A stretch of 64,000 bases of DNA, from positions 100,014 to 164,013 of the forward strand of contig CACMVA010000002.1 in the NCBI GenBank assembly GCA_902617045.1, given 5' to 3'. A program made the position numbers and the translations under genes. This DNA is from an uncultured SAR86 cluster bacterium (GTDB lineage Bacteria > Pseudomonadota > Gammaproteobacteria > Magnimaribacterales > D2472). A model generated the notes under the pieces. It worked only from the letters and a program-made list of their open reading frames with translations, was not told the DNA's origin and did not search any database. Positions 1-64,000 of this stretch are shown piece by piece (the stretch's first letter is position 1; the number at the start of each line of letters is the position of its first letter).

Positions 1-50
1 GTAGATGATGTAAGAATAATAATTAGAAAGCTGTTTATTAATGTTTTCAT
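1..50 (-). CDS. possible 5' end of an RseB/MucB-like gene (partial, continues past window start)
   Basis: ATG at 50..48 lies 13 nt downstream of the rseA-like stop. It translates MKTLINSFLIIILTSS, which looks like a signal peptide. The position fits rpoE-rseA-rseB order. Only 16 codons are visible. Confidence 0.25.
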   Translation of the reverse strand, partial: MKTLINSFLIIILTSS

Positions 51-63
51 ATGTTTACAGGTG

Positions 64-750
64 TTATTTATTTAATGATTTAGAAATTTCTAAAGCTGAT
101 GTTAAAGATATATTGCCATATAGTGTTACTACTTTTCCATTTTCAAGTGGGACAAGATAAATCATTTTGTTTCCGTGTTTCCAATATCTAACTTTTTTAA
201 GACCAAAATCTTTATTTTCAATACGTAACTGAAATTTTTCTTTTCCTTTTGTATATGAGAAGCCATCACTGGTATTAATGTTAAACCCAACATTTCTTAA
301 ATCAATTCGGCTTGTTGATTTCATATAATTTGGGTCATTTAAAACTTTCATAACATGATCAGTTATGTATTCCTCAGATCTCTGAGCAATTAATTGTGCC
401 TCTTTACTATTTATTGCAGAAGATATTTGATTTGTTGAATCGATATTTTCATTCAATCTTGAGAAATCTGAATAATTAACAAACATAAGAGTTAAAAGTA
501 CTGTTGCTGCAGCAGTAAGCCCATTGGAAAGCCAAACATTAGAGAAAATGTTCTTAAATGAATTTTTATAAACAATTTTTGGTTTCAATTTGCTAGATCC
601 TTGATTAACAGCAACATTTATTAGACTGTATAAAGATAATTGCTTTTGCATGTCTTTATTGTTATTAACAATTTCAATCAATTCATCAATTTCAGAACTA
701 TTTAGCTCTCCATCGTACATTGCAGAAATTTTTTCTTTGATGTTATTCAT
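64..750 (-). CDS. rseA: anti-sigma-E factor, RseA/MucA-like
   Basis: 228-aa ORF overlapping the rpoE stop by 8 nt. The N-terminus MYDGELNSSEIDELIE matches the RseA N-terminal anti-sigma motif. There is one central TM segment (LTAAATVLLTLMFV) and a periplasmic C-terminal domain. Confidence 0.6.
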   Translation of the reverse strand: MNNIKEKISAMYDGELNSSEIDELIEIVNNNKDMQKQLSLYSLINVAVNQGSSKLKPKIVYKNSFKNIFSNVWLSNGLTAAATVLLTLMFVNYSDFSRLNENIDSTNQISSAINSKEAQLIAQRSEEYITDHVMKVLNDPNYMKSTSRIDLRNVGFNINTSDGFSYTKGKEKFQLRIENKDFGLKKVRYWKHGNKMIYLVPLENGKVVTLYGNISLTSALEISKSLNK

Positions 751-1321
751 TATTATTAGTTATTTCCTTTTCTATAAAATCAACTATTGATTCTCTAGCT
801 CTAAAAATTCTAGAACGAACTGTTCCTATTGGTGTTTCAGTAATTGCAGCAATATCTTCATAGCTCTTTCCCTCTGATTCTCTTAATATAAATGCCGTCC
901 TTAGTGATTCAGGCAATGAGTCTATAAAAAAACTTATCTCCCCAAGTGATTCATTATGAATTACAGCTGATTCAATATCATCAAAAGAACTAATGTCTAT
1001 TTCTGCCTCTTGAATTGAAGTATTTATTTTTTGTTTTTTAAATCCTGAGCTAGCAACAAAGTTTTTGGCTAGATTAATTGCGATTCTGTAAACCCATGTG
1101 AAAAAAGCACTATCTCCTCTAAATGTGTCGAGTTGTTGCCAAACTTTGATGAAAGTTTGTTGTGACAAATCTTCAGAGTCCTCTTTAGATTTAATAAAAG
1201 AAAAAATAGAAGCATAAACTCTTGGATAGTACTTGTTCATCAGAATGTTAAATGCTCCATGACTGCCTTTTTTTGCCTTTTTTATTAATTCGGAATCAAT
1301 ATCACGTGAATTTTCTTTCAT
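743..1321 (-). CDS. rpoE: ECF RNA polymerase sigma factor sigma-E
   Basis: 192 aa. Region 2 (FRGDSAFFTWVYRIAINLAKNF) and the region 4 HTH (SYEDIAAITETPIGTVRSRIFRARE) closely resemble E. coli RpoE. An anti-sigma gene follows. Confidence 0.85.
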   Translation of the reverse strand: MKENSRDIDSELIKKAKKGSHGAFNILMNKYYPRVYASIFSFIKSKEDSEDLSQQTFIKVWQQLDTFRGDSAFFTWVYRIAINLAKNFVASSGFKKQKINTSIQEAEIDISSFDDIESAVIHNESLGEISFFIDSLPESLRTAFILRESEGKSYEDIAAITETPIGTVRSRIFRARESIVDFIEKEITNNNE

Positions 1322-1341
1322 ATAAATATGTTTCCTATTTT

Positions 1342-1369
1342 TCTGACAGGTAAATTGTCTAAAAGTTTC
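1342..1369 (-). promoter_or_regulatory. candidate sigma-E-dependent (autoregulated) rpoE promoter
   Basis: The minus strand reads GAAACTT-N16-TCAGA, versus the recalled sigma-E consensus GGAACTT-N16-TCAAA. It sits ~20 nt upstream of the rpoE ATG and overlaps the sdhE stop codon. Confidence 0.4.
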
Positions 1370-1616
1370 CTAGTTCCGTAAAAGTTTTTAAATTTTTAAT
1401 AATAAAACTTTCGTGATCTTTGTTGCCTATAGGTTGATTCTTAAAAATAAAGTCATATAGTCTTTGATCATCATAATCTAATATTTCATCAAATAAAGAT
1501 AAATCGTTATTACTTAGATTTTTAATAGAATTTTTTGAAAACTCTCTTAAAAGCAAGTCGATTTCTCTCATTCCTCTTCTGCATTTCCACTTAATTCTGT
1601 TTATTTCGTTGCTCAT
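1359..1616 (-). CDS. sdhE: FAD assembly factor SdhE (YgfY family)
   Basis: 85 aa with the RGxxE motif (CRRGMREIDLLL). It is divergent from ygfZ, as in E. coli ygfY/ygfZ. Confidence 0.75.
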   Translation of the reverse strand: MSNEINRIKWKCRRGMREIDLLLREFSKNSIKNLSNNDLSLFDEILDYDDQRLYDFIFKNQPIGNKDHESFIIKNLKTFTELGNF

Positions 1617-1649
1617 TGGTTAAAATAAAGTTTTATTTCATAATTTTAC

Positions 1650-2441
1650 TTGAAAATAGACACTGATAATAACCTTATAATCCCAGGATCACTTGAAATA
1701 AGCGACTTAAAAGCTATCAAAGTTATCGGGGAACCCAATAAAGTTGAAGATTTCCTTCAAGGACAGCTAACATCTGATATAAGTCTACTAAATAATGGCG
1801 CGTCTCAACTGTCTTGTATATGTGATCATAAGGGTCAGATTATTGCTGATTTTATTGTTTTAAAACAAGATAATGACTTTTTTATAACAATTCAAAAAGA
1901 TTTCATTAGTATTTTTACAAGTGAGTTAGAGATCTTTGCAAAATTTGGCTCTGTGAGCTTTGAAATTTGTGATCACAAGATTATTGGGGAAATTAATAAT
2001 AAAGGCGATTCAAATAATTTTTACTACTCAAATGATGAGTTTGAATTGAGCTTATACCTTAAAAAGTCAAATTATAAGAACAAAAATTCTATTAATTTAG
2101 ATATGTGGAATGCTGCCAACAAAATATTAGGTATTTTACATCTTGATAAATCTCATTCTGGTAAGTTTAGACCGCTTGAAATAAATTTTGATAAGAACAG
2201 AGTCTCTTTTGAAAAAGGATGCTTCAGAGGGCAGGAGATTGTCGCTAGGATGAAATATTTAGGTATTGATAGAAGAAAATTTTGTACTTTTATAGTTAAT
2301 AATGATTTTGTTGAAAGTAATCTTATTAAATCTATTGGAAAAATTATTAATTTAGATGATAAAAAAGTGTTTAATGGAATTGTAAAAAAAGATGATATTG
2401 AAGAAGTGAAGAAAATTTCTGGAATTATTTCAATTTTATAA
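1650..2441 (+). CDS. ygfZ: folate-binding tRNA-modification / Fe-S repair protein YgfZ
   Basis: 263 aa with a TTG start. The C-terminal KGC[FY]xGQE signature is present (EKGCFRGQEIVARMKYLG). Synteny with sdhE supports the call. Confidence 0.7.
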   Translation: MKIDTDNNLIIPGSLEISDLKAIKVIGEPNKVEDFLQGQLTSDISLLNNGASQLSCICDHKGQIIADFIVLKQDNDFFITIQKDFISIFTSELEIFAKFGSVSFEICDHKIIGEINNKGDSNNFYYSNDEFELSLYLKKSNYKNKNSINLDMWNAANKILGILHLDKSHSGKFRPLEINFDKNRVSFEKGCFRGQEIVARMKYLGIDRRKFCTFIVNNDFVESNLIKSIGKIINLDDKKVFNGIVKKDDIEEVKKISGIISIL

Positions 2442-2443
2442 AA

Positions 2444-3121
2444 TTACCAAATAATTTTACCTAAATTATGTTCTTCTAAATATTTATTACATTTTGAAAA
2501 ATGTTTTGAACCAAAAAAACCCCTGTATGCAGATAATGGCGATGGATGTGCAGACATTAGAATTAAATTATGTTTGCTATCAATAAATTTTAAATATTTT
2601 TTTGGATGATTTCCCCATAAAATAAAAACTATATTTCTTTTTTTTTGCAAAACTTTTAAAGTTTCTCTAATAAAAATTTCCCAACCAATATTTGAGTGTG
2701 ATCCAGGTTTTGATTCCTCCACAGTTAAAGATGAGTTCAGTAAAAGTACGCCTTGTCTTGCCCAGCTTTTTAAACAACCATCACGATTTTTAGATTTACC
2801 AACATCATTTTTAATTTCTTTATAAATATTTTTTAAAGATGAAGGTATTGGTTCATTTGGTCTTACTGAAAAAGCTAAGCCATTTGCAACACCTTTTTGA
2901 AAATATGGATCTTGTCCAAATATCACTACTTTTGTTTTTGAAAAAGAACAGTATTTGAATGCGTTAAAGATTTGATTGTAAGGCGGACAAATGATCTTAT
3001 TGTTTTCAATTTCTTTAGTTACAAATTTAATTGGGGCATCAATAAGTGACGAAAATGAAGTGTTTTCAAATAAATTTTTCCAATTTTCTTGTATATGTAA
3101 ATCAATGTTTTTTTTGTTCAT
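2444..3121 (-). CDS. ung: uracil-DNA glycosylase (family 1)
   Basis: 225 aa with GQDPYF..NGLAFSV and the HPSPLSAYRGFFG His-loop motif. Confidence 0.9.
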   Translation of the reverse strand: MNKKNIDLHIQENWKNLFENTSFSSLIDAPIKFVTKEIENNKIICPPYNQIFNAFKYCSFSKTKVVIFGQDPYFQKGVANGLAFSVRPNEPIPSSLKNIYKEIKNDVGKSKNRDGCLKSWARQGVLLLNSSLTVEESKPGSHSNIGWEIFIRETLKVLQKKRNIVFILWGNHPKKYLKFIDSKHNLILMSAHPSPLSAYRGFFGSKHFSKCNKYLEEHNLGKIIW

Positions 3122-3135
3122 TTTTGCAATAAATT

Positions 3136-3170
3136 TTATCCACAGAAACTGTGGATAAAGTTATGGATAA
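3136..3170. promoter_or_regulatory. DnaA-box cluster forming a perfect palindrome upstream of ung
   Basis: TTATCCACA (3136..3144) and TGTGGATAA (3150..3158) are perfect consensus boxes in inverted orientation; with the flanking G/C they form a 10-bp inverted repeat with a 3-nt spacer. A third 8/9 box (complement TTATCCATA) lies at 3162..3170. The cluster sits 15-49 nt upstream of the ung ATG. Confidence 0.55.
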
Positions 3171-3418
3171 CTTTATTTATACCATATTAAGTGGCTTAAA
3201 ATAAGGGTTTTTTCTAAGTTGTATAAATTTTGTACAAAAAACATAAAAATAACCTTATATCAATAGTTTACGAATTTTTAATTAATTATATGTATAAAAT
3301 TTATATTAAAATATAATCCCTCTAATAACACTCTTTTATTCTGTTGACAAGTATATTTTTAATAAAGTTATAAAAATTAAATATTAAGACAAATGTTTTT
3401 ATAAAATTTGGACTTTTT

Positions 3419-4591
3419 TTAGCAAATTCTTACACTAAAAACTCTTTTCATTTTTTTTATAGTATCTATTAGTTTCTTTGATGGCTGTAGCTGAAGATCA
3501 ATTAAAGTTATAGCAATTTCATTTCTACTTTTGTTAATCATGTCAGCAATGTTAAGATTTTCTGAAGCAATTTCTCCAGTTATACGACCTATTACTCCGG
3601 GCTCATCTTTATGAACTATAACAAGCCTATTTTCTGTTGTCCTTCCAAGTTTAACTCGAGGAAAATTAACAGAATTTATTATTTCTCCATCTTTTAAAAA
3701 TCTATTTGCTTGTTCTGCTGCCATGATTGCACAATTAACTTCTGCCTCATGAGTGCTTGCACCAAGATGGGGCATTAAAATAACATCTTCATATTCATTT
3801 GATCTTTTTATCATTTCTGGTGTTGGGAAATCAGTCACAAAACAACTGATATTTTTATTTGTGAGAGCTTCTAAAACATCTTCATTATTTACAATAGCTC
3901 CCCTTGATAGGTTAATTAACTTTGCTCCTTTTTTTATGTACTGAAGATTATCCTTTGAAATTAAGTTTTTTGTTTCATCCACCAACGGAACATGAATTGA
4001 GATGTAATCAGAATTAGATAATAGGTATTTTAAATCGTCTGCTTTCTCAACTTCTTTTGGTAATTGCCAAGCAGAATCGATAGAAATCTTTGGATCATAC
4101 CCAATAATTTTCATTCCCATGCTCTCAACTGATTGGGCTAAAAGAGATCCAATTGATCCTAATCCAATTATTCCAATTGTTTTACCCTTTAACTCACTCC
4201 CTTTAAACGTTTTTTTATTTGATTCAACCAGGTTAGTTACATCATTACTGTTTTTTTCTTCTATATTTTGTGTGAATTTGTGTCCTTGAATAATACCTCT
4301 TGAAGATAACAACATTCCACAGATAACAAGTTCTTTGACTGCATTAGCATTTCCTCCTGGAGTATTAAATACTACAACACCCTTTTCAGTAGCCATACTT
4401 ATAGGAATATGGTTTACACCTGCCCCTGCTCGACATATACATTTTAGTGATGGATTAAAGTCTTTCTCAATAAGATTATGGCTTCTTATAAGTAGTGCAT
4501 CCGGATCATTATCATTTTCTATAAAACCATTGTCTTTAAGACAATTAATTCCTTGCAGAGCAATATTATTAAAGATTTTATATGTATACAT
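3419..4591 (-). CDS. serA: D-3-phosphoglycerate dehydrogenase-like D-2-hydroxyacid dehydrogenase with C-terminal ACT domain
   Basis: 390 aa with the NAD Rossmann motif GIIGLGSIGSLLA, catalytic-region motifs LSRG and HLGASTHEAE, and an ACT-like C-terminus (VIVHKDEPGVIGRITGEI). Confidence 0.7.
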   Translation of the reverse strand: MYTYKIFNNIALQGINCLKDNGFIENDNDPDALLIRSHNLIEKDFNPSLKCICRAGAGVNHIPISMATEKGVVVFNTPGGNANAVKELVICGMLLSSRGIIQGHKFTQNIEEKNSNDVTNLVESNKKTFKGSELKGKTIGIIGLGSIGSLLAQSVESMGMKIIGYDPKISIDSAWQLPKEVEKADDLKYLLSNSDYISIHVPLVDETKNLISKDNLQYIKKGAKLINLSRGAIVNNEDVLEALTNKNISCFVTDFPTPEMIKRSNEYEDVILMPHLGASTHEAEVNCAIMAAEQANRFLKDGEIINSVNFPRVKLGRTTENRLVIVHKDEPGVIGRITGEIASENLNIADMINKSRNEIAITLIDLQLQPSKKLIDTIKKMKRVFSVRIC

Positions 4592-4667
4592 TTCGATAAG
4601 ATTAATTAAAACAATAGTAGAAAAACAGAAGCATTATATACAAAATTGACATATATTAACTGAACAT

Positions 4668-5288
4668 ATGAGTATTCACATTAATAATTTAACTTTTTCT
4701 CATGATGATTCGGCGCTATTGCACGATTTATCTTTCTCAGTTGAAAAAAATCAAATAGGATTCGTGTCAGGAAGTAGTGGTATTGGTAAAAGTACCCTCT
4801 TTAATATAATTGCAGGACTTATTCTCCCTGAAAATGGAAAAATAATACTTGATGATATTCTTCTCAATGATAAAAATTTCTCACTAGAGACTGAAAAAAG
4901 GGAGATTGGTTATGTTTTTCAAGATTTTGCATTATTCCCACATATAAATGTCAAAAGAAATATTAAATATGCAATTTCTTCAGAAGTTAGTGAACTCTTT
5001 GATGAATTAATATCAAAACTAGGTCTATTAGAGCTTTTAGATAAAATGCCTCATGAATTATCTGGTGGTCAACAACAAAGAGCGGCTCTGCTAAGAGCTA
5101 TTTTAATGAAACCAAAAATTCTTCTGTTGGATGAACCGTTTTCGAATCTTGATAAAGATAATATTATTGCTGCTCAAAAAATAATTAGTCAAATCATAGG
5201 CTTATATGATATACCTTGCTTAATCATATCTCATGACATTCAATCAACTGAAAATTTTCAAATAGATAAAGAAATTATAATCAGCTAG
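4668..5288 (+). CDS. ABC transporter ATP-binding protein (stand-alone)
   Basis: Walker A GSSGIGKST, signature LSGGQQQR, Walker B LLLDEP and H-loop ISHD are present. There is no adjacent permease or binding-protein gene. Confidence 0.8.
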   Translation: MSIHINNLTFSHDDSALLHDLSFSVEKNQIGFVSGSSGIGKSTLFNIIAGLILPENGKIILDDILLNDKNFSLETEKREIGYVFQDFALFPHINVKRNIKYAISSEVSELFDELISKLGLLELLDKMPHELSGGQQQRAALLRAILMKPKILLLDEPFSNLDKDNIIAAQKIISQIIGLYDIPCLIISHDIQSTENFQIDKEIIIS

Positions 5289-6735
5289 TTGTTAGCGATT
5301 TTTCAACATATGATTTCCAATTATTAAAGGCCCTATCATAAGTTTTAGTTAACTCAATATTTGGTGTAAAAACATTCATGTCATCATTTTTTGCATTGAT
5401 AATACTTAATCCAGAACCAAGCATGCAAACTTTACATGCGCCAATAGCAGTTGATTCAACATTTTTTGGCTGAATGATTTTTTTATTAAGAGTATCTGCA
5501 AGTAGTTGACAAAATGAGTTATTTTTTACCATGCCGCCATCTACTGAAAGATTGGTTATTTGAATATCATACTTTTGCAAAATGGCAGTAATTTCTTTAG
5601 TTTGAAAAGATATTGAATGGAATGCAGCAGTTACCATATCTTCTATTGAGGAATCCTGAGTAAGCCCATAAAAGCCTCCTCTGATATCTGAATTCCAATA
5701 AGGAGCACCCAAACCATTAAAAGCTGGCAAAAAAAGAACATTATTGCTATTACCTTTCTTATTAAGATATTTCTCGCTATCTTTGGCGCTTTCAAAAAAT
5801 TTCATTTTATCTCGGAGCCATTTAATTATGGTTCCTGATGAGTAAATGCTACCTTCAATGGCATAATGAACTTTATCATCTAATTGATATGCCACCGTTG
5901 TTAGCAGGCCTTCGTCAATATTTAAGGGCTTTTCTTCTGTATTTACCATTAAGAAACAACCTGTTCCATATGTAGATTTCATATCGCCATTATTAAAGCA
6001 ACCTTGTCCAACAAGAGCTGCTTGCTGATCACCAATAACACCTCTAATGGGTATCTCACAATTATTTATTGTTAAATTACCAAAATCGCCATCACAACTT
6101 AGCACTTCAGGCATCATGGTTTTCGGTATTTCAAATAATTCCAATAGCTCATCATCCCATTCCATACTTTTTATATTAAAAAGCAATGTTCTTGATGCGT
6201 TTGTGACATCCGTGAAATGATTCTTTTCTTTGGAAAGCATATAAATAAGATATGAATCAACAGTTCCAAACAATAACTCACCTTTACTCGCTTTTTCTCT
6301 AGCGCCCTCGACATTATCTAGAATCCACTTGATCTTTGTTGCTGAAAAATATGGATCAAGAAGTAATCCTGTTTTTTCTTTTATGACTGGTTCATGCCCA
6401 TTTGATTTCAGATATGAGCAGTATTCATGTGTTCTTCTATCTTGCCAGACAATTCCAGGATAAATTGCTTCACCAGTTGATTTTGACCAAACTATCGTCG
6501 TTTCTCTTTGATTTGTAATACCACACGCTTCAAGACCTATATCAGCGTTTACAACTTTTTTAAGTGTATTTGTAACTGTTTCTATTATTTTCTTTGGCTC
6601 TAACTCAACCCAGCCATCTTCAGGATAAGTAAGATCATATTCTTCTTGTGCATCTGTCACTAAATTTAAATTTGCATCAAAAATTATTGATCTTGAACTT
6701 GTGGTTCCCTGATCTATTGATAAAAAATTTTTCAT
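5281..6735 (-). CDS. glpK: glycerol kinase
   Basis: 484-aa FGGY-family kinase with LSIDQGTTSSRSIIF at the N-terminus and a GDQQAALVGQ motif. Confidence 0.9.
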   Translation of the reverse strand: MKNFLSIDQGTTSSRSIIFDANLNLVTDAQEEYDLTYPEDGWVELEPKKIIETVTNTLKKVVNADIGLEACGITNQRETTIVWSKSTGEAIYPGIVWQDRRTHEYCSYLKSNGHEPVIKEKTGLLLDPYFSATKIKWILDNVEGAREKASKGELLFGTVDSYLIYMLSKEKNHFTDVTNASRTLLFNIKSMEWDDELLELFEIPKTMMPEVLSCDGDFGNLTINNCEIPIRGVIGDQQAALVGQGCFNNGDMKSTYGTGCFLMVNTEEKPLNIDEGLLTTVAYQLDDKVHYAIEGSIYSSGTIIKWLRDKMKFFESAKDSEKYLNKKGNSNNVLFLPAFNGLGAPYWNSDIRGGFYGLTQDSSIEDMVTAAFHSISFQTKEITAILQKYDIQITNLSVDGGMVKNNSFCQLLADTLNKKIIQPKNVESTAIGACKVCMLGSGLSIINAKNDDMNVFTPNIELTKTYDRAFNNWKSYVEKSLTTS

Positions 6736-6754
6736 ATCATCTCTCCAATACTAA

Positions 6755-6774
6755 TTATCCACAATTTATACACT
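6755..6774 (+). promoter_or_regulatory. DnaA boxes upstream of nrdA
   Basis: Perfect TTATCCACA at 6755..6763 and an 8/9 box TTATACACT at 6766..6774. Another 8/9 copy lies at 6801..6809. Confidence 0.55.
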
Positions 6775-6802
6775 TATTTCCAACAGTATAAAAACACCTT
6801 TT

Positions 6803-6818
6803 ATACACTATATTGTGT
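6803..6818. promoter_or_regulatory. NrdR box 1
   Basis: ATACACTATATTGTGT matches about 14/16 of the recalled NrdR palindrome acaCwAtATaTwGtgt. Confidence 0.65.
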
Positions 6819-6833
6819 AAAAAAATGAAATTG

Positions 6834-6849
6834 TCACAATATATTGTGT
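6834..6849. promoter_or_regulatory. NrdR box 2
   Basis: TCACAATATATTGTGT matches 15/16 of the NrdR consensus. It is 31 bp centre-to-centre from box 1, the typical tandem spacing. Confidence 0.75.
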
Positions 6850-6857
6850 TTTTTTAC

Positions 6858-6885
6858 TTGATTCTTTATCCACAATAAGTATAGT
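6858..6885 (+). promoter_or_regulatory. candidate sigma-70 promoter of nrdAB with DnaA box in the spacer
   Basis: TTGATT (6858..6863), a 16-nt spacer, then TATAGT (6880..6885). A perfect DnaA box TTATCCACA (6866..6874) lies inside the spacer. Confidence 0.45.
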
Positions 6886-6994
6886 TAGTCAGTAGGAGAA
6901 AAAATTAACGTTACTGCAGAATTACTTAAATTTTTCCAAAAAAAAGAAACAATAAAGCTTTAGATAAAAGAAAATGATTAGCGGATAAAGAAAA

Positions 6995-9865
6995 ATGGAA
7001 GTTCAACAACAAAATCAAAAAGAAAATATAAATCAATCCATAAGCGATATAGAAACAACAGCACCAGGAAAGCTAAGAGTTATAAAAAGAAATGGGAAAG
7101 TTGTTCCTTTTGAGGACGACAAAATAAAAGTGGCAATAACTAAAGCATTCTTAGCTATTGAATCTGGAAATGCAGCAGCAAGCGAAAGAATACATAAAAA
7201 GGTTGGTGAACTTACAGATGCTGTTGTAGAGGTTTTCAAGAGACGTATGCCCTCTGGAGGAACACTTCATATAGAGGAGATACAAGATCAAGTAGAACTT
7301 CAGCTCATGAGGTCAGAGGAACTCGATGTTGCAAAAAGTTACATACTATATAGAGCAGAAAGAACACAAGAGAGAAAAAAGGAGAAGGTTGAAATAGATC
7401 TACCTGATGTTCCAAGTATAAATATTACAAAAAGCGATGGAAGCCTAGTACCTCTTGATGTGGAGAAAGTTGCAGGATTGATAAGTGATGCATGTGAAGA
7501 CTTGGAAGAAGTATCAGTTAATGAGGTTTTAGATGAAGCTTTAAAAAATTTATATGATGGAGTGTCAATTGCGGATATGAGAACAAGTCTTGTAATGTCA
7601 GCAAGAACAAAGGTTGAGAAAGAACCAAATTATTCTTTTGTAACAGCAAGAATACTCATGGATCAAATAAGAAGTGAAGCATTGAATTTTCTTGGTGTTG
7701 CTGAAGAATCAACATATCAAGAAATGGAATCAAACTATCCAAAAGCATTTAAGGCGTACATAGATAAAGGAATAGAACTTGATATATTAAATCCTGAACT
7801 TAAAACCTTTGACCTTGAGAAGCTTGGAAAGGCAATAGATTTTACTAGAGATAATCAATTTACATATTTAGGCCTTCAAACCCTTTATGACAGATATTTT
7901 ATTCATTGTGATGACGTAAGATATGAGTTGCCTCAAGTATTTTTTATGAGAGTTTCAATGGGACTTGCAATAGAAGAAGAAAACAGAGAAGAAAGAGCAA
8001 TAGAATTCTACAAGCTACTTTCTAGCTTTGATTATATGAGTTCTACACCAACTTTATTCAATTCTGGAACAAAAAGACCACAATTGTCTTCATGTTATTT
8101 AACAACAATACCTGATGACTTAGATGGTATTTTCTCTGCAATGAAAGATAATGCATTATTGTCAAAATGGGCTGGAGGCTTAGGTAATGACTGGACTCCA
8201 GTAAGAGCAATGAACTCTTACATCAAAGGAACAAATGGAAAAAGTCAGGGTGTGGTTCCCTTCTTAAAAGTAGCAAATGATACTGCTGTTGCAGTAAATC
8301 AAGGCGGTAAAAGAAAAGGCGCCATGTGTGGTTATTTAGAAACTTGGCATTTGGATATTGAAGAGTTTTTAGAGCTTAGAAAAAATACTGGTGACGAAAG
8401 AAGAAGAACGCATGATATGAACACTGCAAACTGGGTGCCTGATCTATTTATGAAAAGAGTAGAAAAAGACGAAAACTGGACACTTTTCTCACCTGGAGAA
8501 ACACCAGAACTACATGATCTAATTGGTAAAGCTTTTGAAGAAAAGTATGAAGAATATGAAGATAAGGCAAAAAATGGTGAGATGGATCAATTCAAATCTA
8601 TTCCAGCAAAAGAGCTATGGAGAAAAATGCTTACGATGTTATTCGAAACAGGCCATCCTTGGATTACATTTAAAGACTCTTGCAACCTAAGATCACCACA
8701 GCAACACTCAGGAGTTGTTCATTCATCAAATCTTTGTACCGAGATCACACTAAATACAAGTGCTGATAATGAAATTGCTGTTTGTAATTTAGGCTCTGTT
8801 AACCTTGCAAATCATATGAAAGATGGAAAGCTTGATGAAGAAAAAATTAAAAAAACTGTTTCTACAGCTATAAGAATGTTAGATAACGTCATAAACATTA
8901 ATTATTATTCTGTCGATACTGCTAAAAATTCAAACTTAAAACACAGGCCAATAGGACTTGGCCTTATGGGTTTTCAAGATGCACTTTATTTACAAAATAT
9001 ACCTTACTGCAGCGACGAGGCTGTAGAGTTTGCAGACAGAAGTATGGAACTAATAAGTTATAACGCAATATATGCCTCAACAGAGCTGGCAAAAGAAAGA
9101 GGTGCATATGAGAGCTTTGACGGATCCTTGTGGAGTAAGGGGATACTTCCAAAGGATTCATTAAATATTCTTGAGGAAAACAGAGGAAGTGAGTATCTAA
9201 ATGTTGACAGATCTGAAACATTAGACTGGAAGACACTTAGAAAGAAAGTTAAAAAAGATGGGATGAGAAATTCAAATGTTATGGCAATTGCACCAACAGC
9301 TACTATTTCGAACATAACTGGTATAACACAATCGATTGAACCTACATACCAGAACTTATATGTAAAATCTAACCTGTCAGGTGAGTTTACGATTGTAAAT
9401 CCTCATCTTGTAAGAAAACTAAAAGAATTGGATTTATGGGATGATGTAATGATTAATGACCTTAAATATTTCGAAGGAAGCTTATCAGAGATTTCAAGAA
9501 TACCTGAAGACATCAAAAAGCTTTTTTCCACTGCATTTGAGGTTGAGCCAAGGTATATCGTTGAATCTGCTAGCAGAAGACAAAAATGGATAGACCAAGC
9601 TCAATCACTAAATTTATATATTGGAAATGCTGATGGTAAAAAGCTAGACATAACATACAGAATGGCATGGTATTCAGGTTTAAAAACAACCTATTATCTG
9701 AGGTCAATTGCAGCAACATCAACAGAAAAATCTACAGTTCAACAGGGTAAATTAAACGCAGTAAGTTCTGATGCAAGTCAGGCTTCAACAAAGGAGCTCG
9801 GTGCGCCAGCACCAGTTCCAACAGCATGCTCACTGGATGATCCAGATTGTGAAGCATGTCAATAA
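6995..9865 (+). CDS. nrdA: class Ia ribonucleotide reductase alpha subunit (two ATP-cones)
   Basis: 956 aa with two N-terminal ATP-cone repeats (VIKRNGKVVPFEDDKI and ITKSDGSLVPLDVEKV), active-site NLCTEI and a C-terminal redox Cys pair (DCEACQ). Confidence 0.95.
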   Translation: MEVQQQNQKENINQSISDIETTAPGKLRVIKRNGKVVPFEDDKIKVAITKAFLAIESGNAAASERIHKKVGELTDAVVEVFKRRMPSGGTLHIEEIQDQVELQLMRSEELDVAKSYILYRAERTQERKKEKVEIDLPDVPSINITKSDGSLVPLDVEKVAGLISDACEDLEEVSVNEVLDEALKNLYDGVSIADMRTSLVMSARTKVEKEPNYSFVTARILMDQIRSEALNFLGVAEESTYQEMESNYPKAFKAYIDKGIELDILNPELKTFDLEKLGKAIDFTRDNQFTYLGLQTLYDRYFIHCDDVRYELPQVFFMRVSMGLAIEEENREERAIEFYKLLSSFDYMSSTPTLFNSGTKRPQLSSCYLTTIPDDLDGIFSAMKDNALLSKWAGGLGNDWTPVRAMNSYIKGTNGKSQGVVPFLKVANDTAVAVNQGGKRKGAMCGYLETWHLDIEEFLELRKNTGDERRRTHDMNTANWVPDLFMKRVEKDENWTLFSPGETPELHDLIGKAFEEKYEEYEDKAKNGEMDQFKSIPAKELWRKMLTMLFETGHPWITFKDSCNLRSPQQHSGVVHSSNLCTEITLNTSADNEIAVCNLGSVNLANHMKDGKLDEEKIKKTVSTAIRMLDNVININYYSVDTAKNSNLKHRPIGLGLMGFQDALYLQNIPYCSDEAVEFADRSMELISYNAIYASTELAKERGAYESFDGSLWSKGILPKDSLNILEENRGSEYLNVDRSETLDWKTLRKKVKKDGMRNSNVMAIAPTATISNITGITQSIEPTYQNLYVKSNLSGEFTIVNPHLVRKLKELDLWDDVMINDLKYFEGSLSEISRIPEDIKKLFSTAFEVEPRYIVESASRRQKWIDQAQSLNLYIGNADGKKLDITYRMAWYSGLKTTYYLRSIAATSTEKSTVQQGKLNAVSSDASQASTKELGAPAPVPTACSLDDPDCEACQ

Positions 9866-9882
9866 ATTAAAAGGAGAAAGAA

Positions 9883-11151
9883 ATGTTAAATTGGGATGAA
9901 TACGGAAAAGATGAAAATTCCACACCTCCGGTTGTATCAGAGCAAAAAACTGAAGTAGTTAATCAAACTACTGAGGTAAGACAACCTGAACCTCCTCAGC
10001 CAGCTGAGTCTGCAGTATCTACCGAACCATCTAATATTGGTGAAGGATCTAGAGCAGAAGCAGCTCGTAAAGCTGTAAATAGTCTAGATGAAACAGCTGG
10101 CAACGAGGAACTTGATGAAATGATGGCTAATGCAGGTCGAGTGCAAGTTGATCAAAAAATGATGATCAATTGTAAAGCTGACCTAAATCAGTTGGTGCCA
10201 TTTAAATATGATTGGGCGTGGCAAAAATATCTTGATGGAAGTGCCAATCACTGGATGCCACAGGAAATAAATATGACAAATGATATTGTCTTATGGAAAT
10301 CTGAAGACGGATTAACAGAAGATGAGAGAGTAATTGTAAAAAGAAACTTAGGCTTCTTCTCAACAGCTGATTCTCTAGTTGCAAATAATCTTGTGCTTGC
10401 ATTATATAGATTAATTACAAATCCTGAATGCAGACAATATATTCTCAGACAAAGCCTTGAAGAAGCAATTCATACTCATGCATATCAGTATTGTATTGAA
10501 TCTCTTGGAATGGACGAAGGAGAAATATTCAACATGTACAGAGAAGTTCCATGCGTTGCAAGAAAAGCATCATGGGGCCTTAAGTACACTCAAGAAATTT
10601 CTGATCCAGACTTTAAAACAGGTACTGTCGAAACTGATAAGCAACTACTAAAAAATCTCATAGCATTTTATTGTGTTTTAGAAGGCATTTTCTTTTATTG
10701 TGGTTTTACACAGATTCTCTCCATGGGAAGAAGAAATAAAATGACAGGAACAGCAGAACAGTTTCAATATATCTTAAGAGACGAGTCTATGCATGTAAAC
10801 TTTGGTATCGATGTAATTAATCAAATCAAAATAGAAAATCCTCATTTATGGGATGATCAGATGAAAGCTGATGCGGCGCAGATGATTCTTGAAGGAACTG
10901 AGTTAGAGATTCAATACGCAAGAGATACTATGCCAAGAGGTGTATTAGGAATGAATGCATCTATGATGGAAGAGTATCTAAAATTTATTGCAAATAGAAG
11001 ACTCACACAGCTTGGTCTAGATGAAGAGTTTACTGGAGTATCAAATCCATTCCCATGGATGTCAGAAATTATTGATTTAAGGAAAGAGAAAAATTTCTTT
11101 GAAACAAGAGTTACTGAATATCAAGTTGGTGGTGCGTTAAACTGGGAATAA
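9883..11151 (+). CDS. nrdB: class Ia ribonucleotide reductase beta subunit
   Basis: 422 aa. The di-iron and radical site is EEAIHTHAY (ExxHxxxY), with a second ExxH in [11 protein letters not shown] low-complexity ~85-aa N-terminal extension resembles Pseudomonas NrdB as I recall it. Confidence 0.95.
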
Positions 11152-11154
11152 AAC

Positions 11155-11763
11155 TTGAAGCTTTATTCAAGCCCAGTTGCTCCTAGCCCGAGAAAGGTTC
11201 TTATCTTCATTGCTGAAAAAGGTATTACAGATATAGAAGTTAAGAACCTTGATATAGGGAAACTAGAGCACAAAACACCAGAATATAAAAAAATTGCTCC
11301 AAATTCTCGTATACCTGCACTCGTTTTGGATAATGAAGAAGTAATACTTGAAACAACTGCTATCTGTCGATATTTAGAGTGTTTACATCCTGAACCAAAC
11401 TTGTTTGGGGATAATGCAGATGACATCGCACAAATTGAAATGTGGTATTCAAGAATTTCTTTTGAATTAATGATGCCTTTAATGCATGGATTTAGACATA
11501 CTCATCCACATATGAGTGCACTTGAAAATCAAAATAACGAATTTGGATTGGCACAAAGAGAATTAGCACTTAAATCATTAAAATATTACGATGAAATAAT
11601 GGTGGATAAAGAATACATAGCATGCAATAAGTTTTCATATGCTGATATCCAAGCTGTAACATCACTTCAATTTCTTGTTCGCCTTAACAAGATAGATATA
11701 AATGATTATAAAAATTTATCCAATTACATAAATAATATTGCAAAAAGACCTAGCTTTGCTTGA
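11155..11763 (+). CDS. glutathione S-transferase family protein
   Basis: 202 aa with a TTG start. It has a thioredoxin-like N-domain (KLYSSPVAPSPRKVLIF, RIPALV) and a helical C-domain. Confidence 0.7.
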   Translation: MKLYSSPVAPSPRKVLIFIAEKGITDIEVKNLDIGKLEHKTPEYKKIAPNSRIPALVLDNEEVILETTAICRYLECLHPEPNLFGDNADDIAQIEMWYSRISFELMMPLMHGFRHTHPHMSALENQNNEFGLAQRELALKSLKYYDEIMVDKEYIACNKFSYADIQAVTSLQFLVRLNKIDINDYKNLSNYINNIAKRPSFA

Positions 11764-11768
11764 TAAAG

Positions 11769-12668
11769 CTATTTGTTGATTAATTCAAAAAATTTAAGAG
11801 TTTGTTCTCCTCCATTTTGAAGAGCTCGTGCATCTGTCATATCAGAAATTTTGTCCCAATTAGCTTCGATATTTTCAGGTGTCATGTCTTCACCCATACC
11901 CAAAGATACTCCCATAGTTTCATGTATAAATATTCTAGAAAAAACTCCTGCACCAGCAGCCATTATGGTTCCGTTAGGTGCATTTTCGCTTGATAAATAA
12001 ATCACTGCAGGTGTAACAAATTCTGGTTGAAGATTTTTGCCAAAGTCTTCTGGGATTAAACCCTCGGTCATTCTTGTATAAGCAACAGGTGTAATAGAGT
12101 TTGTAAAAACATTTTTACTCTGACCTTCAATTTTTAAAGTATTCATAAGGCCAACCATTGCCATCTTTGCAGAGCCGTAGTTAGTTTGGCCAAAGTTACC
12201 AAAAACACCGCTAGAGGAGCTCGTAAAAACAATTCTGCCATACTCTTGCTCTCTCATTATAGGAAAAATTGTATGTGTACAATTCAAGCTTCCTTGAAAA
12301 TGAACATCCATTACTAAATTAAAATCTTCTAAGGTTACTTTATGAAAACTTTTATCTCTAAGAATTCCAGCATTATTTACCAAAATATCTATTCTTCCCC
12401 ACTTTTCCATGGTTTGATTAGTCATTTCTTTTACAGCATCCAGATTAGTAACACTGGCACCATTTGCAATAGCTTCGCCACCTTCAGATTTAATAATATC
12501 TACTACCTCATTTGCAGCATCACTGGCACCACTACCATCAACACTTCCACCAAGATCATTTACAACAACTTTTGCCCCTCGTCTTGCTAACTCAAGCGCA
12601 TGTTCTTTGCCTATACCACCACCAGCACCTGTGACAATTGCAACCCTATCATCAAATCTTATTGACAT
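11769..12668 (-). CDS. SDR family oxidoreductase, MFE-2-type (3R)-hydroxyacyl-CoA dehydrogenase-like
   Basis: 299 aa with VTGAGGGIGK, NNAGILRD and YGSAK catalytic motifs. Similarity to the dehydrogenase domain of multifunctional enzyme type 2 extends along the full length (VVVNDLGG, GRIVFTSSSSGVFGNFGQTNY). Confidence 0.8.
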   Translation of the reverse strand: MSIRFDDRVAIVTGAGGGIGKEHALELARRGAKVVVNDLGGSVDGSGASDAANEVVDIIKSEGGEAIANGASVTNLDAVKEMTNQTMEKWGRIDILVNNAGILRDKSFHKVTLEDFNLVMDVHFQGSLNCTHTIFPIMREQEYGRIVFTSSSSGVFGNFGQTNYGSAKMAMVGLMNTLKIEGQSKNVFTNSITPVAYTRMTEGLIPEDFGKNLQPEFVTPAVIYLSSENAPNGTIMAAGAGVFSRIFIHETMGVSLGMGEDMTPENIEANWDKISDMTDARALQNGGEQTLKFFELINK

Positions 12669-12699
12669 GTTCTTTCTCCAAAATAATAAAGTAAATTTG

Positions 12700-12775
12700 A
12701 AATCGAATTGAAGATATTTTAATCAAAAAAAATCTCATTTACTACGATATAAAACTAAGGATTCCAATTCGATTT
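12700..12775. repeat. 11-bp perfect inverted repeat in the SDR/mdh divergent intergenic region
   Basis: AAATCGAATTG at 12700..12710 and its exact reverse complement CAATTCGATTT at 12765..12775, separated by 54 nt. Confidence 0.6.
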
Positions 12776-12815
12776 AAGAATATAATGTATCATCAGTTTT
12801 TTAAAAGGATTTTTA

Positions 12816-13814
12816 ATGAGTAAATCTATAAAAGTTGTTGTTACTGGAGCTGCAGGACAAATTGCCTATTCTCTAATACCAAGATTAGTCGATGGAAATA
12901 CATTTGGAGATAAAATTGTTGATCTTGCATTAGTTGAAATTCCTCAAGTTGTTGATAAGTTAAAGGGTTTTGTCATGGAGCTTGAAGATTCATATTTTTC
13001 AAAAATGGGAAAGGTTACTTATACCGATAATTTTGAGGAAGCATCAAAAGATGCAGACTGGTTCTTGCTAGTTGGAAGTATACCTAGAGGCATTATTTAT
13101 AATGGAAAGAAGATTGAAGAAAGATCAGATCTTTTAAGTATTAATGGTGGTATTTTTGTTCAACAAGGTGAAGCAATTGGAAAATATGGAAAAGATGACG
13201 CTAAGATCTTAGTTGTTGGTAATCCTGCAAATACAAATGCTTTTATTGGGAAAGATGCTGCTAACAATGACAATCAACTTTGGATGGCAATGACAATGCT
13301 AGATTCTAATAGAGCTAAGTCTATTCTTGCAAAAAAAACAAACAATAATGTTTCTAATGTTAAAAATATGATTATTTGGGGAAATCATAGTCCAACTATG
13401 TATCCTGACTCAGAAAATGCACTAATCTCTGGAAAGCTTGGTAGCGAAGTAATAAATGATATGAATTGGATAGAATCTGAATTCATTCCCACAGTGCAAC
13501 AAAGAGGAAAAGCGGTTATAGATGCCAGAGGCGCATCTTCTGCGACATCTGCAGCAAAAGCAGCAATAGATACTGTTATTGCATGTGAAAAGCCAACTGG
13601 TTCAGGTGATTGTTTTAGTGCAGCTATTGCAAGTGATGGTGCATATGATGTTCCTGAGGGCATTATCTGTGGTTATCCCTTAATTACTCTGGATGATGGA
13701 TCAATAGAAATTAAAAGGGACATTTCATTATCGGAGTTTGCAAAATCTAAATTTAAGATATCTATAGATGAACTTTTATCAGAAAGAGAGGCTGTAAAAC
13801 ATCTCTTAAAATGA
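12816..13814 (+). CDS. mdh: malate dehydrogenase (LDH-like type 2)
   Basis: 332 aa with the motifs VTGAAGQIAYSL, LDSNRAKS and IWGNHSPTMYPD. Confidence 0.9.
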   Translation: MSKSIKVVVTGAAGQIAYSLIPRLVDGNTFGDKIVDLALVEIPQVVDKLKGFVMELEDSYFSKMGKVTYTDNFEEASKDADWFLLVGSIPRGIIYNGKKIEERSDLLSINGGIFVQQGEAIGKYGKDDAKILVVGNPANTNAFIGKDAANNDNQLWMAMTMLDSNRAKSILAKKTNNNVSNVKNMIIWGNHSPTMYPDSENALISGKLGSEVINDMNWIESEFIPTVQQRGKAVIDARGASSATSAAKAAIDTVIACEKPTGSGDCFSAAIASDGAYDVPEGIICGYPLITLDDGSIEIKRDISLSEFAKSKFKISIDELLSEREAVKHLLK

Positions 13815-14272
13815 CAAAAAAAGAAAAAATTCTTCATAGTTATATTACAAACATTATTGAAGATGAAAATCCTAAAAACATTTTCATACTTACATCACAA
13901 GATATATCTAAGCTAATTAAAAGAATAGAAAAATTAAGTGTTAATGGGTTATCTATTGGTCCCAATATTGAAAAATTATCTGATGAAAACTTTGATTTAT
14001 TTATTATTTTGGATGATATACATGCATCTGAATCGAATATTGGAACAATAAAAAATCTTTTAAGCCATAAAATCGCAATTTTTAGTAATTTTGAAGATGA
14101 TCAAGAAACAAATGAAATTATGCTTAAACTTGGGTTCCAAACAGAACTAATTGATAAAAATAATAAATTAAAATGTTTCTCATATAATTTGAAAACTTAT
14201 AACAACAAAAGAACCTGGAACAACCCAAAGGGTTGGGCTAATCCTGAAAATTTTGATAAGTTTAGATGGTGA
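13811..14272 (+). CDS. hypothetical protein, translationally coupled to mdh
   Basis: 153-aa ORF whose ATG overlaps the mdh stop (ATGA). It has a Trp-rich C-terminal motif KRTWNNPKGWANPENFDKFRW. I do not recognise the family with confidence. Confidence 0.5.
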   Translation: MTKKEKILHSYITNIIEDENPKNIFILTSQDISKLIKRIEKLSVNGLSIGPNIEKLSDENFDLFIILDDIHASESNIGTIKNLLSHKIAIFSNFEDDQETNEIMLKLGFQTELIDKNNKLKCFSYNLKTYNNKRTWNNPKGWANPENFDKFRW

Positions 14273-14282
14273 TAAATTTAAA

Positions 14283-15773
14283 CTAAGATTTCAATTGAGG
14301 AAATAACAAAACATCTCTAATAGAAGACTGATTAGTCAATAACATAACTAGCCTATCAACACCCATTCCAACTCCTACTGCTGGCGGCATACCATGTTCA
14401 AGCGCTGTAATATAATCTTGGTCATAGTCCATGGCTTCTTTATCTCCAGAGTCTTTTGCGGCCACTTGTTCTTCAAACCTAGTAGCTTGATCATCAGGAT
14501 CATTAAGTTCACAAAAACCATTAGCAAACTCTTTTCCGCCTATAAATAATTCAAATCGATCAGCATAATCTGGATTTTCTTCATTTCGTCTAGACAATGG
14601 CGAAACTTCAACAGGATATTCTGTAACAAATGTTGGATCGATTAATTTGCCTTCTGCAGTTGCTTCAAATACCTCCAAAAGAATTCTGCCAATACCCCAG
14701 CTTTTTTCAACTTTTACTTTATTGCTGGTCAAAATATTTTGAAGTTTTTTCTTATTACTTAAATCATCTTTACTTAATTCTTTATTAAACTCTAAAACTA
14801 AATCTGAAAGAGTTGATTGTTTAAAATTATTTAGGTTAACTTTAATATCTCCCCATTCAATTTTCGATTCACAGTCAGCTGCTTTAGCAGCATTTAAAAT
14901 AATATCTTTTGTTAAATCCATTTGATCTTGCATGCTTGCATAGGCTTGATACCACTCCATCATGGTAAATTCTGGATTATGTTTTGTAGATAAGCCTTCA
15001 TTTCTGAAACTTCTATTAATTTCAAAAACGCGTTCAAAACCTCCAACTAAAAGTCTTTTTAAATAAAGTTCTGGCGCAATCCTTAAATAAAGATCTTGTC
15101 CCAGGGCATTATGTTGAGTTACAAATGGACGTGCTACTGCACCGCCAGCTAAAGGATGCATCATTGGTGTCTCAACTTCTAAGTATCCAGATTCATTCAT
15201 TTTCTTTCTTAGAGAATCAATTATTTTTGTTCTTTTAATAAAAACTTCTTTTGTATCATTATTTGTCATTAAGTCTAGGTACCGTTGTCTATATCTTGCT
15301 TCAATATCTGTTAAACCCTTAAATTTTTCAGGCATTGGTCTTAATGATTTTGTAATCATTTCTAAATCCCATACATCAATTGTTAACTCATCTGTTTTAG
15401 TACGAAAAAGAGAGCCTGACACACCAACAATATCTCCAAGATCCCATGTTTTAAAATCTTCATAAACACTCTCATCAACATTATTTTTTGTCACATAGAT
15501 TTGAATGTCGCCAGACGCATCTCGTAAGGTTGCGAAACTAGCATTACCCATCACTCTTTTTAGGACAATACGACCAGCCACAGAAATATTTTTAATATTC
15601 TTCTTAGCTAAATCATCTTTTGAGACATCTCCATATTCTTCATGAAGACTTAATGCGTTATTTTTTGGTTTAAATGAATTGCCGTATGCATCTCCTCTAT
15701 CTCGAAGTTGATCTAATTTTTTCCTTCTCTCTTCAATGAGGGCTTTTTCGCCACTTATATTTTCTTTATCCAT
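14283..15773 (-). CDS. lysS: lysine--tRNA ligase (class II)
   Basis: 496 aa with an OB-fold N-domain, motif 2 SFRNEG and motif 3 GMGVDRLVMLL. It lies directly downstream of prfB, as in E. coli. Confidence 0.95.
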   Translation of the reverse strand: MDKENISGEKALIEERRKKLDQLRDRGDAYGNSFKPKNNALSLHEEYGDVSKDDLAKKNIKNISVAGRIVLKRVMGNASFATLRDASGDIQIYVTKNNVDESVYEDFKTWDLGDIVGVSGSLFRTKTDELTIDVWDLEMITKSLRPMPEKFKGLTDIEARYRQRYLDLMTNNDTKEVFIKRTKIIDSLRKKMNESGYLEVETPMMHPLAGGAVARPFVTQHNALGQDLYLRIAPELYLKRLLVGGFERVFEINRSFRNEGLSTKHNPEFTMMEWYQAYASMQDQMDLTKDIILNAAKAADCESKIEWGDIKVNLNNFKQSTLSDLVLEFNKELSKDDLSNKKKLQNILTSNKVKVEKSWGIGRILLEVFEATAEGKLIDPTFVTEYPVEVSPLSRRNEENPDYADRFELFIGGKEFANGFCELNDPDDQATRFEEQVAAKDSGDKEAMDYDQDYITALEHGMPPAVGVGMGVDRLVMLLTNQSSIRDVLLFPQLKS

Positions 15774-16871
15774 TTATATGCCTGCTTTTAAGGATGATTT
15801 CATAAAATCATCTAAATCACCATTTAAAACTGCTGTTGTATTGCCTGTTTCATAATTTGTTCTCAAATCCTTGATTCTTGACTGATCCAGTACATATGAT
15901 CTTATTTGACTACCCCATCCTATGTCTGACTTACTGTCTTCAAGAATTTGCTGTTCTTCATTTTGCTTTTGTAATTCTAACTCGTAAAGCTTAGATTTTA
16001 ATTGTTTTAATGCATTTTCTTTGTTTTTATGTTGAGACCTATCACTTTGTGATTGAGCAACCAGTCCAGTTGGTAAATGGGTTAATCTTACGGCTGAGTC
16101 TGTTTTATTTACATGCTGTCCACCAGCTCCTGATGCTCTATAGGTATCCACTCTTAAATCTGCTTTATTTATGTTTATCTCAATGGAATCATCTATTTCA
16201 GGTGATATAAATACAGAGGCGAATGAAGTATGTCTTCTATTTCCTGAATCAAATGGAGATTTCCTTACCAGTCTATGTATTCCAGTTTCAGTTCTGAGCC
16301 ATCCATATGCATGGTCACCATCAACATAGAGTGAGGCTGACTTTATGCCAGCAACATCACCATGTGATATTTCAACCAAATCAGTGGCAAAACCCCTACT
16401 TTCTGCCCACTTGGTATACATTCTTAAAAGCATTTCAGCCCAATCTTGTGCTTCAGTTCCTCCTGAGCCTGATTGAATTTCTACAAATGCAGATGATGGA
16501 TCCATTTTATTGCCAAACATTTTGCTAAATTCAAGCTCTTCAAGTGCGGACACAATTTCATTTCTTTCATTTAAAATATCTTCTATTGAGCTATCATCGT
16601 TTTCTTCAATAGATACTTCGAGCAGAACAACTGAATCAGAAAGTTTTCTAGATACGTCATCAAATGATTTTATACTTTTTTCTAATGTTGTTTTTTCTTT
16701 GCTGAGTTTTTGTGAAAGTTCTAAATCAGACCATACCTCTTCTTTCGATAGTTCACTATCGATTTCATTTAATCTGGTTTTTTTATTGTCGATAAGAAGA
16801 ATATTGTCTTTAATATCTTGTAATCTTGCTTCCATTTCGGACAAAGAAAGTTTTAACTCTTGAAAGTCCAT
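15774..16871 (-). CDS. prfB: peptide chain release factor 2 (single uninterrupted ORF)
   Basis: 365 aa with SPF (RKSPFDS) and GGQ (SGAGGQHVN) motifs. There is no in-frame stop at the position of the E. coli frameshift site. Confidence 0.95.
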   Translation of the reverse strand: MDFQELKLSLSEMEARLQDIKDNILLIDNKKTRLNEIDSELSKEEVWSDLELSQKLSKEKTTLEKSIKSFDDVSRKLSDSVVLLEVSIEENDDSSIEDILNERNEIVSALEELEFSKMFGNKMDPSSAFVEIQSGSGGTEAQDWAEMLLRMYTKWAESRGFATDLVEISHGDVAGIKSASLYVDGDHAYGWLRTETGIHRLVRKSPFDSGNRRHTSFASVFISPEIDDSIEININKADLRVDTYRASGAGGQHVNKTDSAVRLTHLPTGLVAQSQSDRSQHKNKENALKQLKSKLYELELQKQNEEQQILEDSKSDIGWGSQIRSYVLDQSRIKDLRTNYETGNTTAVLNGDLDDFMKSSLKAGI

Positions 16872-16873
16872 AA

Positions 16874-18259
16874 TTAATTATTATCTTTTATAAATTCAAA
16901 AATTGAATTATCAAATGGGCTTAATTTAAATGAAATTTCTTTCTTATTTAGAACCTTTTGCAAATTTTTAGGTACGTTGGTTAAATTAATATCAGCTTTT
17001 TCGAGAGCATTTGGAAATTTAGCTGGATGAGCTGTTGCTAAGATAATTGTATTATTTTCTAATCTATCATTAAGCTTAGTTACCGCATCAGCAGCTACAG
17101 CTGTATGAGGATCCATTATGTAGCCTGAATTTTCGAAGTATGTTTTCATGCATTTGAATGTTGAGTTATCATCAATGCTATAGCTCAAGAAAAGACTTGC
17201 TGACTTTTTCCAAATGTCTTCATCTAATCTGATACTTTCTGTAGGAAATTTAGAGTATAAATTCAAGCACTTATTTGAATCCCTATTGAGGTAAAAATCA
17301 TAAATTAATCTTTCAAAATTGCTTGCAACGCTAATATCCATGCTTGGTGAAATTGTTTCACTTACCTCGTTTTTAGAATAATCATTATCTTTAAAGAACC
17401 TATGTAAAATATCATTGCTATTAACTGCAACGATTATTTTTGACAGTGGCATTCCCATTTTTGAAGCTGCGTAGCATGCAAACACATTTCCAAAGTTGCC
17501 TGTTGGAACTGAAAAATTTAATGGTTTTGAAAATTCATTTGCTTTTAATGCAGTATAAAAGTAATAACATATTTGACCTATGATTCTCACCCAATTTATT
17601 GAATTGACTGCCAAAAGATACTGGTTGTCTTTAAGGAAAGATCTATCTTTAAACCCCTTTTTTACAACATCCTGACAATCATCAAAAGTTCCACTTGCAA
17701 GAATGGGAAAAACATTTGATTTATCTACAGTAGTCATCTGTTTTCTTTGAATCTCTGACATATTGCCATCTGGTATAAGAATAAAGCTTTTAATGGCTGT
17801 AAATTCTTTGCATGCATCAATCGCCGCTGATCCGGTATCACCAGAGGTGGCACCAAAAACAATGGCAGTTTTATTTTGATCTACCAATGTTTTATTAAAG
17901 AACGCGGCTGCAAGTTGTAATCCAAAATCTTTAAATGCTGCGGTAGGGCCATGAAACAACTCAAGTACAGACAGAGATTTATTTATATCAACAATTTTTA
18001 AATAATCTTTTTCTTCAAAGTCATGCCAAGTGTTATCTAATACCTCATGCACTTCATCTTTTGAAAATGATGAATCTGTGTACATTGGCACAATATATTT
18101 TGCTACATCAATAAAAGATTTAAGACTTTTTAAGTGGTCTAAGTCCACTTGAGGCCAAGAATTAGGCATAAATAGACCGCCATCATCTGCTAGACCTTGC
18201 ATCAAAACCTCTTCAAATGTCTTGTTATTATCATTACCCCTTGTGCTATGAAATAACAT
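16874..18259 (-). CDS. thrC: threonine synthase (long form)
   Basis: 461 aa with the PLP-lysine motif HGPTAAFKDFG. It is downstream of hom. Confidence 0.9.
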   Translation of the reverse strand: MLFHSTRGNDNNKTFEEVLMQGLADDGGLFMPNSWPQVDLDHLKSLKSFIDVAKYIVPMYTDSSFSKDEVHEVLDNTWHDFEEKDYLKIVDINKSLSVLELFHGPTAAFKDFGLQLAAAFFNKTLVDQNKTAIVFGATSGDTGSAAIDACKEFTAIKSFILIPDGNMSEIQRKQMTTVDKSNVFPILASGTFDDCQDVVKKGFKDRSFLKDNQYLLAVNSINWVRIIGQICYYFYTALKANEFSKPLNFSVPTGNFGNVFACYAASKMGMPLSKIIVAVNSNDILHRFFKDNDYSKNEVSETISPSMDISVASNFERLIYDFYLNRDSNKCLNLYSKFPTESIRLDEDIWKKSASLFLSYSIDDNSTFKCMKTYFENSGYIMDPHTAVAADAVTKLNDRLENNTIILATAHPAKFPNALEKADINLTNVPKNLQKVLNKKEISFKLSPFDNSIFEFIKDNN

Positions 18260-18260
18260 T

Positions 18261-19520
18261 TTATTGTGGTTCGATCCTGATAGACCTTATTTTATTTACT
18301 GAATCCAAATCCAGAAGATTATCAACTAATTCTTGATAGTCTTTTTCTTTAAAAGGATCTGTAATAATTATAATTGGCACTAAGTCATCGTTAAGATTTT
18401 CTTTTTGACTTATTGACTCAATGCCGGCACCTTTATTTTCAAAAATAGATGAAATTGAATCGATTACATCAGATAAATCACTAACTTCGATATAAAAATA
18501 ATATTGAAAGTCTAAATCAATAAAATCAAATAGCTCACTGCTCTCATTAGCATTATTAACTTCTTTTATTTTTGAATCTGATAAATAAATTAAGTCAGAA
18601 ATAACACCAGAAGCCGTAGCTTCCTGTCCAGCTCCAGATCCTGCAACATGAAGAGTACCCAACAAATCAGTTTCTACTTCAATGCCATTCCTAACTCCTT
18701 TTAAGTTAGCAAGATATGAATCAAGCTTCACAAGGGATGGATGTGCTCTTAAGTCAATTGAATTTTTCATTGATTTTGCAATTGCAAGATGTTTGATTGT
18801 GTAACCCATTTCATGGGCATACTTAAAGTCATCTTTATGAATTTTATTAACGCCCTCAATATAAAAATTTTTTGGTGGCAAAGAACTTCCAAAGGCAAGT
18901 GAGGACAAAATACCTATTTTGTGAGCGGCATCTGTACCTTCAATATCAAATGAAGGATCAGGTTCAGCATATCCCTTTTCTTGAGCTAGTTTTAGAGTTG
19001 GTTCAAATTCCATTCCCTCTTCCATATTGGACAAAATATAATTAGAGGTACCATTAAGCATACCTGAAATTTTAGAAATTTTACTAGCAGCTAGCTCCTG
19101 ATTGAGAAGTTTAATTATTGGTGTGCCTGCACAAACAGAAGACTCATATAGTAACTTTACTCCGTTTTTGTTTGCTACTCTAAAAAGCTCATCTCCGTGA
19201 TTGAATATAACTGCTTTATTAGCAGTAACTACATGTTTTTTAGCATTAAGTGCTTTAAGAATTAGATCGCGAGCAACGTCAACACCTCCGATAAGCTCAA
19301 CAACAACATCAATGTCATGATCTATGACTTTAAAGATATCTCTTTCTATAGTTACATTACCTGGATCACATTCAGGATTATCTCGTCTTGCCCCGATTAC
19401 AATAATTTCAATTTCTAGATTACCTCTTTTTTTAATTTCTTCATGATTCGTTTCAAGAGTTCTAAAAAGACCAGTAGCAACATTTCCCCATCCACATATT
19501 CCGATTCGTAACTTATTCAT
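18261..19520 (-). CDS. hom: homoserine dehydrogenase
   Basis: 419 aa with an N-terminal NAD-binding motif (IGICGWGNVATG), a catalytic domain and a C-terminal ACT-like domain. Confidence 0.9.
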   Translation of the reverse strand: MNKLRIGICGWGNVATGLFRTLETNHEEIKKRGNLEIEIIVIGARRDNPECDPGNVTIERDIFKVIDHDIDVVVELIGGVDVARDLILKALNAKKHVVTANKAVIFNHGDELFRVANKNGVKLLYESSVCAGTPIIKLLNQELAASKISKISGMLNGTSNYILSNMEEGMEFEPTLKLAQEKGYAEPDPSFDIEGTDAAHKIGILSSLAFGSSLPPKNFYIEGVNKIHKDDFKYAHEMGYTIKHLAIAKSMKNSIDLRAHPSLVKLDSYLANLKGVRNGIEVETDLLGTLHVAGSGAGQEATASGVISDLIYLSDSKIKEVNNANESSELFDFIDLDFQYYFYIEVSDLSDVIDSISSIFENKGAGIESISQKENLNDDLVPIIIITDPFKEKDYQELVDNLLDLDSVNKIRSIRIEPQ

Positions 19521-19522
19521 TA

Positions 19523-20317
19523 TTAACTCTTTAGTTTGTTTAGCAAATCTTCTGGTGAATAATATCCAGGCAAAAGTTCGCCTTTGCTTGTAATAATTGC
19601 AGGAGTGCCTGTAATACCCAATTGTTTTCCAATTGCATAGTGTTTTGCTACGGGTTGAGATTCACAAAATTTAAGTTTTGGCTCTTTCCCATCTTTAAGA
19701 CTGGTGAGGACTGTTTTTGTATCCTCTGAACACCATGCACCTACCATTTTCGTAAAAGTATCAGTTCCCAAGCCTGATCTTGGAAATGCAGCATATCTGA
19801 CGCTGATTCCCAAATCATTATATTCTTTTATTTGTTTATGTAATTTTCGACAATATCCACAATCAACATCTGTAAAAACAGTTATATCGAACACTTGATC
19901 TTGAGACTCAAAACTAATAAGACTATCTTTTTTTATATCTTTCATTAAAGATAATCTTCTTTTGGCTACATCTAGGTCAGTAATATTTTCTATGACAGGA
20001 TAATTGGTGTATGCTGCTCCAAATTCATTTCCTCCAGTCATAATATTTTTTGAGTTTATTTTGAACATGTTTCCATATATAAAATATGTGCCCTCCTCAG
20101 AAACATAAATTGGTTGTATATCACCGTAAAATACTTTGTATATGCCGGGGAATTCAGATTTTTCTATAGATACAATATTTGATCCTTCTGGAAGAATTAA
20201 AGAAATTTGATTTTTAATATATTCAATTTTTCTTTTTTCACTAAAATTTGAGAGTTCCTCACTAATTGAGTTTAAAGAGATTACTAAAGTTATAGCCAAA
20301 AAGTAGCCTTTCATCAT
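19523..20317 (-). CDS. dsbC: thiol:disulfide interchange protein DsbC
   Basis: CGYC active site (DVDCGYCRKLH) and a signal peptide starting MMKGYFLAITLVISL. The start is trimmed from the ORF-track 20353 to 20317, just after the xerD stop. Confidence 0.8.
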   Translation of the reverse strand: MMKGYFLAITLVISLNSISEELSNFSEKRKIEYIKNQISLILPEGSNIVSIEKSEFPGIYKVFYGDIQPIYVSEEGTYFIYGNMFKINSKNIMTGGNEFGAAYTNYPVIENITDLDVAKRRLSLMKDIKKDSLISFESQDQVFDITVFTDVDCGYCRKLHKQIKEYNDLGISVRYAAFPRSGLGTDTFTKMVGAWCSEDTKTVLTSLKDGKEPKLKFCESQPVAKHYAIGKQLGITGTPAIITSKGELLPGYYSPEDLLNKLKS

Positions 20318-20318
20318 A

Positions 20319-21206
20319 TTAGCCCCTCGGATGATGTTTTTTAAGAACATCACTTAACCTTTGTTTTGCTATATGAGTATATATTTGAGTGGTTGATAAG
20401 TCACTATGACCTAAAAGAAGTTGAACAGATCTAAGATCAGCCCCTCTATTTAGTAGGTGTGTTGCAAAGGCATGTCTGAGAGTATGTGGAGATATTGAAT
20501 TTTTCAAATTCTCCCTTATTAGATAGACCTTCACTCTTTGCCAAAAAGCAATTCTACTCATTTTTTTTCCTCTATTTGAAAGAAAAATTTCCTTTGATGA
20601 AGATTGTTCTCTGTCATTTAAATAAGATTTTAAAGAATCTAGAGCTGTTTCTCCAAAAGGAACTAATCTCTCTTTAGATCCTTTCCCAAAAACTTTTACT
20701 ACACATCTTTTCATATCAATATCAGTTATCTTTAGATTTACTAACTCAGATATTCTCATGCCTGTAGCGTATAACATTTCAATCATTGCCTTATCCCTAT
20801 TTTCAATTTTATTTGTTACATCGGGACTGTTAAGTAATTTATCAACTTCAGCTTCTGACATAGACTCTGGTAAATATTTCTCTTGCTTTGGAGTAACTAA
20901 GTCGTTTAGAGGAGAATTTTTTACAAAATTTCTTTTAACTAAAAATATATAAAATGATTTGATTGATGATATTTTTCGATTAACTGAGGAGCTTCTCATC
21001 TTCCTTTTAAATAAAAATGATATGTATTGATTGATATGGTCTTCTTGAAGATTTTTATATTTAAGATCTTCATTATCTAACCATTGAAAAAAAGATGAGA
21101 TGTCGGCTTCGTATGCTTTTACTGTATTATTAGAAAGTCCCTTATCAACTAAAAGATAATTCAAAAAAGACCTAAGATTAGAATCTTCCTTGTTAGATGT
21201 TTGCAT
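20319..21206 (-). CDS. xerD: site-specific tyrosine recombinase XerD
   Basis: 295 aa with catalytic motifs HTLRHAFATHLL and LLGHSDLSTTQIYTH. It is adjacent to dsbC, as in E. coli and Pseudomonas. Confidence 0.85.
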   Translation of the reverse strand: MQTSNKEDSNLRSFLNYLLVDKGLSNNTVKAYEADISSFFQWLDNEDLKYKNLQEDHINQYISFLFKRKMRSSSVNRKISSIKSFYIFLVKRNFVKNSPLNDLVTPKQEKYLPESMSEAEVDKLLNSPDVTNKIENRDKAMIEMLYATGMRISELVNLKITDIDMKRCVVKVFGKGSKERLVPFGETALDSLKSYLNDREQSSSKEIFLSNRGKKMSRIAFWQRVKVYLIRENLKNSISPHTLRHAFATHLLNRGADLRSVQLLLGHSDLSTTQIYTHIAKQRLSDVLKKHHPRG

Positions 21207-21210
21207 TTTA

Positions 21211-22098
21211 TTATTCTAGACGTTCTTTGATTCTTGCAGATTTACCGGATCTTTCTCTGAGATAAAATAGCTTAGCCTGACGAACATCACCTTTTCTTTT
21301 TACTTGGATAGAATCTATCATTGGGCTATGAGTTTGGAATGTTCTTTCAACACCGATTCCACTTGAAATCTTTCTCACTATAAAAGAGGAGTTTAGTCCA
21401 GCTTTTTTTACACCCATCACGACCCCTTCAAAAGCTTGTAATCTTGTTCTTTCTCCTTCCCTAACTTTCACAGATACAACAACAGTATCTCCTGGTCTGA
21501 ATTCAGGAAGATCAGTTTTCATTTGTTTTGATTCAAATTCATTGATTATTTGAGAAGGTGTTTTCTCTTCTAAAGAAACTGAAAGCGCCTCTTCAGCAGG
21601 TGCTTCTTCTTCAGCAGGTGCTTCTTCTACAGGAGCTGCTTCTTCAGCAGGTGCTTCTTCTTCTACAGGAGCTGCTTCTTCAGCAGGAGCTGCTTCTTCA
21701 GCAGGTGCTTCTTCTTCTACAGGAGCTGCTTCTTCTACAGGAGCTGCTTCTTCTTCGGCTGGAGTATCTTCGTCAATAGATTCTTTTTGACTAGCAGCAG
21801 ATTCAGCCATTACTGTTGCTGCATCATCAACTGCGCTTGGTGATGGTGATTCATTAAAATGAATATCCCAAGCATCTAATAATTTTGCTTTTGTTAGATT
21901 GATATCTAGCTCAAGTCCATTTTCTTTTGCTACCGCAACTATGTCAGCTTTTTTCATTTTGTTAAGAGCTGATTTTGTAGGAATTTCTCTAGTATCTTCT
22001 ATCCTAGTTTCTTCTTTTTTTGGTTCTTCAGGCGCAGATGAACCACCAAATAATCGGGAAAAAAAACCTTTTTTCTTGTTTTCTTTACTATCACTCAT
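21211..22098 (-). CDS. rplS: 50S ribosomal protein L19 with ~180-aa N-terminal extension
   Basis: The C-terminal ~115 aa are canonical L19 ([47 protein letters not shown]). An in-frame 180-aa N-terminal region has no stop and begins 19 nt after the trmD stop. Confidence 0.85.
21586..21765 (-). repeat. GC-rich tandem coding repeat (A-P-[AV]-E-E units) in the rplS extension
   Basis: Imperfect 15-21-nt units (gcaggtgcttcttc / ggagctgcttcttc). A higher-order 54-nt duplication is visible: cagcaggtgcttcttcttctacaggagctgcttcttc occurs at ~21646 and ~21700. Confidence 0.85.
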
Positions 22099-22117
22099 AA
22101 TATTCGCCTAAAAAGGG

Positions 22118-22849
22118 CTATAGGATAGCCTTAGATGACCATTCTTCCAAGAGTTTTTTTTGTTTTTTTGTTAATTTTATTTTTTTAAGTAAATCAGGTC
22201 TTTTTTTAAATGTTTTAAGTAATGACATCTCAGATTTCCATGCCTTAATCTTTTCGTGGTTTCCAGATAATAATACTTCAGGAACCTTGTTAGAATCAAA
22301 AATTTCAGGTTTTGCATAAACATCTTCTTTGAGTAATCCATTAGAAAAAGTATCTTTCAGATATGAATCCTTATTTCCAAGAGTTCCTGGTAAATGTCTT
22401 GAAATTGCATCAATTAAACATATTGCTGCGTACTCTCCACCACTCAAAATAAAATCTCCTATTGATACTTCCTCATCTACATAGTTATCAATTACTCGTT
22501 GATCAATTCCCTCATATCTTCCGCATATTAATGTCATATTTTTGAGTTTAGATAATGAAATTACTTTTTTTTGAGTTAGTAATTGTCCCTGTGGTGACAT
22601 ATAAATAACTGGTCCAAGTTTTCTTTTATCAATACTTTTAATAGTCTTAATCAATGGTTCTGCCATAATAACCATACCTTCCCCACCTCCGTATGGCTTT
22701 GAATCAATGTTTTTATGCCTATTAGTAGCGTTTTTTCTTATATCAAAAGGTTTAATTGACAATATGTCTTTTTTCATGGCTTTTGAAATCACACCAGAAT
22801 TTAAAATTTTAAATATTTCTGGAAAGATTGTTAAAACATTTATATTCAT
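22118..22849 (-). CDS. trmD: tRNA (guanine37-N1)-methyltransferase
   Basis: Motifs MNINVLTIFPEIF, GRYEGIDQRV and SIGDFILSGGE. The start is trimmed to Met18 of the ORF-track call, just after the rimM stop. Confidence 0.9.
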   Translation of the reverse strand: MNINVLTIFPEIFKILNSGVISKAMKKDILSIKPFDIRKNATNRHKNIDSKPYGGGEGMVIMAEPLIKTIKSIDKRKLGPVIYMSPQGQLLTQKKVISLSKLKNMTLICGRYEGIDQRVIDNYVDEEVSIGDFILSGGEYAAICLIDAISRHLPGTLGNKDSYLKDTFSNGLLKEDVYAKPEIFDSNKVPEVLLSGNHEKIKAWKSEMSLLKTFKKRPDLLKKIKLTKKQKKLLEEWSSKAIL

Positions 22850-22850
22850 T

Positions 22851-23372
22851 CTAGTAATCACTTTGCCAATAAACTTTAAGGACTCTTTCTTTCTTATCAA
22901 CAGAGTCTATAAATTTTTCTTTTATAAATGGTATGAGTCTTTCTTTTTCGTCAACAGAATCAGGTGTTGGTTTAACTATTAAACAATCATTAGCACCAAA
23001 GTTATTAAGTTCTTTCACTTCTCCTAAAATTTCATTTTTATTGAGTCCAATTACGATCATTCCTTTTAAATCATGCCAATATACCTCATCAGATTTAAGC
23101 TCAGGAAGATTTTCAGAAGAAATGTAAAGCTTTATGTTGGTGTATTCTTTAATTTCATCAACACTATCGACGTTTTTTAGTTTAGCTAAAAATTTTGAAT
23201 TAATTTTTTTAATGTATTCGATTGATAATTTATTTTCATTATCTATAAAAATATCATCAATATAGTTGAGAATATTTTCCTTTGGAGAGCAGAATGAGTT
23301 TAGGAAAAATTCTCCCGAAAGACCTCTAGGTTTTCCTATATTAGCAATACAAACTTGTTTATTTTTTTTCAT
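22851..23372 (-). CDS. rimM: 16S rRNA processing protein RimM
   Basis: The [12 protein letters not shown]-terminal motif and a length of ~173 aa fit RimM. The start is placed at ATG 23372, overlapping the rpsP end by 14 nt. The ORF-track N-terminal 47 aa are an alternative-frame reading of the rpsP repeat. Confidence 0.85.
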
Positions 23373-23955
23373 CTTCTGAAGAATCATCTTCAGCTGGAGG
23401 TTCTTCTTCGGCTGGAGCTTCTTCCTCTGCAGGTGCTTCTTCTTCGGCTGGAGCTTCTTCTTCGGCTGGTGCTTCTTCCTCAGCTGGAGCTTCTTCCTCT
23501 GCAGGTGCTTCATCAGCAGGTGCTTCTTCTTCGGCTGGTGCTTTTTCAGCAGGTGCTTCTTCTGCAGGAGCTTCCTCAGCAGGAGCCTCTTCAGCAGGAG
23601 CCTCTTCAGCAGCAGCTTCCTCAGCTTCTTTTGCTAATTTTTCTGCTAATGCAGCTTTTTTGGCAGCAGCTTTAGCCTTTTTTGCTTCAACTTTTGCTGC
23701 GAATTCCTCTGGTGTTAATTTAGCTTCTTTAATTAGCGCACTAACCCTTTCACTAAGTTGTGCACCCTTTGATACCCACTCATCAATTTTTTCGAGATCA
23801 ATTCTAAGTCTTTCCTCTTGCCCATTTGCTGTTGGATTAAAAAAACCCAATCTTTCAATAAATGCTCCGTCTCTAGGACGTCTTTCGTCAGCAACAGTTA
23901 TAAAGTAATAGGGATTTTTCTTTGCCCCACTCCTTGCTAATCTTATTATTACCAT
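23359..23955 (-). CDS. rpsP: 30S ribosomal protein S16 with ~120-aa C-terminal extension
   Basis: The N-terminal ~80 aa are canonical S16 ([35 protein letters not shown]). A Lys/Ala-rich segment and an acidic APAEE repeat tail follow. Confidence 0.9.
23389..23625 (-). repeat. GC-rich tandem coding repeat (E-E-[E]-A-P-A units) in the rpsP tail
   Basis: Repeated gctggagcttcttc / gcaggtgcttcttc units. This is the same unit family as in rplS, 1.6 kb away. Confidence 0.85.
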
Positions 23956-24058
23956 ACTAAAAAATATTTAAATTTGTTTAAAAAGATGTGTATTTTAGGG
24001 TAACCTTGCTAATATTGATAGTATTATTATGCAAAGTTTTAATTAATCTTATTTTTTA

Positions 24059-24625
24059 ATGAGTTTTATCGCCCAAGTAACTATAAGTATAGTTATATAC
24101 TTTATTATTAGATTCTTTTATCAAAAAGAAAAATCTTTGTATTTTGCTGGATTTATAGCAGCATTTTCGTATGTTTTAATTTATTTGGCGACTTATGAAA
24201 TTATAAGTATTATGCCTACTATTCATTTTATGGTAACTGGATTAAGCCTACTTTTCATATTTATCGCCTACAATGAGATTATTATTCTAGAGAGGAAAGT
24301 AAGAAAAGTTAAAAAAGGTGAGTTAATAAACATTGAGCCTTTCTCTGTTGAAAGAAACTACAAAATCGTATTTAAACTTCTTGGAATAGGATTAATTTTT
24401 CTATCATTAGCTTTAGTTTCAGGATTTACTTTGCAAACTATTTTTACTGCTAATTTATTATTTAAAGCAATTTTCACATTCATTGCTTGGATTATATTCT
24501 TAATAACATTTATTGGCGTTCAATATGCAAATTTCCCAATTAAATATGCAACAAGAAGCCTATTTGTATCAATGTGGGCTGTCTTAGGTGCGTATTACAT
24601 GAATTCATATTTGGTCGGTTCGTAA
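24059..24625 (+). CDS. ypjD: inner membrane protein, YpjD-like (cytochrome c assembly family)
   Basis: 188 aa and polytopic. The position, divergent from the rpsP operon and directly upstream of a yfjD-like gene, mirrors E. coli ypjD-yfjD. Confidence 0.5.
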   Translation: MSFIAQVTISIVIYFIIRFFYQKEKSLYFAGFIAAFSYVLIYLATYEIISIMPTIHFMVTGLSLLFIFIAYNEIIILERKVRKVKKGELINIEPFSVERNYKIVFKLLGIGLIFLSLALVSGFTLQTIFTANLLFKAIFTFIAWIIFLITFIGVQYANFPIKYATRSLFVSMWAVLGAYYMNSYLVGS

Positions 24626-25881
24626 TGCAAGAAGATCCTTCGTTAATAGTTCTTTTTTCAACATTAATATTTTTATTAATTCTTAGTGGATTTTTTTCTG
24701 GTTCAGAGACTGGAATGATGGCTGCGAATAAAATAAAGTTAAGAAACTTATCAAAAAAATCTAAAACTAGTGCTAAAAGAGCTTTGGATCTTTTGAAAAG
24801 ACCTGATCAGCTACTTTCTGCAATATTAGTTGGAAATAATTTTGCCAACATTTTAGCTTCGGCAATTGTAACTATAATGATGCTTAATTACTTTGGAGGA
24901 AACGTTGTTCTTGGATCAATAATCTTAACGATTGTGATTTTAATTTTCTCAGAAATTACTCCAAAGACAATGGCTGCTATAAAACCTGAGAGTTTTGCAA
25001 CTAGATCATCTTTCATATTAAATATTCTTGTATACATTTTTAAACCTTTGATATTTCTTACAAACTTCCTAAGTAAGCAAATTCTAAAAATATTTAAATT
25101 AGATGCCAAAGATGCGACATTAAATGAAAATCTCAATACCGAAGAACTTAGAACACTTCTTGAGGAATCTGGAGAGCTAATTCCAAAACAATATAGAAAA
25201 ATGCTCTCCTCAGTTCTTGGTATGGAAGAATTGATTGTTGAAGATATTATGATCCCTGCTTCAGAAATAATTGGTATCGATGTAAATATGGATTATCAAA
25301 ATGCAACAAAAATTATTCAATCAACTGAATATACAAGACTGCCAGTCTATAGAGACTCTATTGATAACATGATAGGTGTGCTTCATCTAAAAGATTCTCA
25401 TGCATTTCTTAAAAAATTTAATGAACAAAAAGACATAAATAAATTGCTTCAAAAAACTTATTTTGTATCTCAGTCAACACTGCTAATGAAACAATTGAGG
25501 GAGTTCTTAGCTAGTAATCAAACCATTGCTCTTGTTGTTGATGAATATGGAGAGATTGAGGGCCTAATATCAGTTGAAGATATTTTCAAAGAAATAACAG
25601 GTAAATTTGGCGGTGATAAAGAGGAGCTTGAAAGAGAATTTATTAAATTAAAAGATGGGTCTATATTAACTGATGGTAATTCTAAAATAAGGGATTTAAA
25701 CAATTATGTTAATTGGGAAATTCCTGAAACAAACTCAAAAACAATAAATGGGTTAATAACTGAATATCTTGATCAAATTCCTCAGGCTAATTTATGTATT
25801 GAGATAGATAATTATAGATTTGAAATTCTCGAGTTAGAAGATAATTTAATTTCAAAGATTAAAATAAAAAAAGGGAGCTAG
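24625..25881 (+). CDS. yfjD: DUF21-CBS-CorC/HlyC family membrane protein (CorB/YfjD-like)
   Basis: N-terminal TM DUF21 region (SGSETGMMA), a CBS pair and a C-terminal CorC_HlyC domain. The start is taken at the ATG in the TAATG overlap with the upstream stop (Met18 of the ORF-track call). Confidence 0.75.
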   Translation: MQEDPSLIVLFSTLIFLLILSGFFSGSETGMMAANKIKLRNLSKKSKTSAKRALDLLKRPDQLLSAILVGNNFANILASAIVTIMMLNYFGGNVVLGSIILTIVILIFSEITPKTMAAIKPESFATRSSFILNILVYIFKPLIFLTNFLSKQILKIFKLDAKDATLNENLNTEELRTLLEESGELIPKQYRKMLSSVLGMEELIVEDIMIPASEIIGIDVNMDYQNATKIIQSTEYTRLPVYRDSIDNMIGVLHLKDSHAFLKKFNEQKDINKLLQKTYFVSQSTLLMKQLREFLASNQTIALVVDEYGEIEGLISVEDIFKEITGKFGGDKEELEREFIKLKDGSILTDGNSKIRDLNNYVNWEIPETNSKTINGLITEYLDQIPQANLCIEIDNYRFEILELEDNLISKIKIKKGS

Positions 25882-25889
25882 TGCTCCCT
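25862..25889 (-). terminator. rho-independent terminator for the 25907..26542 gene
   Basis: A 7-bp stem AGGGAGC/GCTCCCT (25872..25889) is followed on the minus strand by a T-run (complement of 25862..25871). It is embedded in the last codons of the convergent yfjD-like gene. Confidence 0.6.
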
Positions 25890-25906
25890 AGAAAACTCAA
25901 TGAATC

Positions 25907-26542
25907 CTATAAAAAATCAGTAATTAATTTAAAGATTATTGCCAAAACAAAAGAGGATGTTATGACTGCTCTTACGCTGGCTATTACTGGAAGCATCTTG
26001 CCCCATATAGCATTAGCTTCAATTACAAAGATTATAGCAAGACCGATAATAAGACTTAAACTACTCCAATCTTCTAAAACCAAATAAGAACCAGGTGCAT
26101 GAGCCGAGTAAACCATATACATCAGCATAGGAACAGAAAATAATGTGTTTGTTCTTGATGCTAAGCCTGCTTTTGCAGCAGCAGTTGCTACATCACCATC
26201 TTTCATACCAAGGACAATTTTTTGATTTCTCCATATAATTCCCCATACATTGAGCATCATTATTGTTCCCATTGTCACACCTAATATTATTTCTGTACCA
26301 ATTCTTGCTGTTATTTGATGAATAAGGATCAAGCCTGTTAAAAAAGTGAAAAATGCTGCCCACCTAAACCACCATAGCGCATTTGGTGCTAATTTTTTCA
26401 TTACGTCTGCTTTTGCATCAGGATCTGCAACTTTCACATATTCAGTTTGAACAAAATTAAAATAATACAAAAGTCCAATCCATGCTATTCCAAAAAGAAT
26501 ATGGAATGATCTAAAAAAAGCTTGATCAGTTAGTAAATCCAT
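25907..26542 (-). CDS. integral membrane protein resembling the N-terminal membrane domain of urate hydroxylase PuuD (function unknown)
   Basis: 211 aa with ~5 TM segments. The motif HILFGIAWIGLLYYFNFVQ resembles the Urate_ox_N family as I recall it. No cytochrome c domain is attached. Confidence 0.45.
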   Translation of the reverse strand: MDLLTDQAFFRSFHILFGIAWIGLLYYFNFVQTEYVKVADPDAKADVMKKLAPNALWWFRWAAFFTFLTGLILIHQITARIGTEIILGVTMGTIMMLNVWGIIWRNQKIVLGMKDGDVATAAAKAGLASRTNTLFSVPMLMYMVYSAHAPGSYLVLEDWSSLSLIIGLAIIFVIEANAIWGKMLPVIASVRAVITSSFVLAIIFKLITDFL

Positions 26543-26600
26543 AATAACTCCTCTAAAGTGTGTAGTTATATATTAATTGAAATAATAATTGAAATCTAAT

Positions 26601-26630
26601 AAAAAACGGGGATAAATCCCCGTTTTTTTT
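26601..26630 (-). terminator. rho-independent terminator downstream of groEL
   Basis: AAAAAA-CGGGGA-TAAA-TCCCCG-TTTTTTTT: a GC-rich 6-bp stem flanked by A and T runs, so it is structurally bidirectional. Confidence 0.8.
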
Positions 26631-26644
26631 AAGTACATGTTGTA

Positions 26645-28291
<1,647 letters not shown>

Positions 28292-28312
28292 TTATCTCCC
28301 TATTCTTATAAT

Positions 28313-28600
28313 TTATTCAACAACGCCGAAAATATCTTTTTCACTTAGAATAAGATATTCTTCGCCATCTAATTTAATTTCATTGCCGCCATATTGGCCA
28401 AAAATAACCGTATCACCAACTGATACATTCATAGATACAGACTCACCTGAATCAGAAACCTTTCCAGGCCCAACTGCTACAACTTCTCCTTGAGAAGGCT
28501 TTTCTTTTGCAGAACCTGAAAGGATTATTCCACCTGATGATGTTTCCTCTTCTTCAGTTCTTTTTACAAGAACATTGTCGTGTAATGGTCTTAATTTCAT
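28313..28600 (-). CDS. groES: co-chaperonin GroES
   Basis: 95 aa starting MKLRPLHDNVLVKR, with a mobile loop. Confidence 0.95.
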   Translation of the reverse strand: MKLRPLHDNVLVKRTEEEETSSGGIILSGSAKEKPSQGEVVAVGPGKVSDSGESVSMNVSVGDTVIFGQYGGNEIKLDGEEYLILSEKDIFGVVE

Positions 28601-28642
28601 TTATCTCTCCATATAAATTACTTAAATTAATCTTATCCAATA

Positions 28643-28669
28643 ATTAAGGGCTAAAAAATATAAATCAAT
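28643..28669 (-). promoter_or_regulatory. weak candidate sigma-32 promoter of groES-groEL
   Basis: The minus strand reads ATTGAT-N13-CCCTTAAT, versus E. coli groE CTTGAA-N13-CCCCATTT. The geometry fits but only partial identity is seen. Confidence 0.3.
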
Positions 28670-28676
28670 AGGCAAT

Positions 28677-29009
28677 TTAACTTTTTAACTTATTAATTAG
28701 AAGCGCAATTGTAACTCCAAAAAGGTTTGCAAGTAAGTCAAAATACTCAAAATACCTATTTGGATGAAAATAATGTATTAGTTCGATAAACGCCCCAAAT
28801 AAAAAAATATAAATAGCTAAGGTCAAATTAGAAATTTTGAATTTACATATAAAACCAACAAAGCAAAGGTATGCATAAATTGATAAATGAACTAACTTAT
28901 CAGACAACATAGATAAAGAATTAAATCTTGGAATGTCATTAGCGTTTACGGTGCTTAATATAAATACAACAATAAGTGAAAAATAAAATATTTGCCTGCT
29001 ATATTTCAT
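28677..29009 (-). CDS. VanZ-like small membrane protein
   Basis: 110 aa with 3-4 TM segments and conserved DK..H and E..H......D...N..G spacing. Confidence 0.55.
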   Translation of the reverse strand: MKYSRQIFYFSLIVVFILSTVNANDIPRFNSLSMLSDKLVHLSIYAYLCFVGFICKFKISNLTLAIYIFLFGAFIELIHYFHPNRYFEYFDLLANLFGVTIALLINKLKS

Positions 29010-29016
29010 TATCTAG

Positions 29017-30273
29017 TTATTTTATTAAATTAAAAAAACTTCTATTTTGATGGATCATTAGTATTGCTGGCAAAGCTAAGATCGATGTAAATATATAAAA
29101 AGACATCCAGCCATAGGAAAATCCATACAAACTTTGAAAGTTTTCAACTATTAATCCAGAAAATCCTGCAAATATTTTTCCTAAGAATGCCATTAATGAG
29201 GTCAATAATGCGTACTGAAATCCTGTGTACTTTTGAGAAACTAAACTAGTTAAGAAAGTAATATTTACAGTACCTACAATTCCTGCTGCAATGCTATCGG
29301 AAGCTACAATTGAAGCCAACAAGGTCAGATTTTTTTCACTTAAAGCTGCATAAGAAAAAAATAAGTTTGTAAACATGACTAAAATACCGCCAATAATTAA
29401 TGACTTATATAAACCAATTCTTTTTATTAATATGCCACCCAGAAAGACTCCAAAAATTGTTGCAATTAATGCGACTACTTTCACAATGTAACCTATTTCC
29501 TCAAGCGTATAGCCCATATCAATATAAAAAGGATTTGCCATTGGGCCCATTACAATATCAGTTAATCTGTATGTGGCTACAATTAAGAGAAGAATTGAAG
29601 CCATCTTTATTCCAAATCTAGAAAAGAAATCCTTTATTGGTTCAATTATTGAATTTATATGATTTAACTTCTGAAGATCATGATTTTGTGATTCACTTGA
29701 AATGAGCATTGATAAGACTATGTTCACAATAAATATTAAAGCCATTAATTGATAAGCAAATGACCAAGAGAAATTAGCTGCGATTATTAGTGCTAAAGAA
29801 GACCCTACTAAGATTGCAATTCTGTATCCAAACTGATAACCAGCTGCTAAATTTCCTTGATCTTCTAGCTTTGCACTTTCAATTCTATAGGCATCTATTG
29901 CAATATCTTGTATCGAACCTGCCAAAGCAATAATTAGAGCAATAAATGCAAAAAGAGAAAGATTTGTTATTGGATTTATAGTTGAGAGTATAAATAAAGA
30001 AATAATTATTATGATTTGCATCAAAACAATCCAACTTCTTCGTGAACCAAAAATATTAAAAAAAGGTATCGAAAATCTATCTATAAATGGTGCCCAAAGA
30101 AATTTAATTGAATACGCTAAGCTAATCCAACTTATAAAACCAATAATACTCAAATCTATGCCTACATCCCTTAACCATGCAGTGAGTGTTATTAGAATTA
30201 ACACATAAGGCAAACCAGAGGCAAATCCAAAGCCCGAGAATGACATTATTTTTAAATAGTCATTCTTAATCAT
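29017..30273 (-). CDS. ampG: muropeptide permease AmpG (MFS)
   Basis: Polytopic MFS protein (GFASGLPYVL, WAPFIDR motif), downstream of ampD. The start is taken at the ATGA overlap with the ampD stop. Confidence 0.8.
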   Translation of the reverse strand: MIKNDYLKIMSFSGFGFASGLPYVLILITLTAWLRDVGIDLSIIGFISWISLAYSIKFLWAPFIDRFSIPFFNIFGSRRSWIVLMQIIIIISLFILSTINPITNLSLFAFIALIIALAGSIQDIAIDAYRIESAKLEDQGNLAAGYQFGYRIAILVGSSLALIIAANFSWSFAYQLMALIFIVNIVLSMLISSESQNHDLQKLNHINSIIEPIKDFFSRFGIKMASILLLIVATYRLTDIVMGPMANPFYIDMGYTLEEIGYIVKVVALIATIFGVFLGGILIKRIGLYKSLIIGGILVMFTNLFFSYAALSEKNLTLLASIVASDSIAAGIVGTVNITFLTSLVSQKYTGFQYALLTSLMAFLGKIFAGFSGLIVENFQSLYGFSYGWMSFYIFTSILALPAILMIHQNRSFFNLIK

Positions 30274-30809
30274 AGTGCATCTAAATATCTTCGCCATTCA
30301 AATTTATCACCAGGATCTGTTTTCCTTCCAGGTGATATATCAGAATGGCCAACGATATTTTCCTTATTTATTTCTGGATAATTTTTAATAATCAATTTTG
30401 AAATTTTAATCAATGATTTGTATTGTTCGTTTGAATAAACATCACAGTCTGTTCCTTCCAGCTCAATTCCAATTGAATAGTTATTACAATCTTTAATGCC
30501 CTTAAAAGATGATTCGCCAGCATGCCATGCTCGCATGTCTAAAGGTACAAATTGAATAATTTCACCAGTTCTCTTTATATAAAGGTGAGATGATACTCTT
30601 ATATCTTGAATCTCTTGAAAATAATCATGATCAGATATGACGAGTTTGTTCATAAAAAAATCTTCTACATAGTTATTTCCGTAAACATTTGGCGGAAGGC
30701 TAATTGAGTGAATTACTATTAAGCTTATTTTTGTGTTTTCAGGTCTTTCATTAAAATTTGGAGAATCGACGAATTTAATATTTTTAAAAATATGATTTTC
30801 AATTTCCAT
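30270..30809 (-). CDS. ampD: 1,6-anhydro-N-acetylmuramyl-L-alanine amidase AmpD
   Basis: 179 aa with amidase_2 motifs HSISLPP, RAWHAG and GHSDISPGRKTDPG. Confidence 0.85.
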   Translation of the reverse strand: MEIENHIFKNIKFVDSPNFNERPENTKISLIVIHSISLPPNVYGNNYVEDFFMNKLVISDHDYFQEIQDIRVSSHLYIKRTGEIIQFVPLDMRAWHAGESSFKGIKDCNNYSIGIELEGTDCDVYSNEQYKSLIKISKLIIKNYPEINKENIVGHSDISPGRKTDPGDKFEWRRYLDAL

Positions 30810-31748
30810 TTATCTCAATCCAGGAGGCATTTTAAAATAAACATTCTCAGTATCTTCGCCATCCTCAATAAGCTTTGCTCCAAAATAATCTTCAAGAGAT
30901 TTTGCGATTTCCATAACTCTTGATTCTGGAGCAGATGCTCCAGCTGTAATAGCAATATTTTTACATTTTTTAATATCCTCAAGATTTAAGTCTGAAAATT
31001 CATCTATTAAAGTTGATTTACAACCACATTTTTCAGCAAGCTCTTTAAGTCTATTCGAGTTTGAGCTATTTTTTGATCCGACTACAATAATATAATCTGA
31101 TTCAAGAGCTAGCTGTTTTACAGCATCTTGCCTGTTTTGTGTTGCATAACAAATATCATCTTTTTTTGGAACTTCAATATTTGGAAATCTTTTTCTTAGT
31201 ATATCTATTATCGAAATTGTCTCATCAACACTTAGTGTTGTCTGAGTGACAAGAGCAAGACTTTCGCTATTGTTTACATTAATATTTATTGCATCATTCT
31301 CATCTTGAACTAAATATATTGAACTATTTTCCGAATTTATATGACGGCCCATCGTACCCTCAACTTCTGGATGGCCTTCATGGCCAATTAAAATAATATC
31401 TCTATTTGCTTTAGCATGTTTTCTTACTTCCATATGAACTTTGGTAACTAAAGGGCATGTGGCATCAAAAAAATTTAGATTTCTTGCCTTAGTAGTCTCC
31501 TCTACTTCGCTGGATACTCCATGGGCACTAAAAATTACTAATGAATCATCAGGAATCTCATCAATTTCCTCCACAAATACTGCACCCCTATTTCTTAAAT
31601 CATCCACAACTACTTTATTGTGAACAACTTCATGTTTCACATACACAGGAGCTCCATATATATCAAGAGCTTTATTTACAATGTCTATAGCTCTATCAAC
31701 ACCAGCACAAAAGCCTCGTGGGTTGGCTAATTTTATTTCTTTAGTCAT
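30810..31748 (-). CDS. ispH: 4-hydroxy-3-methylbut-2-enyl diphosphate reductase
   Basis: 312 aa with the motifs GFCAGVDRAI, CPLVTKVH and HPEV. Confidence 0.95.
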   Translation of the reverse strand: MTKEIKLANPRGFCAGVDRAIDIVNKALDIYGAPVYVKHEVVHNKVVVDDLRNRGAVFVEEIDEIPDDSLVIFSAHGVSSEVEETTKARNLNFFDATCPLVTKVHMEVRKHAKANRDIILIGHEGHPEVEGTMGRHINSENSSIYLVQDENDAININVNNSESLALVTQTTLSVDETISIIDILRKRFPNIEVPKKDDICYATQNRQDAVKQLALESDYIIVVGSKNSSNSNRLKELAEKCGCKSTLIDEFSDLNLEDIKKCKNIAITAGASAPESRVMEIAKSLEDYFGAKLIEDGEDTENVYFKMPPGLR

Positions 31749-32231
31749 TTCAAATAATCTTTAAATTCAAAGTATATAATTAACATTGCGCCTATCGTTA
31801 TAAATGCATCAGCTAAATTAAATACAAAAAAGCGAGTAATTATATATTTTCAAATGAAGAAAGTCTGTTACGCTCCCATCATTAATTCTATCAAGGACAT
31901 TGCCAATCGCGCCGCTAGTTATAAATGACAAAGCAATTTTATTTCTGTCTTTAGTTTCATTGATGATCATCCATAAAAGATAAAGAGTAATCAATATAGT
32001 TAATATCAATAATAAATTTGAAGCCAACTCACCCTTATTATCAAAAATTCCAAAAGCAATTCCTGAATTGTAAATTAGTAGAAGTTCAATGAAAGGAAAA
32101 AAAGTTTTTATTGATTCTCCAAATAACAAATAACTATTTGCAAAAACTTTTGAGGATATATCTATTAATACTAGGAAAAAAATAACTAATATAAATCTAT
32201 AGCTATACAGATTTTCTTTGCTCGCCATCAT
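31745..32231 (-). CDS. lspA: lipoprotein signal peptidase II, reading frame interrupted by a 1-nt frameshift in a T6 run
   Basis: ORF 31818..32231 (137 aa) ends ...VTDFLHLKIYNYSLFCI*. The +1 frame continues VFNLADAFITIGAMLIIYFEFKDYLK*, the conserved LspA C-terminus. The restored stop overlaps the ispH ATG (ATGA). Confidence 0.8.
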
Positions 32232-34974
32232 TTTCTATATTATCAATGCATCTATTACATAACTCGGGATGTTCTTTGTTTGATCCCACTGATGAACATC
32301 TATGCCAACATCTTACACATTTGGTATTATTTGAAGGATTGACTTTAATTTTAAAGCTTTTTCCTTTACTTAGGTTTGCCTCTGAAGAGATAAATAAAAA
32401 GTGAAGTTCTTCTCCAAGCTTTTTAAGAATACTCATGTCATCTGGAGTAGCTTTAATATCTACAATTGAATCAAGTGATCCTTTAATTGTATTTTCATTC
32501 CTCATTTCCTCTATTGTTTGATTGACAGCATCTTTAATCTCAAAAATTCTTTTCCATTCAGATTGATTAATATTTGATTTAGAATCCTCTTCAAAATTTT
32601 CAAAGTTGGAGAGAAAAACAGAGTCTTGCTGACTATTCAATCTGTCACTTGTTTGCCAAATTTCTTCTGCAGTATAGGAAAGTATTGGAGAAATAAGCCT
32701 TACTAAAACATTCAAAATACAGTCAAGGCTTGTTTGACAAGATCTTCTTGCTAAAGAATCATTTTTGCATGTATAAAGCCTATCTTTAATTACATCCAGA
32801 TATACTCCTCCTAATTCGTTAACACAAAAATTATGTATTTTTTGAATTGCTTTATGGTAAGAAAAAGATTCATATAAGCTTATGACTTCTTTTTGAAGGG
32901 TTTTTATCTCATTTATAATCCATTTATCAAGTTCAACTTGATCTTCAAACATAATTTTATCTTTATCACTAAAATCGCTTAAATTTCCTAAAATAAATCT
33001 AAAAGTATTCCTTATTCGTCTGTATTGATCTGAAGTTCTCTTCAATATTTCGTCAGATGCTACCATTTCACTTCTAAAATCTGTTGAGGCTACCCAAAGC
33101 CTTAAGATATCTGCTCCTAGGCTATCCCAGACTTTCTGCGGAGAGACAACATTTCCAAGTGATTTTGATTGTTTTCTTCCTTTTTCGTCTACAACAAATC
33201 CATGAGTAAGAACCGTTTTATACGGCACTGATTTATTCATTGCTATACTTGTTAATAATGATGATTGGAACCATCCCCTATGTTGATCTGAGCCCTCTAA
33301 GTAAAGATCGGCAACAACATTAGCGCCAAATCTTTTTGCAGAAACTGCGAAGTGGGTTACCCCAGAATCAAACCAAACATCAAGTGAATCAGAGGTTTTA
33401 ATATAATCTTCATGATCATCGATATAATCTTTCAAATCTAAGGTATCCCAAGCAGAAATTCCATCTTTTTCAATAATTTGTGCAAATTTTTCAAATAGAC
33501 TATCTTGATCAGGATGTATTTCACCAGTATCTTTATGAACCACCAAAGTTATAGGAACACCCCAGTTTCTCTGTCTTGAAATACACCAATCAGGCCTATC
33601 GGTAAGCATAGATTCAATTCTTTGAAGGCCCCAAGAGGGTTCCCAATTAACACTTTTAATTAGCTCAAGAGCATCTTTGTTTAAGTTATTTTTATCCATA
33701 GAAATAAACCATTGTGGAGTAGATGTAAAAATTAAAGGCGTTTTTCTTCTCCAACAATGAGGATAAGAATGATGATAGTCTTCGATATTAATTAGAGCGT
33801 TATGTTCTTGTAATTTTTCAACAATAAGCGGGTCTGCTTTCATAGCTGGTAGTCCTGCAATAAAATCAAGCTCATCTTTGAAGAAACCCTTATTATTAAG
33901 CGAATGGATAGTTTCAATATTGTTTTTCTTACATATTAAATAATCATCCATACCATGAGCAGGAGCGGTATGAACACAACCTGTTCCTGTTTCAGTAGTA
34001 ACATGATCTGCATGAAGTAGAACTGATTTTCTTTTTAAAAAAGGATGGATAAGGTCAATATCAATTAATTTATTGCCTTTTATTGTCGATATAACATCAA
34101 ATTTTTGCTTCCATCTTTTGGAGCATTGATCAATCATCTCAAATGCAATTACATAAAATTTATTTTGCATACTAATGAGTGAGTATTCGAATTCAGGATT
34201 AATACAAACAGCTACATTTGAAGGAATTGTCCATGGCGTTGTTGTCCAAATAACAAAGAAAATTTCGTCTAGATCCTTAAAACTAAACAAATCTTTTACC
34301 TTCTCTAAAGATGAATCATCTACTTTGAATGAAACATCAATTGCTTTTGATGTTTTATCAATATACTCAACCTCTGCCTCTGCTAGTGATGACCCACTTT
34401 CTTGGCACCAATGAACGGGCTTCTCACCTTTTTCTAGGTGACCTTCTCTAAAAATAGCACCTAAAGACCTAACAATGTCTGCTTCAAATTTTGGATCTAA
34501 CGATTTATATGAATTTTCCCAATCACCAAATACTCCCAATCTTTTAAAATCATTTAATTGATTATTAATTTGGCTTTCAGCATATTCTTTACAGGCTTTT
34601 TGAAAACTTTCTTTATTTTTTACGAGTTCGCTATTTTTTCCATGTTTCTTTTCAACATTAAGTTCAATTGGAAGTCCATGACAGTCCCAACCCGGCACAT
34701 AAGGAGCATTAAATCCTTGAAGGGTTTTAAATTTTATAGTTATATCCTTAAGGATTTTATTAACTGAGTGTCCTAAATGGATGTCTCCGTTTGCATATGG
34801 AGGCCCATCGTGTAAGAGAAATAGTTCTTTATTCTCATATTTTTTTCTAATCTTTCCATATAAATCTGTTTTGGACCACAAATCCAATATCTCTGGTTCT
34901 TTTCTGGGCAATCCAGCCTTCATTGAAAAATCAGTATCTGGAAGATTTAATGTATCTCTATAGTTAACTGTCAT
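32203..34974 (-). CDS. ileS: isoleucine--tRNA ligase
   Basis: 923 aa with HIGH (DIHLGH), KMSKS (KQSKS) and a C-terminal zinc finger (CVRCWHR..CNRC). Confidence 0.97.
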   Translation of the reverse strand: MTVNYRDTLNLPDTDFSMKAGLPRKEPEILDLWSKTDLYGKIRKKYENKELFLLHDGPPYANGDIHLGHSVNKILKDITIKFKTLQGFNAPYVPGWDCHGLPIELNVEKKHGKNSELVKNKESFQKACKEYAESQINNQLNDFKRLGVFGDWENSYKSLDPKFEADIVRSLGAIFREGHLEKGEKPVHWCQESGSSLAEAEVEYIDKTSKAIDVSFKVDDSSLEKVKDLFSFKDLDEIFFVIWTTTPWTIPSNVAVCINPEFEYSLISMQNKFYVIAFEMIDQCSKRWKQKFDVISTIKGNKLIDIDLIHPFLKRKSVLLHADHVTTETGTGCVHTAPAHGMDDYLICKKNNIETIHSLNNKGFFKDELDFIAGLPAMKADPLIVEKLQEHNALINIEDYHHSYPHCWRRKTPLIFTSTPQWFISMDKNNLNKDALELIKSVNWEPSWGLQRIESMLTDRPDWCISRQRNWGVPITLVVHKDTGEIHPDQDSLFEKFAQIIEKDGISAWDTLDLKDYIDDHEDYIKTSDSLDVWFDSGVTHFAVSAKRFGANVVADLYLEGSDQHRGWFQSSLLTSIAMNKSVPYKTVLTHGFVVDEKGRKQSKSLGNVVSPQKVWDSLGADILRLWVASTDFRSEMVASDEILKRTSDQYRRIRNTFRFILGNLSDFSDKDKIMFEDQVELDKWIINEIKTLQKEVISLYESFSYHKAIQKIHNFCVNELGGVYLDVIKDRLYTCKNDSLARRSCQTSLDCILNVLVRLISPILSYTAEEIWQTSDRLNSQQDSVFLSNFENFEEDSKSNINQSEWKRIFEIKDAVNQTIEEMRNENTIKGSLDSIVDIKATPDDMSILKKLGEELHFLFISSEANLSKGKSFKIKVNPSNNTKCVRCWHRCSSVGSNKEHPELCNRCIDNIENDGEQRKSV

Positions 34975-35935
34975 TGGAATTTTGTAAAATATTTTTTGCT
35001 ATTGATATGTCCTCTTGGATTTGTGATTTTAACATGTCTAAATTATCAAATTTCTTTTCGTCTCTTATTTTTTCTACAAATTTGACACGTATTCTCTGAG
35101 AATAAATGTTCTCATTAAATTCAAATAAGTGAACTTCTAATACTGGTTTTTCACCACCAACAGTTGGTCTAACACCCATATTAGCTATCCCATTTAAACT
35201 CAGATCATTTAATTTGCATTTAACTGCATAAACTCCCTTAATTGGCAATCTTTGATTAGGTAGCCATATATTTGCCGTTGGAATATTAATCGTTCTTCCT
35301 AAATGTTGCCCATGAACGATTTTTCCTGAAAATGTATATGGTCTTCCAAGTAATTTTTCAGCATTATTAAAATTGTTATTTAAGAGTTCCTCTCTTATTC
35401 TTGTGCTGCTTACTCTTTGACCATCCAAGGTTATTGTTTCGGTGTTTTCTACCAAAATTCCTTTTTTCTCTCCCCAATTTTTTAATAAATCAGTATCCCC
35501 TTTTCTGCCTGCTCCAAATCGGAAATCATCTCCTACAGTAAAACTTACTAAATTTATTGAATCTAAAATTTGAGAAATGAAGTCATCAGGTGACATTGTT
35601 CTAAGTTTGCTATTAAATTTTAAAAAACAAGCAAAATCTATTTTACTTTTCTTTAGAAGTTGAAATTTTTCTCTCCATGGGCATATTCTTGGAGGTGGAA
35701 TTTGATTTTTATCTCTTACTTTAGAGAAATACTCTGCAGCATGGGGCTCAGTAAAAAAAACTATTGTTTTTGCATTATATTTTTGTGCATTATTTTTTAT
35801 TTTTTCTAAAATTGCCTGATGTCCTAAGTGCAATCCATCAAAATTCCCTATTGTTCCTGATAAAAGAACATTGGAATGTCTTGATTTAAATAACTTTAAG
35901 TTGTGTTGACCTCTTATTAAATACATTTTAATCAA
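34964..35935 (-). CDS. ribF: bifunctional riboflavin kinase / FMN adenylyltransferase
   Basis: 323 aa with GNFDGLHLGHQ and a C-terminal riboflavin kinase domain (PTANI, GVRPT). Confidence 0.9.
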   Translation of the reverse strand: MIKMYLIRGQHNLKLFKSRHSNVLLSGTIGNFDGLHLGHQAILEKIKNNAQKYNAKTIVFFTEPHAAEYFSKVRDKNQIPPPRICPWREKFQLLKKSKIDFACFLKFNSKLRTMSPDDFISQILDSINLVSFTVGDDFRFGAGRKGDTDLLKNWGEKKGILVENTETITLDGQRVSSTRIREELLNNNFNNAEKLLGRPYTFSGKIVHGQHLGRTINIPTANIWLPNQRLPIKGVYAVKCKLNDLSLNGIANMGVRPTVGGEKPVLEVHLFEFNENIYSQRIRVKFVEKIRDEKKFDNLDMLKSQIQEDISIAKNILQNSNDS

Positions 35936-37496
35936 ATAAAAATCTGAGTGGTTTATTTAACATTAATCTTGAAATTGAAAAATAAATAACAACAGAAGCA
36001 AAGACTTCAATTGATAAATAAAATATTCTTTCAACTTGGGTTAATTTCATAAAATTTATCTCTGAAGTATAAAAATATAAAAAAATTATTAAAAATAAGC
36101 TCGAAATAAATAAGTTAAAACTAAATTTATTTATAATACTCCTTGATTTAATAAACCCATCTCTATACAAAACAATTTCTAGAGTTAATACGCTAATTAT
36201 AGCTGCTAAAGAACTACCAATTGCAATGCCTACGTGTCCATAATCTAAAACAAATGCTAAATAATAATTAAATATCACATTCAAAAATAACGATGCTAGA
36301 GCAACGTACATTGGTGTTTTGGTATCCTTTCTTGCAAAAAATGCTGGAGTTAAAACTTTCATAAGCATAAAAAAGGGCAATCCAAATGAAAATGCCATAA
36401 GGCTATAAGATGAATTAATAACATCTATTGATGAAAAAGCGCCTCTATAAAAAATAGTACTTATCAAGTCTTCTGCACAGAAAAACAAACCTATTAAAGA
36501 TGGTAATCCAATATATAAAACAAATTTTTGGCCCTTTTGTATTCCTGCAATAAATTTATCCTTTTCATCATTAAGATCAAATTTTGATAGCGTTGGCAGT
36601 AACACTGTGCCAATTGCAATCGCAAAAATTCCCATTGGAAACTGAATTAATCTGTCAGAAATATATAGCCAAGTTGGACTTCCTGTTTCTAGCAATGATG
36701 CAAAAATTGTATCTATAAGTAAATTAATTTGAATGATTCCGCCAGCTAAAACTGCAGGAACAATTAGTTTAAAAAACTTCTTTATGCCTGGGTTATTAAA
36801 ATTAAGCCTTGGAATAGGTAATCTGTTAATTCTCCATAAAGGTAAAATTTGAATGAGAAGCTGAACTATACCTGCTAACAACACTCCCCACGCAAGAACA
36901 TAAATAGGCATTTCGTACTTTGGCGCAATTGCTACTGCAGCAATTATTAGGGATAAATTAAAAAAAACAGGTGTGTAAGCTGGAATTGAGAATCTCTTAT
37001 GAGTATTTTGAATCCCGCCTGCAAAGGCTACCAGTGAAATTAAAGCTAGATATGGAAACATTATTCTCAAAACATTAATTGCCAAATCTTTTTTTACAGG
37101 ATCAAAATAAAAACCAGGAGCAAAAATAAAAATAAATATTGGTGCAAAAATTAATACAATTAAAGTAAAAATAAATAAAGTAGTTATGAGAATTCCAGCA
37201 AGGGAATTTAAAAACTCAAACGTACTGTCTGAATTATTTTCTTTTTCATAATCACTGTATATTGGTATAAATGCTTGATTAAAAGCTCCTTCGGCAAAAA
37301 ACCTTCTAAACAAGTTTGGAATCTTTAGGCAGATTACAAAAATATCATGAAATATTGATGCACCCAGAAGGTTTGTTGTTGAAATATCTCTAATCAAACC
37401 AAATACTCTTGAGAGGCCTGTTCCAGAAATAACTTTTCTTAAATTAGTGAATAATCCGCCAGAAGATCCTTTATTTATATTATTGATTTTGTTCAA
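35928..37496 (-). CDS. murJ: lipid II flippase MurJ
   Basis: 522 aa and polytopic (MVIN/MOP family). It lies upstream of ribF, as in Pseudomonas. Confidence 0.9.
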
Positions 37497-37875
37497 AATC
37501 TAAAGATGCAGAATTTATACAATATCTCAAACCAGTTGGTTGAGGTCCATCATTGAACACATGTCCGAGATGAGCGTCGCATTTAGAACACTTTACTTCA
37601 GTTCTAGTCATTCCAAATGAATTATCTTCAAACTCATTAATACAATCACTATCAACAGGAATAAAAAAGCTTGGCCAACCGCAGCCAGCATCAAATTTGG
37701 TATCTGATTCAAAGAGACTTTCTCCACAACAGATGCATTTATAGATGCCATCTTCATTAAAGTTCCAGTACTTGCCAGTGAATGGCCTTTCAGTTCCAGA
37801 TTGTCTGGTTACCCTAAATGATTCATCGCTGAGGAGTTTTTTCCAGTCATCGTCTGTTTTAGTATGATTCGACAT
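37480..37875 (-). CDS. msrB: peptide-methionine (R)-S-oxide reductase
   Basis: 131 aa with a zinc-binding CxxC pair (CICCG, CSKCD) and a catalytic RYCINS motif. Confidence 0.9.
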
Positions 37876-37928
37876 ACCTAATTGTAATTAAAAAGAGTGT
37901 AATTAGATAGAAAATAGATTATCAGACT

Positions 37929-38324
37929 TTATGAAGATGAATTGTTAACAGGAAATAATGAATTTGCACTTTTCAAAAAATCATCAACTAATTGTTCTGT
38001 TGGTTCATATATTCGTCTTCTCTTATCTTCTAAAGAGGATTTCTCACTAATATATCCAAGTGCAACTGCTTGCTTAAGAACTTGGAGGCGCTTTATTCTG
38101 GAAGCATACTTCTTTGGAACAAGTGAAATTGCATATTCCTGAGACATCTCATTGTTTTCTAAATGCTCCCACATGAAACTCATTAAAAAATAAAATCTGT
38201 AAGTATCAGCTTGAAAAAACTTCAGAGAATCTGGATTATCAGGATTATCAAGGGTCTGGCTTAAGATTGTCCTTATAATGTTTTTAGCATTAGAAATGTA
38301 ACTATTTTTTTGTAAAGTATTCAA
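37929..38324 (-). CDS. hypothetical winged-helix (MarR-like) transcriptional regulator
   Basis: 131 aa. The C-terminal half (LQVLKQAVALGYISEKSSLEDKRRRIYEPTEQL) resembles a MarR recognition helix plus wing. Confidence 0.4.
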   Translation of the reverse strand: MNTLQKNSYISNAKNIIRTILSQTLDNPDNPDSLKFFQADTYRFYFLMSFMWEHLENNEMSQEYAISLVPKKYASRIKRLQVLKQAVALGYISEKSSLEDKRRRIYEPTEQLVDDFLKSANSLFPVNNSSS

Positions 38325-38534
38325 TTTAGTTTTAATTTAATAATCACTTATATAATTTTTTGTATGCAATCTATATGCCAAAATTTGTATAGATACTATA
38401 AAAAGTTTATATATTTAAATTTTATATATATATTAAAAAAGATCGATGTTAAATTTAAGCGACAGATATTGAAATTATTTGTTAAGATTTTGTGAAATTT
38501 TTAGATTGTCTTATCTTTACATTTATAGATAATT

Positions 38535-39191
38535 TTAGTGAGTATTGTTAGGAAAAATTATGCTTTTTAGCCAATTTATGAATGTATTATTTTTTAACGA
38601 ATATCTATCAAGCATATCAAAATCATAAGCTAATTTTTTTGGATCTTTAAAAAAATCTTTTCTTGTATTAAATTCTCCTTGATCAAGTTTCTTTACAAGT
38701 TTTGCAGGATTTCCAGCGAAGACACAATTTTCGGGAACATTCTTAGTTACAACAGCCCCCGCTCCTATAATACTATTTTTTCCAATAGTAACTCCCTTAC
38801 ATATGATTGCACTATCACCTATCCAAACATTATCTTCAAACTTAATTGGTTTAGTCTTGCCTACTGGTTCAGCTCTATCATATATTCCATGCCAATCAGC
38901 ATCAGAAATATATGCTCCATGAGCAATCATACATGCATCACCTATTTCAATTTTTTCAGCTGATATTATTCTGACTCCAGGAGTTATTAGAGAATATTTT
39001 CCAATAGATATTTCACCTTTATGTTCACCAATACTCCAAGCAGTTAGTTGGACTTTTGCATCACTTGCCCCAATTATTGTTGGATAATCATCAATGCTTA
39101 CGTTATATCCAAATACTTTTATATATCTTGGTTTAAAATATGCCCCACCTTTTCCAAGGTGCTTAAATTGAGGTTTTAAAAAATGCCTCAC
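38535..39191 (-). CDS. hexapeptide-repeat (left-handed beta-helix) acyl/acetyltransferase
   Basis: 218 aa with a GTG start. Hexapeptide repeats are present (VWIGDSAIICKGVTIGKNSIIGAGAVVTKNV..AGNPAK). Confidence 0.7.
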   Translation of the reverse strand: MRHFLKPQFKHLGKGGAYFKPRYIKVFGYNVSIDDYPTIIGASDAKVQLTAWSIGEHKGEISIGKYSLITPGVRIISAEKIEIGDACMIAHGAYISDADWHGIYDRAEPVGKTKPIKFEDNVWIGDSAIICKGVTIGKNSIIGAGAVVTKNVPENCVFAGNPAKLVKKLDQGEFNTRKDFFKDPKKLAYDFDMLDRYSLKNNTFINWLKSIIFPNNTH

Positions 39192-39325
39192 ATATATTTT
39201 ATTTAACTTAGTGGTATATTTTTTAAGCCAATATGGTCGATTATCTTTTCTAATAATTTTCTCCTAATTTTGATATTTTAATATGATAAAGTACGCAAAA
39301 AAAATAATAAAAACTTAATTTAAAT

Positions 39326-40699
39326 ATGGGCAAATATTTTTTTGAATTCAAACAATTAATAAGAATAGGTATTCCAATTTTTGGTTCACAACTCTCATAT
39401 ACATTAATGGGTGCAACTGACACTATTATTGCAGGAAGAGCTAGCGCAAATGATCTTGCAGGACTTGCAGTTGGAACTGCTTTTTCTAATACAATATGGT
39501 TTTTCTTTACAGGAATAATTTTTGCTGTAACGCCTATTGTTGCTCAATTATATGGAGCAAAAAAGTTTTTAGAAATTGGTCAAAAACTCAGAGAAATTTT
39601 ATGGGTTGCTGCAGGACTTGGACTTTTTATGGCATTCATATTTTTCAACATGGATATAATTATAAATTTACTACCCATAAAAAGCTCAATTACATCAATA
39701 ACTATAGATTATTTAAAAGCTGTCTCAATCGGTTGGTTTTTTGTAACTATTTTTACTTGTTTAAGATGCTATAGCGAAGGTATGACATATACCAAACCAG
39801 TCTTTTATATTGCCTTTGCTGGAATGCTTTTAAATATTCCATTAGACCTAATATTTGTCTATGGTTGGTTTGGTGCACCAAAACTTGGTGGTGTTGGATG
39901 CGGTATTGCTACAACTATAGTTTCTTTCATAATGATGATATCGATATTTATTTACATAAGTTTTTCAAAGAACTATAAAAAAACTCAACCTTTCTCAAAG
40001 TTTTCAAAACCCTCTTTGGCAACAACTAAAGAGGTCCTTAAACTTGGTTTACCAATTGGTCTAGGTATTTTTATTGAATTAAGTATGTTCTCTGGAGCTG
40101 CAATAATATTAAGTGTATTAGGAGAAATAGTAGTTGCAAGTCATTCTGTTGCGATAAATATTGCAAGCCTATTCTTTATGGTTCCTTTAGCCATTGGATT
40201 GGCCTCTTCAACTAGGGTTGGTAATTTGATAGGTGAGAAAAATCCTATTCAAGCGAAAATTGCAGCAACATCTACAATAATGTTATGCATCTCAGGCGCT
40301 CTAATTAACAGCGTCATTATTATTTCATTTGGATCTTTTATAGTTGGTTTGTACACCACTGAACTCCCAGTATTGGAATTAGCAGTGAGCTTGATATTGT
40401 TTGCGGCAATCTTTCAGCTACCTGATGGAATTCAAATGGGTGCTTTAGGAAGTCTTCGTGGTTATAAAGATACTTTTATCCCAATGATTTTATTATTAAT
40501 TTCATATTGGGTATTTGCAATGCCGATTGGTTATTACCTTACTAATTATGGATTTGGTGATCCTTTAGGCGCAAAGGGTATGTGGTTTGGGATGATTATT
40601 GGATTAACGATCTTTTCTTTTTTATCAATTTTTAGACTTAGGTGGGTAATGAAATCAAATATAAAGAGAATTAGTGTTGAAGAACCTCTGCCACTTTAG
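39326..40699 (+). CDS. MATE family multidrug efflux transporter (NorM-like)
   Basis: 457 aa with 12 predicted TM segments and an N-terminal MATE motif ([22 protein letters not shown]). Confidence 0.85.
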
Positions 40700-41543
40700 A
40701 ACCTATAGAAACTAAATTATCTGCAATGTGGACTCCACATTCCTTTAGTTTTTCGATTTTATCTTTTGCAGTACCTTTTCCTCCAGCAATTATTGCTCCT
40801 GCATGTCCCATTCGTTTACCGGCAGGCGCAGTTTGTCCAGCAATATATGAAATAACAGGCTTAGTAACATTATTTTTGATATATTCTGCTGCAGCCTCTT
40901 CAGCATTGCCACCAATCTCTCCAACAAGAACAATTGCTTCAGTTTGATCATCATCCTCAAAAAGCTTTAACATATCTATGAATGATGATCCTGGAATTGG
41001 ATCGCCACCAATACCCACACAACTGCTTTGCCCAAAACCAAGATCAGTTGTTTGCTTTACTGCCTCGTAAGTTAGGGTTCCAGATCTAGAAATAATACCT
41101 ATTGAACCTGGTTTATGAATATTACCAGGCATAATTCCTAATTTTGCCTCACCAGGTGTAATTACACCTGGGCAATTTGGCCCAATTAATCTTACTCCTA
41201 AATCATCAATTCTTTTTTTTACTTCAAGCATATCAAGTGTAGGGATGCCCTCAGTAATACAGACAATTAATTTAATACCAGCTTCAGCTGATTCTATTAT
41301 GGATTCCTTACAAAATTTTGCTGGTACAAAAATAATTGATGCATTTGGATCTAATTCTTCAACAGCTTCATTCACAGAATTAAATACTGGTTTTCCTAAA
41401 TGTTCCATACCTCCTTTTCCAGGTGTAACGCCGCCAACAATATTTGTTCCATATTCGATGGATTGTTCTGAATGAAGAGTACCTTGAGACCCTGTGAAAC
41501 CTTGAACAATCAATCTGGTATCTTTGTTAACTAGAATACTCAT
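40671..41543 (-). CDS. sucD: succinate--CoA ligase alpha subunit
   Basis: 290 aa with [10 protein letters not shown] and the phosphohistidine loop RMGHAGAII. Confidence 0.95.
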
Positions 41544-42700
41544 TTAGCTAGTTCCACTGCTTTCTTGGCTGCATCAGCTAAATCATTAATACTATCTATT
41601 TTGATATCTGCTTTTGATAGAATTTTTGAACCTTTATCAGCACTGTTACCCTCTAATCGAACAACAACAGGTATTTTTACTTCAACTTCTTTGATAGCTG
41701 CAATGATTCCTTTAGCAATTAAATCACACCTTACAATGCCTCCAAAAATATTCACTAAAACAACTTTCACGTCTGGATCTTCGAGTATTATCTTAAATGC
41801 TTTAGCAACTCTTTCTTGGGTTGCAGTTCCTCCAACATCTAGAAAATTTGCAGGATTGCCTCCATAAAATTTAATAGTATCCATTGTACCCATCGCTAAG
41901 CCGGCTCCGTTTACCATACAGCCTATATTTCCATCTAAAGAAACATAACTTAAATCATTTTTTGCAGCCTCCGCTTCTTGAGGGTCTTCTTGAGTTTCAT
42001 CATACATTTCTAGTAATTCAGGATGCCTAAAAAGTGCATTTGAGTCTATGTTAACTTTTGCATCCAAACATAATAGATCTCCGCTGTCAGTTATAACAAG
42101 TGGGTTGATTTCCAGTAAGCTCAGATCTTTTTCTACAAATAATCTCAGAAGATTGTCAATCATTGAAATAAATTGATTAGTTTGAACATTATTTAATTTT
42201 AAAACTTTTGCAATATTTAGAGCGCTATCAGGTAAAGATTTATCGCCATAAACTACACCTTGATAAATAATCTTTTCAGGCATGTTTTTTGCCACATCTT
42301 CAATATTTACACCTCCTTCGCTTGAACCAATAAACACTATTTTTTGTGAATCTCTGTCAATAACAGCACTTAAATAAAGTTCTGAAGAAATATTTGTACA
42401 TTCTTCTATTAGAATTGAATTGACAGGTTGTCCCTTGGCGTCAGTCTGATACGTTACAAGGTTATTTCCAAGCCACTTTTCTGCAAATTTTATGCCATCC
42501 TCAGCAGTGTTAATTAATTGAACTCCGCCAGACTTTCCTCTGCCTCCTGCATGAACCTGAGCCTTGACTACCCAGCTTGTGCCACCTATTTCATTGCATG
42601 CATCTGTAACTTCATCAGCCCTATATATAATTTTTCCCTTTGAAACAGGTAAATTATATTCTGCAAATAAGGCTTTGCCTTGATATTCGTGAAGGTTCAT
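41540..42700 (-). CDS. sucC: succinate--CoA ligase beta subunit
   Basis: 386 aa starting MNLHEYQGK, with an ATP-grasp domain. Confidence 0.95.
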
Positions 42701-44115
42701 TATTTTTTATTTCCTATATGAATTGCCTGATTATTTACGGATAAAGCTGCCTCATGAAAAGCTTCTGAAACTGTTGGATGACTAAACATAGTTAGTGCAA
42801 TATCTTCAGCACTTGAACCAAATTCCATTGATATTAAAGCCTGTTGGACTATTTCTGCTGCTGCTGGACCAAAAACATGAACTCCTAGAATAGAATCTGT
42901 TTTTTCATCTGAGATCACTTTAACAAAACCAACTGATTGATCTACCGCAAGGGCTCTACCGCTAGCAGCAAATGGAAATTTACCCACTTTGTATTTGATA
43001 CCACTAGATTTCAATTCATTTTCATTTTTTCCAACCCAGGCTATTTCAGGATGTGAATAGATTACATTTGGAACTAAATCATAGTTAACTTCTGCTTGTT
43101 TATTCGCAATTCTCTCAGCAACCATAATTCCCTCTTCACTACCTTTATGAGCAAGCATTGGACCCCTAACAACATCACCTATGGCCCAAATATTTTCTAC
43201 GGTAGTTTGACAGTATTCATTAACTTGAATAAAACCGTTTTCAATTTTGATACCTAGATTTTTTGGAAGAACTTTATCTGAGTTTGGCTTTCTACCCACA
43301 GCAACTATTAACTTATCGAATTCAACCTCGATTTCTTTTCCTTTATGCTCATATTTAACTTTTACTGAATTCTTTAGCTCTTTTGTAAAAGTAACTTTTG
43401 AAGCTAATTGAATATCTAATCCTTGTTTTTTAAATTCTTTGAAAGATTCTTTAGAGATATCTGTATCAGTCATAGGCAAAAAGTCCTCTAGTGCCTCTAT
43501 AACAGTTACTTCAGAACCTAGTCTAGACCAAACACTTCCAAGCTCTAGGCCAATAATTCCAGCACCAACAACGCCCAATCTTTTAGGAACATTATCGAAA
43601 GCTAAAGCTCCAGTACTATCAACGATATGCTTACCAAAACTTGCAGCAGGAATTTCAATAGCAGAGGAGCCTGTGGCGATAATTATATTCTTAGCGTCTA
43701 CTTTTTCAGAAGAACCATCCGCCTTATCAATTTGAACAGTATTTTTTGAAATTACTTTTCCTTTGCCACAAATACTTTCAACTTTATTTGTTAAAAATAA
43801 TCCATCTATCCCGCCAGTTAGTTTTGAAACAATGTTATCCTTACGCTCCATCATTGTTTTTAAATCTAATTTCACATCTCCAAGTTGAATTCCATGATCG
43901 CTTAGATTTTTTTTAGCTTCATAATATCTATGTGACGAATCTAATAAAGATTTTGAGGGTATGCATCCTACATTTAAACATGTTCCGCCAAAGTTAGGCT
44001 TACCTTTATCATTTGATAATTCTTCAATACATAAAGTTTTGAGGCCTAGCTGAGAGGCTCTAATTGCAGCAACATATCCCGCTGGACCGCTACCAATAAC
44101 AACTACATCAAACAT
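42700..44115 (-). CDS. lpdA: dihydrolipoyl dehydrogenase (E3)
   Basis: 471 aa with the FAD motif GSGPAGY, redox disulfide [13 protein letters not shown] and a C-terminal HPT..E dyad. Confidence 0.92.
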
Positions 44116-44127
44116 ATTTTCTTAATA

Positions 44128-45339
44128 TTATAAATTTAATAACAATCTCTCAGGAGATTCGAGCTGTTCTTTAATAGATACCAAAAAAGTAACAGCTTCT
44201 TTTCCATCAAGTAACCTATGATCATAACTCATAGCAAGATACATCATTGGTCTTATTACAACCTCGCCATTTATCGCAACAGGTCTGTCTTGAATTGCAT
44301 GCATTCCCAATATTGCAGTTTGAGGTGCATTTAAGATAGGCGTTGAAAGCAATGAACCAAATATACCTCCATTTGAAATGGTAAAGGTACCTCCTTGCAT
44401 TTCATCGATTGATAATTTTCCATTTCTTGCCTTGTCGGAATATTCAAGTATCGATTTTTCAATCTCAGGAAGTGATTTTGTATCTGCGTCCTTAATTACT
44501 GGAACGACAAGACCTCTTTCAGTAGAGACTGCTACACCGATATCTTGAAAACCATGATAAACAATATCATCACCGTCAATGGATGCATTTACAACTGGGA
44601 ATTTTTTCAAGGCTTGAACTGCAGCGATAACAAAAAATCCCATAAAACCAAGTTTTACACCATGCTCTTTCTCAAATTCTGATCCATATTTTGACCTTAA
44701 TTCTTTAATAGGCATCATATCAACCTCATTAAAAGTAGTAAGCATAGCTGTTTCTTGTTTAACTGAAACCAATCTTTTAGCAATAGTTGATCTTAGTCTT
44801 GACATTGGCACACGCTTTTCTGGTCTATCTTCATTGATAGAGGAACTTGTAAAAATGTTTTCTTCTTGGTTTTCAGTATCCAAATGATTGATTACGTCGG
44901 CTTTAGTAATTCTATTCCCTTTACCAGATGGTTTTATATCATCTGAATCTATATTTTCTTCAGCAATTATTTTTTTAGCGGCTGGGCCAATTTTATTTGT
45001 AGATTGTTTGTTTTTAACAGGCTTTATTTCTGTCTTTTTTTCTGGTTCTTTTTTATCTTCAACATTGTCATTGGTTTTTTCTTTAGCTTTTGAAGATTCT
45101 CCAGATTCATCAAATTCACCAATAACTTCGGCACTTTCTACAATTTCACCTTCATCTTTAATTATTTTAGAGATCGTTCCATCAGACTGCGCAATAACTT
45201 CAAGAACCACTTTATCAGTTTCTATTTCAGCAATAACATCGTCTTGACTGACATTATCGCCCTCTTTTTTTACCCAATTAGCAATTGTTCCGTCAGCAAC
45301 AGATTCTGGAAAAGTAGGTGCTTTGATTTTAATACTCAT
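44128..45339 (-). CDS. sucB: 2-oxoglutarate dehydrogenase E2 (dihydrolipoyllysine succinyltransferase)
   Basis: 403 aa with a single lipoyl domain ([10 protein letters not shown]) and catalytic DHRLLDG. Confidence 0.92.
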
Positions 45340-48152
45340 TTACAAATTGCCTCATTAACTAGATCCTTTTGTTGTTGAAGATGAAGCTTCATTAATCCAA
45401 CTGCAGGTGCTGCTGCTGCTGGTCTGCTTACCAAACTAACCTCAAGACCATCACCTAGCCTATCTAAAACTCTTTGAATTCTGTGTCTATGGCTAAACCA
45501 CGCACCTTGATTTAAAGGCTCTTCTTGACACCATATAAATTCTTGTACATTTTGATACTTTGTAAGGATTTCTTCAAGGTCATCATAAGGAAATGGATAC
45601 AATTGTTCTATTCTAACAACAGCAATATCTTCGCGGTTTTCTTCTTTTTTCTTTTCAATAAGATCATAAAAAACTTTGCCTGAACAAAGAATTAAGCGTT
45701 TTACCGCCTCAGGTTTTTTTATATCATCATCAATTACACAATCAAAATTTCCGTTTGTTAATTCGTCTAAGTTAGAAACAGCCATAGGATTTCTGAGTAG
45801 GCTTTTTGGTGATATTACAACTAGTGGAGTTCTCATTTTTCTTATTGCTTGTCGTCTTAAAAGATGAAAAATTTGTTTAGGAGAACTTGGAACACAAACT
45901 TGTATATTCTCAGATGCACATAATTGCAAAAATCTTTCAATTCTTGCGCTGCTATGCTCAGGACCCTGGCCTTCGTATCCATGAGGCAAAAGCATTACAA
46001 GACCCGATAATCTTTCCCATTTATGTTGTGCAGAAACTATGAACTGATCAATTACAACTTGAGCTCCATTTGCAAAATCTCCAAACTGAGCCTCCCAAAT
46101 AGCAAGACCACTTGGCCAAGTAGCAGAATAACCATATTCAAATGCTAAAACTGCTTCCTCTGATAATAATGAATCATATATATCAAACTTAGATTTATTT
46201 TTTTCAGCTATATCCGATAAAGGTATGTAACCCGTTCCATTCTTAGAATCAAAAACACAAGCGTGTCTATGTGAAAAAGTTCCTCTTCTGACATCTTGGC
46301 CGGTTAATCTTATCGGATAACCTTCATCTAGAAGAGTTGCGTATGCCATTGTTTCTGCATATCCCCAATTTATAGGAATTTCTCCATTATTCATTTTCGA
46401 TCTATCATCAAATATTTTTTTAGCTTGAGAGCCAAGATTAAATGATTTAGGTACCTTACAAATAGCTTTACCAAGCTTCATAAACTTGTCTTTATCAAAC
46501 TTAGTATCAACTTTGGGCCACCACTTAACATCCATGTATGGCTCCCAATCAAACCAAAGTTGATCATTTGGATTTTTTGCTAAATTTTTTGCAACGCTTT
46601 CTCCACCTTCAAGAGATTTTCTATATTCACTTTTAATTTTTTTTGCCTCGTCAGACGTTAATATTCCATGATCTATTAAATTTGTTTCATACTGATTTAA
46701 AACAGATGGATGTTTTGAAATTTTGTTATACATCAAGGGTTGAGTAGCTGAAGGATCATCAGCTTCATTATGTCCTCTTCTTCTGTAACAAAATAAATCA
46801 ATAACGATATCTTTTTTAAATTTGTTTCTATACTTACAAGCAATTTTTGCTGCATTCACAACCATCTCCGGATCATCACCATTCACATGAATTACAGGGG
46901 CTTGTATAATCTTTGCTACATCAGATGAATAATCTGTTGATCTTGAGTCGTTGATATTGCTTGTAGTGAAACCAATTTGATTGTTTACAATAATATGAAT
47001 CGTTCCTCCAACATTGAATCCCCTTGTTTGAGACATTTGAAGTGATTCCATAACAACTCCTTGCCCAGAAAAAGAAGCGTCTCCATGAAGAAGAATTGGC
47101 ACAACTTGTGATCTATCTTTATCTCCAATTCGATCTTGTCTAGCTCTCACGGAGCCAATTACAACAGGATCTACAATTTCTAGATGAGATGGATTATTAA
47201 AGAGTGAAACATGTACTTCACCGCCAGGTGTTTCAAAGTTTGATGAGAAGCCCAAGTGATACTTAACATCTCCTGTAGAAGCGCCCTCTAGCTCAGTGTC
47301 TTCATCAAAAGCAGAGAATAGTTCTGACGGAAGTTTACCTAGTACATTAACTAAAAGATTTAATCTCCCTCTATGAGCCATTCCAAAACATAATTGTGTA
47401 GCTCCCATTGATCCACAGTTTTGAATAACGCTTTCAACCAAGGGTACCAATGCTTCAGCGCCATCAATTCCAAAACGTTTCATTCCTGGATATTTTGCAG
47501 ACAAGTATTTTGCAAGACCCTCAGCAGAATTTAGTCTTTCATAAATATTTAGTTTTTCATCGGGATTGAAGCTGTATTCAGTTAATTTCGACTCAAATTT
47601 CTTTTGAAACCATCTTCTTTCTTCTGAATCAAGAATATGGTTACACTCAATTCCAATATTTCCACAGTAAACTTCTTCTAATCTAAGTAAAATATCTCTT
47701 AAGGTTAATTTGTTTGAATTCGTAAAGGTATCTGTATAAAACTCTACATCTAAATCATCATGCGATAGTCCATGAAACTCAATACTTAGATCCTCTATTA
47801 TCCTTCTCTCCATCATACCAAGAGGATCAAGATTTGCTTTTAAATGCCCTCTATTTCTATATGATTGAATAAGCCTAATAACCTTACCCTGTCTTTCATC
47901 TATTGTTTTTTTGCTATTGTCGGATACCTCTACCTTGCTTCTTGAAAAGTTTCTAAATTCTTTGATTATTTCTTGATGAGATATTTCTCCATTAGAGTTT
48001 GAGTTCTTTGGAAGATTTGTAAAAAAATCAAGCCACTCTTTTGATAAATTTTCAGGATTGTTTATGAAAGTTTCATAGAGACTTTCAAGATAGGCTGCAT
48101 GTCCTGCCGAGACATGTGAGCTCCCCCAAAGCTCCTTCATAGATATTGTCAT
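45336..48152 (-). CDS. sucA: 2-oxoglutarate dehydrogenase E1
   Basis: 938-aa TPP-dependent E1o, positioned between sdhB and sucB. Confidence 0.95.
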
Positions 48153-48173
48153 TTTGTATTTTACTGTCTTTGT

Positions 48174-48914
48174 TTATACCCCGTCAGAGACAATTATATC
48201 CTTTTTATTTTTATGTAACATTGATTTTATCTCACCAATTGCCTTATTTGGATTAAGGCCTTTTGGACATACATTTACACAATTCATTATTCCATGACAT
48301 CTGTATACACTAAATGGGTCAGATAAAGCCTCTAACCTTTCTTGAGTTTTCAAATCTCGAGAATCTGCGAGGAATCTATATGCTTGAAGAAGCGCAGCTG
48401 GTCCGACAAACTTATCAGGGTTCCACCAGAATGATGGACAGCTTGTAGAACAACATGCACATAATATGCATTCATAGAGACCATCTAATTTATCTCTTTC
48501 CTCAGGAGATTGAAGTCTCTCTTGTTCCGGTGCAGTTGTTTCGTTCTGTAAAAAAGGTTTTATCTTCTCATACTGAGCATAAAACTCTGTCATATCAACT
48601 ACTAAATCTCTAATCACAGGCAAACCTGGTAGTGGTCTTAATTCAATTTTATTCCTCTTAATGACGGAAGAAATTGGTGTTATGCAGGCCAGTCCATTTT
48701 TACCATTTATATTCATACCATCTGAGCCACAAACTCCCTCTCTGCAGGAGCGTCTATATGATATTGATTGATCTTCTTCCTTTAGTAGATGTAATAAATC
48801 TAAAACCATTATGTCTCTTTCAGGCTTATCAATTACGTAGTTTTTCATGTAAGGAAATTTATCCTCTTCTGGGTTATATCTATACAAACTTACCTTTAAC
48901 TTATTACCAAACAT
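48174..48914 (-). CDS. sdhB: succinate dehydrogenase iron-sulfur subunit
   Basis: Three Cys clusters are present: [32 protein letters not shown] and [11 protein letters not shown]. Confidence 0.95.
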
Positions 48915-50698
48915 TAATATGTCCTTACTTTTGGCGGAAAAGCCTCAACCTTATTGGGTTCAAAATTAACTCCCCTTTTAGAAACTTTTTTTGAGATAGG
49001 ATCATATATAGTATGACATAACCAATTTTCATCATCTCTGTCAGGATAATCATCTCTAGCATGTGCGCCTCTACTTTCAGTTCTCTGGTATGCAGAAATT
49101 GCCGTTGATTCTGCAACCTCAAATAGATTTTGTAATTCAATTGCCTCAACTCTGCTTGTATTAAATGCATCACTTTTATCTTTTAAATGAAGATTATCAA
49201 CTTTTTCTTTTAGCTCATTTAATTGATCCAAGCCTTTCTTCATAAATTCACCTCTTCTGAATACTCCAAAGTAATTTTGCATACATTCTTGGAGTTCTTT
49301 TTTTACATCTGCTGGATCATGTCCGTTAGAAGAGTCATTTAGTTTATTTAATCTTTCAAGTGACTTTTCAATATCACTTTTAGTAGCAGAATCTACACCA
49401 CCACCTGATTTTAGTTCACTCTGAATATGTTTTCCTGTTGCCCTTCCAAAAACAACCAAATCAAGAAGCGAGTTTCCACCCAATCTATTAGCTCCGTGAA
49501 CAGAAACACAAGCAGCCTCGCCAGCAGAAAATAATCCAGGTATTAAATGATCCTCATCATTAATTCTTGTGAATGCTTGTCCAGAAATGTTTGTGGGTGT
49601 ACCACCCATCATATAATGGCAAGTAGGCACAACTGGAATTGGTTCATAAATAGGGTCAACATGTGCAAAAGTCCTAGACAATTCACATATACCTGGAAGC
49701 TTAGAATTTAAAACTTCAGCACCTAAATGATCAAGCTTAAGATAAATATGATCACTTTTATCTCCACAACCTCTACCTTCTAGAATTTCTAATACCATTG
49801 AACGAGCGACGACATCTCGACCAGCTAAGTCTTTTACATTTGGAGCATATCTTTCCATGAATCTTTCGCCATCTTTATTAATCAAAAAACCACCTTCGCC
49901 TCTACATCCTTCTGTAACAAGAGAACCTGCACCATATATGCCCGTAGGATGAAACTGCCACATTTCCATATCTTGTGCTGGGAATCCTGCTCTTAAAGCC
50001 ATTGCTAAACCGTCACCGGTATTAATCAAAGCATTAGTAGTAGATGCATATATTCTTCCGGCTCCACCTGTTGCAAGAACAGTAGCTTGTGCTTTTAAGT
50101 ATGCAACCTCGCCATTTTCAATTGAAAAAGCAATTACTCCAGTAACTTCATCTTTTGAATTTTTTACTAAATCTACAGCAAACCATTCATTGAGAAAATT
50201 AGCACCTTCTTTAACATTATTTTGATACAAAGTATGTAATAAAGCATGTCCAGTTCTATCTGCTGCAGCACAAGTTCTTGCAGCTTGACCACCTTTACCA
50301 AAATCTTTTGATTGGCCTCCAAACGGTCTTTGATATATTCTGCCATTTTCAAATCTTGAGAAAGGAAGTCCCATATGCTCTAGTTCAAATACAGCTTTAG
50401 GTCCTTCAGAACATAAATATTCAATAGCATCTTGATCTCCAATAAAATCAGCACCTTTGACTGTATCGTACATATGCCATCTCCAATCATCATTTGGATC
50501 AGCGCTTGCAATTGCACATGTTATTCCGCCTTGTGCTGAAACAGTATGTGATCTTGTCGGGAAGACTTTAGAAACTACGGCGGTTTTTAAGCCTGATTTA
50601 GCTAGCTCAAGAGATGCTCTCATTCCAGAGCCTCCTCCGCCAACAATTAAAGCATCAAATTCAATTTTTTTAATATTATTAGTAAAGATATTATTCAT
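48914..50698 (-). CDS. sdhA: succinate dehydrogenase flavoprotein subunit
   Basis: 594 aa with the FAD motif GGGGSGMRA and the covalent-FAD His context [10 protein letters not shown]. Confidence 0.95.
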
Positions 50699-50726
50699 AT
50701 TATTTATAATTAAATATCATCATATA

Positions 50727-51086
50727 TTATAACCATATTATATATAAAATGGCAGTTAAATACACAATGCCTAACAATCCAAAAATTAAATAATAAACAT
50801 GTCTCAAGGTATCAGCCCTTCTTGAAAGACTTACACTTAAAAAACCAAGAGTTCTTTTTGTTAAATAATCTGTTCCAACTGTCCAAAGTCCAATGAAGGC
50901 ATGTAAAACAATAACAAGAAATACAATTGAAGATAGAAATCTGACTTGAAATGAGAGAAAAAAATCAGACCATGAGAAAAAATTAATGTCTTGATTGGTG
51001 AATATAAAACTTAATATATAAATAAGATAGCTGAGAATTACTATTGAGGTGTATCTTTGCGTATACCAAATGAATGAACCTTTCAT
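50727..51086 (-). CDS. sdhD: succinate dehydrogenase membrane anchor subunit
   Basis: ~119 aa with 3 TM segments. The start is taken at the ATGA overlap with the sdhC stop (Met15 of the ORF-track call). Confidence 0.8.
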   Translation of the reverse strand: MKGSFIWYTQRYTSIVILSYLIYILSFIFTNQDINFFSWSDFFLSFQVRFLSSIVFLVIVLHAFIGLWTVGTDYLTKRTLGFLSVSLSRRADTLRHVYYLIFGLLGIVYLTAILYIIWL

Positions 51087-51466
51087 AAAAACAAATATCC
51101 AAAAAAAACTAGTGAAGTTGCTATCCATAAAACTATCATAAAAATAGATGAATAATATGCTCCATTTAGAGATTCACCTATATGAAAAAAATCCATAATT
51201 AAATGCCTAATACCGGTAAGTATGTGATACCAAAATATAGAAATACTTAAAAATATAAAAATAGAAAATGCAGAGATTGATGTAATTTCAATTATGAGTC
51301 TCTCAAAAGAAGCCTTTGAAGTTATTGATTGATCAATCATGTATAACATCAAAGGAAGTGTAATAAAAAAAACATACATGCCAGACAATCTGTGGGTTAT
51401 AGATGAAAAGGCAGACATAGGCAGTCTGATTTTTGTTAAATCTAGATATACTGGTCGTTCTTGCAT
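51083..51466 (-). CDS. sdhC: succinate dehydrogenase cytochrome b556 subunit
   Basis: 127 aa with 3 TM segments and the SITHRLSG heme-ligand motif. It is the first gene of sdhCDAB. Confidence 0.8.
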   Translation of the reverse strand: MQERPVYLDLTKIRLPMSAFSSITHRLSGMYVFFITLPLMLYMIDQSITSKASFERLIIEITSISAFSIFIFLSISIFWYHILTGIRHLIMDFFHIGESLNGAYYSSIFMIVLWIATSLVFFGYLFL

Positions 51467-51549
51467 CGTGTGCTAAATTATAAATATAAATAATTTATTA
51501 TTAGGTTGAATTATAACGCAGATTTTTAGTTCAAATTGATAATTAGAGA

Positions 51550-52935
51550 TTACTTTTTTGATTTTTTGATATGCTTTATCAATCGTTTTCTTTTTTTTAC
51601 CTGTCTTTCTGAAAGTTTATTTTTTTTACCCTCATAGGGATTATCAGATTTTCTGAAAATAATTTTAAGCTGAATGCTTTTTAAATCTAGTTCAGTCCTG
51701 AAGCAGTTTTCTAAATATTTACGATAATTTTTTGGTATTTTTTTATCTTGATTGGAATGAATAATAAAAGTTGTTGGATGAATTCCTCCAAAATGGACGT
51801 GCTTAAATTTAATTTGTCTACCAGATATTGATGGAGGAGGATTTGTTGTTATAAATTTTTCTAATAATTTATTAAGCATTGATGTCGTAAAATTTCTTTG
51901 AGATTTTTTTATAATCTTTTTGGCTAATTTAAAAACTCTATTAAAACCTTTCTTATTTAATGCGGATATTTCAACTTGTTCGATATTTCTTAGAAATTCA
52001 GATTGCATTTTTTTTGTAAGATATTTTATTTTCAATTCTTTTCTACTTACTAAATCAACTTTATTTAATGCAAAAAGCACTGGTTTTCCATTATCAATGA
52101 TCATGTTGAGTATTTTCATATCTTGGTCTACGACCCCGTCATCAATGTCACAAATGAAAATTACAATGTCGCTTTTATCAATAGCATGCATTGCTCTTAC
52201 AAATGAAAAATATTCAACTTTATGATTTCGTTTGTATCCTTTTCGAATACCAGCAGTATCAATTAAAATAAATTCTTCATTATTAAATATAAATGGAACG
52301 CTTATTGCGTCAATAGTTGTTCCTGCAATTTCGCTAACTATTAATCTGTCCTCATTTATTAAGTTATTTATAAAAGTTGATTTGCCAGCATTTGGCCTTC
52401 CAAGAATAGCGACTTTTTTACCCTCAGGAAATTCAATATGAGCTTTTGTAGATCTTTTTTCGAGCTCTAGCTTGATTTTATTTAAATTTTTTGAGTGTTC
52501 AGCACTAATTTCTAAATAGTTCTCAACTCCCTTCTTCTTAAGATCTTCTTTTATATGGCCATCAGATTTTTTGTCAATCTTATTAAGGATTGTGATGTAT
52601 TGTTTATTTAATTTTCTTAACTTTGAAATAATTTCAAAATCAAGATTACTCAAATTCTCTGAACTATCTAATAAAAATAAAACAATTTCTGACTCTTCAA
52701 CTGCTATCCAAGCTTGATTAGAAATTGCTTCTTTAATCTCATCAGTATCTTTTGCGATTCCTCCAGTATCAACCAATAAAGCTCTTTTATCTTTAAGTTT
52801 CAAAAAACCATAATTTCTATCTTTAGTGAGGCCGGGAAAATCTGAAACTATTGCGTCTCTTGAGTTTGTAAGTTTATTAAAAAGGGTTGATTTTCCTACG
52901 TTAGGCCGACCAATTATTGCTATTGAAGTAAACAT
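51550..52935 (-). CDS. der: ribosome-associated GTPase Der (EngA)
   Basis: Two tandem GTPase domains (GRPNVGKST and GRPNAGKST), a KH-like domain and a basic tail. Confidence 0.93.
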   Translation of the reverse strand: MFTSIAIIGRPNVGKSTLFNKLTNSRDAIVSDFPGLTKDRNYGFLKLKDKRALLVDTGGIAKDTDEIKEAISNQAWIAVEESEIVLFLLDSSENLSNLDFEIISKLRKLNKQYITILNKIDKKSDGHIKEDLKKKGVENYLEISAEHSKNLNKIKLELEKRSTKAHIEFPEGKKVAILGRPNAGKSTFINNLINEDRLIVSEIAGTTIDAISVPFIFNNEEFILIDTAGIRKGYKRNHKVEYFSFVRAMHAIDKSDIVIFICDIDDGVVDQDMKILNMIIDNGKPVLFALNKVDLVSRKELKIKYLTKKMQSEFLRNIEQVEISALNKKGFNRVFKLAKKIIKKSQRNFTTSMLNKLLEKFITTNPPPSISGRQIKFKHVHFGGIHPTTFIIHSNQDKKIPKNYRKYLENCFRTELDLKSIQLKIIFRKSDNPYEGKKNKLSERQVKKRKRLIKHIKKSKK

Positions 52936-52949
52936 TTTTAAAATTCATT

Positions 52950-54122
52950 TTATATATTTATTGAATGAAGGTTGAACGCTTCATCTATTATATATAGGCT
53001 GTCACTTCTGCTTAATATTGATTTAATTGGTTTTCTTGAGATTTTTTTTCTGCCAATAGTTTTTCCATTTAATGTGTCGATTACATGAACATATCCCTCA
53101 AAATCTCCAACAACAAGACTACCCTTATAACTAACAGCATTTGATAAATCTCTGTTTATATAATCTTCATTAGTCCATGATTCTTGCAATGTCTTAAGCG
53201 CAAAACTTCTTAAACCAGAATTCGCTTCTACAATTGTTAACATTCCTCTGGAAACAATCGGGGAATAAAATGATGAGGTCTCATAACTCCACACTGACCT
53301 TTTTTGAGCAGTATCAAAAATATTTAAATTACCTTGATAGTTTGTGGTATAAATCAATCCTCCATCTACTACAGGACTGCTATCAGAATCTATAAGGTTC
53401 TCTAATTCTGAAACTCCTTTCACATATGAAATTGCACCATCCCATACTTGAAATCCAGAATTTAATTCAAATACACCCAACCTTCCATTATCAAATGAAA
53501 CATAGACAAGATCATCAACAATTACTGGGCTGCTACTTCCTCTTACCGTTAAAAGAGGTAATTTAGATCTATAGGACCATAAAATTTCGCCATTTTCTCT
53601 ATCAAGCCCTAAGAGTTCTCCAGAGCCAGTCTTAACAACTACAACTTTTGCATCAATTGCAACTTTGCTAAGTACTTCACCTTTTACATTAGTGGACCAT
53701 AATTTTGATCCATCATTTTGATCAACAGCAATTACATTTCCATCTATATCTGAGACAACTACTAAACCAAACCCAGCAGATGTCCCAGAAGCTAAAAAAT
53801 TAAGTTCAATAGACCAATTCCTATCTCCGGTGGATGCATTGATTGATGATACATTTCCAGAAGCATCACTAAAAAAAAGATTTTGTGCACTAAAGTCCGG
53901 TAAAAAATTACCGATTTCGTTTTCTCCTTTAAAGGAGTTTTTCCATTCAATAACAATATTTTTCTGATTTGAAAAAGCAACAAGTTCCTTTGGTTCATCT
54001 GGATCTATTTCGTCACTTTTCCAGAATCTTAATCCATCCATTGATGAACATGAGCTGATAATGAAAATAGAGCAAAGTACTATTAAGTTTTTGTATTTAA
54101 AAGATTTCATTTTACATATCAA
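52950..54122 (-). CDS. bamB: outer membrane protein assembly factor BamB
   Basis: Lipobox (IISSC) followed by PQQ-like beta-propeller repeats. Position between yfgM and der. The start may be Met5 (54110). Confidence 0.85.
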   Translation of the reverse strand: MICKMKSFKYKNLIVLCSIFIISSCSSMDGLRFWKSDEIDPDEPKELVAFSNQKNIVIEWKNSFKGENEIGNFLPDFSAQNLFFSDASGNVSSINASTGDRNWSIELNFLASGTSAGFGLVVVSDIDGNVIAVDQNDGSKLWSTNVKGEVLSKVAIDAKVVVVKTGSGELLGLDRENGEILWSYRSKLPLLTVRGSSSPVIVDDLVYVSFDNGRLGVFELNSGFQVWDGAISYVKGVSELENLIDSDSSPVVDGGLIYTTNYQGNLNIFDTAQKRSVWSYETSSFYSPIVSRGMLTIVEANSGLRSFALKTLQESWTNEDYINRDLSNAVSYKGSLVVGDFEGYVHVIDTLNGKTIGRKKISRKPIKSILSRSDSLYIIDEAFNLHSINI

Positions 54123-54756
54123 TGTTGGAAATCTTCATTGCAATAATAGTTTGTGAAGATTCATCAGAATATTTATTTGCAGCTTTTTCATATTGAGATA
54201 TTGCTAAGTCGATTTTACCTTGCTCAAGCAAAATATCTCCAGTTAGCTCATGAATATAGCCATTTGTGTCTGATGATGAATATAAATCAATCATTTCAAG
54301 AGCTTCATCATGTTTCTCTATCGAGAGAAGTATTCTTGAGGCACTTACCCTTGCAATTTTGTTATAAATTTTATTTCCATTAAATCCATTAGTTATTTCA
54401 ATGAGTTTATTAAAATTGTCTAGCGAATCCATATAGTTATTAGAATTTGCATCAAAATTTGCTTTACTAAGTAATGCTAATTGCGTATATCCAGTATTTT
54501 TATAATCATTTAAAAATTTATCTAGTAAATTATTTAGATTTTCGTTATTTGGATTTTCTTGAGATATTTCTCCAAGCCATTCTTTGTAGACTAAAGCTGC
54601 CTGCTCAGATTTCTTTTTTTCTATCTGATTATTTACAACAAAATAAGTAACAGCACCAAGAAGTATAACAGCCAACAAAATAAGTAAATTTTTATATTTA
54701 TCAATAAATTTTAAAAATGGAGCGAATCTCATTTCATTTTCGTATACGTTATTCAT
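54112..54756 (-). CDS. yfgM: YfgM-like TPR membrane-anchored protein
   Basis: 214 aa with one N-terminal TM segment and a TPR-like C-terminal domain. Synteny is hisS-yfgM-bamB. Confidence 0.65.
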   Translation of the reverse strand: MNNVYENEMRFAPFLKFIDKYKNLLILLAVILLGAVTYFVVNNQIEKKKSEQAALVYKEWLGEISQENPNNENLNNLLDKFLNDYKNTGYTQLALLSKANFDANSNNYMDSLDNFNKLIEITNGFNGNKIYNKIARVSASRILLSIEKHDEALEMIDLYSSSDTNGYIHELTGDILLEQGKIDLAISQYEKAANKYSDESSQTIIAMKISNIDM

Positions 54757-54764
54757 TTTTAGCT

Positions 54765-56033
54765 CTAACTTAAATTTTTAATAAAGTTTTCTATTTCGTT
54801 TAAATTCATAGTAGATTGATCTGAATCTTCTTTATTTAGTGGTTTTATAATCACTGTCTCTGATTCTATCTCATCGTCTCCTACTATGAACGCGTATGCA
54901 GCCCCATTCTTATTAGCCCTTCTCAATTTAGATTTTAAGCTTCCTTGAGATAATTGAACATCAATATCAATATTTTTGTTAATTGATCTAAGTTCGTGCG
55001 ATATTTTATATGCTTTTGCTTCAGAATTACTAGAAATAATTATGAAAGAAATTAAAGTTCTATTTTTATTTTCTTGATATGAAATGAGAGCAAGTCTTTC
55101 AATACCTATAGCCATTCCTATAGCTGGTAGATCTTTGCCTCCAAGTTGTGCACTCAAATTATCATATCTTCCACCGCCTAAGTATGCATCTTGAGCACCT
55201 AAATCTTCTGATATTGCCTCAAAAACAAAGCCAGTATAATAATCCAAGCCTCTAACTAAGTTGAAATCTATTTGAATTTCACATTTGTCAGAAAATAATT
55301 CCTGTATAGATTTTAATAACTCTTTTGAATTATCTTGCAGATAGTCTGAAATTGAGGGCGCCTTCTTCAAAATCTCTATAGTATTTGGATTTTTTGAGTC
55401 TAAAATTCTTAAAGGATTACTATCTAATCTTAATAGATCTTTTTCATCTAAATTAGATTTCATTGGTGTTAAATAATCTACAAGCGCCTTACAAAATAAT
55501 TTTTTCGTACTAGAGTCTCCAAGATGATTAATTTTTATGAGCGGTTTTCTTATTTGTAATTTTCTATTGAGTTCACATATCAGAGAAATCATTTCAAATT
55601 CTGGAGCACCTTCTGGATAACCCAAAATTTCTATTCCAGCCTGATTGAACTGTCTATATCTTCCTTTTTGAGGTCTTTCATATCTCCACATTGGCCCTAA
55701 GTACCATAACTTATGAGTTTCTCCATCTAATTTTTTTTCAATAATAGATCTCATAACACTAGCAGTTCCTTCAGGTCTCAATGTTATGCTTTTGTCATTT
55801 TTATCTGAGAAAGTATAGAGTTCTTTATTGACTATATCTGAAGTATCGCCTACAGATCTCTTAAAAAGGTTTGTATTTTCCAGAGCAGGTGTTCTGATTT
55901 CAGACATCGCATAATTAGTAAAAATTTCTTTCAATATTTTTTCGGTTTGAAATACTTTATTGGCTAACACATCCTCATCTGCCTTAGTCTCAATCAAATC
56001 AGTCATTCCTGTTAATGAATTAATCTTTTCCAT
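54765..56033 (-). CDS. hisS: histidine--tRNA ligase
   Basis: 422 aa with class II motifs (RPEGTASV, YRYERPQKGRYRQF). Confidence 0.95.
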   Translation of the reverse strand: MEKINSLTGMTDLIETKADEDVLANKVFQTEKILKEIFTNYAMSEIRTPALENTNLFKRSVGDTSDIVNKELYTFSDKNDKSITLRPEGTASVMRSIIEKKLDGETHKLWYLGPMWRYERPQKGRYRQFNQAGIEILGYPEGAPEFEMISLICELNRKLQIRKPLIKINHLGDSSTKKLFCKALVDYLTPMKSNLDEKDLLRLDSNPLRILDSKNPNTIEILKKAPSISDYLQDNSKELLKSIQELFSDKCEIQIDFNLVRGLDYYTGFVFEAISEDLGAQDAYLGGGRYDNLSAQLGGKDLPAIGMAIGIERLALISYQENKNRTLISFIIISSNSEAKAYKISHELRSINKNIDIDVQLSQGSLKSKLRRANKNGAAYAFIVGDDEIESETVIIKPLNKEDSDQSTMNLNEIENFIKNLS

Positions 56034-56034
56034 A

Positions 56035-57138
56035 TTAACTTCTCAGAATGATCTTTTCAGATTCAATTTTTTGTTTTGAGATTTTGGATCTCACCTGTTC
56101 TTCAAGCTCATCAACAAGATCCTCATTTGAAATTTTTTTGTTGGGAGTGCCGTCAATATACAGAAGATTATTAGGGCTTGCTCCAGTTAGTCCAATGGTT
56201 GCCGCCTTGCTTTCACCTGGACCATTTACGTAACAACCAATAATAGCAACCTCAATATCATCTGAAATATCCTCTAACCTTTGTTCAAGTTCGTTAACAA
56301 CTTCAATAACATTAAAATTTTGTCTTGAACAACTTGGACATGCAACAATTTTAACCCCTCTACTTCTTATGTTGAGGCTCTTCAATATATCCCATCCGAT
56401 TTTAATTTCATCTACAGGATCAGATGCTAGAGAAATTCGTATAGTGTCTCCAATTCCCTCTGACAGAAGCATCCCAATACCTATAGATGACTTTACCGTT
56501 CCAGCTCTGTAACTTCCAGCCTCAGTAATTCCTAGATGAAGAGGCTGATCAATTATATTTGAGATTTTTCTGTAAGCTTCTACTGTCATTTCAATATTTG
56601 ACGCCTTAAGACTCATTTTGTAATTTTCGAAGTTAAATTTATCTAAAATATCAACATGTCTAAGGGCAGACTCTACTAAAGCATCTGCATTTGGTTCACC
56701 ATATTTTTTTTGTAGGTCTTTTTCTAGTGAGCCAGCATTAACTCCTACCCTGATTGGAATATCATTATCAATTGCAGCACTTATAACTTCTTTTACTCTG
56801 TCTTCTTTTCCAATATTACCAGGATTTATTCGAAGACAATCTGCAGAATCTGCAACTTCTAGAGCTATTTTATAATCAAAATGAATATCAGCTACCAATG
56901 GAATATTTACTGCATTTTTGATCTTTTTAAATGCTTTTGCCTCTTCAAATCCTGGAACAGAGACTCTAACAATATCTGCGCCTGCTGCTTCAAGATCCTT
57001 AATTTGATTTATTGTTGAAACCTCATCACAGGTGTCTGTATTTGTCATAGATTGAATTGATATTGGATTATTGCCTCCAACAGGAACATTTCCAACCCAA
57101 ACGACTTTAGTTTTTTTTCTTTTGATCCAGTTACTCAT
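56035..57138 (-). CDS. ispG: 4-hydroxy-3-methylbut-2-en-1-yl diphosphate synthase
   Basis: 367 aa, GcpE family. Fe-S cysteines are in ACPSCSR and GCYVNGPGE. Confidence 0.95.
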
Positions 57139-57870
57139 TTAAAAATTAATGGTATTTACCCCAGTTAGTCTATTAGCATTAGTCAAAAAATCTATTTCAG
57201 TATTATTATATGACCCTTTAACAAAATCAGCATTACCAACAATTATTTTAAAAGGTATTTCAATTTGGCGTTCATAAATATCTCCATTAGAAAATATCTG
57301 TGCCTCAATGAGCTCATTTTCAACATATAACTCAATCCAAGATTCTCCTGAAAATTCTAAAATTAGATTTTTATTTATGTTTTGTACATTGGTTAATGAG
57401 TGATTTTTTTGATTCACATTTTCTACAATTTCTGCAACATTATCGATATTGATATTTTCTTGTGGAATAACATCAGATTGTGGTTCAGTTTTAACTAAAT
57501 AATAAATTCCAAAAATTACCATTAAAGCTAAAGCAACAATTACATATAAATTATTAAAAATAAAATCAAAATTATTTTCAAAAGCAATCTCATTGGAAAT
57601 TTTCTTATGTTTTTTCTCTATTTTTTGATCAAAAAGACTTGGAAATTCTGGTGAAATTTTTAAAAAATTTTTGTATTTATTAAAATAAGCTTTTGCAAAT
57701 GATTCGCTTGGAAAGATACTATAATTTCCTTTTTCTATTGCTCTGATATAGTCTTTATTGATAAATAACTTTTCAGAAATTTCTTCAATTGTAAAACCAA
57801 TATTATTTCTTTTATCAGAAAATTTTTTTCCTGTTTTTACAGAACTAGCTGACTTTAATTCGTTACTCAT
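57139..57870 (-). CDS. rodZ: cytoskeleton protein RodZ
   Basis: N-terminal XRE-type HTH (FTIEEISEKLFINKDYIRAIEKGNY), one TM segment and a C-terminal domain. Synteny is rlmN-rodZ-ispG. Confidence 0.7.
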   Translation of the reverse strand: MSNELKSASSVKTGKKFSDKRNNIGFTIEEISEKLFINKDYIRAIEKGNYSIFPSESFAKAYFNKYKNFLKISPEFPSLFDQKIEKKHKKISNEIAFENNFDFIFNNLYVIVALALMVIFGIYYLVKTEPQSDVIPQENINIDNVAEIVENVNQKNHSLTNVQNINKNLILEFSGESWIELYVENELIEAQIFSNGDIYERQIEIPFKIIVGNADFVKGSYNNTEIDFLTNANRLTGVNTINF

Positions 57871-58943
57871 TGTATTGATCTATGCTTAATTAAATTCTTG
57901 CCCTTTATTGTATTTGAGAGCTCTCCAACTAATTGACCACAAGCAGCATCAACACCATCTCCCCTCGTGACTCTTAATGTTGTAATAAATCCTTTTTCTA
58001 TTAAATATTTTTTAAAAGATTTCATTGTACTTTCCTTTGATCGTCTGTAGTCAGAGCCATTAAAGCTGTTAAATGGTATTAAATTAATCTTGCATGAAAC
58101 ATTTGATAACAATACTGCTAGTTTTCTAGCATGATTAATTGAATCATTTACTCCATCTATCATTATATATTCCATAGTAATATTTTTTTTTGATTCGAAG
58201 TGACTTAAATAATCCTTACAGGCTTTGATTAATTGTTTTATAGGATATTTTTTATTGATTGGGACTATTTCATCTCTTAATTTATCATCAGGCGCATGAA
58301 GTGATATTGCAAGTGAAACATCAATATCTCTTGATAGTTTATTAATCTTTGGAACTATTCCAGAAGTGCTGATAGTTATTCTTTTTCTAGAAAGTCCATA
58401 TGAATTTTGATGTTTCATAATTTTAGCCGATTCTATAACAGCATCATAATTTAGAAGAGGTTCCCCCATGCCCATAAAAACTACATTTGTAATTGGTTTA
58501 TTGTTATTAAAGTTAGCTAACCACATTTGACCTATAATTTCATCACTACTTAAATCTTGATCAAAACCCTGAGCTCCTGTTGCGCAAAAAGTACACTGCA
58601 AAGCACAACCTGCTTGTGATGAAACACATAACGTTCTTCTATTTTTTTCAGGGATTATGACCATTTCAATAATTGAACCTGAATCGAGTTTTATTAGATA
58701 TTTTTTTGTGCCTTCATCAGAAATGTATTCTTTATAAATTTCGGGTGGTTTAATTATTGAGACAGAATTTAATTTCTTTCTTAGGTCTTTATTAAAATCT
58801 GTCATGTTGTCAAAATCTATGACGCCTTTTTGATGAATCCAGCTAAGCAATTGCTTTGCTCTATAATCGGGTTCACCTAGCTCAGAGAAAAAGCTTTTAA
58901 GCGACTCAAATGAGTAACCCAAAAGATTAATTTTTTTTGACAA
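57867..58943 (-). CDS. rlmN: 23S rRNA/tRNA adenine-C2 methyltransferase RlmN (radical SAM)
   Basis: 358 aa with the CxxxCxxC motif CALQCTFCATG. Confidence 0.92.
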   Translation of the reverse strand: MSKKINLLGYSFESLKSFFSELGEPDYRAKQLLSWIHQKGVIDFDNMTDFNKDLRKKLNSVSIIKPPEIYKEYISDEGTKKYLIKLDSGSIIEMVIIPEKNRRTLCVSSQAGCALQCTFCATGAQGFDQDLSSDEIIGQMWLANFNNNKPITNVVFMGMGEPLLNYDAVIESAKIMKHQNSYGLSRKRITISTSGIVPKINKLSRDIDVSLAISLHAPDDKLRDEIVPINKKYPIKQLIKACKDYLSHFESKKNITMEYIMIDGVNDSINHARKLAVLLSNVSCKINLIPFNSFNGSDYRRSKESTMKSFKKYLIEKGFITTLRVTRGDGVDAACGQLVGELSNTIKGKNLIKHRSIQ

Positions 58944-58944
58944 C

Positions 58945-59370
58945 TTATTTATTCAATATTTCTTCTGTATTAAAGAAATACTCAATCTCCCTTTTAGCAC
59001 TTTCAACAGAGTCTGATCCATGAACAGCGTTTGCATCAATGCTATTAGCAAAATCTGCTCTAATTGTTCCTGGAGCAGCTTCTTTAGGGTTAGTGCTACC
59101 CATCAAGTCTCTATTTTTTTGAACTGCATTTTCACCTTCTAATACTTGAACAAAAACTGGTCCTGAAGTCATGAATTTTTTTAGATCGTTAAAAAATGGT
59201 TTGCCTTCATGTTCAGCATAAAATCCCGATGCCATTTCATCTGACAAATGAACTAATTTACCCGCAACAAGATAAAGATTGTTTTCTTCAAATCTTGATA
59301 TTATTCTTCCAATTACATTTTTACCTACTGCATCTGGTTTAATAATTGAAAGTGTTCTCTCGATTGACAT
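58945..59370 (-). CDS. ndk: nucleoside diphosphate kinase
   Basis: 141 aa with the catalytic His in NAVHGSDS. Confidence 0.95.
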
Positions 59371-59410
59371 ATTAATATCCGTAAAAAAATAATTGACTAT
59401 TATATTAAAG

Positions 59411-59614
59411 TTATTGACTTTCTTCTATCCAATGCATTTGAATAGCTTCGAGAATTTTTTCGTTAGATTTTTCAGGATCTCCTACAAAATTATCAAGGTT
59501 ACAAATCTTTTTATGTAAATCAGGAAAGCTAATCCATTGGGGATCCATGTCAGGAAATCTATCATTTAGCTCAATTGCTATATCTAGAACATCAAGCCAA
59601 TCAAGATCTTGCAT
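59411..59614 (-). CDS. iscX: Fe-S assembly protein IscX
   Basis: 67-aa acidic protein at the last position of the isc operon, after fdx. Confidence 0.8.
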
Positions 59615-59955
59615 TAATGATCTTCCGATACCATATTGATGTTGTATTTAGGTAACTCTATTTCGATCTCCTCATTATCTGGAGGAACAGCTTGGCAACT
59701 TAACCTTGATGTTTGCTCTAAGCCCCAAGCCTTATCAAGCAAATCTTCTTCTATATCACTTGCGTCTTCAAGTGTTTCAAAACCTTTTCTAACTATGCAA
59801 TGACAAGTTGTGCATGCGGCTGACATCTCACACGCATGCTCGATTTTGATATTATTTCTTAATGCTGCCTCACAAATTGTCTCTTTTGGTAAAGACTCTA
59901 TTTCAGCACCATTGGGGCATATTTCCTCGTGAGGCCATATCTTTATTTTAGCCAT
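59614..59955 (-). CDS. fdx: ISC-type [2Fe-2S] ferredoxin
   Basis: 113 aa with the cluster cysteines C-x5-C-x2-C (CEMSAACTTCHC) plus SCQ. Confidence 0.9.
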   Translation of the reverse strand: MAKIKIWPHEEICPNGAEIESLPKETICEAALRNNIKIEHACEMSAACTTCHCIVRKGFETLEDASDIEEDLLDKAWGLEQTSRLSCQAVPPDNEEIEIELPKYNINMVSEDH

Positions 59956-59958
59956 AAT

Positions 59959-60300
59959 CTAAAGTGTAAAACTTTCGCCACAACCGCAAACAGCTTTTGC
60001 ATTTGGGTTTATGAATTTAATACCTTGGTTAAGACCCTCATCAACGTAATCAACCATACTGCCTTTCAAAAAAGAAAAGCTGTTTGAATCAATAAAAATT
60101 TTAAAGCCGCCTTTCTCATAAGTTATAAAATCATCAATAATGTCATCAACAAAATCAAAAGTGTATTCATAACCTGAACATCCTGCCTCTTTAATGCCTA
60201 ATTTGATACCTATACCCTTTCCTCTTTCCTTTAATACTTTTGAAAAATGCTCAATCGCACTATCTGAAAAGTTTAGATCTGTGGAATTAAATGTTTCCAT
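59959..60300 (-). CDS. iscA: Fe-S cluster assembly A-type carrier IscA
   Basis: 113 aa, HesB family. Cysteines are in GCSGY and the C-terminal CGCGESF. Confidence 0.85.
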   Translation of the reverse strand: METFNSTDLNFSDSAIEHFSKVLKERGKGIGIKLGIKEAGCSGYEYTFDFVDDIIDDFITYEKGGFKIFIDSNSFSFLKGSMVDYVDEGLNQGIKFINPNAKAVCGCGESFTL

Positions 60301-60307
60301 AACTTAT

Positions 60308-60712
60308 TTATTGTTTTGCTTCGTAATCCTCAATTGCCTGCCTAATTGAATCCTCTGCAAGGACAGAACAATGGATTTTTATTGGTGGTAACTCTAAAGC
60401 CTCAACAATTTCTACGTTCTTGATTGCTTTTGCTTCTTCTAGAGTCTTACCAATTAGCATTTCAACAAGTTCGCTTGATGATGCTATAGCAGATCCACAG
60501 CCATATGTTTTGAATTTCACATCCTTGATTACATGAGTATTGCCTTTTGGTTCACACTTGATTTGCAACTTCATAACATCACCACACGCTGGCGCTCCAA
60601 CCATACCTGTTCCAACATTTGCATCTTTTGGATCAAATCTTCCTACTTTAAATGCTTCAGGGTTATTTAATGTATTTTCAAATTTTTCTACTACTTTTTT
60701 ACTATATGCCAT
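60308..60712 (-). CDS. iscU: Fe-S cluster scaffold IscU
   Basis: 134 aa with the motifs GAPACGD, YGCGSAIASSS and KIHCSVLAEDS. Confidence 0.95.
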   Translation of the reverse strand: MAYSKKVVEKFENTLNNPEAFKVGRFDPKDANVGTGMVGAPACGDVMKLQIKCEPKGNTHVIKDVKFKTYGCGSAIASSSELVEMLIGKTLEEAKAIKNVEIVEALELPPIKIHCSVLAEDSIRQAIEDYEAKQ

Positions 60713-60721
60713 GTAGTTCTC

Positions 60722-61942
60722 CTAATGTGCGTTCCATTCAACTGTATCTAAATCAATTCCATCGAGATGCATTTCCCAAAGCGGGGAAAGCTCTCTGAGT
60801 CTTTGGACGACGTTGCCAAGAATATCTAATGTATTATTTACATCATCATCACTTGTAAATCTTCCAAAAGAAAACCTTATTGAGCTGTGAGCTAATTCAT
60901 CTTTTCTTCCCAAAGCTCTTAATACATATGAAGGTTCCAAACTAGCTGATGTACACGCAGAGCCAGATGAAACTGCAATGTCTTTTAATCCCATTATTAG
61001 AGACTCACCTTCAACAAAATTAAAACTTACATTTAAAATATTTGGAACTTTATTATTAAGATCACCATTAATATATACATGATCAATTTCTTTTACTTTG
61101 TCTAAAAATTTTTCATGATACTTAGAGATTTTTTTGTGATCTTCTTCCATTTCTTTATTTGCCAAGCGGAATGCTTCGCCCATACCGACGATTTGATGAG
61201 TTGCTAGAGTTCCAGATCTCATGCCTCTTTCATGACCACCTCCATGGATTAAAGCCTCAAGTCTAACCCTGGGTTTTCTTCTTACGTATAATGCGCCAAC
61301 ACCTTTTGGCCCATATGTTTTATGAGCAGAAAAGGACATAAGATCCACTGACATTTTTTCTAAGTCAATATTCACTTTTCCTGTACTCTGAGCAGCATCA
61401 ACATGAAAGAAAATTCCTTTATCTCTGGTAACATCACCAATCTTTGATATGTCATTGACTGTTCCGAGCTCATTATTAATATGCATAATTGATACTAGTA
61501 CAGTTGAATCCTTTATTGCTGCCTTCACTGCTTCTGGGCTTATGACACCTTTATCATCCGGATCGAGATAAGTAACTTCGAAACCTTCTCTTTCCAGTTG
61601 CCTGCATGGATCTAAAACTGCTTTATGTTCAATCTTTGAAGTAATAATATGGTTGCCCTTAGACTTATAAAATCTAGCAACGCCTTTTATAGCCAAATTG
61701 TCTGCTTCTGTTGCACCAGACGTCCAGACAACTTCTCTTGGATCACAATTGACTAAATTTGCAACATGAGATCTTGCTTCTTCAACAGCTTCATCAGCCT
61801 TCCATCCAAATCGATGTGAACGTGAAGCAGGATTTCCAAACTCTCCCTCAGGAGTCAAAAACTCCATCATTTTAGATGCTACTCTAGGGTCAACTGGGGT
61901 TGTTGATGCGTAGTCTAAATAAATTGTGGATTGTGTGCTCAT
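60722..61942 (-). CDS. iscS: cysteine desulfurase IscS
   Basis: 406 aa with the PLP Lys in [12 protein letters not shown] and the catalytic Cys loop SSGSACTS. Confidence 0.95.
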
Positions 61943-62377
61943 CTAATTTATCTCTTTAACCTTAATATATGGACTATTATTAGTTTCTACAAGGCTCTCT
62001 ATTGTTATTTTTTCTAAATAATCTTCAACAACGATATTTAACTCATGCCATAAATCGTGAGTACTGCACTTTTTACCATTGTGGCATGCAGAAGTTCCTG
62101 AACATTTCGTAGCATCAAGCACCTCATCAACGGCATGCATGACCTCTTTTATTGAAATACTTGATGGATCTTTAGCGTATAAATATCCACCATTTCTTCC
62201 TCTTATACTCTTAACGATGCCAGCAATCCTCAGCTTCCTGAATATCTGCTCAAGATAAGTTAATTCAATATTTTGATTTGCTGAAATATCACTCAAGGAA
62301 ACTGGTCCTGAGACCTGCAAAAAACTTAATTCTGTAAGTGCGCTAACAGCATATCTACTTTTTGTAGTAAGTCTCAC
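61943..62377 (-). CDS. iscR: Fe-S cluster-sensing transcriptional regulator IscR
   Basis: 144 aa with a GTG start. The Rrf2 HTH N-terminus is (M)[10 protein letters not shown], and the cluster ligands are C-x6-C-x5-C-x2-H ([17 protein letters not shown]). Confidence 0.9.
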
Positions 62378-62384
62378 GGAGTGA

Positions 62385-62416
62385 ATTATAAATACCTGAC
62401 TAATTTAGTCAAGTTT
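62385..62416 (-). promoter_or_regulatory. iscR promoter with overlapping IscR type-1 operator
   Basis: The minus strand reads TTGACT (62412..62407), a 16-nt spacer, then TATAAT (62390..62385). The 25-mer AAACTTGACTAAATTAGTCAGGTAT (62416..62392) matches 24/25 of the recalled IscR type-1 consensus ATASYYGACTRWWWYAGTCRRSTAT. The -35 contains the purC stop codon. Confidence 0.65.
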
Positions 62417-63125
62417 CTATATTCATACCTAGTCTATCTGCGACTTGGTGATATGATTCTACGACGTCACCTAAACCTTGCCTAAATCTATCCTTATCCA
62501 TTTTTTTCAAAGTTTCTGAATCCCATAATCTACATCCATCAGGAGTGAATTCATCAGCAAGGAGTATTTTATCTTTGTAGAGACCATACTCAACTTTAAA
62601 ATCAACCAATATAAGACCAGAATTAAGAAATAATTTTGACAATATTTCATTAACTAAATATGTCTGTTTTTTCATTTCTTGTATATGCTCATTACTGGCC
62701 CATCCAAATGAAATAATATGTTCGTCATTAATTAAAGGATCTCCAAGATCATCATCTTTAAGGAAAAATTCAAATAATGGATTTTCTAGCACCAATCCAT
62801 CTTCTGTTCCTAATCTCTTACATATTGAGCCTGAAGCTCTATTTCGAATTACACACTCTATTGGAAACATATCCAATTTATAAACAAGTGAATCTGTGCT
62901 ATCAATTACTTCTATAAGATGAGATTCAACTCCATTATCTTTTAGATGATTCATAATGAATGCATTGAATTGATTATTGACAGCTCCCTTACCTAATAAA
63001 GCTTCTCTTTTTTTACCATCAAATGCCGAGGTATCATCACTAAAATGCATAATTAGATGATCCTCATTCTCAGTTGAGAACATCGACTTAGCTTTACCTT
63101 TTGTTATTTCATTAATTTTTTTCAT
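62409..63125 (-). CDS. purC: phosphoribosylaminoimidazole-succinocarboxamide synthase
   Basis: 238 aa, SAICAR synthetase family (short bacterial form). It lies next to a bamC-like gene, as in E. coli. Confidence 0.92.
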   Translation of the reverse strand: MKKINEITKGKAKSMFSTENEDHLIMHFSDDTSAFDGKKREALLGKGAVNNQFNAFIMNHLKDNGVESHLIEVIDSTDSLVYKLDMFPIECVIRNRASGSICKRLGTEDGLVLENPLFEFFLKDDDLGDPLINDEHIISFGWASNEHIQEMKKQTYLVNEILSKLFLNSGLILVDFKVEYGLYKDKILLADEFTPDGCRLWDSETLKKMDKDRFRQGLGDVVESYHQVADRLGMNIET

Positions 63126-64000
63126 TAACTTAAAGACTCATTTATTTTTGATAAAAGTAATTCTGATTCTTCAATATTACCATTTTTTGATATTGCTCTT
63201 ACATAAGATTTATTATTTTCTTGGGTGATGGTTATTTCAAATTGGGAGTCCCCTCCAAATTCATTATTTTGAAAATTATCACTTGAACTTCTGCCTCCAA
63301 AAAGTCTAAATCTTCTTTCATCTTTTTCAACAAAACTTACATAGAAAGTTCCATTGCTTCTATCTCTATCATTTGTAACTATTTCAGCAGCATCTAAAGC
63401 TCTACTAACAGAGGACCAAGCACGATCAAAGTTTAAATCTAAAGATATGACAGTCATTCCGTCTTGAGTAAAAATTTTTGCTTTCTTCATTTCATTTAAA
63501 TTTTGTGCAGCAAGTGATGTGCCTGAAAAATTAGATAAAGAATCTGCGTAATAATCTATCATTTTTTCCATTTCCATTTGAACAAACTCAGGATCGCTTT
63601 CAATATCGCCACTAATTTTATTAATCTTGTAAAGAAAAACCTCTGTGGATGCCTCCTTTATACCATGCTCAACTCTCATTTGTAATTTTGATGATTGTGA
63701 GAAGTCTATATCTATTTCTCCAGTAACTGGATCTGCCTTAGTAACATCGAATTCAGATGTATCCCAATAATTTTTTGATATAGGCCACGATGTCGAGGGG
63801 AGTGTTTCAATGTAAATCCACATCAGTTCACCCAATCTTCTAAGTTGAACAGAACTGTCTCCAGATGAAGAGAAAATTTGTCTTGGTTTAGGTACTTCCA
63901 ATACATTTTCTAAATTCGATGGATCTCCAACTGGATAGTGATTTTCAGCATCAAGTGAATTTAAATCGGCAGGTATAACAATATTTTCTTCAATCTCTTC
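63125..64000 (-). CDS. bamC: BamC/NlpB-like outer membrane lipoprotein (5' end outside window)
   Basis: The frame stays open from 63901 to the window edge (..EEIEENIVIPADLNSLDAENHYPVGDPSNLENV..), so the TTG at 63901 is probably internal. The position directly upstream of purC mirrors E. coli bamC-purC. Sequence recognition is weak. Confidence 0.5.
   Translation of the reverse strand, partial: EEIEENIVIPADLNSLDAENHYPVGDPSNLENVLEVPKPRQIFSSSGDSSVQLRRLGELMWIYIETLPSTSWPISKNYWDTSEFDVTKADPVTGEIDIDFSQSSKLQMRVEHGIKEASTEVFLYKINKISGDIESDPEFVQMEMEKMIDYYADSLSNFSGTSLAAQNLNEMKKAKIFTQDGMTVISLDLNFDRAWSSVSRALDAAEIVTNDRDRSNGTFYVSFVEKDERRFRLFGGRSSSDNFQNNEFGGDSQFEITITQENNKSYVRAISKNGNIEESELLLSKINESLS

Follow-up and report, generated by a model that had tools for sequence, protein, structure and literature searches.

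A reading frame for ribosomal protein bL19 in which bL19 itself begins only after some 180 residues raises two questions, namely whether both parts are made as one protein and what the additional residues might do on a ribosome. We analysed a stretch of 64,000 nt (the window) from an uncultured SAR86 cluster bacterium (Magnimaribacterales; GCA_902617045.1, contig CACMVA010000002.1, positions 100,014-164,013). A preliminary description of this DNA had reported a 295-aa rplS frame with L19 at its C-terminal end only, an in-frame extension that starts 19 nt past the trmD stop, and no usable start codon near the L19 N-terminus.

One reading frame for extension and bL19

The gene order rpsP-rimM-trmD-rplS is the same in the window, in the SAR86 loci and in E. 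coli. The features of the locus are given below with coordinates, strand and the evidence on which each assignment is based.

21211..22098 (-), stop codon included: rplS, extended bL19, one 295-aa ORF with ATG start (ORF listing, Pfam, NCBIfam)
21211..21558 (-): canonical bL19 domain, aa 181-295 plus stop (Pfam PF01245, TIGR01024)
21586..21765 (-): acidic A/P/V/E repeat linker, aa 112-171, net charge -24, predicted disordered (tandem array, pLDDT about 35-38)
21796..21840 (-): conserved short motif, aa 87-101 (near-invariant in the clade of the window)
21853..21978 (-): helix-extended-helix (SAP/HeH/Rho_N-like) domain, aa 41-82, net charge +1 (AlphaFold2, conservation, profile)
21979..22041 (-): spacer 1, aa 20-40, variable (21-55 aa in relatives), predicted disordered (pLDDT about 40-55)
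22042..22077 (-): basic/amphipathic membrane-targeting-type motif, aa 8-19, net charge +4 (translation, conservation)
22099..22117 (-): trmD-rplS spacer, 19 nt, with an AGG(C) SD-like element 8 nt 5' of the ATG (sequence; upstream sequence near-identical in 17 related loci)
22118..22849 (-): trmD, 243 aa from MNINVLTIFPE; the listed 260-aa ORF uses an upstream TTG start (relatives called at 243 aa with PF01746)
23359..23955 (-): rpsP, bS16 (aa 1-80) extended at its C-terminus by 118 aa, which form a Lys/Ala helix and then an acidic AEEAP repeat of the kind seen in the L19 linker (Pfam, NCBIfam, tandem repeats)

The rplS frame proved to be as described. Ribosomal_L19 (PF01245) matches aa 183-293 over its entire length (profile positions 1-111 of 111) with 158.4 bits at a cut-off of 22, TIGR01024 (rplS_bact) matches with 154.7 bits at a cut-off of 90.7, and the alignment of the bL19 part with bL19 chains of solved bacterial structures begins at residue 1-3 of the latter. 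No match in Pfam or NCBIfam was obtained for aa 1-180. Since the trmD stop codon occupies 22118-22120, the spacer to the rplS ATG, which reads CCCTTTTTAGGCGAATATT, is indeed 19 nt long. Antisense to the repeat, the ORFs at 21558-21779 (+) and 21899-22111 (+) are leucine-rich mirror images of GAA/GCT repeats.

In all 16 complete SAR86 species genomes that were read, the extension is in frame with L19, as it is in more than 40 further independent full-length metagenomic proteins; in both sets the proteins range from 255 to 351 aa. Our first protein search had returned proteins of 73-189 aa alone and not one complete L19 fusion, as if rplS were preceded by a separate gene. This candidate was discarded, the short entries being contig ends, indel-bearing assemblies or repeat-driven loops. 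The split cases on long contigs come from nanopore assemblies polished with pilon and carry one or two indels inside the repeat, while the acidic repeat runs on in the frame of L19. The repeat of the S16 tail is close to that of the L19 linker, which leads to looped assemblies; one locus (L047) is a loop through this common repeat, and the other aberrant entries are loops or chimeras via the repeat shared with S16 or L31. With these artefactual exceptions the frame between extension and L19 was free of stops and frameshifts in the related genomes checked.

Between aa 95 and 200 of the window ORF, M97 and M193 are the only in-frame ATG, GTG or TTG codons, and neither is preceded by an SD-like sequence. 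In two related loci (L006, L009) the interval of -70 to +15 codons around FRPGD is free of in-frame NTG, and a third (L042) has none upstream of FRPGD. Internal initiation of L19 was therefore rejected, as no in-frame start is conserved among the relatives, and the earlier claim that a usable start is missing here holds. For the motif and HeH segments dN/dS was 0.03-0.12 in most pairs, compared with 0.02-0.12 for L19 itself, and the junction LSVSLEEK(T/S)P is kept among relatives.

It could still be argued that a sequencing or assembly error joined two genes, or that L19 is initiated internally and the upstream frame left untranslated, given that many database entries are stand-alone N-terminal ORFs of 100-190 aa or L19 calls of 120-200 aa, and that some annotations (P0328) use an in-frame GTG as the start. 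Yet the short entries lie at contig ends or are frameshifted inside the repeat, the odd ones are the loops and chimeras already mentioned, the GTG is missing from the window, L006, L009 and L042, the extension is under purifying selection, and the intact ORFs of 255-351 aa come from Illumina single-cell genomes. We consider this explanation hardly credible and, for practical purposes, refuted. The extended L19 is a true in-frame fusion that is found throughout SAR86. The comparisons further indicate that SAR86 bL19 is made as one polypeptide from the ATG 19 nt past trmD, and that motif and HeH domain, as well as the fusion itself, are conserved throughout the order, where purifying selection acts on them.

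Composition of the extension

From the N-terminus on, the protein consists of an FtsY/MinD-type motif, a spacer, a HeH domain, a disordered polyacidic linker and canonical L19, in that order. The motif at aa 8-19 had been likened to the C-terminus of E. coli MinD and the N-terminus of E. coli FtsY, and both comparators were confirmed on MG1655 DNA, where MinD ends with EEKKGFLKRLFGG and FtsY begins with MAKEKKRGFFSWLGFG. The L19 motif follows nearly the same pattern as the MinD targeting sequence (KKGFLKRLFGG), namely KK-G-F-hydrophobic-x-R-L-F-G-G, and is likewise placed at a protein terminus, although at the N-terminus rather than at the C-terminus as in MinD. Its hydrophobic moment is moderate (0.36), comparable to that of MinD (0.41), with 0.25 for the FtsY N-terminus. 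On a helical wheel (100 degrees per residue) the hydrophobic residues F12, L16, F13 and F17 occupy one contiguous face between 100 and 240 degrees, as an amphipathic helix would have it, whereas for aa 8-19 in isolation the AlphaFold model showed no helix (pLDDT about 55-60). Among relatives G11, F13 and S14 are invariant. The motif is more than a chance resemblance, because 60 of 61 full-length relatives have its glycine at position 11 and purifying selection acts on the segment.

Outside L19 the core of the motif occurs identically at the N-terminus of a Pseudovibrio FtsY and also in the A-region of an archaeal (Methanosarcinales) FtsY, both verified by Pfam SRP54. Further carriers are the periplasmic BamC, the tails of BamE and PBP1a, an insert of an OadA-like carboxylase, DUF892 and multi-copy exported Sel1-type proteins. 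Such promiscuity, which extends to periplasmic proteins, suggests that the motif marks membrane-proximal proteins generally and not the inner-leaflet face specifically.

For the HeH domain AlphaFold2 predicted helices at residues 42-46, 50-59 and 70-82 with high confidence (pLDDT about 90) in two independent runs with different alignments; the remainder of the extension was predicted to be disordered and not docked on L19. The domain has an invariant pattern that ends with TK..LL..W. The fold previously proposed for residues ~44-77, a HeH/Rho_N-like segment, is thus borne out by the predicted structure for aa 41-82, but not by the Pfam thresholds: the window protein matched neither Rho_N (PF07498) nor SAP (PF02037) nor HeH even at E<=1, and 47 family members yielded no such match at E<=10, SAP30_Sin3_bdg being hit weakly (best E 0.002). 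In the opposite direction, a profile of the domain searched against 1.84 billion proteins reached P0180, a Rho_N protein by Pfam (9e-12), at E 4.9e-5 and P0191, a SAP protein by Pfam (6e-12), at E 8.3e-4, and among PDB sequences it reached the SAP domain of Ku70 at E 0.03. A Foldseek search of the PDB gave no significant match (best E 0.77), as the domain is small; SAP and Rho_N domains nevertheless dominate the list, with FAN1 SAP, Hcc-1 SAP, MKL1 SAP and the Rho N-terminal domain. The HeH domain of the extension resembles known SAP/HeH/Rho_N domains (Ku70 SAP, Rho N-terminal subdomain, RHON1, FAN1 SAP) in its length of ~40 residues, its build of helix, extended loop and helix and its pattern L..MKKxDIv..AK..GL....TKxxLL, while it differs from them by a longer inter-helix loop, a near-neutral charge and scores below the Pfam gathering thresholds. 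We know of no description of a SAP/HeH/Rho_N domain fused to a bacterial ribosomal protein. The conserved short motif at aa 87-101 is found N-terminal of the HeH domain in other SAR86 clades (P0129).

The linker contains a tandem array at 21590-21754 that can be read with a period of 18 nt (9.2 copies) or 54 nt (3.1 copies). The whole stretch from the HeH domain to L19 (about aa 82-180 here) varies in relatives from 33 to 158 aa and in net charge from -8 to -63. Its acidic repeats had been compared with FtsY's A domain. In composition the comparison stood, with 22% E, 19% A, 8% P and a net charge of -31 for the L19 extension and 28% E, 16% A, 8% P and -46 for the acidic A domain of E. coli FtsY. 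As a claim of homology it failed: no FtsY was found among the profile matches at E<=1e-3, nor in a search of PDB sequences, and beyond the motif no homology is detectable. The 64-kb window does not contain ftsY.

The likeness to the SRP receptor is nevertheless one of order as well as composition, in that in both proteins a Met-proximal basic/aromatic motif of the lipid-binding type precedes a long disordered stretch with much Glu, Ala, Pro and Val. In FtsY the N-terminal helix and the A domain bind anionic lipid and the SecY loops C4/C5 (PMC4602035). The helix and acidic region of L19 might imitate the FtsY A domain, dock specifically on cytosolic loops of SecY and on lipid and so pre-position the ribosome at the translocon, partly replacing or assisting targeting by the SRP receptor, and the identical motif core in Pseudovibrio FtsY speaks for such a role. 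We consider it improbable, as the similarity is limited to a 12-residue motif and to composition. Moreover, the element is carried by a ribosomal protein instead of an SRP-type GTPase and has a HeH domain, which FtsY lacks, between motif and acidic region.

Acidic tails and their modules on SAR86 ribosomal proteins

The acidic C-terminal extension of bS16 was present in all SAR86 loci read, and SAR86 bL31 likewise has an acidic tail. An acidic tail is a general feature of the SAR86 proteins S16, L19 and L31. The modules carried on these tails have been both gained and lost. In one SAR86 sublineage the HeH module was copied, without the motif, into the acidic tail of bL31. The resulting gene, of 265 aa, is carried by three independent contigs (7-43 kb) with the expected rpmE surroundings, and no k-mer of >=13 bases is shared across the junction among the references compared, which rules out a chimera in this case. 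Two other combinations, P0193 (L31 and L19) and P0194 (L19 extension and L31 tail), are both chimeras and were rejected. Conversely, one abundant lineage that is nested within motif-bearing clades has lost the motif and the HeH domain and retains a purely acidic L19 extension of ~65 aa, so that the module must be dispensable there.

These observations bear on two further explanations. The first takes the extension for part of a pro-protein, from which post-translational cleavage would free a membrane or HeH protein and an L19 of normal size. The N-terminal processing of bL27 in Firmicutes is a precedent for a cleaved ribosomal protein; in SAR86 itself nothing speaks for it directly, with the conserved junction LSVSLEEK(T/S)P as the feature nearest to it. 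Neither a protease partner nor a recognisable cleavage motif was found, the length of the linker is free to vary as that of a tether would be, and in the acidic-only lineage the extension is kept although it has nothing to release. We regard cleavage as very unlikely.

The second explanation proposes that the acidic tails of bS16, bL19 and bL31 are ancestral and tune surface charge, solubility, spacing or assembly of ribosomes in a tiny, crowded cell, the motif and HeH domain being add-ons that bind some partner in the cytosol, be it an assembly factor, mRNA, rRNA or a protein, and not the membrane. It draws on the tails of S16 and L31, on the acidic-only extension of an abundant lineage, on the HeH domain that was copied to L31 without the motif, and on the occurrence of the motif in non-cytosolic as well as in non-membrane contexts. 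On the other hand, the motif is conserved as strongly as L19 and is fixed at the extreme N-terminus, most of its other carriers work at membranes, and charge tuning hardly explains its identity with a genuine FtsY N-terminus. We consider this explanation unlikely, if a serious one.

A possible ribosome leash

Tethering of the ribosome to membrane or nucleic acid by the L19 extension is plausible, and the extension probably serves to leash ribosomes to the cell membrane or to another partner. As the best explanation we propose that L19 acts as a leash for reversible, avidity-driven attachment to the inner membrane via the motif, with a second contact via the HeH domain, a reading to which we would give nearly an even chance. 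Once L19 is built into the 50S subunit, its acidic linker would be repelled by rRNA and project from the ribosome as a flexible leash of ~100 residues whose tip would bear the HeH domain together with the amphipathic peptide. This peptide, a sequence of the same type as the FtsY N-terminal helix and the MinD targeting sequence, would insert into the anionic inner membrane. The MinD sequence binds the membrane only on dimerisation (PMC6803595). A single helix per ribosome would thus be expected to bind weakly, since MinD needs to dimerise, and L19 has no ATP-driven dimerisation switch; polysomes or other contacts would have to supply the avidity, and attachment should therefore be reversible. 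Such attachment would work best for polysomes, so that translating ribosomes would become concentrated close to the membrane and to the SecYEG/YidC insertases of the very small, membrane-protein-rich SAR86 cells. The HeH domain would provide the second contact, with nucleic acid by family precedent or possibly with a protein partner. This contact could work without the membrane peptide, because the HeH domain alone was copied into the acidic tail of bL31.

In mitochondria mL45/Mba1 keeps the large subunit of the ribosome at the membrane where its products are inserted. It is possible, although we hold it more doubtful than the leash as such, that in SAR86 each 50S subunit has in bL19 a tether to the inner membrane, and possibly to DNA or mRNA, and thereby a bacterial counterpart of mitoribosome tethering. 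The analogy would be functional, not one of homology: mL45 is a Tim44-like protein at the tunnel exit, Pfam scans detected no Tim44-like domain in the extended L19, and the SAR86 element would be a flexible leash, quite unlike a rigidly docked protein, with a putative membrane contact. A membrane anchor and a small domain of the nucleic-acid-binding type are also joined in one polypeptide in Noc of B. subtilis and in the eukaryotic HeH/LEM proteins of the inner nuclear membrane. The L19 extension pairs similar elements, but it is not homologous to the ParB-like Noc, its anchor would be an amphipathic peptide instead of a transmembrane helix, its DNA binding is putative, and it has a ribosome as a third cargo.

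Clade-specific terminal additions to ribosomal proteins are known, among them the N-terminal extensions of organellar bL19 and the C-terminal ones of bL19 in Thermus/Deinococcus. None has been reported with a membrane-targeting-type motif and a SAP-like domain. Among solved bacterial bL19 chains the L19 domain always starts at residue 22 or earlier, and long N-terminal extensions are found in organellar homologues only. Literature searches on L19 extensions, on membrane-targeting sequences of ribosomal proteins and on SAR86 revealed no prior description of the arrangement, in agreement with what had been supposed at first.

The acidic repeats that rpsP, rplS and rpmE have in common are a systematic cause of broken or scrambled SAR86 assemblies. 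The truncated or chimeric calls that result concern ribosomal proteins in wide use as markers in phylogenomics and read recruitment. The lineage without the module and the lineage with a second HeH domain, on bL31, are natural comparison genotypes, and a cultured SAR86 isolate, HIMB1674, exists (PMC11582366).

The current view, to our knowledge, is that nascent chains, SRP/FtsY and the translocon are the only means by which bacterial ribosomes arrive at the membrane. If the proposed leash is correct, a core ribosomal protein with a membrane-targeting-type peptide and a SAP-like domain would represent a new, genetically encoded route of localisation. The SAR86 order makes up a large share of surface-ocean bacterioplankton, and the leash would serve, in one of the most abundant bacteria of the ocean, as the physical link by which transcription, translation and membrane insertion are coupled.

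Reading frame and distribution of the extended L19

The rplS gene of the window is one continuous reading frame:

21211-22098, minus strand: rplS, single ORF of 295 aa (ORF listing of the window)

Its ATG lies 19 nt 3' of the trmD stop, with CCCTTTTTAGGCGAATATT as the spacer. The Pfam Ribosomal_L19 match is confined to aa 183-293 (158 bits), in agreement with TIGR01024, and aa 1-180 gave no match to Pfam or NCBIfam models. The preliminary description had already placed L19 in only the C-terminal part of this ORF, with a start 19 nt past trmD and none usable near the canonical L19 N-terminus, and all of its factual statements held when re-examined on the window and MG1655 DNA. In-frame ATG, GTG and TTG codons from aa 95 to aa 200 are limited to M97 and M193, neither preceded by an SD-like sequence, and no start codon near the canonical N-terminus is conserved across related loci: counted from FRPGD, L006 and L009 lack any in-frame NTG between codons -70 and +15, as does L042 upstream of FRPGD.

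The source organism is a SAR86 (Magnimaribacterales) bacterium, and the closest genome among the matches listed is the single-cell genome AG-359-G11 (98% identity over the N-terminal 102 aa). The extension was found in at least 19 SAR86 species representatives; it is in frame with L19 in 16 (proteins of 255-351 aa) and ends at a contig end in the remaining three. A subsequent search contributed over 40 further full-length fusions, all from independent metagenomes. The first protein search of the extension had seemed to contradict a fusion, since every protein it retrieved was short (73-189 aa). A separate gene was rejected for those on long contigs: these are nanopore+pilon assemblies in which the repeat contains a single indel or a compensating pair, and on the same contigs the acidic repeat goes on in the L19 frame. 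A further short-protein contig (L047) is an assembly loop that runs extension, S16 tail, rimM, trmD, extension and stems from the repeat common to the rplS extension and rpsP. Examined for a stop or frameshift between extension and L19, rplS of relatives thus has the extension in frame, and the frameshifted cases are assembly errors in the repeat.

The sequence 5' of the extension ATG is near-invariant in related rplS loci. For the motif and HeH (helix-extended-helix) segments most pairs gave a dN/dS (Nei-Gojobori) of 0.03-0.12, compared with 0.02-0.12 in the L19 domain; only two pairs (L006/L008 and L019/L020) lay higher. Given the in-frame relatives, the lack of a conserved internal start, the near-invariant 5' sequence and the low dN/dS, the extension is translated and under constraint. 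We regard an artefact as a negligible prospect and processing of the L19 polypeptide as very improbable.

Motif, HeH domain and acidic linker

Parts of the extended L19 of the window
aa 8-19: amphipathic motif, basic, net charge +4; position 11 is G in 60 of the 61 full-length proteins
aa 20-40: spacer 1, variable, 21-55 aa in relatives
aa 41-82: HeH domain, predicted helices H42-46, H50-59 and H70-82; pLDDT about 90 in both of two AlphaFold2 runs, which used different alignments
aa 87-101 (21796-21840, minus strand): short conserved motif, after HeH in the window's clade
aa 112-171: acidic linker (repeat array), predicted disordered, pLDDT about 36
aa 181-295: bL19 domain; alignment to solved bacterial bL19 starts at their residue 1-3

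In solved bacterial bL19 the L19 domain always starts at residue 22 or earlier, and among solved homologues only organellar ones carry long N-terminal extensions. The short motif at aa 87-101 is found upstream of HeH in other clades (e.g. protein P0129) and is therefore movable. From HeH to L19 the whole stretch measures 33-158 aa in relatives, with a net charge of -8 to -63. Its A/P/V/E tract, earlier likened to the FtsY A domain as A-P-[AV]-E-E repeats, is a true tandem array (21590-21754, 18-nt period, 9.2 copies), and the acidic A domain of E. coli FtsY does resemble the L19 extension in composition. No ftsY is present within the 64-kb window. We consider it decidedly unlikely that the extension serves as an FtsY-A-domain mimic.

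The proposed likeness of aa 8-19 to the MinD targeting sequence and the FtsY N-terminus was confirmed on MG1655 DNA, where MinD ends in EEKKGFLKRLFGG and FtsY begins with MAKEKKRGFFSWLGFG, followed by the acidic A domain; the hydrophobic moment of 0.36 is near the 0.41 of the MinD sequence. When 185,579 species genomes were scanned by pattern, the exact motif core turned up at the N-terminus of a Pfam-verified FtsY of Pseudovibrio, again followed by an acidic A domain, and in the A-region of a Methanosarcinales FtsY. It also occurs inserted into OadA-like carboxylases of Bacteroidales (L024, L027, L032, L038, L040), in BamC (including PDB entry 9pxg) and the C-tails of a BamE and a PBP1a (these three in other phyla: L026, L030, L033), in DUF892 proteins and, in up to 11 copies with acidic spacers between them, in exported Sel1-type proteins (P0132, P0146). 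The range of hosts therefore marks it as a short, promiscuous amphipathic motif shared by proteins working at membranes, on both faces, and the widespread core may merit separate study. The FtsY N-terminal helix with the A domain binds anionic lipids and SecY (PMC4602035), and MinD binds via its targeting sequence upon dimerisation only (PMC6803595).

The HeH domain is the sole part of the extension that AlphaFold2 predicts to fold. The helix-extended-helix pattern of its earlier description is borne out by the predicted fold; the Pfam Rho_N and SAP models left the extension unmatched. Foldseek against the PDB gave nothing significant; its list consists mostly of SAP domains (FAN1, Hcc-1, MKL1) and the Rho N-terminal domain, the best at 1.5-2.6 Å over 33-45 residues. 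A profile of the N-terminal module found only 76 proteins at E<=1e-3 among 1.84 billion representatives, including, besides L19 fusions, P0180 (Pfam Rho_N, 9e-12) and P0191 (Pfam SAP, 6e-12), and reached the Ku70 SAP among PDB sequences at E 0.03. We take the domain, with a net charge of only +1, to be probably SAP/HeH-like at the level of fold. A related HeH forms the C-terminus of P0186, a 130-aa protein (gene at 4001-4393 in L044-L046) with an N-terminal transmembrane helix, so that a membrane anchor is joined with HeH; the many small ORFs around it probably mark a phage contig.

Acidic tails, loss of the module and a possible tether

Related genes with acidic extensions
23359-23955 of the window, minus strand: bS16 (rpsP), 118-aa C-extension with Lys/Ala-rich helix, AEEAP-type acidic repeats and the end DSSEDEKK
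3001-3798 in contigs L050 and L051, 1243-2040 in L052, also in L041: 265-aa bL31 gene
3501-4046 in contigs L055-L057: 181-aa L19 gene, N-terminal extension MTESDKETITNEE...

At every SAR86 locus read, bS16 (155-280 aa) carries a C-terminal Lys/Ala helix and an L19-like acidic repeat, L006-L018, L043 and L047 included. In one sublineage bL31 has 145 aa with an acidic C-tail (L049, 1501-1938). A 265-aa variant on three independent contigs (7-43 kb, priA-rpmE-dut context) has the pre-HeH and HeH segment of L19 copied into this tail, motif not included; being 94% identical in nucleotides to the extension of an L19, the copy looks like a recent duplication. Acidic repeats common to rpsP, rplS and rpmE systematically lead to contig breaks, loops, L31/L19 chimeras and nanopore frameshifts (e.g. 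all of L047, L001-L003 at 4001-5100, P0193 and P0194), and therefore to many truncated or chimeric SAR86 ribosomal-protein calls in public databases. The Lys-rich N-terminal 43 aa of the listed rimM ORF (22851-23513, minus strand, 220 aa) are the S16 acidic repeat in another frame; since RimM is called at 173-180 aa in relatives, the real start is probably downstream, with a slight overlap with the rpsP end.

The L19 gene of an abundant lineage (P0389, at least 52 contigs) encodes an acidic-only N-terminal extension, in which motif and HeH are both absent, and lies in normal synteny with a 21-nt trmD-rplS spacer. In a neighbour-joining tree of TrmD and L19 (370 columns, E. coli root) it is the sister of the window's clade with 100% bootstrap, within motif- and HeH-bearing lineages, and this nesting implies secondary loss of both.

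The acidic tails on S16 and L31, the existence of this lineage and the promiscuity of the motif all favour the main rival reading, which we judge possible though on the unlikely side: acidic tails with a general charge or assembly role, and a cytosolic partner as the target of motif and HeH. Our own tentative preference, held with some doubt, is that the extension is a flexible leash of the ribosome to the inner membrane or another partner.

Lineage-specific extensions of ribosomal proteins are well known. In the literature we found no earlier description of the SAR86 L19 extension, nor of any bacterial ribosomal protein that combines a membrane-targeting-type peptide with a SAP-like domain; the closest functional analogue of such a leash is the mitoribosomal mL45/Mba1 tether, which is unrelated in sequence. 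The acidic linker would project outward from the 50S subunit, exposing the extension on the ribosome; the N-terminal helix would bind lipid with weak affinity, dependent on avidity; and the HeH domain, through a ligand of its own, would make a second contact independent of the helix. Such a leash might bring a physiological benefit to SAR86.
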